From Mobula birostris (Eukaryota), in NCBI RefSeq assembly GCF_030028105.1, contig NC_092391.1, positions 51,867,223 to 51,931,222 of the forward strand: a stretch of 64,000 bases of DNA, in the 5' to 3' direction. The translations under genes and the position numbers were made by a program. Position 1 is the first letter of the stretch. Each line of letters opens with the position of its first letter. Of the stretch, positions 1 through 64,000 are shown piece by piece. Under the pieces are notes generated by a model. That model was not told the origin of the DNA, ran no database searches, and saw nothing but the letters and a program-made list of their open reading frames with translations.

Positions 1-2160
1 TGTGACTAACAAGAGAAGTCAAAGCCAACATAAAAGCAAATGAGAGGGCATATAATACAGCAAAAATTAGTGGGAAGTTGGAGGATTGAGATGCTTTTAA
101 AAACCAACAGAAGGCAACTAACAAACTCATTAAGGTAAAGATGCAATACAAAAGTAAGCTAGCCAATATTATTAAAGAGGATACCAGAAGTTTTTTCAGA
201 TACATGAAGTGTAAAAGAGAGGACAAAATGGATATCAGACCACTGGAAAACAATGCTGGAGAGATAGCAACGGGGGACAAAGAAATAGAGGACAAACTGA
301 ATTAGTATTTTGCCTAAGTCTTCACTGTGGAAGGCACTAACAATATGGTGAAAGTTCCAGGTGTCAGGGATCATGAACTGTGTGAAGTTACCATTGCTAG
401 AAAGAAGATTCTTGGGAAACTGAACGGTCTTAAGGTAGACAAGCCACCTGGACCAGATGGTGTGCACCTCAGGGTTCTGAAAGAGGTGGCTGAAGAGATT
501 GTGAAGGCATTAGTATTGACCTTTCAAGAATCACTGGATTCTGGAATGTTCCAGAAAACCGGAAAATTGCAACCGTCACTCCACTATTCAAGAAGAGAGA
601 GAGAGACAGAAGAAAGGAAATTATAGGCCAGTTAGTCTGACATTAGTGGTTGGGAAGATGTTGGAGTCAATTATTAAGTACGAGGTTTCAGGGTACTTGA
701 AAGCACATGATAAAAAAAAAGTCCATAGGCAGCATGGCTTCCTCAAGGGAAAATCCTGCCTGACAAATGTGTTGGAATTCTCTGAAGAAATTGAACAGCT
801 ATATGGACAGGAGAGGAATGGAAGGTTATGGGCTGTGTGCAGGTCGGTGGGATTAGGTGAGAGTAAGAGTTCGGCACGGACTAGAAGGGCCGAGATGGCC
901 TGTTTCTGTGCTGCAACTGTTATATGGTTTATATGGTTATAAATAACAAGCAGGAAAGACAAAGGAGAATTGGTTGATGTTGTCTACTTGGACTTTCAGA
1001 AGGCCTTTGACAAAGAGCCACACGAGGCTGCTTAACAAGTTACGAGCCCATGGTATTACAGGAAAGATTCTAGCATGGATAAACCAGTGGCTGATTGGCA
1101 GGAGGCAAAAAGTGGGAATAAAGTGGAAGCCTTCTCTGGTTGGCTCCCTGTGACAATTGGTATTCCATGGGAATCTGTGTTGGTACCAATTCTTTTTACA
1201 TTATATGTCAATGATTTGCTTGATGGAATTAATAGCTTTGTTACAAAATTTGCATACCATATGAAGATAGGTGCAGGGGCAGGTAGTTCTGAGGAAGTAG
1301 AGAGGCTACAAAAGGACTGTACAGATTTGGAGAATGTGCAAAGTGGCAGATGGAATACAATGTCAGGAAATGTATGGTCATGCACTATGGTAGAAGGAAT
1401 GAAAAAGTAGACCTATTTTCTAAATAGAGAGAAATTACAAAAAACTGAGGCACAAAGGGACCTGGGAGCCTTCGTGCAGGAGTCCCTAAAGGTTAACTTG
1501 CAGTGCGAGTATGTAGTGAGGAAGGCAAATGCAATGTTAACATTCATTTCAAGAGGATTAGAATATAAAAGCAAGATGGTAATGTCGAGGCTTCATAAAG
1601 CACTGGAGAGCCTCATGGGGTAATATCAGCAGTTTTGGACCCCTTTTCTAAGAATCTGGAGAGGGTTCAAAGGAGGTACATGAAACTGATTCCAGGATTG
1701 AACAGTTTGTCATACAAATAGCGTTTAATGACTTTGGGCCTGTATTCACTGGAATTGAGAAGAATGAGAGGTGACCTCACTGAGACTTATCCAATAGTGA
1801 AAGGCCTCGATAGAGTGGATACGGAGAGGATGTTTCCTGTGGTGGGAGAGGACAAAACCAGAGGACACAGTCTCAGAATAGAGAGGCATCCTTTTAGAAT
1901 GGAGATGAGGAGAAATTTCTTTAGACAGAGAGTGATGAATCTGTGCTACAGGCAGCTATGGAGGCCCAGTCTTTATGTATATTTAAGGCAGAGGTTGGTA
2001 GGTTCTTGATTGGTCATGGCATGAACAGATATGGGGGGGCAGGGCGGGTCAAGGAGGCAGGAGATTGTTGCCGAGAGGAAAAAATGGATCAGCCATGATG
2101 AAATAGCGGAGCAGACTCAATGGGCCAAATGGCCTATTTCTGCTCCTATGTCTTATGGTC
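1..2160 (+). mobile_element. CR1-clade LINE, degraded ORF2 (RT) plus 3' UTR, with a nested CR1 3'-tail fragment at 792-940
   Basis: [23 protein letters not shown] and DFQKAFD fragments in shifting frames; typical CR1 3' end. The 792-940 insert interrupts GAAGAAAT|AACAAG and is flanked by AAAT. Confidence 0.9.
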
Positions 2161-2344
2161 TATATATGCATGCACTTTGATAATAAAATTTACTTTGAAC
2201 TTTGAATGGTGTAGCAATGTACAATCCTGACACAAAATGCAAGTCAGTAACCTATTGCCACAACAGACAAAAACTATCAGAAAAATTCATGTTGTTTTCA
2301 CTTCATTCCAGCCTAACATGCCCGTGCCTGCCCAGTCACACCAA

Positions 2345-2878
2345 AGTGACCAATTGACCTACGAACCCGTATGTCTTTAGAATGTGGAAGATTGTACAAA
2401 CTCCTTACAGACAGAAGAGGGAGTTAAACTCCGATCTTACAGCATCCCACGGTTTACTAACCCTACCTTTAACCCGTACATCCTCAGAATGTGGGAGATC
2501 GCACAAACTCCTTACAGACAGAAGCGGGTGTTAAACTCCAACCTTACAGCATCCCACGGCTTATTATCCCTACCCCTAATCCGTAGGTCTTTGGAATGTG
2601 GGAAGAAATCAGAGCCCTTGGAGGAAACCCGTGTGGTCACAGGGAGATTGTACGAACTCCTTACAGACAACAATGGGAATTAAACCACAATCTTACAGCA
2701 TGCCCAGCAACTTACAAACCCTACCCCTAACACATACGCCTTTGGATGGGAGGAAACCGAAGCTTCCGGAGGAAACCCATGCGTGACAGGGAGACGGTAC
2801 CTACTCCTTACAGAGTGTCAGAATTGAACCGGGCTGCTGGCAGGGCAATAGTGTGATGCTAATCGCTGTGCTACCTTA
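2345..2878 (-). repeat. V-SINE with about 4 tandemly amplified internal units
   Basis: ACTCCTTACAGA recurs at ~2400, 2507, 2656 and 2803, together with TCTTACAGCATCCC and CCCTACCCCTAA blocks. Confidence 0.75.
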
Positions 2879-2929
2879 CGTCAACACACATCTCTGGTGT
2901 TTAACCTCCATCCAGCAGCACCCACTCAC

Positions 2930-3067
2930 CTCCGAGGTTCTCTTCACAAAGTCCTGAGTCACTCGCAGCATGTGGTTATACTCCGTGAGCTCAAGAAAAT
3001 TCCTCTTCAGGGTCTCCTTGTTTTTTGTCACCTCCCGCAGTTCTGCCTCCAGCTGCTGCAGCTGTTC
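2930..3067 (-). CDS. ATP6V0A2: ATP6V0A2 coding exon 4 ([46 protein letters not shown]); gene continues past the left edge
   Basis: tttcag|GAA acceptor and GAG|gtgagt donor; 138 nt, phase 0 to 0; [10 protein letters not shown] matches a2. Confidence 0.94.
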
Positions 3068-3214
3068 CTGAAACCAGAACAGACACACTATGAAGCAATA
3101 TCCCCACTCACCAGCCTCACGGCCATTACCCAGAACCATCTTCAACAGCTCAGGCCTTGGATTTGTTTCTCAGACATTGAAGTTATATAAAAAGATGCAA
3201 ACTCCACCATGTAC

Positions 3215-3465
3215 GGTCCCAAGCCCGGCTGCGAGGGGAGGAAGGTTGGGCACGGGGCTTGCAACCCTGTCCCGGAAAAACTCAGAACTACAGAAGTGCT
3301 CCAAAAAACTCATCCCTGGATCTTCACCGAGAAGACATATGAAGTCGTGTGTTGAAAGTGGAAGCCAAAGGGCCCATTAAGTTTCTATCAGCCCAGGATA
3401 GACTACTCTGGCAAGCTGCTGTCCATGGCTGTTACCAGTAGGGATGATGGGCTTAAGATGATGAT
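3215..3465 (+). mobile_element. Probable bipartite non-autonomous RTE derivative
   Basis: Starts with GGTCCCAAGCCCGG...GGAGGAAGGTTGGGCACGGGGCTTGCAACCC (resembles RTE 5' UTR motifs, from memory); ends with an RTE-like 3' end and (GAT)n. Confidence 0.55.
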
Positions 3466-4864
3466 CTTATGCCCAAGTAAAGAAAAAGATGCAGGAAATC
3501 AGAAATAAAAAACACAAAATGCTAGACAAATGCAGTCTGGTCAGAGAGCTGAACCACAAGCTCTACTTTTCCCTCCCACAAATACAGTCTGATCTGCTGA
3601 ATATTTCCAGCATTTATGTTTTGATTTTAAACAATTGTCTTCCTGCACATTTTCTAGCAGATTGATAATCACCTCTTCAGTAAATGAAGAAGCTAGCACA
3701 CAGATACAGCTAGGAATCAGGGAAACAAACACAATGTTAGTCTTCACTGCAAAAATAATAAGTGGGAGGTCTCATTGCAACGGTATGCATGAACACACTG
3801 AGGACCAGACAGAGTCCGGACAAAAGGTCTCAGCCAAAAACATCGCCTGTTGATTCCCCTCCATGACCTGCTGTGTTCCTCCAGCAGATTGTGACTCTAA
3901 ACTTTGTACAGTACAGGAGGGAACGTGCGCTTGTGTTGGTTGTTAAAGAGCAACCCACGCAGAACCTACTATGCACTGATACAAATGGAGGCACTGTTTC
4001 AGTGTTGATGGTCTCTGGCCCACCCAGTTTCTGAGGCAACGAGACTGTGACCTCAACATCCCCGGGTGAAACGATTTCCTCACCAAGCCTCAAAACCTTC
4101 TGCCAAACACTTCCAAGTCTGTGACCTCTTTTGATACAGGAAACAGGTTCCCCGAGTGTCCTTTCAATTCTCGGCACCTCCACCATCTCGCTAAGGCTAC
4201 GCGCCACAGTAAGCCTCAGCCTCGAAAATTCTCAGCACCTCCACCATCTCACCCAGGAAATACTCCACAGAAATCTCAAACCTCAAAAATTCCCAGCACC
4301 CCCACTCAGGCTATGCCCCACAGAAAGCCCCAATATCTACAATTATATATCAGACCTAAATTTTCCAGTCTCAGCAAATTCCTGAAATCTCCTCAGCAGT
4401 CTTCCAACACAATCATATTTTCCCTTCAGCTACAACTCTATGTTGTACTCCGGCTATGGCCAAACTATCAGTCCAAGCTCAGCCTGCCTGCATTATATTC
4501 TACACTGCAGTAAATAAAGTGTTTTGTGCATCTTTGAATGCCTCACTGACCTGACCTGGCATTCTTAAATATTTGTGCACATGTATTTCAAGTGCTCCCT
4601 ATTCACCTACATATTCAACCTGTTTCCCAAACACCCTCATAGGTACATTACCTCTTCAGTGAAAGGTGAAGGTTGCACAAAGGTACAGCAAAGAACAGGG
4701 AGGCAAATGGAATACTGGTCTTCACTGTGGGAGATTTTGTTGCCATGGTTTGCAAGAATGCACGATGATCATGCAGAATCTTGGTCTCACCACACAGCCA
4801 GTGACCGTAAGAACACAAGATATAGGAGCAGAATTAGGTCATTTGACCCATCAAGTCAGCCATT

Positions 4865-5090
4865 CTGGTTCAATTCCCACTGCTGCTTGTAAGGAGTTTG
4901 TACATTCTCCCCATGACCTTGTGGGTTTCCTCCGGGTGCTCCAGTTTCCTCCCATAGTCCAAAGACATTCCAGTTGGTAGGTTAATTGTTTTTTGTAGAT
5001 TGTCCTGTGATTAGGCTAGGATTGCTGGGTGGTGAGGCTCGGAGGGCCAGAAGGCCTACTCCATGCTGCATGTCAATAACTAAATAAAAT
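4865..5090 (+). mobile_element. V-SINE (HE1-like); other copies at ~11530-11805(-), ~44190-44380(-), ~47985-48193 + 50326-50372(-), ~57550-57810(+)
   Basis: B-box-like GGTTCAATTCC followed by the V-domain GTGGGTTTCCTCCGGGTGCTCCAGTTTCCTCCCA..TCCAAAGAC. Confidence 0.8.
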
Positions 5091-5540
5091 AGGCAATGGA
5101 AATTTTGTAATTTTACATAAAACACAAGAAACAGGAGCTGCCAACTGCATCTTCAAGGTGGCTCTGCCATTTGTTAAAAACTACAGCTGATCCAATCTTG
5201 ACCTCAACACCACCTTCCTGCAATCTCCCCATTCCACTCGACATTGTAAATGTCTTCCATCTCCTTGCTGAATATATTTAATGACTTTACCTCATCTCTC
5301 TGGCCTCTTACCTCTTCTCTTCACCTGCTCATCACCTCCCCAGTGCTCTCCCCTTTCCCTTTCTCCCATGATTCACTCTTCTCCCATCAGAATCCTTGTT
5401 CAGCCATTTGCCTTTTGCATCCATCAACTCCCAGCTTCTTACTTCAACCCTCCCAACTACCACCCACCTGGCCTCACCTTCTAGCATCCCCCTTCTCCTC
5501 CCCCCACCTTCTCATTCTATTGTCTTCCCCCTCCCTTTCC

Positions 5541-5576
5541 AGTCCTGATGAAGGGTCTCAGCCCGAAACATCGACT
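5541..5576 (+). ncRNA. Minimal hammerhead motif in a PLE 3' remnant (~5290-5645)
   Basis: AGTC-CTGATGA-aGGGTctcaGCCC-GAAA-CA-TC-GACT. Confidence 0.75.
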
Positions 5577-6254
5577 GTTTATTCCTTTCTATAGATGTGG
5601 CATGACCTGCGGAATTCCTCCAGCATTTCATGTGTGTTGCTCTCATAATCCACCCTGACAGCTGCCTGCAGAAGCTCACTTCAATAATCTCTCTCATTCT
5701 CCTATACTCTGGCAAGAATGATTCCAGGATTGAAAGGCAAGGCATGAAGGGATATGGGGAGAAGGCAGGAGGTTGCGGCTGAGGGGGTGGGAATGGATCA
5801 GCCGTGATGAAACGGCAGAGCAGACCTGATGGGCCAAATGGCCTAATTCTGCTCCTGTATCTTTATGTTCTCAAGTACGGGCCTGACCAGCTCAGCTCTT
5901 CAGAATATCCCACTTCTCAGGGTCAGCATAGATACAGTCCCTTTGGAACAACCAACCCATGCAGATCATGGTCCACAACCAGCTAGCTCCTATTTCCCGC
6001 ATTCGGCTCCCGTGCCTCCAAATCTGCCCCTCTATGTACCTATCCAAGTGCTTCTTAAATGATACTATTGTACCAGCCTCAGTCACTTCGCTCCATAGAC
6101 TCACCACCCTCTCTGTGAAGTGGAGGCCCCTCAGGTCCCTTTTAAATCTTTCTCCTCTCACTAGATCCCCCATTGTTTCGTCTCTCCTAACCTGGGGAAA
6201 AGCCTGTTACCATCCGCCTTATGCCTCTGATCTCAGGAACCCTCACTGATTCAA

Positions 6255-6613
6255 GGCAAGTATGTTCATGCCTTAAGTGCCGTGTCGTATGGTGTGGACG
6301 ACCATGGTCTTTCCGTGACCATGACTGTTCCTGGCAAAAATTTTCTACAAAACTAGTTTGCTATTTCTTCCTTCTGGGCAGTGTCTTTACAAGATGGGTG
6401 ACCCCCAGCCACTGTCAATACTCTTCAGAGATTGTCTGCCTGACATCAGTGGTCACATAATCAGGACTTGTGAAATGCACAAACTGCTCGCATGGCTTCT
6501 CCTGACCCTGTTCCGGGGACTACACCTTGCCCAAGAGTGACCTGTAGGCTAGCGGAGGAAAGGAGCACCTTACACCTCCTTTGGCAGAGATGTAGCTCCA
6601 CCCCGCCATCCAG
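6255..6613 (-). mobile_element. SINE-like element with an RTE/BovB-related middle segment
   Basis: Minus strand GAAGGAAGAAATAGCAAACTAG...TTGCCAGGAA resembles the RTE-derived GAAGGCAATGGCAAACCAC...TTGCCAAGAA block; structured 5' head. Confidence 0.45.
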
Positions 6614-8734
6614 TACATACCTCCTAAAAGAGAATTAAAACATTACTCAGTCTCACCACTGCTCCATAAAAGTGCTTTAAAGCTTCCTTTTTGTTCAAAC
6701 TCTAAGCAATAAAAGACCTTTCTAATTACTCGTTCTACCCTGCATGCTAAGTCCAAAGTACAAGAATTGCAAGTCTTGATAATTTTTTCCCCTCAGGGCC
6801 TTTAAACAGGGTAGCTTGACTGCTCTGGGATATGGTACAGGCCACGTCATACAAAAGGAATTGGCAGAGAGAGAAACAGGTTTCGTGGCGAGGGAAGGGC
6901 TGATGACTTAGGACTCAGAGCTTAACAACGCTGCAGTAGCTGTGTTAATGACAGCTGACGGTCTAGTAGACAGTGGTTATGTTCAGTTGTGAACATGCAT
7001 ATGCATTTGTGTATTAACCAGTGGGACCACACACAGGCTCAGTCACAATTCAAATTCCAATGCAAATTTTATTGGCAAAGGACATACATGTCACCATATC
7101 CCCTGATATTCATTTTCCTGCAGGCATACTCAATAAATCTAAAGAATGGTAACTATAACAGAATCAGTGAGAGATCAGCCAGAGTGCAGAAGACAACAAA
7201 CTGGGTAAATGCAAATATAAATAAATAGCAATAAGCAACGAGAGCATGAGATAAAAGCATCCTTAAAGTGAGATCATTGGTTGCAGGAACATTTCAATTC
7301 CCCAGTCACAGAGCAATGCATCACGTACGCACCCCCTTCGGCCCAACAAGCCCATGTTGCCCACAGTGCCCAACCAACTAGTCCCAATTTCCTGCGTTTC
7401 GCCCATATCCCTCCAATCCCCGCCACTCCATGTACCTATTCAAATGCTTCTGAAATGATACGATTGTACCTGCCTCAACCATCTCCTCTGGCAGCTTGTT
7501 CCATAGACTCACCACTCTGTGTGGAAAAAGATACACCTCAGGTTCCTTTTCCTTCTCACCCTAAACCTGCACCACCTAGTTATGGACCCCCCACCTGCCC
7601 CACAATCCTACCATGGAAAGGATTGTCACCATCCACCTCTCTATAGATATTTACACATCTTAGCCTCTCATAATTTTAAACATCTCACTAAGGTCGCTCC
7701 ATACTCTCCTTTGTTCCAAGGAATAAAGCCCTGGCCTGATCAACCTCTCCCTGTAACCTAACTCAGGTCCTGGCAAGATGGCACCAGTGACCAGTGGCGA
7801 CATCTTGCAGACAGCTTATAAAACTACTAGGTACTCACCTCCTAAACATACCTCTGAACTGTGGTCAATTGCAGCCTGCAAGCTCTCTTTTAAGGATGTA
7901 TTTTTACACCATAAGATATAGGAGCAGAAATAGGCCATTCAGCCCATCAAGTGTGCTCCACCACTCAATATTAGGCTGATCCAATTCTTCCAGTCATCTC
8001 CACTCCCCTGCTTTCTCCTCGTACTCTTGGATTTTTGAGCCGACTAAACAACCTACTGCTTTTGCGAGCTCCGAGGGGATTTGGCGTGGATGAGCATGGA
8101 GTGTGTCCATCACTGGGGGTAGCTGCATCAATTCCCAATAACGGAGCACGAACCCATGGTTGGATCTATTACTCCATGCTGACTAAAGCGTCGAGCAAGA
8201 TTAAAATTGTCGAGGGCGAGAGCAGAAAACAAACAGCCGTTCAGCGCTGTCTGCTTGCACTTGACCGGTCTCCCTCTCTTCTTGCTGCTGCCATTGGGCG
8301 GAAGATGCAGGGACCTTGGGTCCCACACCACCGGGTTCGGAGCAGTTGCTGCCCTGCAGCCACCGGGCTCCTGGATGGGCTTCACTTGCCTCAGCGCTGA
8401 ACGCACTCCGCAGGTGTGGACTCACTTTTGAGGACTCTGCAGATAATGTTCCATGTGCTTTTGCTATCAGTCTTAAAAAGGTGCTTCAGTGATGAACTGA
8501 CTCCGTGGCTGTGGGCCCTGGACCAGCTTCACTCACCTCAGCAGCTCCCTGTCTGTGGAATCACTTTCAGGGACTCTGCGGTTCATGTTGTCTGTTTACT
8601 TTCTATTGTCTGCACAATCTGTTCTCTTTTTCCTTCATGTTGGATGTTTGATGGTCTTTGTTGGGTGAGGATGTTCATTTAGTGGACTCTACTGCGATTC
8701 TTTGCTTTGTGGTGCCTGCAAGAAGGCGAATCTC

Positions 8735-9163
8735 TTATTTTAAATTTTATTTTTATTTGGATAAGGTATTCGCAAGTATTATACAAACTTTTTTTTACAT
8801 GTATAACCTTTTCTATTTTTTATGTATGTATAAATGTATAATTATTTACACCTTCATACATACACATTGAGATGATATAAAAAGTAATTAGGCGCTTAAA
8901 TAATTATGTGCAGTTGTAATTACACTCTATTAGACTAAGAAATGGTAGTGGTTGTTTAAAAAAATAGTAATAATAGTGGTTGAATAATAATTTCCACGCA
9001 TCTCTTCCGGTCCATTTCTTTCTGGTCCAAAATATTGTATGTAGCCCTATGTAACTTCCATCGTAGGTGCTTATATCTCAACTCGTTGATGTTTGCTCCC
9101 ACACACAAACATACTTATCCAATCCCTATGTACTTATTTACTTCATTTTATCATTTTTTTTTC
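8735..9163 (-). mobile_element. AT-rich retroposed insert (probably an L1-type 3' end) with a perfect 16-bp TSD
   Basis: CAAGAAGGCGAATCTC at 8719-8734 and 9164-9179; T-rich left end (A-tail on minus). Confidence 0.7.
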
Positions 9164-9311
9164 CAAGAAGGCGAATCTCAAGGTTGTACACATACTTTGA
9201 TTATAAATGTACTTTGAACTCTACTCCTGGCAACATCCTCAGTAAATTTTGTTGACAAAGCAAGTTTTTCGACCATCTATCAATGAGAGCTATACACTTG
9301 ACGGTACTAAC

Positions 9312-9409
9312 CTGTATCTTCAACACATGCTTCGGCAGTGGGGCGACAGGATTCACCTCACCATCCAGCAGAGATATATCTGCCCTTTTAATTTCTTGTA
9401 ACAAATACC
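9312..9409 (-). CDS. ATP6V0A2: ATP6V0A2 coding exon 3 (GYLLQEIKRADISLLDGEVNPVAPLPKHVLKIQ)
   Basis: tttcag|GG acceptor and CAG|gttagt donor; 98 nt, phase 1 to 0; YL.QEI.RADI is a2-like. Confidence 0.93.
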
Positions 9410-9612
9410 CTGAAACACAAAGGAAACCAGGCGTTATCATCCAAAGGCAGTCGTGGAGCTGGTCTAAACACAGTACAGCACAGTGAAGGGCTTAGGATGC
9501 AGAGTTGATCCGCTGGGCATCACTGCAATGGAGGAAGGGCTGGAGCTGGTCACTACTGGCACAAGTCACCAGAAAACGGCGGATCAAATGGCCGCAGTTG
9601 AGGATGTTGACA

Positions 9613-9862
9613 TTTGAAGAAACATTTTCCAGACGAAGTTAATAACAGATTGACCTCAATCTCACTATGAGGAGAAGGAGTCACTCCTAACCCTCATCAT
9701 TTGGAGAAACAGTTTCTGGGCGAAGTTAATAACAGATCGACCTCAATCTCACTATGGAAAGAAGGAGTCACTCTAAACCCTCGCTGTTTGGAGAAACGTT
9801 TTCCAGACCGATATAATAACAGATCAACCTCAATCTATGAGGGGAGATCACTCCTAACCCTC
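9613..9862. repeat. Tandem repeat, ~87-bp unit x3
   Basis: AATAACAGAT.GACCTCAATCTCACTATG...TCACTC.TAACCCTC occurs three times. Confidence 0.85.
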
Positions 9863-10615
9863 TTACTGTAGCAACGTGACAAAAGGTCACAATCAGGGTG
9901 GTTAACTCTCTCCTCAGGTCAGTCTGTGACAACATCTCCAATTTGTGCCCATTTCAAATTGATCTCCACAGGATTTATCAGAGACTTGCCTTCCGTGGAT
10001 CAGTTTGGGTCAAAAGTCGATTTTGCGTGTTGCATGCCTCTGTGACATTCCTCATGACAAACCACTAACTCACTATCAGGTAATGCTTTGAGGCTGCAGC
10101 CCAAATTAAATTCATTTATTGGATCGGAGCATGTAAGGGGTTGCTGGAGGCGAGTTTTATCTTTACGCTTGAGTAATGCAGCCAAAAGTGTGCATTGTGA
10201 TCAATCAGGGCAGTGTTGACACCCTGCATCATATGAACACAGCACGTCATAAAATTAAAAGCATCAAACAGTCAGGCACATAGAATTATGCATTCAGTGA
10301 CACCACAACAGCATGGGGAACGGGAGAGGGGCAAATCACATGTTCAAATTCAACAGGAAATTAAAATATCCTTTCATAATCAACTCAAATCCACACTGCA
10401 ACAGAACAAAGGCTCTCAGTGATCACAGGACAGATTCATTTCTTCAGGAACCTGCTCCATTCCATCCCACCAAAAATCCAAAATAAAATTAGAAAAGGAA
10501 TGAAAGAGGTACATGTTCAGATCAGAAACAAATGAGCTCTCCTATCACACAGCATCTGGAAATGGTTCAAATGAGATTCACAGAATGAATATCGAACCGC
10601 CGCAGAGACTCAACT

Positions 10616-11138
10616 CTCCTCAGTGATGGTCGGGACTACTCCCTGGGTAATACGAGAACCTCACCTCCTCAGTGATGGCTGGGACTTCTCTCTGGGTAAT
10701 GCAAGGACCACATCTGCTCAGTGATGGCTTGGACTACTCTCTGGGTAACACAAGTACCACATCTGCTCCATGATGGTTGGGACTGCTCTCTGGGTAATAT
10801 GAGATCACATTTCTTCAGTGATGGGAGGGACTACTCCCTAGGTAATGTGAGAACCATGCCTCATCAGTGATGGCTGGAACTAGTCTCCGGATAATGTGAG
10901 GACTACATCTCCTCAGTGATGGGGGGGACTACTCCCTGGGTAATGCGAGAACCAGGTTTCCTCAGTGAAAGCTGGGACCATTCCCTGAGTAATGAGAGAC
11001 TACATCTCTTCAGTGATGGCTGGAACTACTCCCTGGGTAACACGGGAACTTCATCTCTTCAATGAAGGTTAGGACAACTCCCTAGATAATGTGAAAATCA
11101 CATCTCCTCAGTGATAGCTGGGATTACTCTCTGGGTAG
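10616..11138. repeat. Minisatellite, 49-bp unit x ~10.7
   Basis: Consensus CTCCTCAGTGATGGCTGGGACTACTCCCTGGGTAATGCGAGAACCACAT, head-to-tail with no spacers. Confidence 0.92.
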
Positions 11139-11149
11139 TTCTCACTGCT

Positions 11150-12405
11150 GCAGTTGGAGGTTCACACCTGCCTCAAAAGGGTGACAATCATACCAGTGCC
11201 CAAGAGCAGGGTGAGCTGTATCAATGACCAAGGCCAGTTGCACTCACAACTACTGTGAGGAAGTGATTTGAGAGGTTGGTCATGGCCGGAATCAACTCCT
11301 AACCAGGACCTGGACCCACTGCAATTTGCCTATTACCACAGTAGGTCTACAGTGGATACAACAGCACTGGCTCTGCACTCAGCCTCAGATCCCCCGGACA
11401 ATAACAATATCTTGCATTCAATGTCAGTAAGACCAAAGAATTGATTGTGGACTTCAGGAAGGGGAAGTCGAGGGAACATACACCAGTCATCATCGGGGGA
11501 ACAACAGTGGAAAGGGTGAGCAGCTTCGCATTGATCTTATTTAATTAGCAGTACAGCTTCCAGACTGAGCTGTGGCACCCCTGCAACTCCTGACAACCCC
11601 AACTTAACCACAGGAAAATTTACAATGACCAATTAACCTACCCAACAAGTCTTTGGACTGTAGGAGAAAAGTGAAGCACCTGGGGATAACCCACGCATTT
11701 CACAGGGAAGATGTAGAGAAACTCCTTAGAGGTCGCTCTGGAATTGAACTCTGAACTCCGACACCCCGAGCTGTAATTGCATCGTGCTAACCATGGCACC
11801 CACAGTAGTTCCTGGGTGTCAACACCTCAGAAGACCTACTCTGGGCTCAACATACTAATGCAATTACAAGTATGACAGTGGCTACATTTCATTAGGAGTT
11901 TGAGGAGAATTGATATGTTACCAAAGACACTCACAAATTTCTAAAGATGGACCATGGAAAGCATTCTAACCAGTTGCATCGCTGTCTGGTGCAGAGGGGC
12001 CACTGCACAGGATCAGAAGCTGCAGGAAGTTATAAACACAGCCAGCTCCATCATGGGCACTAGCCTCCCCAGCATCAAGGACATCTTCAAAAGGCGATGC
12101 CTTAAAAAGGTGGCATCTGTCATTAAGAACCATCATCACCTATGCTACCATCAATGTTGTGGTATTGAAGCCTGAAGGAGCACACAGTCAATGATTCAGG
12201 AACAGTTTCTTCTCCTCTGCTACCCGACAATGGACAATGAACCCATGTACACTACCTCACTACTTTGTTTTGCCTTCTTTTTGTACTAATTTAATATAGA
12301 AATTCCTTATTGTTAATTTGTATTTATTATGTATTGCAATGTACTGCTGCTGCAAAACAACAAATTTCACAACATACGCCACTGATATTAAACTCGATTC
12401 TGATT
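11150..12405 (+). mobile_element. Rex1/Babar LINE fragments split by a V-SINE (~11530-11805)
   Basis: KTKELIVDFR; ESILT.CI.VW; KK.ASVIK..HH; host sequence continues across the SINE. Confidence 0.8.
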
Positions 12406-13866
12406 CGTATAACTGTCTCAACGTCTCTCAAACTTTGCTGTCGTACCTGCTGCCACATCTCCTGGCAGTTCATTCTAGGCATCTATCATTCTGTGGAGGG
12501 AAAAAAAAACTTCCACATACACCTTAAGACTTTCCTCTTCTCACCTTAGAGCCAATTGCTCTATTTTGTATTTCCAACATGGGAAGAAAGACTGATTAAC
12601 TTCTCAGAACTTTATATAATTCCATCAGGTCCAAGTTTGTCCAACCTCTTCTTCAAGCTAACAATCTCTAACGCCGGCAAAATCTTTCTTGTACCCTCTC
12701 CAAAACCGCCACATCTTACCTCTGATACAGAAACAAGACCTGTTGGTTAGCCTCTATTTGGACCATTGTGTACTCCAAATACAGCCTAACCAACATATCA
12801 TACAAGCTTCATGTGACTCATGCTCTACTGATGAAGGAAAGTATGCCATAAGCCTTCAACAATGGCCTGCCCCACTCCAATCACATTGATGTTATGGCCA
12901 TGAAAGCTCACCAGCACCTCTACTTTCTCAGAAAGAGAAAGAAATGTGATGTGTACCATCTGACCCTCAGTAATTTTAATCAATGAACCACAAAGCATCC
13001 TGTCTGGATATATTACGAGTAGATATTGCAACTGCTCTGCCCAAGACTACAGAGATGTGAACACAGCACAGCACATCACAGAAATCAGTCTCCTCTCCAC
13101 AGACTCTGCCTGTACTTCCCAGTACCTTACTAAACCAACCAAACTACCAGATGATCAATATTATTCAAAGGTTCATTTATTATCAAAGCATGTATCCATA
13201 TACAACTCTGAAATTTGTCTTCTCCAGATAGCCAAGGGACACGAAAGTCATTCAGAGAGAAATATCAAACCCACCTCATCCATACAAAAAAGAACAGCAT
13301 CCCGATCAACTCCCAAAACACCACTCCCCCCGCACAAAACAGAACCACATCAATCCCCCCCAATAAACAAACCCTCCCCTGCACAAAAAAAATTAACACA
13401 GCACAACAGAACATCAACCCCCAAACACCTTCCCCTCACACAACAAAAAGGAAAAGGAAAACGGGCGATAAAAAAAATATAAAAACTACAAGTCTGAAAA
13501 AGTCCACAGTCTATAAAAGCAATAGCCCAATCCATAAATGCAGAACCACGACACCATCCTCCGGTATCACCGACATTCATTGAAAGAGAGGGTCACCACA
13601 CGAGGCAGAGAGGCCTACCCGCCTGACACAGCAACAGGCTGCTCACAGTCTCCTTCTCCAGCAGCGATCAAAAGGCAGGCAGTCAGCACTAAACTCTCGC
13701 TTGCTCTCCACATTCGCCTTGATGTCTCAATATTCCTTGACCCTTTAACCTAAGACTATCCTCCTATCAATAAAAGGTCTAATCTTCACGATTATAAAGC
13801 CATATCAGGTACAATTAACAAGATAGTATGGAATAACTTGCCATGGCTTCTACAGAACTCCTAAAC

Positions 13867-13944
13867 CAGGGGTTCCCAACCCGAGGTCCTCAGACCCCTT
13901 GCTTAATGGTATTGGTTCATGGCATAAAAACGTTGGAGACCATG
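13867..13944 (+). mobile_element. ~80-bp hAT-type MITE, copy 1
   Basis: TIR CAGGGGTTCCCAAC; 8-bp TSD TCCTAAAC/TCCTAAAT. Confidence 0.8.
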
Positions 13945-14268
13945 TCCTAAATCATGCCCTCTCCCAACCATAAAAAAACAGGCAGAGGTGATGGGAAGAC
14001 AATTACCCCAATTCACATCCAACCATGACTTGGAATCTATCATCTCCATTCCTTTAGGAATACACACCATTGCCTGATGGACCCAAGCACAGGAGTGTGG
14101 GGGAGACAGATTTCATGATGGAAGGGACAGGTTCAAGAGAGAGGGGTGAGGACCACAGACAGAAGCATGAAACATTACTAATTGCGCAGGCAGCAAACAC
14201 AACTTGTGGGCAGCACCATATCTCATTACCAAATTAATCTTCCACCACGTTAACATCAACCAACCTAC

Positions 14269-14347
14269 CGAGAGTCTTCTCCATCTCCTCACATCTCCTC
14301 ATCTCACTGACAAACTTCCGCTGGAAGGTGGTCACATTAGGATTCAG
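14269..14347 (-). CDS. ATP6V0A2: ATP6V0A2 coding exon 2 (LNPNVTTFQRKFVSEMRRCEEMEKTL)
   Basis: ctgcag|CTG acceptor and G|gtaggt donor; 79 nt, phase 0 to 1; FQRKFV.E..RCEE.E motif. Absent from the ORF track. Confidence 0.93.
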
Positions 14348-14424
14348 CTGCAGGAGCAGAAATAGCAATTAAATTAGTCGCTCTGAAAGAATAAAGTTCT
14401 TATGTAGTAAATGACAATTCTACT

Positions 14425-15150
14425 GAATTTAAATTCCTGGGTATTACTACTACAGAGGACCTGTCCTGGACCCAGCATGTGAGTGCAATTGTAAAGAAAG
14501 CACAAAGCATCCCTACTTCCTCAGTTTGTGGAGATCCGGCATGACATCTAAAACTTTGACAAACTTCTATAGATGCGTGGTGGAAGGTGTACTGACTGGC
14601 TGCATCATAGCCTGGTATGGAAAGACCAATGCCTTGAACGGAAAGTCCTACAAATAGTGGAATCGGCCCAGTACATCACAGTAAACCACAGAGCGCATCT
14701 ACGTGCATCAGCGTCAGAAGAAAACAGCAACAAGCATCAGAGATGCCCGTCACCCAGGCCGTACTCTCGTCTCGCTGCTGCCATCAGGTAGAAGGTACAA
14801 GAGCCTCAGGACTGATACAACCAGGATCAAGAACGCCTCCCCCACCCCCCCCCCCCATCATCAGGCTGTTGAATAAAAGGAGATAACTACACTCAACCTC
14901 ACATTGCCCCATCATTGAAATGTTCCTACAACCAATGATCTCACTTTAAGGACTCTATCTCATGTTCTCGTTATTTACATTTTCATTTGCACAGTTTGTT
15001 GTCTTCTGCACTCTGGTTGATCTTTCACTGATCCTGTTACAGTTACTATTCTATTCGTTTGCTGAGTATGCCCACAAGAAAATTAATCTCTGGGTTGTAG
15101 ATGGTGACGTATTGGTACTTTGATAATAAAATTTACTTTGAACTTTGAAA
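14425..15150 (+). mobile_element. Rex1/Babar LINE 3' fragment ~80 bp from the ATP6V0A2 exon 2 acceptor
   Basis: KTLTNFYR and LLPSGRRY; 3' tail ...AATTTACTTTGAACTTTGA. Confidence 0.82.
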
Positions 15151-15460
15151 TATAGCACTCCTGAATTACCCTCACTGCAATCTGCAGTTTATAATTTCCC
15201 TTTAAGCAACGTACCTCTGAACCATTCTTCTGAAGGAGTCAGCAGACCTAACTCACAAGCATGCGGGCAGGCACCTTAAGCAGACGAAGGTATATCACCA
15301 TGGCTGGGAGACAGAGAGGAGGCAGCCCAGCTGAAACAGAGGAATGAAAGTTCCTCTCCTCACCATCTTGTTAGTAAATATACAGTGGCTGCAGAACTAA
15401 TTATATAACCACTGAATAGTTAGTTAGTTACATTATGTCATCATTTGCAACAGAATTACA

Positions 15461-17240
15461 AGTATATTCCAGTTAAAAGCAAAGACAGTAAGGGTGGGGA
15501 GAGCCAGCCTTGGATAACTAAGGAAATAAAGGAACACATCAAACTAAAAGCTCGCGTGTACAAAGCCACCAAGAGTAGTGGGAAACTGGGAAACTGGAAA
15601 GATTGGGAAAACTTTAAGAAGCAACAAAGGACCATTAAGCAAGCCATAAAGGAAGGGAAGATGGATTATGAAAATAAACTGGCACAAAATATAAAAATAG
15701 ATAGTAAAAGTTTTTATAATTTTATAAAGCGGAGAAGTGAATGTAGGTCCCTTCCAGGATGAGAAGGGGGGAATTGATATTGGGTAATGAGAAAATGGCC
15801 AAGGCTTTGAATAACTATTTTGTGTCACTTTTCAATGTGGGGGACACGTCTAACATGCTAAAGAGAGATGTCATGGATGCAATGGGAAGTGAGGACCTCG
15901 ACACAATAGCTATCACAAAAGAGGTAGTGCTGGGCCTACAGATAGACAAGCCCCTTGGTCCTGATGGAATGTTTCCCAGGGTGGTGAAAGAAATGGCAGA
16001 GGTTATGGTTGAGGACTCTGGGCAGGTGCCAGCGGATTGAAAGAAGATGAATACCACACAACTGTTCAAAAAAGGATGTAGGCAAAAGGCAGGAAACTTC
16101 AGGCCAGTTAGTTTAACATCTGTAGTTGAGAAAATCCCTGAAGCTATTACTAAAGAAGAAATAACAAGGCATCTGGAGAGAAATGGATCCATCAGGCAGT
16201 CACAGCATGGATTCAGAAAAGGCAGCTCCTGTTTGACAAATTTACTGGAGTTCTTTATAACAAGTGCAGTCGATCGAGAGGAACAGATGGCCATTATTTA
16301 CGGATTTCCAGAAGGCATTTGATAAGGAGTCACATAAAAGACTTATCCCTAAGATAAGGAGGCATAGAGTTGGGGGTGATGTATTAGCATGGATAGAGGA
16401 TGAGTTAACCAATAGAAAACAGAGAGTTGGGACACACGGGTGTTTCTCTGGTTGGCAATCAGTGGTGAGCGGTGTGCCACAGAGGTTAGTGTTGGACCTG
16501 CAACTATTCACAATATACATTAACGATCTGGAAGAGCGGACCAAGTGTAGTGTATCTAAGATTGCTGATGACACCAAATTGAATGGAAAAGCAAATTGTG
16601 CAGAGGATACGGAGAGTCTGCAGAGAGATATAGGTAGGTTAAGTGAATGGGCAAGGATCTGGCAGATGGCGTACAATGTTGGTAAATACGAGGTCATCCA
16701 CTTAGGAAGGAAAAATGGAAGATCAGATTATTATTTAAATGATAAAAGACTGAACATGCTGCTGTGCAGAAGGACTTGGGAGTGCTTGTGCATGAATCAC
16801 ATAAGGTTAGTTAGCAGGTTCAGCAGGCTATCAAGAAGGCAAATGGGATGTTGGCCTTCATTGCTAGAGGATTTGAAGTTAAAAGCAGGGAGGTTATGTT
16901 GCAATTGTACAGGGTACTGGTGAGGCCACACCTGGAGTACTGCGTGCAGTTCTGGTCTCCTTACTTGAGGAAGGATTCACTGGCCTCAAGGTTCAGGGGA
17001 GTAAATTTAGGATGGAGATGAGGAGTAACTGCTTTTCCCAGGGAGTGGTGAATCTGTGGAATTCTCTGCCCAATGAAGACAAGGTTGGATAGATTTTTGC
17101 ATAGCAGGGAATTAAGAGTTATGGGGAAAAGACAGGTAGGTAGAGACGAGTCCATGGCCAGATCAGCCATGATCTTATTGAATGGCGGAGCAGGCTCTAC
17201 GGACCAGATCGCCGACTCCTGTTCCTATTTCTTATGTAAC
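15461..17240 (+). mobile_element. CR1-clade LINE, 5'-truncated and internally deleted, flanked by a ~39-bp direct repeat
   Basis: RT motifs (RPVSLTS, SGVPQ, IADD); flanks 15422-15460 and 17241-17279 are near-identical. Confidence 0.9.
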
Positions 17241-17554
17241 AGTTAGTTTCATTATGTCACCATTTGCTATAGAATTACATTGTCAGCATCACCAAGCTCC
17301 CCGATGGGAATTAGGTGAAGATACAGGATGAACCCAGTTCAGTCCAGTATCAGTAAGATGGTTGGGAGCATGGCCTCTGGGTCCAACCAGAGATGTAATT
17401 GTTCAACCTTTTACACAATCACAGGTCTCCTCTGGTCATTTAATACTGCCGGTCGACCCCAGCAGTGAGTTGCTCGATAGAGGAGCTGGGCAGTGCCACC
17501 TACTACAGAAACGTCCGGGAGTCCGTCATGGAGGGAAAAGGCCTGAAGTGATTG

Positions 17555-17960
17555 AAGATATAGGAGCAGAATTAGGCCATTTGGCCCATCTAGTCTGCTC
17601 CACCATTTCATGACTGATCCATTTTCCCTCTCAGCCCCAGTCTCCTGCCTTCTCCCCGTATCCCTTCATGCCCTGACCAGTCAAAAATCTATCAACCTCT
17701 GCCTTTAAATACACCCAATGACTTGGCCTCCACAGTCTTCTGTGGCAATGAATTCCACAGATTCACCAGCCCCTGGTTAATCAAATTCCTCCTCATCTCT
17801 GTTCTAAAGGGATGTGCCTCTATTCTGAGGCTGTGCCCTCTGGTCTTAGATCCTCTCACCATTGAAGACAACCTCTCCACATCCACTCTATCGAGGCCTT
17901 TCAACATTCAATAGTTACAACGAGGTCACCACTCATCCTTCTGAATTCCAGTGAGTACAG
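17555..17960 (-). mobile_element. CR1 LINE 3' fragment
   Basis: Minus-strand ORF LKGLDRVDVE...TRGHSLRIE. Confidence 0.85.
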
Positions 17961-18059
17961 TTTCAGGTTGAATGAGAGCAAGTGGGATGAGCAGGAAGGG
18001 TGCCGTGGTCAGCATCAATCACTTGGGCCAAAAGGCCTGTATCCACCCTTACACATTGA

Positions 18060-20900
18060 TATAGCACCCCAACCATTACATCTGGCAGCTGATTTCACAA
18101 AGATACCACCCTTCCTGTGAAAAATAAATTTGTTCCTCAGGTTCCTCTGAAACCTCCCCCCCCCCCCACATTAAACCTATGCCTTCTAATTCTTGATACC
18201 CCAACCCTGGGAAAAAGACAGTGCATTGACAGTGATGTCATACAGCTCTGCAAGATCTCCTCTCAGACTCCCACACTGCAAGGAATAACATCCTATCCTG
18301 TCCAACCTCTCCTTGTACTTCAGTCCCTCAAATCCAGGCAACATCCTTGTAAATCTTTTCTGCACTCTTTCCAGAGCAGTAATATCTTTCCTAGAGTTAT
18401 AAAAAAGTACAGCACAGAAACCAGTACCTCGGCCCATCTAGACCATGCCAAACCATTTAAACTGCCTGCTATCATAGACCTGCACCAGGACCATAATCCT
18501 GCACACCCCTACCATCCATGTACTTGTCCAAACTTCTCTTAAAACATTGAAATTGAGCGCACAAGGACCATTTGTGCTAGCAGCTTGTTCCACACTCTCA
18601 CGACCCTCCCAAGCAAAGAAGTTTCCCTTCATGGTCCCCTTAAACATTTCACCTTTCACCCTTAACCCATAACCTCTAGTTGTAGCCCCACCAAACCTCA
18701 GTGGAAAAGCCTGCATCTACCCTCTCCATACCTCTCATAATTTTGTATACCTCCACCAAATCAAACTAATCTTCTACGCTCCAAGGAATAAAGTCCTAAT
18801 CTATTTAATTCTTTCCTTACAACTTACATTCTCCAGACCTTGTACACACACCCTTGTAAATTTCTTTCAACCTATTTCCTCTAGCAAGGCAACCTCAACT
18901 GAACACAATACTCCAAGTAGGGTCTTATCAGTGACCTGTACGACCATAGCATGACCTCCCATCTCCTATACTCAACGCCCTGACTGATGAAGGTCAGTGT
19001 ACCAAAAGCCTTCACCACCTTGACCGCCTGTGACTGTACCTTCAGTGAACCATGTACTTGTACTCCATGGTCCCTCTGTTCAACAACTCTTCCCAGAGCC
19101 CTGCCATTCACAGTGAAAGTCCCACCTCAATCCGACATTCCAAAAAGCAACATCTCACCAAATTAATCCTATGCTGTTACGAGAGGTAGGGGAAGAGATT
19201 GCTGGGGCTCAGGCTGTAAATTGTAAATCTTTGCCAGACAAAAGTGAGGTACCGGCTGACTCGAGGACAGCTAACAAAGAACACAGACCCAGAGCACGCC
19301 CTTCAGCCCACAATGTGCTGAGCCAGCTAAAGAGCATAAAACAAACATTAATCCCTCAACTACACAAATGCCCATATCCCTCGCCCCCATCTTCCTCACA
19401 TTCACGTGCCTATCTAAACATCTCTTAAAAGCCGTTAATGTATTTGCCTCTACCACCACCATACCAGGCAGCACATGCCAGGCAACAACCTCTCTGTACC
19501 CCTCACACTCCCCTTCAACCTACCCCCTCTCACCTTCAATGCATGCCCCCTGGTATTAGACATTTCAACCCTGAGATACTCTATCTGCTTTTTTTTAGCA
19601 AGGCAGCAAGGAAAAGCCTGGCAGTTACTGACCAGTGATCCTAACATCAGAAGAAGGGAAGACTTTGGAAAATTAGAGGGGCAGGATTAATGATCAATTG
19701 GAAAGGCAGTGACTAGCCAGAGTTTGCCAGCATAACTTTGTCAAAGGTAGACCCTGCCTGGACCAATAAGATTTATCTTTCCCCATCAGTCAGCAGAGTG
19801 TATTAACGAGGGCTGTGGTTTATATGTACCTCAGCAAAGCATCTAACAAGATCATGTATTGGGGAATGGTCCAAAAAGGTTAGGGCTATTGGGATTCCAG
19901 GGAAGTTGACAAATTGGATCCAAAATTGGCAACAGAAAAGAGGGCAGTTTTTGTGACCAGATGTCTATGACCAGTGATGTTCAACAAAGATCAGCACTGT
20001 ATTTACTACAGCCTTGTAATAAATGTGAATGACCTGGATCTGCATGAGAGAGGCATGATCAGTAATTTTGCAGATAACAAGATGATTGATGGAGTTGTTT
20101 ACAGCGTGGCGGGGAGCCCATGGTGGCAGATGGATAATGGTGTGTTAGCAAAAGGGAATGAGAAATAGTTGACAGAGTTTAATCCTGGTAAAAGTGAGGT
20201 GATGCAGTTTGAGCCAGGTCTGAGTCCAGACTTTTTGAAATACATCATGAGTGGTCAGGGATATATTCTAGTCCTCCTGAGATAAATGTTGACATCTCAT
20301 TTGCGTTCCTCACCAGACACAACGTGCAAATTAATCTTTAGAGAGTCCTACATAATGACTCCCAAGTCCCTTTAGAAAACAGTCTACCCTTTCATTTCTT
20401 CTACCAAAGTGCACGACCAGACACTTCCCAACACTGTATTCCGTCTGCCATTTCTTTGCCCATTCTCCTAATCTGTCTAAATCCTTCTGTAGCCTCTCTA
20501 CTTCCTCGAAACTACCTGCCCTTCTACCTATCTTCATATCATCTGCAAACTTTGCAATGAAGCCATCAATTCCATCATCCAAATCATTGACATAACGTGA
20601 AAGAATCAGTCCCAACACAGACCTTTATTTCCACTCTTTGCCTCCTACCAATCAGTCACTGCTTTATCCATGCTAGAATCTTTACTGTAATACCATGGCC
20701 TTGTGGCTTGTTAAACAGCCTCATGTGTGACACCTTGTCAAAGGCCTTCTGAAAATCTAAACACACATCAACCGATTCTCCTTTGTCTATCCTGCTTGTT
20801 ATTTCTTTAAAGAATTCCAACAGATTTGTCAGGCAAGACTTTCCCCTAAGGAACTCATGCTGATTATGGGCTATTTTCTTATGTGCCTCCAAACAACATA
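18060..20900. mobile_element. Pile-up of degraded CR1 fragments in both orientations
   Basis: Minus: [40 protein letters not shown]; plus-strand remnants at ~19170-20220. Confidence 0.75.
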
Positions 20901-21659
20901 CTGGCAGAGCTGGCAACAGCCTCAATTTACGAACCTGACAACAACGTGACTACTACTTTAACCAGGCAAGCTCACTTTGTTAAGCACCCCTTTCTACTGA
21001 GCATAATTAAATATGCCTTTTTACAAACACTCTGTGCCAGAGTAACCTTACCTGCATTAAGCATGTGCATATACACCCAACCCAACTTTATCCCACACTG
21101 TGACAGTTTTAATCACGTGCCCAGAAACAGAACTGGCATCAGGGAACACCCTAATACATGTGTGGCATTTGGCATCTGATAGCATTTAGCCCCAAGTAAT
21201 CATTTAAGTGGATCGACAGCATACAGCTTCTGCAGGCTTAGTACTAGAATGAAATTATAGTGACAGGTAGATTTGGCCAGCTGCCAATTTCCAGACGGCA
21301 GATCCAACACAGCAGAAACTCCTGAAGAAAGGAAGAGACAGTGAGCGGGAATTCTCCACTATTAAATAATAGTCACCGACTGCCAAGATGACCACAAATT
21401 ACCACTGATAACCACAAATAAAACAAACCAGCATCCAGTCAACCAGAGCACCAGGTACATTGACTACAGTTACAGATGACTGATCAGTTTTATACTGCAG
21501 CAGGTAGTTAATACATAACCAAATGCAACAGCGAGCAGGAACTAACAGCTTGTAATAGATCAACAAGATCATTAGTTAAGATACTGGTTAAGCAGTAAAC
21601 ACGATAAATTACAATGGGTTCAGATTACCAATAGCCACACCCTTGTTGCTTTTCCATTA

Positions 21660-22142
21660 CCTAGTAGGTGATGGGGTTACAAGGTTGGTTATCTGCTAGT
21701 TAGTGATGGAGCACAGTAAACAGAGCTATTAGTGAGACACTACAGTCTGTAGGGTTACTATTCAATGGAGCACAAGAGTAAGTTGAATTACTAGTTAGTG
21801 AGGCCCACAATAAACTAGTCCTGACGAAAGGTCTCGGCCTGAAACGTCGACTGTACCTCTTCCTAGAGATGCTGCGTTCACCAGCAACTTTGATGTGTGT
21901 TGCTTGAATTTCCAGCATCTGCAGAATTCCTCGTGTAAACGGGGTTATTATTTAGTGAAGGCAGATAGAAGGCAGGATTACTGTCTAGTGAGGCACACAG
22001 TAAGCGGAGTTACTAGTTATTGAAGGAACCACAGAAGGCGGGTTTACCACAGCAGGAAGGATCACGAGCTAGCGAGGCACTACAGGGGGCAGTGGTACAA
22101 GTCCGTCAATAACACAATAAGTAGGGCTGCTAGTTAGTGAAG
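21660..22142. repeat. Degenerate ~31-bp minisatellite at the start of ATP6V0A2 intron 1, split by a hammerhead mini-insert
   Basis: Recurrent GTTACTAGTTAGTGAGGCACACAGTAA.CGG-like units. Confidence 0.7.
21817..21852 (+). ncRNA. Minimal hammerhead ribozyme heading a 120-nt PLE-derived insert (21816-21935, TSD TAAAC)
   Basis: AGTC-CTGACGA-aAGGTctcgGCCT-GAAA-CG-TC-GACT; the insert is nearly identical to 50194-50325 apart from a 12-nt deletion. Confidence 0.83.
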
Positions 22143-22149
22143 GCTGGAC

Positions 22150-22860
22150 TCACGTCTCTGAACTCCACCAGGCCGGCCTCCCCCAGCTCGCTAACACAGT
22201 CGTAGGCCGAGGCGGCCTGCAGAAAGAGCTGGGCCAGGCACATCTCCTCGCTGCGGAACACCGCACCCATCGTCCCGTTCCTCTGGCCTCCCGTCCACAC
22301 ACGGATGCACCCAAACCCGCCGCTACGCGTCCACAGGCCCAACAGGAGGACGATTCCGAGCAGCGGCCGCCCCACGACTCGCTTCCCGGTGCTGACCACG
22401 CCCCCGGCAAGCAGTGTGACCAATCATAACCTACAACGGGCAGACTACGATCCTGCCCCCACGGGTCGATTAAAACCCGCCCCCTTCCGTGATTGAAAGG
22501 CGGTGAGACCAACTATCGCATTGACCAAGTGTCGACACGTAGTGACCTACAACGCCTTACTGAGTGAATGACAAGACAGTGACCGCAGCCCCTGCTGAAT
22601 GATTGGTTGGCCGTGGAGACAATGATTGGCATACCCATACTCATACCCATGATTGGCAGGCAGTAAGACCAACGCCCGCCCAAACTGAGTGATTGGCAGG
22701 CAACAGGACCAATAACTGCACCGCTGATTGAGCCACTGGAACAGAGCGCTCCAAGCGATGCCGGCCTGACAGCACGTCGTGGCTCGAATACAGAGTCCGA
22801 CCCGAAACGCCCGCCCGCCCGCAGATGCTGCTCGATTCGCCGAGTCCAGATTCCAACATC
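22150..22860 (-). promoter_or_regulatory. CpG-rich ATP6V0A2 promoter/first exon with CCAAT and GC boxes
   Basis: Visibly CpG-dense in an otherwise CpG-poor window. Perfect CCAAT/ATTGG at 22420, 22602, 22625, 22652, 22692 and 22709; GC boxes CCACGCCCC (~22396) and CCCGCCCC (~22476). Confidence 0.8.
22154..22270 (-). CDS. ATP6V0A2: V-type proton ATPase 116 kDa subunit a2, coding exon 1 ([39 protein letters not shown])
   Basis: ATG at 22270 in a strong Kozak context (ACGATGG); 117 nt; ends GAC|gtgagt. The peptide matches the V0 a-subunit N-terminus (human a2, from memory: [18 protein letters not shown]...GLVQFRD). Confidence 0.95.
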
Positions 22861-22879
22861 TGCAGTCTTGTGTCCCTGA

Positions 22880-23520
22880 ATTGACAAATTTCTGTAGTCG
22901 AATGGTGGAGAGTATCTTGACTGGCTGCATCACAGCCTGGTATGGAAACACCATCGCCCTTGAACGGAAAATCCTACAAAAAGTAGTGGATATGGCCCGC
23001 TCCATCGCGGGTAAAGCTCTCTCTACAATTGAGCACATCTACATAAAACCCTGTCGCAGGAAAGCAGCATCCATCGTCAAGGACCCCCACCAGCCAGAAC
23101 ATGCTCTCTTCTCACTGCTGCCATCAGGAAGGTGGTACAGTGGCGTCAGGACTCACACCACCAAGTTCAGGAACAGTTATTACCCCTCAAACATCAGGCT
23201 CCTGAACGAGAGGAGATGACTTCACGCAACTTCACTTGCCCCATCACTGAACTGTTCCCACAACCAATGAACTCACTTTCAAGGGCTCTTCATCTAATGT
23301 TCTCGATATTTATTGTGATTTATTTGTATTAGTATTTCTTCCTTTTGCATTGGCACAGCTTGTTGTCTTCTGCACTCTGGTTGAATACCCAGGGTGGGCG
23401 GTTTTCATTGATTCTGTTATCATTTTGTAGATTTGTTGAGTATGCCACAGGAAAATAAGTCTCAGGGTTGTATATGGCGACATATATGTATTTTGATAAT
23501 AAAACTTATCTTGAATTTTG
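22880..23520 (+). mobile_element. Rex1/Babar LINE 3' fragment bordering the ATP6V0A2 promoter
   Basis: ORF: ESILTGCITAWYGN...KAASIVKDPH.P.HALFSLLPSGR...RNSYYP..IRLLN. Confidence 0.88.
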
Positions 23521-24772
23521 ATATCTAACACTGCATTAATCAAATCACTGGTCGACAGTAATGCTTATTCACTTTTAATGTTAACCACAAAACACTGGAG
23601 AAACTCAATGAGCCAAGTGTATGAACAATCGACCCTTCGCGAGACCCACCTTCCCCTGAAGCGTGGTTGTCACGTTTTGACGGTCGAACACCGCCTCTGC
23701 TACATGATTGACAGTCCGTGGACTTCTAACTCCACCCCTGCCGCATGACCCCGCCCCTCGAGCGTGAACAATCCTTCAGTCTAACCATGTGATTGACAGC
23801 AGGGGCTATCCGGACCCTGCGCCCCCCCCCCATCAGAAGTGATGGACAAGAGGAGGGGGTGGGCTATCTGGAGTTGTATGAGTGGTTTAGGTGCCAGGAT
23901 GGGAACTAAATGTAATGATAGTGGTACTGTTATTGAGTTATTAGACACCCACACTGAGATATAGTGAAAGGCTTTGTTTTGTGTGACATGCATTTGGATC
24001 ATGCTGAACATAATTACCCCAAGGTAGTAACAGAAGCAGAATACAGCACATAGTGTTGCAGTTTTACAGAGAAAGTTATGTGCAGGTGACTCCTGGACAT
24101 ACAGTGTGGATCATACTGACGAATGGGTGGAGTGGTGGAGCAGATGGAATTTCATCCCATCCATTTCATGCCGAAACCACTTAAACGGACTACTCCCATC
24201 AACCTGCACTGGGACCATAGCCCTCCATCCATGAACCTCTCCAAACTTCTCTTAAACATTGAGGTTGAGCTTGCATGCACCACTTGTGCTGACAGCTCAT
24301 GGCACACTCTCACCACCCTGAGTGAAGAAGTTTCCCTTCATGTTCCCCTTAAACTTTTCACCTTTAATCCTTAACCCATGACCTCCAGTTGTAGTTCCAC
24401 CCAACTGCAATGGGAAAAGCCCGCTTGCATTTACCCTATCTATACCCCTCATAATTTTGTATACCTCTGTCAAATCTCCTCTCAATCTTCTATGTCCTAA
24501 GGAAAACTATCCTAACCTACTCAATCTTTCGTGATTTCTTTAGATAGAGATGTTGAGGACAACTAGTGTCAGAAAGAAAATAAATGGAAAAATAATTAGG
24601 AGGGACAGAGGCAAATGTTATTGGCAACACATGCAGGAGTCAGGAACTCGCTGCCTGCGGATGTAATGTGCAAACAGAGCCTGTGAATAAACAAAAAGAG
24701 GGAAAAAATATAATCTGTTTCTATTCCATGAAGGTCTCTGCAACCTTCTCGTAGCTGACACTGCCACCCAGT

Positions 24773-25357
24773 TTTATTCATCAGTGTACTATTTATATAT
24801 TATATTCCCATCATATGAGTCACTCGTACAGACTGTGAACATGTAGAACCTAATACTCAAACCTGTCCCATTTTTTTGGTCATTTTCTCCTTAGCAGCCA
24901 TGCCTTCAATTATCAAGGCCCCAAGTTCTGGAGTTCCATCTCCCTTTTCTCCTTCAAATTTGTCCCACCACAGGCCTTTTGGTCATTGTGCTGACATCTT
25001 GTGCAGGTCAGAATCATTACACATTCCTGTCATATCAGCTGGGATGTTTTAGCACATTAACTGCAGGTGGTAACTGTGAAGAGAGGCTCTGACACGTGTG
25101 CTGACTATTCCCAAAAGAGTACAGGTGAAAGGGGAGGGAAGAGGAGCATCAGCTTTGAAGAAACAGTTGAGAAAAAGAAAAGTAGATGCGAGGAGGAAGT
25201 TATTTCTTGCTCGTTTATGCATACAAAAAAAGGCAAATAAAATATCAGAAAAATGGAGACAGACACTCCCATTCACAAAGAAAGTAGGCACAGCTTTCAA
25301 AGGTGACCAGCCTTCATCCTGACGTGAAACCACCTAGCTGTATGTCAGTCTTTTATT
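24773..25357 (-). terminator. Candidate TCTN2 polyadenylation signals (AATAAA at 25352-25357 and 24773-24778)
   Basis: TTTATT on + strand ~0.5 and ~1.1 kb after the stop codon. Which one is used cannot be determined from sequence. Confidence 0.4.
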
Positions 25358-25854
25358 TCTTGTTGTGCTGTATCAAGAGAAGTTCCAAGTCTATTGTGCA
25401 AGGGAAACAATGTTTTGGGTTTAGAACAAAAAATGGTCATGCACTGCCTAATTTTAAATTCAAAATAACACGTATTCAAAACCATATCAGGGTTTTAGAA
25501 CACTCCTATATAAAAATACATTAAAATATTTACACTGAAACATTCAGAACAACGCAAGGGGATAGTCTGTGTTATGTCCGGTATCCATTCAAGTGCATGA
25601 ATTCTGCAGTTGCATCAAAATGTAAAACAGCAACAATTCTGCAAATGTAAGACACACCAAAATATCTTTCACCACAGGACTGCTTACTTTGTGGAACAAC
25701 AGAAATAAAAGCTTGCAGACCATTAATGAAAGAGAGGAGGATACAATGAAGGTAGGGAAGAGGTAGATTCTGACTGGATCCTGAATTGCTGGTCTCTTGG
25801 TGTTCATGTTACTGAACACTATAAGAACATGGAGATCATGCTTGCTGCAGGGTA

Positions 25855-25976
25855 TTAAAAGGTCGAGTCATTCCAAGCCTTCCGTATTTTGTTCCACGGA
25901 CCTCCCAACACTGCCGTCACCAAGAAGATGAAGACCAGCAACATTCCCTGGGCAATTGATTGTGAGTATGCTTCAC
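25855..25976 (-). CDS. TCTN2: TCTN2 last coding exon with C-terminal hydrophobic segment: GEAYSQSIAQGMLLVFIFLVTAVLGGPWNKIRKAWNDSTF*
   Basis: gtctag|GT acceptor; TAA at 25857-25855; matches human GELHSQCVAKGLLL...PWTRICKAYS (from memory). Confidence 0.93.
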
Positions 25977-26089
25977 CTAGACAAACACATAGTTTGTTAG
26001 ACATTGAAATCTCTTTTTGTGGGAGTGAACATAGAGAACAAGTTGACTTAGGTGTGTAAATGATTTTCTTTGCAATCAAATATAAAGGA

Positions 26090-28266
26090 ACGTTGGCAAA
26101 TGACACTTAAAAGGGTTGACGGTGAATATGCAATGGCAAGCATTTAAAGATTGCATGGATGAACTACAACAATTGTTCATCCCAGTTTGGCACAAGAATA
26201 AATCAAGGAAGGTAGTGCACCCGTGGCTGACAAGAGAAATTAGGGATAGTATCAATTCCAAAGAAGAAGCATACAAATTAGTCAGAAAAAGTGGCTCACC
26301 TGAGGACTGGGAGAAATTCAGAGATCAGCAGAGGAGGACAAAGGGCTTAATTAGGAAGGGGAAAAAAGATTATGAGAGAAAACTGGCAGGGAACATAAAA
26401 ACTGACAGTAAAAGCTTTTATAGATATGTAAAAAGGAAAAGACTGGTAAAGACAAATGTAGGTCCCCTACAGACAGAAACAGTTGAATTGATTATGGAGA
26501 GCAAGGACATGGCAGACCAATTGAATAATTACTTTGGTTCTGTCTTCACTAAGGAGGACATAAATAATCTTCCAGAAATAGTAGGGGACAGAGGGTTCAG
26601 TGAGATGGGGGAACTGAGCGAAATACATGTTAGTAGGGAAGTGGTATTAGGTAAATTGAAGGGATTAAAGGCAGATAAATCCCCAGGGCCAGATGTTCTG
26701 CATTGCAGAGTGCTTAAGGAAGTAGCCCAAGAAATAGTGGATGCATTAGTGATAATTTTTCAAAACTCGTTAGATTCTGGACTAGTTCCTGAGGATTGGA
26801 GGGTGGCTAATGTAACCCCACTTTTTAAAAAAGGAGGGAGAGAGAAACCGGGGAATTATACACCGGTTAGCCTAACGTCGGTGGTGGGGAAACTGCTGGA
26901 GTCAGTTATCAAAGATGTGTAACAGCACATTTGGAAAGCGGTGAAATCACCGGACAAAGTCAGCATGGATTTGTGAAAGGAAAATCATGTCTGACGAATC
27001 TCATAGAATTTTTTGAGGATGTAACTAGTAGAGTGGATAGGGGAGAACCAGTGGATGTGGTATATTTGGATTTTCAAAAGGCTTTTGACAAGGTCCCACA
27101 CAGGAGATTAGTGTGCAAACTTAAAGCACACGGTATTGGGGGTAAGGTATTGATGTGGATAGAGAATTGGTTAGCAGACAGGAAGCAAAGAGTGGGAATA
27201 AACGGGACCTTTTCAAAATGGCAGGCAGTGACTAGTGGGGTACCGCAAGGCTCAGTGCTGGGACCCCAGTTGTTTACAATATATATTAATGACTTGGATG
27301 AGGGAATTAAATGCAGCATCTCAAGTTTGCGGATGACACGAAGCTGGGCGGCAGTGTTAGCTGTGAGGAGGATGCTAAGAGGATGCAGGGTGACTTGGAT
27401 AGGTTGGGTGAGTGGGCAAATTCATGGCAGATGCAATTTAATGTGGATAAATGTGAAGTTATCCACTTTGGTGGCAAAAATAGGAAAACAGATTATTATC
27501 TGAATGGTGGCCGATTAGGAAAAGAGGAGGTGCAACAAGACCTGGGTGTCATTATACACCAGTCATTGAAAGTGGGCATGCAGGAACAGCAGGCGGTGAA
27601 AAAGGCGAATGGTATGCTGGCATTTATAGCGAGAAGATTCGATTACAGGAGCAGGAAGGTACTACTGCAGTTGTATAAGGCCTTGGTGAGACCACACCTG
27701 GAGTATTGTGTGCAGTTTTGGTCCCCTAATCTGGGGAAAGACATCCTTGCCATAGAGGGAGTACAAAGAAGGTTCACCAGATTGATTCCTGGGATGGCAG
27801 GACTTTCATATGAAGAAAGACTGGATGAACTAGGCTTGTACTCGTTGGAATTTAGAAGATTGAGGGGGGATCTGATTGAAACTTATAAAATCCTAAAGGG
27901 ATTGGACAGGCTAGATGCAGAAAGATTGTTCCCGATGTTGGGGAAGTCCAGAATGAGGGATCACAGTTTGAGGATAAAGGGGAAGCCTTTTAGGACTGAG
28001 ATTAGGAAAAACTTCTTCACACAGAGAGTGGTGAATCTGTGGAATTCTCTGCCACAGGAAACAGTTGAGGCCAGTTCATTGGCTATATTTAAGAGGGAGT
28101 TAGATATGGCCCTTGTGGCTACGGGGATCAGGGGGTATGGAGGGAAGGCTGGTGCAGGGTTCTGAGTTGGATGATCAGCCATGATCATAATAAATGGCGG
28201 TGCAGGCTCGAAGGGCCGATTGGCCTACTCCTGCACCTATTTTCTATGTTTCTATGTTTCTATGTT
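26090..28266 (+). mobile_element. Young CR1-clade LINE (5'-truncated ORF2) in the last TCTN2 intron
   Basis: ORFs of 268, 190 and 284 aa tile one RT ORF2, broken only near 26920 and 27320; FADD motif; (TTTCTATG)n tail. Confidence 0.95.
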
Positions 28267-29161
28267 AGAAGATGGTGCCTTGCTTGTGTCACATTCATGT
28301 TACTGAGCATAAAAGAATAGCTAGGAAGAAATGCGATGTTAATAGATCGTATCTGCCGCAGGACTTTAAAAGGTCCAAGAACCATCCTACAGAAACCCCA
28401 TAGTCCTGATCCAGTGTCTCGGCCCAAAACACCAACCTGCACCCATGCTGAGTTCTTTCAGTGTTCCAGCACGTACAGTATCTCGGCTTTTCACAACCTC
28501 CTGGGATTTACGCCCAAATTGAGACTAATATTTTTGTTAATGGCTGCCCTTGCCATTGGATATAAAGGGTTCCACAGCCACTACATAGAAATGTCACCAG
28601 AGATGTGAGCAACTGTAGCCCGTTTCCTACATTACACCCATATCTACTTGGTTGCAATGCAATTTATAAATGGTCCTGCAGCTAAGGGAAGTGGTGATAC
28701 AAACAGAGACTTAATTGCTTCATAGATGGAATGGAGGAAAATACAGGGGAATGATTGTAAGATAAAAGAAACATTTTGTCAAGAGAAAGAAGGAAGCAAA
28801 AATCAGACAGGGTTCTTTTTCCCAGAGCAGCAATGGCAAATACCAGAGGACGTCCTTTTAAAAAGGGTGGAAGAAAATTTATGGAGATGTCAGAAGTAGA
28901 TTTTTATCTTACACTGAGATGCCTGGAATGCACTGCTGGATGGTGGTAGAGACAGATACAATAGAGGTATTGTAGAGACTCTTTGATGGGCACATGGATG
29001 TAAGAAAAATGGAGGTTATGGGCTGTGTAAAAGGGAAAGGTTAGATTGATCGTGGAGCAGATTTATACTGATTAGCACAAGATCATTCTAGACCAGTGCT
29101 CAGTTCAAAAGCACGGAAATTAGGTCGACAGAATGCATCAAGATGAATGCATCTTCCTTAC

Positions 29162-29250
29162 CTGCATAACGCCTTGTCAATGGATAGGCAAGGTCAGGCC
29201 AACACACATCATTCCGAGCACAGTCATATTCAGTGTAGGTCAACTGGAAG
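29162..29250 (-). CDS. TCTN2: TCTN2 exon (~17): [29 protein letters not shown]
   Basis: gtgtag|C acceptor and G|gtaagg donor; 89 nt; TEYDC.RN.VCWP.L.YP is characteristic of TCTN2. Confidence 0.94.
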
Positions 29251-29469
29251 CTACACAACAAAATTATTCCAATGACTTTCAACCACAAGATGAAACAGCT
29301 CCCCTCCCACCATTCCTCCACCTTCCCCTTAAAAACATTTCTGCTCTTCACTTCATCTATTCCCTTTACTTTATTGACACTTGCTGGATAACAACTCGTC
29401 TCACGTTATTTGAACTGGAGACTTTTGACTATAACAGGTTGAATAAAGGAGAGATCCTTACTTTACCTA

Positions 29470-31690
29470 GTGTGTGTACTGAACCTAGTGGCTGTTGTGT
29501 GTTCCTCATGGCAGATGTTGGGAGTGCTGGGAAACCCAGAGTCTCCCAGGGAACTGCATCTGTGTGAAGTGCATCCGGCTGCAGCTCCTTGAAGACCATG
29601 TTAGGAATCTGGAGCAGCAGCTGGCTGACCTTCAGCTTGTACCGGAGAGTGAGGAGATCTTTGATCAGAGTTACAGGAAGTAGTCACCCCGAAGTTGCAG
29701 GAGGTGAGTGGATGGGTGACTGTCAGGAGAAATGGAAATGTGAATAGGCAGTCAGCGCAGAACGCTTCTGTGGCCATTCCTCTCAATAGCAAGTGTACCG
29801 CTTTGGATACTCTTGTGGGGGATGAACTCCCAGGAGAATGCTATGGAGACCAGATTACTGGCACTGAGCATAAGTCCGTGGTGCAGAAGGGAAAGAGGGA
29901 GAAGAGGGGAGCAGTAGTGACAGGGGACTCAATAGTCAGGAGAACAGACAGGAGATTTTGTGGATGTAAACGGGACACCCAAATAGTATGTTGCCTCCCT
30001 GGTGCCAGGTTCAGGGACGTCTCAGATCACATCCACAGCATTTTGGAGGAGGATAGAGAGCAGCCAGATGTCTTGGTACATATTGGTACCAATGACATAG
30101 GAAGGAAAAGCAAAGAGGTCCTGAAATGAATTTGGAGAACTAGATAGAAAGCTGAGAAGCAGGACCACCAGGATAGTAATTTCTGAATTGCTGCCTGCGC
30201 CACGTACTAGTGAGGGTAGAAACAGAATGAGTTGGCAGATGAATGCATGGCTGAGAAGCTGGTGCAGGAGGTAGTGCTTCAGGTTCTTGGATCACTGTGT
30301 CCTCTTCTGGGGGAGGTATGAACAATTCAAAAGTGATGGGTTGCACCTGAACCCAAGGGGGACCAATATTCTCACAGGCAGGTTTGTTAGAGGTGTTAGG
30401 GAGTGACTAAACTAATTTGGCAGGAGGATGGGAACTGGAGTGAAAGGACTCTGGATAAGACGGATGGGTAAAAAAAAGCAAAGATAGCGTGCAGTCAGGC
30501 TGTCAGGAAGGACATGCAAATGACAAGTCAAAATTGCAGCCAGCACGGTGAGTATCAGTGCATTAGGGATGCAGAATCAAAAGGGGTAGCAAATACAGTA
30601 AAAAGCCCATGATATTGAAGGCAAATTACTGGCAAGGTTAGAGCATTGGCTGATTGGTAGGAGGCAGCGAGCGGGAGTAAAACAATCTTTTTCTGGTTGG
30701 CTGCCAGTGACTTGTGGTGTTCTGCAGGAGTCGGTGTTGGGACCAATACTTTTTATGCTGTATATCAATGACTTAGATAATGGAATAGATGACCTTGTTG
30801 CCAAGTTTGCAGACAATATGAAGACTGGTGGAGGGACAGGTAATGTTGAGGAATCAGGTAGGCTGCAGGAGGACTTAGATTAGGAAAATGGGCAAGTAAG
30901 TGGCAAATGAAATAAATGCATGGCCATGCACTTTGGTAGTAGAAATAAATGTGCAGACTATTTTTAAATGGGGAGAAAATCCAAAAATCTGAAATGCAAA
31001 GGGACTTGGGAGTCCTTGTGCAGAACATCTTAAAGGTTAATTTGCAGGTTGAGTCAGTGGTGAGGAAGGCAAATGTAATGTTAGCATTCATTTCCAGAGG
31101 TCTAGAATACAAGAGCAGAGATATGATGCTGAGGCTTTGTAAGGCATTGGTGAGGCCTCATCTTGAGTACTGAGAGCAGTTTTGGGCTCCTCAGGTAAGA
31201 AAAGATGTGCTAGCATTGGAGAGGGTCCAGAGGAGGTTCAGAAGGATGATTCCAGGAATTAAAGGGATGTCATACGAGGAACGTTTGAGAGCTCTGGGTC
31301 TGTATTCACTGGAACTTAGAAGGATGAGAAGGGATCTCACTGAAACCTTTCAAATGTTGAAAGGCCTAGACATGCTAGATGTGGAAAGGATGTTTCCCAT
31401 GGTGGGGCACAGCCTCAGGATAGAGGGGCATCCATTTAAAAGAGATGCAGAGAAATTTCTTTAGCCAGAGGGTGGTGAACTTGTGGTATTTATTAACACA
31501 GGTAGCTGTGGAGGCCAGGTTGTTGGGTGTATTTAAGGCGGAGCTTGATAGATTCTTGATTGGACACGACATCAAAGGTTACAAGGAGAAGGCCAAGGAG
31601 TGGGGCTGAAGAGGAGAAAAAAAAAGGATCAGCCATGATTGGATGGTGGAGCAGACTCGATGAGCCAAATGGCCTAATTCCTATGTCCTC
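29470..31690 (+). mobile_element. CR1 LINE retaining ORF1 (Zn-finger/leucine zipper + SGNH esterase) fused by a large internal deletion to the RT 3' part
   Basis: CVKCIRLQLLEDHVRNLEQQL; GDSIVR; CLPGAR; VHIGTNDIG; DGLHLN; jumps to mid-RT at ~30600. Confidence 0.88.
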
Positions 31691-32000
31691 TAACAGGTTG
31701 TACAACTGGAGACCTTTAACTATAACAGGCATTACAACTGGAGATCAGTCCTGATGAAGGGTCTTGGCCTGAAACATCGACTGTACTCTTTTCCATTAAT
31801 ACTGTCTGGCTTGCTGAGTTCCTCCAGCATTTTGAATGTGTTGCTTGGATTTCCAGCATCTGCAGATTTTCTCTTGTTTATCTGACTATAACAGGTTGAT
31901 TAACTGGAGAACTTTGACTATAACACGTTGTATAATTGGAAATCTTTGATTCTAACAGGTTGTACAACTGGAGATCTTTGACTATACCAGATTGAATACC
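31690..32000. repeat. ~31-32-bp minisatellite (left remnant at ~29410-29460)
   Basis: TATAACAGGTTGTACAACTGGAGATCTTTGAC units occur on both sides of the CR1 and the PLE mini-insert. Confidence 0.8.
31747..31782 (+). ncRNA. Minimal hammerhead motif heading a ~133-nt PLE-derived insert (31747-31879)
   Basis: AGTC-CTGATGA-AGGgtcttggCCT-GAAA-CA-TC-GACT; stem III palindrome lost (CG to CA). Confidence 0.75.
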
Positions 32001-32285
32001 CAAGCAACAATGATAGTGGCACAGGGAGGCACAGGGACAAGAGCATTCCAGCAATATTGTCTGTGCAGATTTGTACATTCTCCTTGTGACCACACCAGCT
32101 CCCCGCACCACCCCTTTCACCCGCAGCTCCACCCCAATTCCTTCCCTCCCTGGGTGCTCCAAGTTTCTTCCACATCCCCAGGGAGAGGGCGAGAACAAAA
32201 GCCAAACAATGAAATAAGAAAGAGAAAAGCTTGTAGTGTAAGAATTAACAGCACAAGATGGTAAATCATTTGAAGCTTCTTGTAC

Positions 32286-32429
32286 CTGGTCAATGGGGGC
32301 TCTTGCTGGGCTGGTATTTGAATAAACTGCACAGACGTGCGGATGGAGAAGGACTGAAGAAGGGAACTGTTCCTGCAGGCTGTACTATCTCCTCCTCCAC
32401 AAGAAATGTGCCACCTCACTGTGGAGAAA
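32286..32429 (-). CDS. TCTN2: TCTN2 exon (~16): FSTVRWHISCGGGDSTACRNSSLLQSFSIRTSVQFIQIPAQQEPPLT
   Basis: ttttag|T acceptor and AG|gtacaa donor; 144 nt, phase 2 to 2; SVQFI.IPAQ..PLT. Confidence 0.92.
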
Positions 32430-33158
32430 CTAAAAAGGCAAAACCATTGATCCAACAAGAGACAGGAAGAACCGGAGGAAATACATTTTTGTACTGCAAT
32501 TTGTAATGATTTAAATGTCAGTTTGAATAGTCAGAGAAGCAAAAACCAACAGAAGCCAGATAAATAGCCAAAGGAAAGCATGCTTAGTTTTGGGAAAGAC
32601 CTGATGTTTTGGGATAATTGGACCATATTTGTGGGTGTAATGATATGATTGCTTATTTTTGAGTAGAAGTGAGACGATTCAATACACAGTGAAGGAAGAT
32701 GGACTTGGGGCCAAAATCAAGTGCTTTTTAAATACATTTTCCCTCATTGAACCAAAGAAAACAATTTTAGAATTACAGTGAGGCAAAGAGAGAAGAATGT
32801 GGATGTCCAGAGCAGCCAAGAAGGCCAAGGTACAACTGTAAGAGCTGAGTAAAACATGGGAAAGATTGGTTTGGGCTTTTTGAAGATCATCAGCATGGAT
32901 TTGTGCACAGGGTGTCAGCCTTACCAACATGACATTTTTGAGGAGGTAACGAAGATGTTAAGACATTAAGATTACCACTTCTGTTAAGTAACCCATTTCT
33001 CATTTCAGTAGCCCTATGGGAAAGCATGTCCTTTGCTATTGGGAAATATTAATTACTCAGAAATGAGCAGCCTGATTTATGTTGTACATTGAACATCATT
33101 TAGTCCAACACTTGGAAGATGCCAACTAGCTAATACAATTGTGACGCCATCTGCTTAC

Positions 33159-33300
33159 CTGACTTCAACTCCAAGTATCACTCGTTGTGGGACTCCTTCA
33201 ACCGCACCAACAACTGCTGTGAGAAATTGAATGTTCATAGCGGCAGGAACCCCAGCACAGAATCCATAAAATCCACCTTCAGTCGAATCGTTAAATGAAG
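33159..33300 (-). CDS. TCTN2: TCTN2 exon (~15): ASFNDSTEGGFYGFCAGVPAAMNIQFLTAVVGAVEGVPQRVILGVEV
   Basis: ttgtag|CT acceptor and AG|gtaagc donor; 142 nt; GAVEG..Q..ILGVE. Confidence 0.92.
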
Positions 33301-33709
33301 CTACAATTAAAAAATAATTTATATAAATGTGACTAATTTGAAAACCACAGGCTCTCACTCGCAGCTTTGAACAATACTTGTGATTACAGGAACTTGAACT
33401 TATGCAACACACGGTCATGCCCACAAGGTATTCCTAAATGCTTAGTGACATAAACTGCTTTTGCAGTGTAAGTATCGTTCTAAAGGCAAACAATGCAGAG
33501 TAATCTCTCAGACGTGAAGTGACAGAACGGCAAATTAATGTGCTTTTGATGGAGTTGGGTTATGCAAAATACAGGCCAAGCACTACCTGCTTTTCCAGAT
33601 AAAACCAAGCAAGAGTTTTCCCCCAGTAGAGAACTGGAGCCTCTGTTTAATTCATCATTGAAAACCATGGACATTCTCTGTCCTTGACTGGCATGTCACT
33701 TTCAATCCA

Positions 33710-34265
33710 GGAGTGTTGTAAGCAGTTTTGGGCCTCTTATTCAAGAAAGGAAGTGCTGACATTGGAGAGGGTGTAAAGGATGTTTACGAAAATGACTCCA
33801 GAGATTGAAAGGCTTGTCCTATGAGAAGAGTTTGATGGCTCTGGGCCTGCACTCACTGAAATTCAGAAGAATGAGGGGAGATCTCATTGAAACCTATCAA
33901 ATGTTGAAAGGCCTCAACGGAGTGGATGAGGAGAGGATGTTTCCTCTGGTAGGGGAAGTCTAAGACCAGAGGACACAGCGTCAGAATAGAGGGACGTCTA
34001 TTTGGAACAAAGATGAGAAGAAACTTCTGTAGCCAAAGAGTGGTGAATCTGTGGAATTCATTGCCCCAGGCGGTTGTGGAAGCCAAGTTATTAGGTATAT
34101 TTAAGGTAGAAGTTGATAGCTTCTTGATTAGTCAGGGCACAAAGGGATACGGGGAGAAGGCATGAAGGAGATTGTGGCTGAGAGGGAAAATGGATCAGCC
34201 ATGATGAAATGCCGGAGCAGACTCGATGGGCCAAATGGCCTAATCCTGCTCATATATCTTATGCT
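33710..34265 (+). mobile_element. CR1 LINE 3' fragment
   Basis: L..LEFRRMRGDLIE and TRGHS.RIEG motifs; CR1 3' UTR. Confidence 0.85.
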
Positions 34266-34887
34266 CGGGTCAGAATCTACTTTCATTTTGAATTAACAAC
34301 ATATTGCTTTAAAGGTCAACAGTTACCAGAAAAGAAACATCATCCAGTACTGATAACACTTCCTGGATTCTATAACGTTAGCACAGTAGGCTGACCAGCT
34401 GTAGTAGATGAATTGACCAGCTCAACTATCACAAGAAATGAAGAACTGAAGTAGTCATTTCAGAACATCTTGTCCGTCTCCAATAGTAAAGCTTGCCTGT
34501 CTCAACTGCGAAAAGCCAGAACAGAGCTGCCAAAAGAGGCCAGAAGTTTCCATAAGGGGCTGCAAGTACACTCTGCACGAAGTGGTGGACTGGCAAAAGG
34601 CTCTTTGGGAAGAAAAAAGCTCTGGGAGTGTGCTGCATTGTCAGAGCTGGCTCACTACACAGGAGTAATTAAACTGAGACTCAAATCTCATCAGACAACA
34701 TCACACCAACCGATGGTCTATGGGTATAGTCACTGAATCATTCAACAGACACACCTGACAAAAAATATGAATCAATTCAGTGATGTTGAAATATGCCAAA
34801 CACTCAACACTAACGGAGTTATTGTTACTTCAGAGGACCTGTCCTGAATTCGGCACGTTAGGGCAATTATAAAGAAAGCACGACCAT

Positions 34888-37800
34888 CTATGTTGATTGT
34901 GAAATTGCATCGGCGTTGTTTCTGAGCAGTTAAAACTGGTCTGGGCATTTCATGGACCATAATCCTTTGTGGAAGGGGCGCTTGGCGGTGTTCTGTGGCC
35001 ACTGTTGCATACAGGAGAGTTTTACGTGCCATTTTGTTACTTTTCAGTTTAAACGGGGGTTTATGAGTCAGTGTCAAAATATTGCAGTGTGTTTGTTTGT
35101 TTGTCCTAACTATGGCTTCTCTTAATTCAGATAAAGTATGTTTCACCACATGGAATGTTAACGGTCTGGGCAATCGTATAAAAAGGAGAAAAGTAATGAA
35201 TATGCTTAAGAGACAAAAATGGGATGTGGTTTTTCTACAGGAAACACATTTATCAGCAGAGGGATCAGTAAAACTACTGGGGGGATTTACAGATCATGCT
35301 TTTTTTTACAGTGCAGGGTCAACTAAGAGCAGGGGCATTATAATACTTATCAATAGGCGGCTGCAGTTTAGATGTGAGAAACAGATCAAAGATGAAGCAG
35401 GGAGAATTCTTATTATTTTGGCAGAAGTACAGAAGCAACATATTATTTTAGCATACATATATGCATCTAATATAGAAGATGTTTTCTGTTGATCTTGAAG
35501 GAAAGTTACATCCTATTGGAGCTTATGATATCATACTTGGGGGAGATTTTAATTTGGTAATGGATCCAATCATCGACCATAGTAAGATGTTGTCATATAG
35601 AACCTCAAAACTCACTGTGATGGTGCAAAAAATGTGTAAAGCCCCCAGCTCGTGGATGCTTGGCGCCTTATGAATCCCAATGGGAGGGATTACACATTTT
35701 TTTCTGCAGTTCATAAAATACACACAAGGACTGATTTCTTCCTTATATCCAAGTCACTTATTCAGTCTGTGTCTCAATGTGCAATTGTTAATATCAGATC
35801 ATGCTTGGGTTTCTCTAGAGACAATACCTCAGTATAAGAGAATGCAGTCACATAGATGGAGATTTAATTCATCCTTGTTACAAGATTCAATGTTTGGGCA
35901 AGCTATGGGACAACAAATCAAGGAGTATTTAGAAATAAATACACCTACGGCCTCCTCGGCAGGGACTAACTGGGAAGCCCTGAAGGCAGTTTTGAGGGGA
36001 TAAACTATTCAACATACTTCTTATATTAAAAAAAACAGAAAAATCAGAAAATTACAAACTTAGAAAATAAAATCAAAGAGATTGAGACAAAATCGAAGCA
36101 GTGGATGACATCCAAAGATTTGAAAGAACTAACACGGCTGAAATATCAACACAATCTAATATTAAAGTAGAAAGTAGAATTTTGGCTTTTCAGGGCAAGA
36201 CAAAGGCAACTTGAATCGGGGGAGTTGGCAAGCTTCTGGCAAGGTGTATAAAACAGAGAGAATCAATTATCTATTACCCAGCTATTAGATCAGCAACAAG
36301 TGATACTTTGACGACACCTAAAGATATTAATGATGCATTCCAAGAGTTTTATAAGGACCTATATACATCAACCTCCAACTTTAGTGAGGAAGAAATTGAT
36401 AGCTTTCTGAGGCCATTAAGGTTACCTACGTTGACGAAAGAACAACAATATATTGATTCTGCTATAACATTAGAAGAAATTATATCAGTGATTAAGACCT
36501 TACCTACTGGGAAAGCTCCTGGCCCAGATAGATTTACAGCAGAATTTTTTAAATGCTATGCGGAGGAGCTAGCTCCACTACTGCTGAATATGTACAATGA
36601 GTCTATAGAACGGGGTAACTTTATCACAAGTGCTAATTACATTAATTCTGAAAGACGGTAAAGACCCGTGTGAATGTAAGACTTATAGACCAACTTCCCT
36701 AATCCCAATAGATGTGAAAATTTTATCAAAGATCCTTGCAAACCATTTAGACACAGTAATAACACAGTTGATACATAGTGATCAGGTGGGATTTATCAGG
36801 GGCCGCAGCTCATCTGATAACATAAGGAGTCTTGTGAATATTATGTGGTTGGTGGCCGATAATCAGTCACCTATAGCAGCTATCTCACTCAATACTGAAA
36901 AAGCATTCGATCGAGTGGAATGGGGCTATCTGTTTAAGATTCTTCAATATTTTTGGATTTGGACCCATCTTTTTAAAATGGATTAGACTCTTATATAATA
37001 ACCCTGAAGCAGCAGTTCAAACTAGTGGTTACATTTCACCTCACTTCTCACTTAAAAGGGGTACCCGACAGGGTTCCCCACTTTCTCCAATGTTGTTCTG
37101 TGTAGCTTTGGAGCCCCTGGCAGCAGCTATCAGAGAGAATGAGAACTTTATAGGGATATCTGTGGGAGGACAGGTTCATAAACTGATGCTTTGTGTGGAT
37201 GATATTGTATTATTTGTGTCGGACCCTAGTCGATTGGTGCCATGTCTTTTTAACAGTATAAAGTCTTACTCTAGATTCTCAGGTTATAAGGTTAATTGGA
37301 CAAAATCGGAAGCACTACTGTTAACTGCATATTGCCCTGCACCCGCTTTTTACCCAGGCCAATTTCACTGGCCACAGAAGGGCATACGATATTTAGGTAT
37401 TAATTTTCCCCCTCAACTGAAGGATTTAGTAAAGGTAAATTTTGATCCATTATTGCAGAAATTTCATGTGATGTAGACAGATTATCATCATTGTATTTGT
37501 CAATGTTGGGAAAAGTAAATGCCTTGAAGATGAATAGCATTTCGAAGCTTAACTATCTGTTCCAATCGTTACCAGTTCAAATCCCATTAATATATTTTAA
37601 GCAATTTGATAAAATAATTAAGGCTTTTATTTGGAATGGTAAATGCCCATGCTTAAACTTTAACAAATTACAATTGCCAGTTGAAAGGCGGGGGGGGCGG
37701 GGGGGTGAAGTTTGCCAGAGTTAATATACTATTACTATGCCTTTACTCTTAAGCATTTAGCACATTGGTCTCTCCTTCCAGAGAGAGCGCCTCCTTGGTA

Positions 37801-39084
37801 TCGTATTGAGTGTTCTGCTCTTCCTCCCATCCCTCCATTACAATGTTAGTTGATCAAGTTACCTCCTGAGGCAAGGTCTCACCCAATTATATTGCATATG
37901 CATTTGTTTTGGAATAAGCTAGTCAGATTACTTAAATTTAATCCATATTTGAATGAAGCCTCAAGTATCTGGATGAATCCGAAGTTGTGTATTGATAAGT
38001 CCTCTTTCTTCTGGAGGGAATGGCAAGGGAAAGGTTAAATTAAATTGGAAGATCTTTATAATGGTGACAGTTTAAAATCTTTTAATTAATTAACCCAACA
38101 GTACAATATCTCTAGGTCACAATTTTGGAGGTATCTTCAACTGCGTCATTTGCTACATACAACTTTCGGTTCTACACAGCAACCCCCACAAATTGCTACG
38201 ATACTGTCTACTGTACTGGCCGCATATGGTAAAGGTCCCGAAGCCTCAACTTATTATTCAGCTTTAACACAAATCTCCGGGGACAAATCTCTGTTGGGTC
38301 TTAAAAGAGCATGGGAAAAAGACCTGAGTGTGACTTTTGAGACAAAAGAGTGGGACAAAATTTGCAAAAATGTCAAAACAATGTCAAGAGACGTGAGGGT
38401 GCGCTATATTCTACACTGTTCTTATTAGACTCCAGCAAGGTTACATAGATTAGGGTTGAAAACCACCCCTGAATGCCGGCGCTGTGAGGCGGATAAAGGG
38501 GACTTAGTACATGCACTCTGGTCCTGTCCCAGAATTCAAGAATTTTGGATTATGATACATAAGTATATTGGTGAAGTTTCAGGTATTCAACTCCCTTTTT
38601 GCCCCAGATTTTTTGCCATAGAAGACACACTTGGAATAAACACTCTCAAAATTGGATCCTGACAAGTATAATGGTAGGAAGACAAATTATACTTAGAGGT
38701 TGGAGGAACTTGGGGGGGGGGGGACCATCATCTCAGGAGTGGGTCACAGAAATAGCCAAAGTGGCAGCTTTTGAACACATGTCTTACAAACAGTTTGATA
38801 GATTGGACATCTATACACAAAAATGGGGCAAATATTTAGGTTTCCTGGGGTGGGGGAATAGTGGTGAATGTGTGGTGAAGCATATTGCTGAATGGCAGTC
38901 TTTTATGTTATTAGAGGTCTAAATAAACACACATGGTTATTGATATTTATTTCTGCCATGTTTGTTTTTTATTTTCTGGATAATTTTATGTTTTGTAAGC
39001 TATGATTTACATAATTTCAAAACTGACTCAAAGGTTCGGGGAAAAATTTGTAAAAGAATTCAATAAAATCTAAATCATAAAAAA
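34888..39084 (+). mobile_element. L1-clade LINE with complete but frameshifted ORF2 (ATG 35112; APE endonuclease, RT, CCHC) and poly(A); ORF1 absent
   Basis: TWNVNGL, FLQETH, GDFN, SDH; KAPGPD, QVGFIRGR, EKAFDRV, GTRQG; CRRC...H...C; AATAAA plus A-tail; TSD core AAAGAAAGCAC at 34871-34881 and 39085-39095. Confidence 0.93.
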
Positions 39085-39740
39085 AAAGAAAGCACAATCA
39101 TGCCTCTACTTCCTGAGGAGCTTGTGAAGATTTGGCACGACATCTAAAACTTTGACAAACTTCTATAGATACGTAGTGGAGAGTATATTGACTAGCTACA
39201 TCACAGCCTGGCATGGAAACACCAATGTCCTTGCACGGAAAATACTACAAAAAGTAGTGGTTACGGCCCAGTCCACTCCCCACCATTGAGCACATCTACT
39301 TGAAGCATTGTCGCAGGAAAGCAGCACCCATCATCAGAGAACCCCACCACCCAGATCATGCTCTCTTATTGCTGCTGCCTTCAGGAAGAAGGTATAGGAG
39401 CCTCAGGGCTCACACAACCAGGTTCAGGAACAGTTACTACCCCTCAACCATCAGGCTCTTGAACCAAAAAGGATAATTTCACTCAACCTCACTTGCCACA
39501 ACCTATGGACTCGCTTTCAGAGATTCATCTCATGGTTTTGATTTTTTTTTTTGCTTATTTATTTATTATTAATATTCTGTTCATTTTGTATTCGCATTGT
39601 GGTTGAACGCTGGTCTTTCATTGATTCTATTATGGTTATTATTCCATTATGGATTAAGTATGCCTGCAAGAAAAATGAATCTCATGGTTGTATATTGTAA
39701 CAAATATGTACTTTGATAATAAATTTACTCTGAACTATCA
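39085..39740 (+). mobile_element. Rex1/Babar 3' fragment, host of the L1 insertion (5' part at ~34800-34887)
   Basis: Sequence joins seamlessly across the L1 TSD; same C-terminal motifs as the other copies. Confidence 0.85.
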
Positions 39741-40041
39741 AATACCAACAGCTCCTGGTAGGTTAGCTGCTCCTTAATTTCTCTGGTATCCGTGGGTCAC
39801 TGGTGTGAAAGCAAGCCAGCAGCACTTCCTTATGTAAAAATGACTGCACATTAACCAACTAGGAATCCCTTTGTGATACTGTAGGAATACATAGGAAACC
39901 GGAGCGTGAAGGACAGCTTCACCATTCAGTCATAACTGATTCTATCAGGCATCAATACCACTCTGTTCACGGTGTGTGGAGGGCAATTAAATAAGCTTTT
40001 AATCCACAGCCTACACAGAATAATACAAAGCTATCTAGCAG

Positions 40042-40504
40042 CATCCACACCAAGGTGAAGCTGTACCAGAGCTATGTTCTGTCCACACTCAGAATGCTGG
40101 TGCCTGACAGAGAGCGACCTTACCAAGCTGCCGTCACTCCGCACCATGAGCCTCCAAAGGTCCTCTGTATCTTCTGGCCAAGAAAGATCTCCAACCATGC
40201 CCTTCTCCTTCAGTGTCATCAAGAGGACATGGCCACAATCATCACGAGGAAATGATGGAGATGGATTGGGCATGTGATGAGAAGAGATGCAAACTCCATC
40301 ATCAAGGCTGCACTTCATTGGGCCCCTGAAGGCAGAGGAAACACGGGAGACGAAAGACAACTTGGCGCTGTACCACAGAGGCAGAAATGAGGACCCTGAA
40401 CCACAACTGGGGCACAATAGAGAAGATGGCCAAGGACAGACAGAGATGGAGGACCTTCACTGCAATCCTAAATGCCAGTGGCATAACAGGCTGTAAATAG
40501 GTAC
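40042..40504 (+). mobile_element. RTE-clade LINE 3' fragment with 8-bp TSD
   Basis: SECW.LTE, IFWP.KISN, RWIGHVMRR, KTTWR, DRQRWR remnants; TCTAGCAG at 40034-40041 and 40505-40512. Confidence 0.78.
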
Positions 40505-40557
40505 TCTAGCAGGTGAATGAAGGAAATATCTTACTTCAGCTACAAGTAAAAACTTAC

Positions 40558-40664
40558 CTTTAAATAACGGCACCCACTCTGATAGGTCTGTGAAGTTGGA
40601 GTTTCCCCTCCGTGCTACGTAATCCGCTGGCACAAGATTGAGCAGATTTTCATAAACAGTGGAC
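40558..40664 (-). CDS. TCTN2: TCTN2 exon (~14): STVYENLLNLVPADYVARRGNSNFTDLSEWVPLFK
   Basis: tgacag|G acceptor and G|gtaagt donor; 107 nt, phase 2 to 1; VA.RGNS...DLS.W. Confidence 0.9.
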
Positions 40665-40891
40665 CTGTCATACATCAGAAGGGCATCAGGCAAGCACTGG
40701 AAATCAGAGCATTACTACTGTGCCAACGCACTCTGACAGCTAATCTCAGAGAGGTGCCCAAGTTATCTGAGTCAAACGTGCAGTCATACAGCACAGAAAT
40801 AAGCCCTTCAGCCCAACTGACCTGTGCTGACCATGATTCCCTATCTAAGCTAATCCCATTTTCCACATGTCTGGCCCATATCCCTCTAAAC

Positions 40892-40972
40892 CAGGGGTTC
40901 TCAGCCTGGCGTCCATGGACCCCTTGCTTACTGGTATTGGTTCATGATATAAAATAAGGTTTGGAACCTCTG
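40892..40972 (+). mobile_element. ~80-bp hAT-type MITE, copy 2 (inside a CR1 tail)
   Basis: 8-bp TSD CTCTAAAC/CTCCAAAC; same internal sequence. Confidence 0.8.
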
Positions 40973-41787
40973 CTCCAAACCTTTCCTATCCATGTACTAA
41001 CGTAAGTTGTGGGCATGCTATGTTGGCGCCAGAAACATAACGACACTTGCAGACCACCCCAGCACATCCTCATTGTCACAAATGAGGTATTTCACTGTAA
41101 GTTTCAATGTAAATGTGACAAATAAAACTAATCCTTATCTTTCACTTGTCAGGACTGCAGCCCTGAGGTACTTGCCCAAGTAATGGCAACACGGAGTCAG
41201 AGGATGCGCAGCAAATTCACAACAAATTTAGGAAGTATGTGAGAAATCCTGGTGGTCCCGAACCCTTCATAAACCCAGTGTACAGTGTCCTGGTGGGACT
41301 TCAATAGCAACATGACATTCAAACTGTTGATTCAGACCTGTGTAAATATTTCAAAGATGGTACTGAACTAATTGCTAGAGTAAAGCAAACCTCAATTGTC
41401 ATTCACACTTGTTAGATTAATTCATTAAGCATTTTCCATTGGGGAAGAAACAGAAGGGGATTGAGCTCAGGAAAATGGAAGTAAAAAAAATCCAAACTGA
41501 AGCAATCAACGCAAGGCACCAGAAATGCAGAACAGCCTCTGAAATGTGAGGATCATAGTTGTGTAAGGAGCAGAACATTCTGAAATAATTCACTCTGGTT
41601 GCTTTTCATTTCACTGCTCCTCATTACCATGGGGACAATACTTTAAAGAACTTCACTGGTGTTGGATTGACTGTTTAATTCTTAGATTAAACTGTTTAAT
41701 TGTTATTTTCTTTGCAACTTAATAATTATCTGCTTGCATTTTAAGTAATTCTTAACATGCACATAACTATTTAATACACCTCTAGCA

Positions 41788-41868
41788 CAGAGGTTGCCAA
41801 CCATTTTTTATGCCATGGACCAATACCATTAAGCAAGGGGTCCGTGGACCCCAGGGTGGGAGCCCCTG
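41788..41868 (-). mobile_element. ~80-bp hAT-type MITE, copy 3
   Basis: 8-bp TSD CTCTAGCA/CTCTAGTG; reverse orientation. Confidence 0.8.
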
Positions 41869-42317
41869 CTCTAGTGGCTATACAAAGTACAATTCTGAAA
41901 AGCTCTGGAAGTTTCTTTGTGCTGCATTAAGTGAATAAGTACTTCCTCATTGGTTAACTTGGTACTGGGTATTCAAATACATACTTTCTAATTGGTTGTC
42001 TCTGGTCTACATATTTGTATGGAAATTTTCATATTTGTGTATAAAAATAGCGGCTTTATCCTAGGGACCATCTCTAGTTTCTCATTCTTTTTTAATTTTA
42101 GCTTTCCCCTATCACTGTCTGTTTCAACTTTCCTGTTCTATCAACTCTTAATAAAACAAACTCTTAATAAAGGAACCTTGGATTAAAAACACCAGAATCT
42201 AACACTGGGTATGAAGTATTTAAGGAATGTCTCATTGTTGTCAATTGAGTTACGGAAATGTAACTACCTCATTGCAAGATTTAAACACTTTTTTTAATCC
42301 AATGGAAGTGAGGATCC

Positions 42318-43685
42318 AGTGGTTGGTAAGTTGATGGAGAAGATCCTGAAAGGCAGGATTTATGAACATTTGGAGAGGCATAATATGATTAGGAATAGTC
42401 AGCATGGCTTTGTCAAAGACAGATCGTGCCTTATGAGCCTGATTGAACTTTTTGAGGATGTGACTAAACACATCGATGATGGTAGGGCAGTAGATGTAGT
42501 GTATATGGATTTCAACAAGGCATTTGATAAGGTACCACATGCAAGGCTTATTGAGAAAGTAAGGAGGCATGGGATCCAAGGGGACATTGCTTTGTGGATC
42601 CAGAACTAGTTTGCCCACAGAAGGCAAACAGTGGTTGTAGATGGATCATATTCTGCATAGAGGTCGGTCACCAGTGGTGTGCCTCAGGGATCTGTTCTGG
42701 GACACCACTCTTTGTGATTTTTATAAATGACCTGGATGAAGAAGTGGAGGGATAGGTTAGTAAATTTGCTGATGACACAAAGGTTGGAGGTGTTGTAGAT
42801 AGTGTGGAGGGCTGTCAGAGGTTACAGGAGGACATTGATAGGATGTAAAACTGGGCTGAGAAGTGGCAGATGGAGTTCAACCCAGATAAGTGTGAGGTGG
42901 CTCATTTTGGTAGGTCAAATATGATGGCAGAATATAGTATTAATGGTAAGACTCTTGGCAGTGTGGAGGATCAGAGAGATCTTGGGGTCAGAGTCCATAG
43001 GACACTCAAAGCTGCTGTGCAGGTTGATTCTGTGGTTAAGAAAGCATACCATGCATTGGCCTTCATGAATTGTGGGATTGAGTTTAGGAGCCAAGAGGTA
43101 ATGTTGCAGCTACTGTATATAGGAGCCTGGTCAAACCCCACTTGGAGTATTGTGCTCAGTTCTGGTCGCCTCACTACAGGAAGGATGTGGAAACCATAGA
43201 AAGGGTGCAGAGGAGATTTACAAGGACGTTGCCTGGATTGGGGAGCTTGCCTTATGAGAAAAGTTGAGTGAACTTGGCCTTTTTTCCTTGGAGCGACAGA
43301 GGATGCAAGGTGACCTGATAGAGGTGTATAAGATGATGAAAGGCATTGATCATGTGGATAGTCAGAGGCTTTTTCCCAGGGCTGAAGTGGCTAGCACAAG
43401 AGGACATAGTTTTAAGGTGCTTGGAAGTAGGTACAGAGGAGATGACAGGGGTAAGTTTTTTTATGCAGAGAGTGGTGAGTGCGTGAATGAGCTGCCGGCG
43501 ACGGTGGTGGAGGCAGATACGATAGGGTCTTTTAAGAGACTCCTGGACAGGTACATGGAGCTCAGAAAAATAAGAGGGCTATGGGTAACCTTAGGTAATT
43601 TCTCAGGTAAGGACATGTTCGACACAGCTTTGTGGGCCGAAGGGCCTGTATTGTGCTGTAAGTTTTCTATATTTCTATGTTTCTA
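42318..43685 (+). mobile_element. CR1 LINE 3' part (second subfamily)
   Basis: [25 protein letters not shown]; TTTCTATG tail. Confidence 0.9.
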
Positions 43686-43710
43686 AAGGTCAACAGGTTG
43701 CTTTTTTCTC

Positions 43711-43858
43711 CAGTTAAACTCACTTTGTCGCACATACAGATTAAACTCACCTGGACACACATACAAGTTAAACTCACCAGTACACACATACAGATTAAAC
43801 TCACCTGGGTGCACATACAGGTTAAACTCACCAGTACATACATACAGATTAAACTCAA
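43711..43858. repeat. 27-bp minisatellite x ~5.5 with alternating units
   Basis: AG(A/G)TTAAACTCACC(TGG/AGT)..ACATAC. Confidence 0.9.
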
Positions 43859-44002
43859 TTGCAGACTTGTCCTTTCATTGTAGAAACAGCAGCCAAAGGC
43901 AAGTGCGGTGGAACAGTCCACAAGAACATTAGCTATTTAACATTTTTGCCAAATTAACGTGACTATCAAACCCTTGAGAGAGTCAAACAATTGCTTACAC
44001 AC

Positions 44003-44120
44003 CGAAGAGCAGTACAGTTTTCAAAATCATCAATGCCAAGGCGCAACAGGCAGCCGGAGGTTGAGTCCTCTCCAAACAATAACAACATGGTTTCAGTTGA
44101 TGAGCACAACCCATTTCCAA
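44003..44120 (-). CDS. TCTN2: TCTN2 exon (~13): VGNGLCSSTETMLLLFGEDSTSGCLLRLGIDDFENCTALR
   Basis: ttccag|TT acceptor. The donor CG|gtgtgt is required by the phase-2 start of the next exon. 118 nt; GLC...LFGE...SGCLL...ENCT.LR. Confidence 0.9.
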
Positions 44121-44564
44121 CTGGAAAACAAAATGGAATAAAAATAGATTTTACAAAAGCAGATTTTTTTTTCAAATGTTGCTGACATTTATTTGTTTAG
44201 AGACACAGCATGGAACAGACTTCCAGCCTGATGAGCCACGCAGCCTAGCAACCCATAGATTAAACCCTAGCCTAATCACAGGACGATTTACAATGACAAT
44301 TATCTATTAAGCAGTATCTCTTCGGACTGTGGGAGGAAAGCGGAGAAAACTCATATGCTGACGGGAATGATGTACAAACTAATAAAAAGAAAGTACAAGT
44401 CTTCTCGTAACCGACGACAGAGTTTTTTGATGAAGTAATAGAGAAGGTTGATGACAGAAATACGGTTGATGTTATCCGTAGGACATCCCGAAGGCATCAG
44501 ATCAAGGTGACACATGACAGACTCATCATCAAGACTGATGCTCATGGAATAGAAGGTGCTACAA

Positions 44565-45085
44565 GGCAAGTTTATTGTCATCTGTACGTTACTAGGGACA
44601 TGCACACTTGCAGCAGTATCACGTAAATACGGACAACACACAGAATATAAATTGTACACAAATTATATAAAACTGTTTTCACTGCAAAGAAAAATGGCAA
44701 AACTTCAGACCAAGACCCTTCATCTGGACTGGGTTTATTGCAAGAATGAGCAGAGGCAATAAAAAAAAGAAAACAGAGATATCATTTGTTGGAGGGGGCA
44801 GGGTAGAGAAATGGTTTAGAAAGGAAAAAGAAAAAACAGAAAAAAGTCCATGGTAATGCGCGAGGTTATTAATACTGCTCTTTTGCTGAGGTAGGACTAG
44901 GGCTGTGCAAGTTGGTTGAAGAATCTGATGGTTGTAGGAAAGTAGCTGTTCCTGAACCTGGTGGTGTGGGACTTCAGACATCTGTACCTCCCGCCCAACA
45001 CTAGCAATGAGAAGGGGACATGAGCTGATTGTTGGGGATACTTGAATGATAGGTGCTGCCTTCCTGAAACCTCCTGTAGATGCTG
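44565..45085 (-). mobile_element. Rex1/Babar 3' fragment interrupted by a 123-bp copied patch
   Basis: Minus ORF RKAAPII...; 3' tail at ~44565. Confidence 0.7.
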
Positions 45086-45460
45086 TCAGTGGCAGAAGGG
45101 CTGTGTCCACCACTCGCAGTGGAAAGGAGGACTGGTGCCAGTGGTGGGAAGGACTGTCTTCACCACTGTTGATGGTGTCAATGGCGAAAAGGCCTGGTGT
45201 CGGGGTGGGGCGGGCTGATGTCAACAGAGAGGAGGACTGGTGTCAGCTGTGGGAAGGACTGCGTCTATCACTGTCAATGGTGAGAAGGGCAGGTATCAGT
45301 GGTGGGGCGGGCTGTGTCCATCACTGTCAATGGTTCATTGGTGAGGAGGACTGAAGTCAGTGGCGGGGAGGACTGCGCCCCGATGGACAGGCTGTGTCCA
45401 TCACTGTCAATGGTTTGATGGTGGGGAGGACTGGTGTCAGTGGCGGGGAGGACGGTATTG
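45085..45460. repeat. Degenerate G-rich minisatellite
   Basis: Repeated GGAGGACTGGTGTCAGTGGCGGG and CTGTGTCCATCACTGTCAATGG blocks. Confidence 0.7.
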
Positions 45461-46214
45461 GTGATAAACTGCACTATATCCACTACCCTACAGCATCCTG
45501 TGCTCCACACATTGAAATTGCTGTACCTGCTAAAATGCAACAGCCTGGATAGAAAATTAGGCCATCAATAGAAAACAGTAGCAGTAAAATGTGATTTTCC
45601 ACATTATAGGAAGTTTACTGTAAATTTGGAGTACAACAACTGCAAGGACAATAAAGGCTCAAGATGGTAGATTGGGTAAATTGGTGGGAGATTCAATTTA
45701 AAGGTGAAAAAATGAAACTTTTCACTTATTGCAACGCACATAAAATGCTAGAGGAACTCAGCAAATCAGGCAGTATCTATGGAAATGAACAAACAGTCAA
45801 AACTTCAGACCAAGACCCTTCATCTGGACTGGGTTTATTGCAAGAATGAGCAGAGACAATAAAAAAAAGAACACAGAGATATCATTTGTTGGAGAGGGCA
45901 GGGTAGAGAAATGATTTAGAAGTCACATGGAATCCTGGCACTATAAACAGAGGCATGGTGCTCAACAACATGGAACAATAAACCATTACAAACACAGAAG
46001 TAATGAATCCTGCCTGAACATCATACTTTATTATGAAGACACAAAAGAAATTGAATAAAAGAACTACAGGGATGATGGTATTTACTTATCGGTATAGATG
46101 AGAGGTGCCAGAGCAAGTGGATAAGGCAAGTACAATAACAATTTTTAAAATACAGTTGGATGGCTACATTAATTAGAAAAGTTTAGAAAGTTGTGGGCTG
46201 GTAAATAGGACTAA

Positions 46215-47521
46215 CTAGACAACGGGGTGACCCATTGGGGCACCCTTTCAGAGAAGGGTAGTGCAGTCTGATGTGACCAGAATGAACGTTAAGTTTTCCT
46301 GAATGCTATTGGCATCGCTTTGCTTTGGAAATTGAAGAAAACCTCAGTTTATTAAAGAAGAACGACGCGTAGCAAAGCAAATATAGCTCCTCCTCGTTTA
46401 ACGAAGGACACTTTTGATGGCATCATTTCTGGTCAATCTGCCACCCTTGTGCCTCTTGTTGTCATTCTGGAGACATGCAGTCCTTTCATCCACCATCTCT
46501 TCATCTCTTCTGCTGTTTATTCTTTGTCTCTGATCTTGGAGATGTGCATTTTTCTGCTCCTTTGTCTCTTCCTCTCTCTTCCTCCTGTGCCTGTTTTTGT
46601 CATTCTGGAGACGTGCAGCCCTTTCATCCCCCGTCTCCTCATCTCTTCTGCTTGTTTGTTGTTTGTCTCCGATCCTGGAGAGGTGCACTTTTCAGCTCCT
46701 TTGTCTCTTTGTCTCTCTTTCTTCTATGCTAGTTGTTGTCATTTTGGAGACGTGCATGCATCTCCTCCTCTGTCTCTTCTTCTCTCATCTCTTTTGTCCT
46801 GACTCTGATCCTGGAGTCGTGTGGCCCTGGCCTCACCCAGTTCTTGTTCTCTCCCTCTCCTTGCCACTTCCCAACATCGCTTGGCGTCATCTCTTGACCA
46901 TATTGTCCCCTTCTCTTTCCATGCGGCATAATTAGGTTGACCATATTTTTTTACCCTAATGCTGGGTAGAAGATACGAAGCAGTAACACCAAAGCCTCCA
47001 AGATGCTGATTATTCTTGATGATGTGGTTGGCGTTCTCCTAAATGGACGTGATATAGTCACCACTGTCCTTTGACTGCAATAAAGGGTTTGATGGGTGTC
47101 TCGAAGTACGTCATTACAATAATTACTTATCTCTTATTGATGGGTCTCAGTTTGATCTGTCCCAATCCTGCACATGCTGATGGTGATTAGCAGAAAGTGA
47201 CCGCTCGAAATAGAGCTGCCCTGCCCTTTGGCTCCTGTAGGTGTTGCTTCTGAGGCTGGCCATGCGCATGCGTCGTGGTGTTGCATCGCAGTTTCCGTCA
47301 TGGCTGACATCGGCTCTTGGGTGAAAGCAGGGCTGTTGATTTTGGCGAGTGAGCGACTTTATACGAACATATAACCCTGAACTTTGCCTGCATTCTGTAA
47401 GTTGGCGCATTTTAAGTTGACTTAGCCAAAAATAGTGCTGCTGTAATGCACCATTTGCGCTAATTGGAGGTCACAAACAGACAACTAGAGCATGAGAGTT
47501 TTAGCAGTATGTAGATATAGA
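46215..47521 (-). mobile_element. Non-autonomous Helitron (1307 bp) with complete termini and STPR-like repeat remnant
   Basis: 5' TC (TCTATATCTACATACT...), 3' hairpin GGGTGCCCCAATGGGTCACCC followed by CTAG, inserted between A and T with no TSD; splits a CR1 3' tail; 69-bp repeats encode R.EET..ER.ARLQ.D units. Confidence 0.85.
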
Positions 47522-47849
47522 TGGGAATCTTTGTCGCATGGAACAGTTATGCTGAAGGGGCTGCTTCTGTGCTGTATCAATCTCTAATTCTATGGGAAGT
47601 TTTTATCTTCAACCACTGGAACAGAGGAGGGTGCAGATAGAGTCAGTTACAGCCATTCATCCTTTGGCCCCATTCGTCCATGCCGGCCAAGTTGCCTTCT
47701 TGCCTGTAGTTGTGCTTCTGTGCATTCAAAACATCAATGACAGACAGGAATAACAGAGTGAAAATTTACAGGGCAGTCTGTGACCTCGGCGTTATGTGTT
47801 TTTTTTTTCCTCTCCCTCTCCTTCTAATGACCAAAACAAAATGCATCAC

Positions 47850-47933
47850 CTGGTCGCCATATTCTTAAAGGGACTTTCTGCAAATTCTTGCCTCTCTCAA
47901 GGGCAGCCAGAACCGGTCTTCCAACCAAGTAAC
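47850..47933 (-). CDS. TCTN2: TCTN2 exon (~12): GYLVGRPVLAALERGKNLQKVPLRIWRP
   Basis: tttcag|GT acceptor and G|gtgatg donor; 84 nt; completes SGNPGY..G.PV. Confidence 0.9.
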
Positions 47934-48193
47934 CTGAAATGAACAGAGAACATTTCACCATTCTGTACAGTGGACAGGTTTCATTTATTTAATTATTTTA
48001 TTGACGTAAGGGTGGAATAGGCCCCTTTGAGCCACACCACCCAGTAATCTCCCAATTTAACCCTGGCCTAAACACTAGACAATTTACCAATCAGTACGTC
48101 TTTGGACTGTGGGAGGAAACTCACGTAGTCACAGGAAGAATGTACAAACTCCTTATGGGCAGCAGTGGGAATTGAACCCAGGTCACCTGTTTA

Positions 48194-50325
48194 CCCCTCA
48201 ATCGTGACCCCACCAAGGAGCACCAGGCCATTGTCTCCCACACCATCACCGACTTCATCCGCTCAGGGGATCTCCCATCCACTGCTACCAACCTTATAGT
48301 TTCCACACCCCGCACTTCCCGTTTCTACCTCCTACCCAAGATCCACAAACCTGCCTGTCCTGGCCGACCTATTGTCTCAGCTTGCTCCTGCCCCACCGAA
48401 CTCATTTCTGCATACCCCGACACAGTTTTATCACCCCTTGCTCAATCCCTTCCGACCTATGTTCGTGACACTTCTCACGCTCTTAAACTTTTCGATGATT
48501 TTAAGTTCCCTGGCCCCCACCGCTTTATTTTCACCATGGATGTCCAGTCCTTATATACTTCCATCCCAAATCAGGAAGGTCTCAAAGCTCTACGCTTCTT
48601 TTTGGATTCCAGACCTAATCAGTTCCCCTCTACCACCACTCTGCTCCGTCTAGCGGAATTAGTCCTGACTCTTAATAATTTCTCCTTTGGCTCCTCCCAC
48701 TTCCTCCAAACTAAAGGTGTAGCTATGGGCACCCGTATGGGTCCTAGCTATGCCTGCCTTTTTGTTGGGTTTGTGGAACAATCTATGTTCCATGCCTATT
48801 CTGGTATCTGTCCCCCACTTTTCCTTCGCTACATCGACGACTGCATTGGCGCTGCTTCCTGCACGCATGCAGAACTCGTTGACTTCATTAACTTTGCCTC
48901 CAACTTTCACCCTGCCCTCAAGTTTACCTGGTCCATTTCCGACACCTCCCTCCCCTTTCTAGATCTTTCTGTCTCTGTCTCTGGAGACAGCTTATCCACT
49001 GATGTCTACTATAAGCCTACTGACTCTCACAGCTATCTGGACTATTCCTCTTCTCACCCTGTCTCTCGCAAAAACGCCATCCCCTTCTCGCAATTCCTCC
49101 GTCTCCGCCACATCTGCTCTCAGGATGAGGCTTTTCATTCTAGGACGAGGGAGATGTCTTCCTTTTTTAAAGAAAGGGGCTTCCCTTCCTCCACTATCAA
49201 CTCTGCTCTTAAACACATCTCCCCCATTTCACGTACATCTGCTCTCACTCCATCCTCCCGCCACCCCACTAGGAATAGGGTTCCCCTGGTCCTCACCTAC
49301 CACCCCACCAGCCTCCCGGTCCAACATATTATTCTCCGTAACTTCCGCCACCTCCAACGGGATCCCACCACTAAGCACATCTTTCCCTCTCCCCCTCTCT
49401 CTGCATTCCGCAGGGATCGCTCCCTACACAATTCCCTTGTCCATTCGTCCCCCCATCCCTCCCCACTGATCTCCCTCCTGGCACTTATCCGTGTAAGCAG
49501 AACAAGTGCTACACATGCCCTTACACTTCCTCCCTTACCACCATTCAGGGCCCCAAACAGTCCTTCCAGGTGAGGCGACACTTCACCTGTGAGTCGGCTG
49601 GGGTGATATACTGCATCCGGTGCTCCCGATGTGGCCTTTTATATATTGGCGAGACCCAACGCAGACTGGGAGACCGCTTTGCTGAACATCTACGCTCTGT
49701 CCGCCAGAGAAAGCAGGATCTCCCAGTGGCCACACATTTTAATTCCACATCCTATTCCCATTCTGACATGTCTATCCACGGCCCCCTCTACTGTAAAGAT
49801 GAAGCCACACTCAGGTTGGAGGAACAACACCTTATAATCCGTCTGGGTAGCCTCCAACCTGATGGCATGAACATCGACTTCTCTAACTTCCGCTAAGGCC
49901 CCACCTCCCCCTCGTACCCCATCTGTTACTCATTTTTATGCACACATTCTTTCTCTCACTCTCCTTTTTCTCCCTCTGTCCCTCTGAATATACCTCTTGC
50001 CCATCCTCTGGGTCCCCCCCCCCAACCTTGTCTTTCTTCCCGGACCTCCTGTCCCATGATCCTCTCGTATCCCCTTTTGCCTATCACCTGTCCAGCTCTT
50101 GGCTCTATCCCTCCCCCTCCTGTCTTCTCCTATCATTTTGGATCTCCCTCTCCCCCTCCAACTTTCAAATCCCTTACTCACTCTTCCTTCAGTTAGTCCT
50201 GACGAAGGGTCTCGGCCTGAAACGTCGACTGCACCTCTTCCTACAGATGCTGCTTGGCCTGCTGCGTTCACCAGCAACTTGATGTGTGTTGCTTGAATTT
50301 CCAGCATCTGCAGAATTCCTGTTGT
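48194..50325 (+). mobile_element. Penelope-like retroelement (Neptune-type: RT, Cys knuckle, GIY-YIG), 5'-truncated and very young
   Basis: Open frame from the 5' junction: FYLLPKIHK..PGRPIVS, DVQSLYT, GVAMGT, RYIDD. One frameshift in a C-run at ~49450, then CKQNKCYTC and GVIYCIRC..CGLLYIGET..R. TSD TCACCTGTTTA at 48183-48193 and 50326-50336. Confidence 0.93.
50195..50230 (+). ncRNA. Minimal type I hammerhead ribozyme in the Penelope-like 3' region
   Basis: AGTC-CTGACGA-AGGgtctcggCCT-GAAA-CG-TC-GACT: intact core, stem I AGTC/GACT, palindromic ACGT stem III; predicted cleavage after C50226. Confidence 0.85.
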
Positions 50326-51289
50326 TCACCTGTTTAAAAGTGTGTGCTAACCACTATGCTACCGTGCCACCTCAAATTCTGTTGCCAGCTGATTAACCTG
50401 CCCTGTACTTACACTTCCTAAAACCCTCAGGATTTTGAATAAAGTTTTTCAATCCTCATCCAATATTTTCTTGACGAAAGGGACGAACTCCTGCTTCTCC
50501 AGTCTCGACATATAACTGAAGGCCCTCTTCACAGTGCTCCAGCTGTGGTAAATCTAATGCTCAGTGAAGTGAATTCCTTGCCCTTGATGCATCATGGTGA
50601 GCTGAATGCCTGTATCTGTGTTACCTTATACATGTTTAAAATTATGACAGGCATGGATAGGTGAATGGTAATAGTCTTGATCTCCACAGGTGATGGACAT
50701 GCCAGCACTGTGACACGCTGCTAGTGTTATATTGAAGAGAGCAGCCCAAAAGGTCCAGCCTCAGCTTCACAGTTGTGTTGGATTAGGATCAGGATCATCA
50801 AACACTAACAGTACTAACACATTAAGACAAGACTCAGTCACCCACATGGACTGAAATTTTAAGCAACAACAGTATAGTAATGGAGTTGTGTGAAGCAGGG
50901 TCAGGAGTACCAGTCTAACACTTACCAGTGTTAAAATATCCTTATTCAAGTGATGGTGGATATAGGTTACTTGAACATTCAACAGTTTACTTTCATTAAA
51001 AAGCCTGCAGATTGCTATGGGTTTTTATATTTTTAGCTACACATCACTGCAAGCATCAACCATCAGGCTCTTGTACCAGTGAATAACTTCACTCACCCCA
51101 TCACTGAACTGTTCCCAAAACCTATGTACTCACTTTCAAAGACTCTTCATCACATGTTCTCAATATTTATTACTTATTTATTCTTATTTTTATTTTTTCT
51201 CAGGTCAAGATGATAAAATATGAATTTGAGGCACAGCCAAGCACACTCAATTCTCAATTGCTAGGAACTTGCGGACTACTCTAGTGGAT

Positions 51290-52670
51290 TTCTGGAGATT
51301 CAGGATGTTCTTCATCAATTACTGCTCAGCATCTGACACTATCATCCCCTCAAAACAAATCAGTAAACTTCAAGACCTGGGCTTCAATACCCCCTTGTGC
51401 AACTGGATCCTGGATTTCCTCACTTGTAGTTCAGATTAGCCAAAACATCCCCTCCACAATTTCCATCCGCACAGGAGCACCACAGGGATGTGTACTTAAC
51501 CCCTGCTCTACTCGCCTTACACTTATGACTGAGTGGCTAAGTACAACTCCAATACCATATACATGATTGCTGACAACACCACTGTTGAGGGCTATATCAA
51601 AGGGAGTGATGAATCAGCATACAGCAGGGAGATTGAAAACTTGGCTGAGTGGTGTAATAGCAACAACCTCTCACTCGATGTCAATAAGACCAAGGAACTG
51701 ATTGTGGACTTCAGGAGAGGGAAACCAGAGGTCCATGAGCCAGTAATCATCAGAGGTGGAGAGGGTCAGTAACTTTAAATTCCTGGATGTCCCTACCTCA
51801 GGGGACTTGTCATATAAATATTACTGCAAAGAGTGCCTCTGTTTCCTCCGAAGTCTGTGGAAGTTCGGCATGTCATCGAAAACCTTGACAAACTTCTATA
51901 GATGTGTGGTGGAAAGTGTGCTAACTTTCTGCAGCCTGGTACGGGAACACCAATGCCTTTTGAGCAGAAAATCCGACAAAAGGTAGTGGATTCGGCCCAG
52001 TGCATCACGGGTAAAGTCCTCCCAACCATTGACCACATCTACATGAAATGTTGCCACAGAAAAGCAGCATCCATCATCAAAGATCTTCACAACCTAGGTC
52101 ATACTCTTTTCTCCCTGCTGCCATCAGGTAGGAGGTACAGGTGCCTCAGGACTCACTATCAGGTACAAGAACAGTTACTACTCCTCAACCATCAGGCTCT
52201 TGAACCAAAGGGGATAATTTCACTAAACCTCAGTTGCCCCATCGTTGAGATGTTGCTACATCCTATGGACTCACTTTCAGGATTTTTTTTTTTGTTTAGT
52301 TATTTATTTTTAATACTTCTTTCATTTTGCATTTGCACTCTTGTTGAGTGCTGGTCTTTCATTGATTCTATTATGGTTATTATTCTACTATGGATTGAGT
52401 GTGTGCGCAAGAAAATGAATCGCAGGGTTGTATATGGTGACAAATAGCTACACCCATTTAAGGACTCTGTCATATTGTTACTTCATGCTTGTTATTTATT
52501 GTTTTTATTTATATCTGCATTTGCACAGTTTGTTTATAGTTAACAGTTCCTGATGTTTACATTTATTGTTCTATAGACTTGCTAAGTACGCGTGCAGAAA
52601 AAGAATCTCAGGGTTGTATGTGGTGATATATATGGACTCCGATAATAAATTTTACTTTGAACTTTGAAAT
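51290..52670 (+). mobile_element. Rex1/Babar LINE RT + C-terminus with two successive 3' UTRs
   Basis: TGAPQGCVL, ADNTT, NKTKELIVDFRR, LLPSGRRY; a 3' UTR-like block occurs at ~52270-52445 and again at ~52450-52670. Confidence 0.85.
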
Positions 52671-53772
52671 TTACATAAATATTGCTGGTTAATGCTACTG
52701 TGTAGCGACTTTGGGATAACACCAGTTGTAGATATTACTATTGGGACAATGTATCTCCTGTTCGTGTTCCATAGTCTTTCAATTTCCTCTTTTAATTCAG
52801 TATATTTCTAGTGTTTTTCACCAAAAACTATTCTGATATACGCTGTGTGCATTTGGAATGGCTATATCTATTAAGTAAACTGCTTTTGCTTGTTTATCCT
52901 AAAATATTATATCTGGCCAGTTGTTATGGATTGTCCTACCTGTAATAATGGATCAGTCATAATATGATGTGTGGGACTCTAAATTAAAACTGAATTAGGC
53001 TTGTATTTATAGTAAGGTTGGGTGTCCTTTATGAAACATAGAAAATCTACAGCACAGTACAGGCCCTCTGGTCCACAATGTTGTGCTGACCACGTAACCT
53101 ACTGTAGAAGCTGCCTAGAATTTCCCTCCCGCATAGCCCTCTACTTTTCTAAGCTCCATGTACCTATCTAAGATTAGTCTCTTAAAAGAGTTTGTATCTT
53201 AAAGCAAGAATTTGGTGAATGATGTCTGCCACTTGATTGTGCCTGTGTAAATAATCAGATTGAGTTCAGCTGCTGCAGGAGCCTATAACATGTTGGGATT
53301 GTTTCTGGTTTCTCTTGACATTTTCTGCATTTAATCTTGAATTTGTTGGTCCTTTATTTTGTATTTTTGATCATTTTTCTGTTAACCAACTGGTCCTGTG
53401 TTGTTTATTATTATTTTCTTTTTGTATTTCCAATCTGTTGTCTTTTGCACACTGGTTGTTTGCCCACCCTGTTGGGTGTGGTCTTTCATTGATTCATTTG
53501 TGGGGTTTTTTTTTGCATTTTAAATGCCTGTGAGAAAATGAATCTCAGGGTAGTATATGGTGACCTATATGTTTGTTCATAATAAATTTACTTCGAACCT
53601 TTGAACTTTGAAGTTCACTGATCACCAAAAACCAACTTATTATTGCCCCTTGTATAAAGCAATTGCTTTGATTTTTGTTTTTAAATGGAAATTGCTCATT
53701 CGTTGAAGCCAAATTCCAAACTTTCATCGATAACATTACTCTAGAGGCTCGGACAGTAATCCATTGTCTCAC

Positions 53773-53856
53773 CTGGATTGCCGGACCGAGTCACCTGGGT
53801 GTGATGTTCATTGCGTGAGTTAATAAAGGTAACACTGAACCTTTGAGTCACAGTAG
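53773..53856 (-). CDS. TCTN2: TCTN2 exon (~11): ATVTQRFSVTFINSRNEHHTQVTRSGNP
   Basis: ttccag|CT acceptor and G|gtgaga donor; 84 nt; tectonic motif TQRF.V.F...SGNPGY; follows a 115-nt intron. Confidence 0.92.
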
Positions 53857-53971
53857 CTGGAAAGTAAGATATATGGATTTAGATGGAGATCAATACATAC
53901 AAACTTCCAATGATACAGCTGTTCATAGACAGCAAGGCCAAAGGAGGTGAAGAGGTGGAGCACAGTCATAC

Positions 53972-54121
53972 CTGATGAATCTAAGGAAACATTTCCCAAT
54001 GTGACACATAAAGTGATATTAGATATCGCACTCCCATTCCAGTGGAAGACATAATCAGCCTGCAGAATCATATTTTCACACATTCCCTTCACAACTTTGG
54101 GCTCTGATACATTAACCAATC
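53972..54121 (-). CDS. TCTN2: TCTN2 exon (~10): GLVNVSEPKVVKGMCENMILQADYVFHWNGSAISNITLCVTLGNVSLDSS
   Basis: atgcag|GA acceptor and G|gtatga donor; 150 nt, phase 1 to 1; Y.F.WN...IS.I motif. Confidence 0.87.
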
Positions 54122-54169
54122 CTGCATAAAGAATAAACAAATAATATTAGAAAACAACTAGGCAACAAG

Positions 54170-54705
54170 ACAGGATAGTAAGGAAGCAAACAGCATGCTT
54201 ACCTTCATCAGTTGGAGCACTGAATATAAAAGTTGGGAAGTCATGTTGCAGCTATATAAAACTGGTTGCATTTGGATTATTTCATACAGTTCTGATCACC
54301 ACACCTTAGGAAGGTTTTGGAGATGGTGCAGTAAAGGTTCTCCAGGACACTGCCTGTACTTGGAGAATATTAGCCATAGGGAGAGGTTGAACAAACTTGG
54401 ACAGTCTTTTCTGGTGCATCAGAGGCTGACAGGATGAGCTGATGACAGTACATAAAATTATAGATAGTATAGAAAAGGCAGAGAGTCAATACTTTTTCCC
54501 CAAGATGGAAATGTCACTAGAGGGTATAGATTTACACTGAGTGGAGGGAAAGTTTAAAAGAGATTTGAGATGCAATAATTTTTTAGTACAGAGAGGAGAG
54601 TACCTGGAACACACAAGCAGAAGAGGTGATATGATGGCAACGTTTAATAGGCACGTGGGGATAGAGGGATATAGACCATGTACAGGACCAGTTGAGAATG
54701 GCATC
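54170..54705 (+). mobile_element. Old CR1 3' fragment
   Basis: EYKSWEVMLQLYK and GKFKRDLR remnants. Confidence 0.7.
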
Positions 54706-55874
54706 ATGGTTCAAAGTAAAATTTATTATCAGGGTATATACATGTCACCACATACAACCCTAAGATTTTTGTTCCTGTGGGCATACTTAGCAAATCTATA
54801 GGACATTCACTGTAAACAGGATCAATGAACAACAAACTGTGCAAATACAAATATAAATAAATAGCTATACATAACAAGATCATGAAATAACAAGATAAAG
54901 AATCCTTAAAGTGCGAAAATCAGCTGTGGGAACACCAGAAATAGAATCAGTTAGTTTTTCCCTTTTGTTCAAGAGCCTCGTCTGGCTCAGACACAGTGGG
55001 CCTGTTCCAGTACTGTTCCATGTCCTGGATCTAGTAGACCAGTAGTCCTCTACTGTGATGCGGACTTCAACAATTTCACTGTCCCCTATAAAATGACTCC
55101 AAGCCTAAGGGGAGGGTAGAACATTTGTGTACATGCTACTGAGAGTTCACACTTGGCAAATATACATAGTTTAATATACATTACTGCATTAACAGAAGCA
55201 GGCAACACAAGGTACATGTTGGGGGAATAGTGGCCAGACCACAGGAGGTGTTAGGCTGATTTGTCTTCCAATAATGGCAGTCAAGTTTAATCCTCCTGAG
55301 CTCCCGCTAAACCTGTGTCAGCCCTCTGTGACCACCACAGAATGAGAAAAGCACCACTGCAGACAGCAACGAAACTAATCCCAGTTATCAGGGAGAATGA
55401 CTGAAAGTAGTCTTCATAAGCTAGAGGCCTCAAAAGGAAATTCATAACTTTGCTTCTAGATGGAGTAGAGCAGTTTGGGAAACTGTCCAGAATTAGTCCT
55501 GGAGAGGAGAGATTCAGTTAACTCCTGTGAGGTGATGAAACAAGAGTTAGCAGGTAAGGACACTTTACCCTTTCAGGAAGAGAGTCCCAAAGCATCACGA
55601 TACTCAGGGAAAAGAAAATTATCCACAGTGTTCTTTAAATGGGCAACACCTCATGGATGTGGAAAGGTTCTTCCTCTTGTGAAGAGGTGGCTTCCTCTCC
55701 ACATCTACCCTAACAAAACCTATTGAGAGCTGAGGAATTCCTAATGTGAATTGCAGCACTAAAACAGACTGGCACTCCAGTTAAGAAATTAAAAATCACA
55801 GCCAATCTGAAATTTAAAATTATTTAAAGCATAGCAAAAACAAAAAAAGCACGTCATGTTACATTATTTCATAC

Positions 55875-55994
55875 CGAGAGATGTCGAGACGTTCTGCTGC
55901 TTGAGAAACGGGAACTCTGAAGCTGAAGAAGTTGCTGGAATGAAACTGCTGAGGTCTGTAGCACTCTGATAGGTTATAGCAGGCAGTATCATTG
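55875..55994 (-). CDS. TCTN2: TCTN2 exon (~9): TMILPAITYQSATDLSSFIPATSSASEFPFLKQQNVSTSL
   Basis: atgtag|CA acceptor and G|gtatga donor; 120 nt, phase 1 to 1; P.I.Y..ATDL..FI motif. Confidence 0.82.
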
Positions 55995-56344
55995 CTACAT
56001 GGAAGGAAAGACAATTCAATTATGGCAGCAACCTTTTCCTTTGAGGATTTACTTAATGTGTTCGAAACAAAGAAAGTTCCATAATTTAAATGTTAGTCCA
56101 CTTCACTTTACTACTTCAGTCCTTCCAATGAGCAAACTTTAAGTTTAAATATTAAAGCTTGTTCAAACAATTTTAGAAAAACGGACACACAGGATAGAAT
56201 AGAACTTTATTGTCATTGCTCAAGACAACATGACTGTGGTGCGACTCCAGTCCATGCAAAATAGATATTTACATTGTATGTGGTACGGCCTAATTTTTTT
56301 TAAATTCCCATATTTACATGCAACAAGTGAGTTATAATTCAAGT

Positions 56345-56744
56345 TTAAGACGGTAGTGAATATTCGTAGCTCATGTTAAGGTATTTGATATTGCCATGTT
56401 CGCCGAGCTTGACAAATGGTTTGCAGACGTTTCTTCACCAGTTGAAGGTGATGTCCTCAGTTGTTGGTGTTTCTCTCTGGGAGTGCTTGTGTTTATATTG
56501 GCCCCCATTCACTTGCCTAGGTCCTGATTAGCTATCCCTTCAGTTGACCTCTGTATTCTATTGGCTCATATTTCTTTGGAATTAGGAGTTTGTAGATGGC
56601 ATCTATTTCAATATGTTTGCTTACAGAGTTATCAGAAGAGAACCACGCTTCTAAAAATTCTCATGCCTGATTCACGTTTGCCTGCGCCAGAACCTCCACG
56701 GTGTACCAGTTAAAGCAGTGTCTTTCTCGGTCTTCATGTACCAA
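56345..56744 (-). mobile_element. Second Penelope-like lineage, 3' fragment (GIY-YIG C-terminus + hammerhead) with 13-bp TSD
   Basis: Minus translation HCFNWYTVEVLAQ...EFLEAWFS..SVSKHIEIDAIY; TTATAATTCAAGT at 56332-56344 and 56745-56757. Confidence 0.75.
56422..56466 (-). ncRNA. Degenerate hammerhead motif of the second PLE lineage
   Basis: CTGAGGA-caTCACCttcaactGGTGAa-GAAA-CG-TC-tgc: core intact, but stem I and the stem II closing pair are disrupted. Confidence 0.6.
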
Positions 56745-58132
56745 TTATAATTCAAGTACCCACCATAGGTGCTTTTTGTGGGGTCACCATTGACCAAACA
56801 ACTGGACCAGTTAGACGTATACAACAGCTACAAAAGTAGTTCAAAGGCTGGGCATCTTAATAAATAACTCACCTCCTGACCAAGGAGGAGGGTGGTGCAG
56901 TTGTTTCCATTTGCTTTGAGGAGTGAGGCTCCAAAAAACTAGGTAGTTCTCAGGTAGGGACATGTTCAGCACAGCTTTGTGGGCTGAAGGGCCAGTATTG
57001 TGCTGTATGTTTTCTATGTTTCTATGCTCAACACCATTCAGGACAAAATAGTTGGCTTGACTAGCATCCTGTAACCACCTCTGCAAACATTAGAGGTGCA
57101 ACACTTGCCCCCACGTCAGTTTTCTGAATGGACAATATAGATGCCATAGAAAACAACAAACTTCACAAAATATGCCACAAAATACTTGACCTACTAAGCT
57201 CCAGCAGATAACATTTAGTTCCAGATTCCAATAACTGCAGTGTCTTGTATCGGCACTTAAATATTCCTTTTCATTCATTTCCCACCCAAATGTGGTCACC
57301 ATGCTCACCATCTCAAAAACAGTTACTCACCTGCACTAACCTAACAGCACCAACCAGATTCGTGAGATTTTTAAATTAACTTTTCACCATCTGGACATTT
57401 CTGACAAGGCACCAGCAAGACAAGAACACTATTACTTGCTGGTTCCTCTCTCAGGTCACATACCACCCTGATTTTGAGAGAGGTCATTGTTTCCACTTGG
57501 GAAGGACCTCTCACTCAACACCACTGTGCAGGAGATTGGGGCTGAGAGGACAACACTTAACAGTACCAGCAACCAAGGTTCAATCCCTGCCACAGCCTGT
57601 ATTGAGTTTATACGATCCCCCCGTGACTGCATGGGTTTCCTCTGGGTGCTTCAGTTTCCTGCCACAGTCCAAAGACGTACTGTTCGGAGGGTTAATTGGT
57701 CATTGTAAATTGTCCTGTTATTAGGCTACAATTAAATCAGGAGATTGCTGGGCAGTACAGCTCGAAGGACCAGAAGGCCCTATTCTGCACTGTATCTCAA
57801 TAATAAAGTAAGAAGATATATACTGTATGTACTTGGATAATAAATTTATTTTGAACTTTTAACCTCAGAGTGAGGTACAACAGAATGAGGCCATCATCCT
57901 CCTTGTGGCAGTTCTTTCAAAGTGCTGTATTGTTAGTCTTGTTCTCCTGCCTTTTCCCACAGCCCCATGGATGTTTCTCCCTTCAAATGCTTAGCCACAT
58001 TGTTTCTCAGAGTCCCCACTTCACCTGTTCCTGCCAGGCAGAACATGACAAGTCACAGCAGCTCATTTGAACAATCTGGTTCCATTGCCCACCAGCAACC
58101 TTTCAACCAGCTGGAATTCTCTCACTTTACAC

Positions 58133-58210
58133 CAAGGCTTCTCACCTGGGTCCACGGACCCCTCGCTTAATGGTAGGGATCCATGGCACAAACAAGGTTG
58201 GGAACCCCTG
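58133..58210 (+). mobile_element. ~80-bp hAT-type MITE, copy 4
   Basis: 8-bp TSD CTTTACAC/TTTTACAC; 60 bp from a TCTN2 donor site. Confidence 0.8.
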
Positions 58211-58270
58211 TTTTACACTGAAAATTTTCTAATCAAATTGTGCCACTTCTCCAATCATGCTGGTACTTAC

Positions 58271-58412
58271 TTCCCTGGCCATTCTGGATCGGTTCACCAA
58301 CTCCAATGGTATCTGTACAGGCTTCAGCTGTTAGTGGAGTTACACAGCATGCCTCAAAGTCTTTCAAGTAAACCACAGGGGCGTTCCTCAAGCATTGGCC
58401 ATTCAAGGATTT
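58271..58412 (-). CDS. TCTN2: Tectonic-2 internal exon (~human exon 8): KSLNGQCLRNAPVVYLKDFEACCVTPLTAEACTDTIGVGEPIQNGQG
   Basis: cgtag|AAA acceptor and A|gtaagt donor; 142 nt, phase 0 to 1; matches human SLAGQCMQNAPVAFL (from memory). Upstream exons were not found in the window. Confidence 0.88.
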
Positions 58413-60509
58413 CTACGTGTGGACATACAAAATTAAACAGATGAAGGAGCTTTCCTCCTCTCCAAGGTGTAAATGAGCATTTCACAAAACTTCATTTCCC
58501 AATTACTTGTGTAACTTTCCCTCTGACTTCTTAACCACTGACGATGCATGGATATGTACAATTCCAGTGATGCAGAGAGCCACAAATGCAGGTTTTGCCA
58601 GCTGCAGCAACGAAGAGTCCAGGTCCCAGAAACAGAGATGTGCTGATGGCTGAGGACATTGTGGGTAACACATTCAGAAGACAGTCGCTCTGCAGCTTAC
58701 GAATGTGCAATGAGAAGGATGGCTATGAGGTAGACCTACCTAAACACACCCCCAAGTGCACCGTCCTCACCAAAACAAAAATTCTCTAGATGACAGAGAT
58801 GTTTCATCAGGAGACTGAAGCCATAGCCAGGAGGAGGCATCTCAAAGAGTTCAGCTACAGAGCAGAGGTAGAGAGGGCAAACAAGAGAGAAAAGAATGAA
58901 GGGGTGAAGGGTTCAAAGAAGGAAAGGAGTGAAAGAGAAAGAAGGAAAGAGAATGATTGGGGATTCAACTGTAAGGAGACATCACTCCAGGATGGTTCAG
59001 TACTTTCCTGGTGACACAGTTGAAGGTGGCACTGATGCACAACACCCCAAGGTGACATGGAGATGGACCAGAGGTTGTGGTGCATGCTGGGTCCAGAAAT
59101 GTAGGTAGGAAGAGGGACGAGGTCCTGTCTGTGAACCTGAGGGAGCTCAGAGGAAAAAAAATTAAGATGATCTCAAAAGGAAGCCATCTCAGTATCACCT
59201 CCAAAGCCAACTATTAACAATACAGATGTAGGAGGGCAATGAACGTGAATGTGTGGTGGGAAGGACGATAGAGGACCTTTATCTGAGGCAGGCGGCACCC
59301 GTACAAAACAAACAGATTATGCCTCAACAGGACCAAGACAGACCAAGACCAACCAACATCTTTACAGGGTTTATGTACAAATCTAAGTGGTGCATGCAAG
59401 CTCTATTTCAACATTGAAAAGAAATTTGGATAGGTAAGTGGATGGTAGGGGTATGGCGGGCTATGGTCCCAATGCAGGTCAATTGGAGTAGGCAGTTTGG
59501 CACTGACTAGATGGACTGAAAACCTTTTTTCTGTGCTGTACTTTTCTGTGACTCTAACTGTAAGGGCTATCACAAAGAGAGTAAAAATCAGGTTTATTAG
59601 CACTGACATATGTTGCAAAATACGGAAAAGAGTTTAGCCCGGTAGATCACAGCACAGAATTAAAATTAATCCGAGTGGATCTAAGAACTGGCAGAAGACA
59701 GAAAACGTTGGTGGGAGCTGTAAACATATCTCCAAATACCTCATGGTATAAGTGAGGAAACTGGAAGTGAATGAAGGAAGGGTACCACAATAACTGTGGG
59801 AGGTTAGTGCTAACAACAGGAAAGATAAATGTTTGGAGAATACAGTACTGTGCAAAAGAACTTGGCACATAAATATAGCTAGAGTGCCTGAGACTTTTGC
59901 ACACTATTGTGGTAATTTTAAGTATTGCACTGTACTACTGTCACAAAAAAAAACAAATTCTATGGCACATGTGAGTGATGGTAAATCTGATTCTGATACG
60001 GGTCACTATTATGGACCTAGAGTGGGAAGGGGGCCTGACAAGGGGAATCATAGTTGGGGAAAAAGGGAAGGGAGAAGGCAGGAAGGGTGAAGCACCAAAG
60101 AGACATTCTGTAATGATCAATAAACCAATTGTTTTGAATGAAATGACCTTGCCTGATGTCTCAGGGCTGAGTGTGACACACACATACATACATACACACA
60201 TACCCCTTAAGACAAGGAACAGGATTCGGCCATTGGGGGTAAAAGGAGGGGCACAGTACGCAGCCCGGAGGGGCACAGTACGCAGCCTGGAGGGGCTCCT
60301 GTATTGAGAGCCAGAGGGTTGGAGGTGAGGGAGCTCACTCTTACAACCTACTGGCGATCTGACAGGAAGCCCAGGATCCACCTGCACAAGGCAGGGTGAA
60401 GGCCAAGGTCTCTGAGCTTCTTGTCGAGCCTGGATGGAACTATGGTGTTGAATGCTGAACTGTAGTCCAAGAACAGCATTCTCACATAAGCTTCTCCTTC
60501 TCAAAATTC

Positions 60510-62175
60510 AGACTGAATTCGATCATATTTTGATCACTTTCCAAAGAGTTTCTTTACTTTAAGCTCTCTAATCAATTCTGATTCATTGCACAACCCCAAT
60601 CCAGAATAGCTGATCCCCTAACGAGCTCAACCATGATCTGCTCTAAAAAGCCATCTCATAGGCACTCTAGAAAATCCCCCTCTTGGAATTCAGCACCAAC
60701 CTCATTTTCCCAATCTACCTGCATACTGAAATCCTCCATGACTATTGTACCATTGTTCTTTTGGCATGCATTTTCTATCTTGCGTTGTAATTTGTAGACT
60801 GTTTGGGGGGTCTATATACAACTCCCATCAGGGTCTTTTCACTCTTTAGCTCTATCCACAACGATTCAACACCTTCCGGACCTATGTCATCTCTTTCTAA
60901 TAATTTGATTTCCTTTTTTTTTTAAACCAGCAGAGCAACGCCATCCCCTCTGTCTTCCTGCCTGTCCTTTCAATACAATGTGTATCCTTGGACATTAAGG
61001 TCCCAGCTATAGTCTTCTTTCAGCCATGATTCAGTGATGCCTGTAACATCATACTATACCTGCCAATCTGTAACTACGCTACAAGTTCATCAACCTTATT
61101 CCATATACTGCGCATATTTAAATATAAAACATTCAGTCCTGTATTCACCCCTTTCAACTTTGTCCACTTTTTACATTGCAACTCATCCCGTTGACTGCAA
61201 TTTTGCTTTATCATCAGCTTCTTCTTGCTAGCAGCCTCACTACACATTGTTTATAAACCAACTACTTATTCTTCTGCACCATCACTGTGATTTCCAACCC
61301 CCTGCCAAACTAGTTTAAACTCACCTGAACAACTCTAGGCAACCTGCCTGCAAGGATATTAGACCTTCAGCTTCAGGTGTAACCCATCCCTTTTGTACAG
61401 GTCATATCTTCCCCAGAAGAGATCTCAATGATCCCTAAATCTGAACCCGTTCCCTGCACCAGTTCCTCAACCATGCATTCACCTGCCAAATCATTCTGTT
61501 CTTACCCTCACAGGCAGCATTCCAGAGATAACTACCCTGGAGGTCCTGTTTCTCAGCGTTCTAACTAGCTCCCTAAAATTTATCTTCAGGACCTCCTCAG
61601 CTTGTCTACCAATGTCATTGGTGCCAATATGTACCAAGACTTCTGGCTGCTCACCTTCGCCCTTGAGAATGTCATGGACCCGATCCTGGCACCAGAGAGG
61701 CAACATACCATTGGATGTTTCTACTGCAACCACAGAACCTCGTCTCTGTTCCTCTGACAAAGCCTACAGTTCAAATACTTTTACTTTATACTTTATTGTC
61801 GCCAAACAATTGATACTAGAGCATACAATTATCACAGCGATATTTGATTCTATTTTTGGTTCTGTTCAGTTCTCTGTTCTACTGAGCCACAGCATCAGAC
61901 TCAGTGCCAGGGACCTGGTCATTGTGGCTCCATTCTAGTAGGTCATCCCCCTCAATAATATCTAAAATTGTATACTTACTATTGAGAGGAACAGCCACAG
62001 GTGTACTCTGCTCTGCCTGTGCATTTCCCCTCCTCTTCCTCCTGACAGTCAGCCAGTTACCTGTCAGGCAACCTCAGGGTGACTACTTCCCTGCAGCTCC
62101 TGTCTATCATCTCCTCATTCTCCAGTACAAGTCGAAGGTCATCGAGCTGCAGCTCCAGTTTCTTAATACATTGCA
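60510..62175 (-). mobile_element. CR1 5' region (ORF1 SGNH esterase and endonuclease remnant) with a small insert at ~61765-61850
   Basis: Minus ORF EQPEVLVHIGTNDIG...RTSRVVISGMLPV; degraded endonuclease-like sequence at ~60510-61100. Confidence 0.75.
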
Positions 62176-62254
62176 GATGTACATATGTGGGAGACAGCAA
62201 TGAAAGTTCAAAACACTGCCACTAGGACCAAACCTACTATGCCCGAACAGATAA

Positions 62255-62470
62255 TGACAGGGGAAGGGGAGGAGGGAGAGATAGGGTGGGGGGGATGGGG
62301 GGGAACAGAGAAACACACACAGGCAGAGCAGGAGACAGAGGGGCAGAGACAGCAAGCGAGACAGACAGCGACAAGGACAGAGAGTCAGAGAGAAAGACAG
62401 AGAGAGAGAGAGGGGGGGAGGGGGAGGGGGAGGGAGGGAGAGACAGCAAGCAAGTCAGAAAGGGAGATAA
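62255..62470. repeat. GA/G-rich low-complexity tract
   Basis: (GA)n, GACA repeats and G-runs (GGGGGGGAGGGGAGGGGGAGGGAGGG). Confidence 0.8.
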
Positions 62471-64000
62471 AAGACAATGTACCTTACCCAAACGTGATGA
62501 GCCAAAGCCACTCTGAACATTGGCACACTCAAAAGAATGGCTGCTCCACTTGTACTTGAATTATTCTCATTGGCCCTTTCTAATGAATCTCTCCTGCTGA
62601 TTGTTCACTCTTCAAACTAGAGAAACTGCCACAAAGATCTGCCTTTGAAATCTCAATCACCCTCCTGATTAAAAAGTAGCTCTTTTCACACACACCTGCA
62701 GTGGATTGTCCAACTCAGAGAAAATTGGCTTGAAGCTCTGCTTTTTATACCTTGAACAGACCTGACTGAAAGGTAGCTCTTTTTACACACTTCCTCTTGC
62801 TGACTTGTCGCTCCTCAAATCAGAAAAACTACTGCGAAACCCTGTTTTTGAAATCTCAATCGCTCTCCTGATTAAAAAGTAGCTCTTTTCATGCAGCCCG
62901 GTGCACATGTGACTAAGACTTCTACACAGTACTGTATACAAAATGGATATTGAAATCAGACAGTTGAGGAACTGCATAGGGAACAGGTTATTTTCATACC
63001 ATACAACAAGAGATTGCCCTAAATCTTGCTGTAAAGTTCCCAGAAGAAAAAGTGACCATAGTATCATCAATTTCACTTTAAAAACTAAAGCAGAGCAACA
63101 AATTTCAATTTGAACAAAGAAAACTTCATGCTTAGTCAGAAATGAAGCTATAGATACTAATTGAACAGAAACAGAAATTTCTGGAAGTAGTCAGGGTAGG
63201 CTGCATCAGTCGGCAAAGAAACAGAGGTAATATTTCAGATCAGAGACACCTCCCCCATCAGAACCCCATCACACCCCCCCCCACCAGACAAAAAACGTTT
63301 GTAAAGGTGCAGTGTGTGTAGGGATGTAGGGAAATGAATGTCACCCGATACAATCAGAGTGATGTGGGGGTTAAGCTGTTAGACAAGTTATCTGGTCAAA
63401 GAGAGAATGAGAACTATGACTTTACAAGTTCCTTTTGTCTACGTTCTCACTCTCTAACCTTATTACAGCTTGACCCCATGGTCGCCCCATCAGAGATATT
63501 CTCTTTCCCCACCTCCCTGTGACTTTTTTGTCTTTCACAGATCTGATAAATGACTTAGACCTGAAACATAAAATCTGTTTTTCTTCCCACAGATGCGGCC
63601 TGACGGTATTTCTATCATTTTGAGATCTTACTTTGAGCATCCTTTATATACCTTCTTCATCACCTAAACTCCACATGGATAGAAAACGTTTGGAGGGATA
63701 GAGCCAAATGAAGGCAAAGAGGACAAGCTCAGGAAGACACCTTAGTCAGCACAGACAAGTTGGGTTGAAGATGTTAATTCCGTCTAGTATTATTGTATGC
63801 CTCTGTTGGAAATCCACCTGAGCCTACCCTCACATTAACTATTTCTAACTGAAACTAATATTTACTCTTGATTAAATATGAACATTTTTAAAAGATTATT
63901 TTCATCAAATGTTTTCCTTCAAAATAAAGCACTATGGGCTGAGTGGTCCCACAAAAACAACCTCAGTCAATGTCAGCAAGACTAAGGAGCTGATCAAAAA

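What the first reader, a model, noticed from the sequence alone, without database searches (positions are those of the whole stretch)
21816..21935. Family of ~100-135-nt retro-inserts that begin exactly at a hammerhead ribozyme
Seen in sequence: this 120-nt insert (TSD TAAAC) is almost identical to the 3' end of the young Penelope-like element at 50194-50325. It starts one base before stem I of an intact minimal hammerhead. Other short copies also start at or near that AGTC stem: 31747-31879 (+), ~45733-45831 (-), and degenerate ones at ~3813 and ~28402 (+). Random 5' truncation would not repeatedly stop at the same ~2 nt. The boundary lies ~30 nt upstream of the predicted GUC cleavage site, so simple self-cleavage does not explain it. 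Established: PLEs carry minimal hammerheads thought to cleave as dimers. Inference: these are either a discrete ribozyme-headed minimal retroelement mobilised in trans by the Neptune-type RT/GIY-YIG, or a strong RT stop or template-switch point at the ribozyme. This is the best candidate here for an under-described system.
Basis: partly seen in the sequence, partly recalled or inferred. Interest (0 to 1): 0.72.

Follow-up and report, generated by a model that had tools for sequence, protein, structure and literature searches.

The report
Penelope stubs stop at ribozyme edge
The 120-base insert is the cut-short end of an ordinary Penelope-type jumping gene, not a separate mini-element; about a quarter of young copies begin at the front edge of its small hammerhead RNA motif rather than at the motif's predicted cut site, likely because the RNA being copied starts there.

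Summary
The insert, its 5-nt duplication and its minimal hammerhead are real. It is the 3' end (pseudo-LTR plus tail) of a very abundant Neptune/Nematis-type Penelope-like element. The 5'-end peak is real genome-wide: 27 of 98 copies picked only by their tail begin between -10 and +8 (core C = 0; scan test 0 of 20,000). Junction-tag counts are 1,926 at -4 against 75-104 at -13/-24 and 288 at the predicted cut site. The peak is about 20 nt wide, not 2, and 50 of 77 copies read through it. No separate mini-element: short copies carry no private variants, the insert's 12-nt deletion occurs mostly in long copies (23 of 30), and no retrozyme-type arrays were seen. Many stubs have an inverted second arm that starts at the second tail site (39 of 42), inside one 10-16 nt duplication. 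Best reading (inferred): priming at both tail sites on both strands, then run-off at an RNA 5' end near -4. No RNA data could test this, and a cap-G signal was weak and confounded. The scan noted this pattern before, in this and other genomes; I found no paper reporting the peak.

The parts
21816..21935 (+). Short 5'-truncated copy of the element's 3' end (-5 to the long tail end), with a 12-nt deletion between GCTGC direct repeats
21811..21815 (+). Left target-site duplication TAAAC
   Evidence: flank is a degenerate ~32-nt repeat whose unit is interrupted here
21936..21940 (+). Right target-site duplication TAAAC
21817..21852 (+). Minimal type I hammerhead: stem I AGTC/GACT, core CTGACGA at 21821, stem II with one unpaired base before it, palindromic ACGT in place of stem III; predicted cut 21848/21849
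   Evidence: architecture as in PMC4209133; cleavage not tested; no Rfam hit
48194..50325 (+). Young 5'-truncated Penelope-like element (RT, CX4CxxC linker, GIY-YIG; frame broken), 3' UTR, hammerhead at 50195-50230, tail; 11-nt duplication at 48183-48193 and 50326-50336
31747..31879 (+). Short copy of an older family, starts at -4/-5, inside a ~32-bp tandem repeat
45733..45832 (-). Short copy of an older family, starts at about -6, ends at the short tail site, 7-nt duplication, damaged core
44698..44821 (-). Local 124-bp duplicate (96.8%) of 45798-45921 holding the 5' part of that copy; not an independent insertion
3813..3886 (+). Degenerate short copy starting at -4
28401..28443 (+). Degenerate short copy starting at about -5
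5330..5641 (+). Older-family copy that reads through the hammerhead into the pyrimidine-rich 3' UTR (counter-example; 5' limit approximate)

Best explanation
These inserts are 5'-truncated ends of a Neptune/Nematis-type Penelope-like retrotransposon whose 5' ends pile up at the front edge of its minimal hammerhead, likely because the element's reverse transcriptase starts inside the RNA at the tail and runs off the RNA's own 5' end, predicted to be a transcription start at about -4. Steps. (1) Shown: copies end 3' at one of two tail sites, about +95 or +128. (2) Shown: in head-to-head insertions one arm carries the long tail, the other starts at the short site, and one 10-16 nt duplication flanks both. 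Inferred: both nicked strands are primed in one event, one at each site. (3) Shown: both arms, and simple inserts, stop preferentially at -10..+8 (mode -3/-4), not at the cut site. Inferred: the template is mostly uncut and begins there. (4) Inferred: when the cDNA is not transferred to the matching sequence at the RNA's 3' end, or to a longer RNA, it is trimmed and joined to the target (a simple stub like 21816) or to the other arm (a hairpin stub). Successful transfer gives the longer copies and partial tandems. The stubs are probably dead-end products.
For: Peak: 27 of 98 consecutive tail-selected copies, hazard 2.3% per nt against 0-0.7 elsewhere, scan test 0 of 20,000. It also shows in 12 of the 46 non-inverted copies still running at +8, in 13 of 46 young copies from 89 evenly spaced 10-kb stretches, and in 9 of 30. 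Genome-wide counts of two purines plus 23 element bases: -24 104, -13 75, -8 441, -4 1,926, +15 237, +28 288, +44 99; -3 3,164 with a looser tag. The peak recurs in two older families with other upstream sequence (about 6 and 9 of 30, by eye), where the upstream hairpin is weak (-5.6 vs -10.5 kcal/mol in one copy each). Repeated returns to -4/-5 within single insertions: L379 has three 73-nt units and L387 52-nt units; other direct re-starts. YYAGTCC at -6..0 fits the pyrimidine-A initiator pattern (recalled consensus, no call). The ORF start lies about 170 nt downstream in tandem junctions. Internal priming at two tail sites, nicking and extension of both strands, and insertion independent of ribozyme cleavage were shown in vitro for Anolis PAc (PMC11167929, parts 1-2 read). 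Arm 2 starts at +81..+103 in 39 of 42 pairs and often runs beyond arm 1's end, so it is not a fold-back copy of arm 1.
Against: No RNA 5' end was observed; only assembled contigs were available. A cap-derived extra G is at most weak: 52% G vs 48% A before A(-4), against 43% expected and 44 of 100 at -8. About 13 of 30 such G junctions abut another element piece that supplies the G. None of 4 tandem or full-length copies has its 5' pLTR starting at -4. In D. virilis the start lies about 120 nt upstream of the ribozyme and an intron ends at helix I (PMC2377424 passages and section 15; PMC4209133). The hammerhead is rich in inverted repeats that favour joints. Ends extend to -8 and -10. The -4 and -3 patterns also count older families while the control patterns are mostly young-family, so the fold values are inflated (roughly six in ten listed -4 rows have the young spelling, by eye). 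L379 and L387 were picked by a -4 pattern and could be later DNA duplications.
Confidence: 0.55

Rival explanations
1. The template continues upstream. The enzyme stalls or falls off at the ribozyme's 5' edge because of RNA structure (the long monomer hairpin -5..+32, the alternative hairpin -19..+10 with its loop at -6..-1, or a ribozyme dimer tethering two templates), and the motif's inverted repeats then supply the joints.
For: Both hairpins are predicted, and two 39-mers co-fold. Many inverted joints use AGTC/GACT, TCAG/CTGA or GTCGAC microhomology. 50 of 77 copies read through. Tandem 5' pLTRs start at scattered places.
Against: A polymerase moving 3' to 5' along the template would meet these stems at +32 or +10, yet 0 of 77 first arms end in +9..+24. 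Simple inserts, which need no arm-to-arm homology, show the peak too (12 of 46). The alternative hairpin is weak in an older family that still shows the peak.
Confidence: 0.25
2. The edge is a 3' splice site (branch-like TACTAAC/TACTCAC, pyrimidine tract, CAG at -9..-7 and TAG at -5..-3), and splicing or a splicing intermediate creates the boundary, as the D. virilis intron ends at helix I.
For: Upstream contexts look like an acceptor (consensus recalled). The intron end maps to the 5' end of helix I in D. virilis (PMC4209133). An exon 1 ending in G or AG would mimic starts at -3/-4.
Against: No spliced junction to an element-derived exon followed by GT among 158 distinct hammerhead starts (tested against 4 copies, exact suffix of 9 nt or more). 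None among the joints shown for 4 contig sets (191 rows not shown). In simple stubs the duplication abuts the start within 0-5 nt in most cases read.
Confidence: 0.1
3. The short copies are an independent non-autonomous element (SINE- or retrozyme-like) headed by the ribozyme and mobilised in trans.
For: Many thousands of copies share nearly the same start. One site (+19) differs in frequency between short and long copies (C in 1 of 30 vs 14 of 41, p 0.002 before correction for 12 sites). Two small tandem stutters exist.
Against: No variant is private to short copies, and subfamily variants at +33 and +45 occur in both in like proportion. All 30 nearest relatives of the insert carry its 12-nt deletion, and 23 of them are long. 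Ends vary at both sides. 3 of 30 peak stubs run into the sequence that follows the pLTR in full elements. In PAc the RNA must extend about 55 nt beyond the start site, which stubs lack. Head-to-head neighbours outnumber same-strand ones 27 to 7.
Confidence: 0.07

Closest known systems
Endonuclease-positive Penelope-like elements, Neptune/Nematis type: 5'-truncated, partial-tandem and inverted insertions with a one-sided 30-40 bp tail (PMC8557442, passages; PMC3846280, passages)
   Same: RT, CX2-5CxxC linker and GIY-YIG in one ORF; partial tandems; adjacent inverted 5'-truncated copy; tail at one end only; duplications around the whole unit; solo pLTRs mentioned.
   Different: The passages read report no pile-up of 5' ends at the ribozyme edge. 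They explain inversions by self-priming on an antisense template or by endonuclease resolution, whereas the arms here fit priming at both tail sites.
Anolis PAc (Poseidon) internal initiation in vitro (PMC11167929, parts 1-2 of 4; supplement text search found nothing, figures not held)
   Same: Ribozyme just before the ORF start, two start sites that define the tail, both strands nicked and extended, ribozyme cleavage dispensable.
   Different: Different clade. PAc showed no strand difference between the two sites in vitro, whereas genomic pairs here are long plus short in 39 of 42. 5' ends were not mapped in the text read.
Minimal hammerheads of metazoan PLE pLTRs (PMC4209133, parts 1-2 of 4)
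   Same: Conserved core, short helix I, unpaired base before helix II, palindromic 15.2-16.2 positions, mostly single motifs in truncated copies.
   Different: That paper proposes cleavage and circular templates, which would put ends at the cut site; here ends at -4 outnumber those at +28 about 7 to 1.
Non-LTR retrozymes (PMC7229834, passages; bioRxiv 10.64898/2026.07.22.740005, parts 1-3 of 5)
   Same: Non-coding, pLTR-related, hammerhead-bearing short sequences.
   Different: Retrozymes are tandem arrays of 150-450 bp units that yield circular RNAs. These are dispersed monomers or head-to-head pairs with duplications.
Retroviral minus-strand strong-stop DNA and L1 twin priming (recalled, no call)
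   Same: Internal priming near the RNA's 5' end with run-off and strand transfer (proposed here); two nicks primed in one event.
   Different: Primer is the nicked target, not a tRNA. The arms overlap in sequence and start at two fixed sites, unlike L1 twin priming.

Membership tests
EN+ Penelope-like element, Neptune/Nematis type (parent) | RT followed by C-terminal GIY-YIG in one ORF | tested here: met
   RVT_1 (below curated cut-off, E 4e-5) and GIY-YIG (above cut-off); order
EN+ Penelope-like element, Neptune/Nematis type (parent) | CX2-5CxxC linker between RT and endonuclease | tested here: met
   CKQNKCYTC in the window ORF; feature from PMC8557442
EN+ Penelope-like element, Neptune/Nematis type (parent) | Partial tandems forming pLTRs, inverted 5'-truncated copy, one-sided tail | tested here: met
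Neptune clade specifically | RT phylogeny groups with Neptune, not Nematis | not tested
   No reference proteins fetched, no tree built
Minimal PLE hammerhead | CUGANGA and GAAA core, helices I and II, palindromic stem III remnant | tested here: met
Minimal PLE hammerhead | Self-cleavage as a dimer | not testable with these tools
   Bench assay needed; only a small excess of ends at +28 (288 vs 99-237 at neighbours), many with stem I microhomology
Non-LTR retrozyme | Tandem array of two or more units, each with a full ribozyme | tested here: not met
   The insert is a monomer; 2 of 61 arrays (period 40 or more) in 395 loci hold the core, both 3-unit stutters inside one insertion
Non-LTR retrozyme | Linear and circular monomer RNAs | not testable with these tools
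   Only contigs were available
SINE-like non-autonomous family | Own lineage with diagnostic variants and fixed ends | tested here: not met
   sample of 30 short and 41 long copies

The most novel reading that the evidence does not exclude
Penelope-like elements integrate by a two-headed reaction: a reverse-transcriptase dimer primes both nicked strands at the two tail sites, makes about 100- and 135-nt strong-stop cDNAs to a capped 5' end whose first 36 bases are the hammerhead, and must then strand-transfer through the terminal repeat as retroviruses do. The stubs, hairpins and partial tandems are the failed and repeated transfers.
Probability: 0.4. Interest if true: 0.7.

Novelty: new member of a known kind. 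Interest (0 to 1): 0.45.

Why it matters
How Penelope-like elements integrate, why they form partial tandems and inverted ends, and what their hammerhead does are open questions in the papers read. This genome holds tens of thousands of young insertion events whose ends give concrete predictions: where the RNA begins, that the template is mostly uncut, and that the two known start sites are used on opposite strands of one insertion. The insert itself is an inert fragment. It should be annotated as a truncated Penelope end, not as a new SINE or retrozyme.

Tried and rejected
Rfam scan of the window: no hammerhead family matched (4 chance hits); the motif was identified by pattern and folding. 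RNA evidence: no holder on record as RNA was listed, and the laid contigs cannot show starts, so this is no evidence either way. Empty allele of the 21816 site: flanks not covered. Tandem Repeats Finder did not call the degenerate flank repeat. Cap-derived extra G: weak and confounded, not accepted. Spliced junctions: none found. The 12-nt deletion as a lineage marker: rejected. Self-cleavage as the cause of the boundary: rejected, since the peak is 30 nt upstream of the cut. Fold-back of one cDNA as the general origin of inverted arms: rejected, because arm 2 often extends past arm 1's end. Arm-length correlation: not significant in the truncated range tested (rho 0.29, p 0.06). The arms share subfamily variants (106 of 118 site pairs, permutation 0 of 5,000), but same-era activity could explain that. 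Alignment artefact from the low-complexity upstream region: rejected for young copies, whose upstream aligns at over 90% when present and whose stubs carry duplications. Literature searches for the peak found no report of it; subscription papers and supplementary figures (notably Fig. S2 of PMC11167929) were not visible and may show it.

Full report
Coordinates. Position 0 is the C of the hammerhead core CTGACGA (window 50199 in the young element, 21821 in the insert). Stem I's 5' strand AGTC is -4..-1, and the predicted cut lies between +27 and +28.

The observation. The insert 21816-21935 lies between two TAAAC pentamers. It aligns to 50194-50320 at 87.5%, with a 12-nt deletion between GCTGC repeats. 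It begins at -5 and has an intact minimal hammerhead architecture. Rfam has no matching model. One window copy (5330-5641) reads through the motif.

The parent. 48194-50325 is a 5'-truncated element with an 11-nt duplication. It encodes RT, a CX4CxxC linker and GIY-YIG, the Neptune/Nematis arrangement of PMC8557442; no tree was built. Longer copies have an ORF starting about 170 nt downstream of the core. Three are partial tandems whose 5' pLTR starts at about -150, -520 and -1460. The genome (4.0 Gb) has 31,411 exact matches to a 35-mer of the young tail and 83,043 to a 25-mer at +20..+44. 169 hits of all ages were found in 890 kb of evenly spaced stretches.

Is there a peak? I took the first 100 places, chosen only by +88..+122 and all from the start of contig C1, and analysed 98 (the last two were not fetched). 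27 of 98 begin in -10..+8, 21 in +25..+87, none in +9..+24, 9 in -60..-11, and the rest are spread to beyond -990. The hazard is 2.3% per nt in the peak and 0-0.7% elsewhere; a scan test under constant hazard gave 0 of 20,000. Other samples agree: 13 of 46 young copies from the spaced stretches (123 older or weak hits left out) and 9 of 30 from a search with +33..+126. Genome-wide I counted junction tags, two purines where the element has two pyrimidines followed by 23 element bases: -24 104, -13 75, -8 441, -4 1,926, +15 237, +28 288, +44 99; at -3, 3,164 with a tag about 1.4 times looser. The patterns differ in degeneracy and family coverage, so the 20-fold contrast is an upper figure; a contrast above 10-fold remains if only young-spelled rows are counted (by eye). 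Two older families also show starts at the edge (about 6 and 9 of 30, by eye). So the peak is real, centred on -3/-4, about 20 nt wide, and passed by 50 of 77 copies.

Not a separate element. All 30 nearest relatives of the insert carry the 12-nt deletion, on more than one upstream variant, and 23 of 30 extend beyond -30. Among 30 short and 41 long copies no variant is private to short ones; only +19 differs in frequency. Three peak stubs run on into the sequence that follows the pLTR in full elements. Of 61 tandem arrays in 395 loci, 2 contain the core; both are 3-unit stutters inside one insertion. The retrozyme definition (tandem units; PMC7229834 passages, bioRxiv 10.64898/2026.07.22.740005 parts 1-3) is not met.

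Anatomy of the insertions. 3' ends fall at about +95 or +128. About half of the 98 copies have an inverted arm directly upstream. Among 42 pairs analysed, that arm starts at +81..+103 in 39 and at the long tail in 1; arm 1 was selected for the long tail. One duplication flanks the pair (57 of 61 duplications are 10-16 nt). Arm 2 often extends further upstream than arm 1, so it is not a fold-back copy, and its own end also clusters near the edge (18 of 42 in -9..+7). The inverted copy and one-sided tail are described (PMC8557442, PMC3846280 passages). PMC11167929 shows that the tail is the interval between two internal start sites, that both strands are extended, and that ribozyme cleavage is dispensable in vitro. 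The inference is that both sites are used in one event, on opposite strands.

Why the edge? Cleavage would put ends at +28; these are about 7-fold rarer than at -4, and many use stem I microhomology. A structural block should act at the 3' side of a stem (+32 or +10), where ends are scarce. A physical RNA end near -4 explains the mode, the downstream shoulder from trimming, the near-symmetric hairpins, and repeated returns to -4/-5 within one insertion. YYAGTCC fits an initiator (recalled). Against this reading: no RNA start could be observed; the extra-G signal is 52% against 43-44% and is confounded by arm overlap; no tandem copy starts at -4 (0 of 4); and in D. virilis the start is about 120 nt upstream, with an intron ending at helix I (PMC2377424, PMC4209133). 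The upstream sequence here also resembles a splice acceptor, but no spliced junction was found in 158 starts. I give run-off 0.55, structure 0.25, splicing 0.10 and a separate element 0.07.

Novelty. The element, the ribozyme type, truncation, inversion and tail are known. Eight library searches found no report of the 5'-end peak or of the long-plus-short pairing read as twin priming; subscription papers and supplementary figures were not visible. The scan's own notes record the same pattern in this and other genomes. They are not independent support; my start-site reading was noted, before those look-ups. Verdict: a real, quantifiable clue to Penelope integration carried by ordinary dead-end fragments.

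Noticed in passing
L200 and L201 (G000 C23:68.94 Mb and C3:102.25 Mb): Two near-full-length copies both begin at about +152/+153, just before the ORF start and just downstream of the long tail site; L198 begins at about +174, and L284 holds a +162..+198 piece. This could be a second stop where the enzyme returns to the protein-bound start region after one full unit.
   Followed up: partly
L379, L387, L393 (G000 C1): Head-to-tail stutters of 73, 52 and about 12 nt that each restart at -4/-5 inside one insertion; repeated template jumps, a small circle or later DNA duplication.
   Followed up: partly
window 50172-50196 and equivalents: Upstream of the ribozyme the sequence resembles a 3' splice site (TACTAAC/TACTCAC, pyrimidine tract, CAG then TAG) and can also pair with the core in an alternative hairpin.
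   Followed up: partly
sample: Long copies show more CpG decay than peak stubs (for example +15 A in 6 of 41 vs 1 of 30; +67 A in 7 of 41 vs 1 of 30); not significant singly, may reflect age or methylation.
   Followed up: no
L197:2700-2830 and L196:6375-6480: A short copy starting at about +5 is inserted, inverted, inside the RT of a full-length copy of its own family (L197); a simple stub starting at about -7 with a 12-nt duplication lies about 1 kb upstream of the tandem copy in L196.
   Followed up: no
window 21790-22045 and 31688-31998: Two of the short copies sit in degenerate ~32-nt tandem repeats.
   Followed up: no
window 44698-44821 / 45798-45921: Local 124-bp duplication (96.8%) that copies the 5' part of the 45733-45832 stub with its flank.
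   Followed up: partly
window 46440-46830 (-) and 10604-11137: Degenerate tandem repeats of about 138 and 98 nt; the first is purine-rich on the minus strand and may be coding.
   Followed up: no
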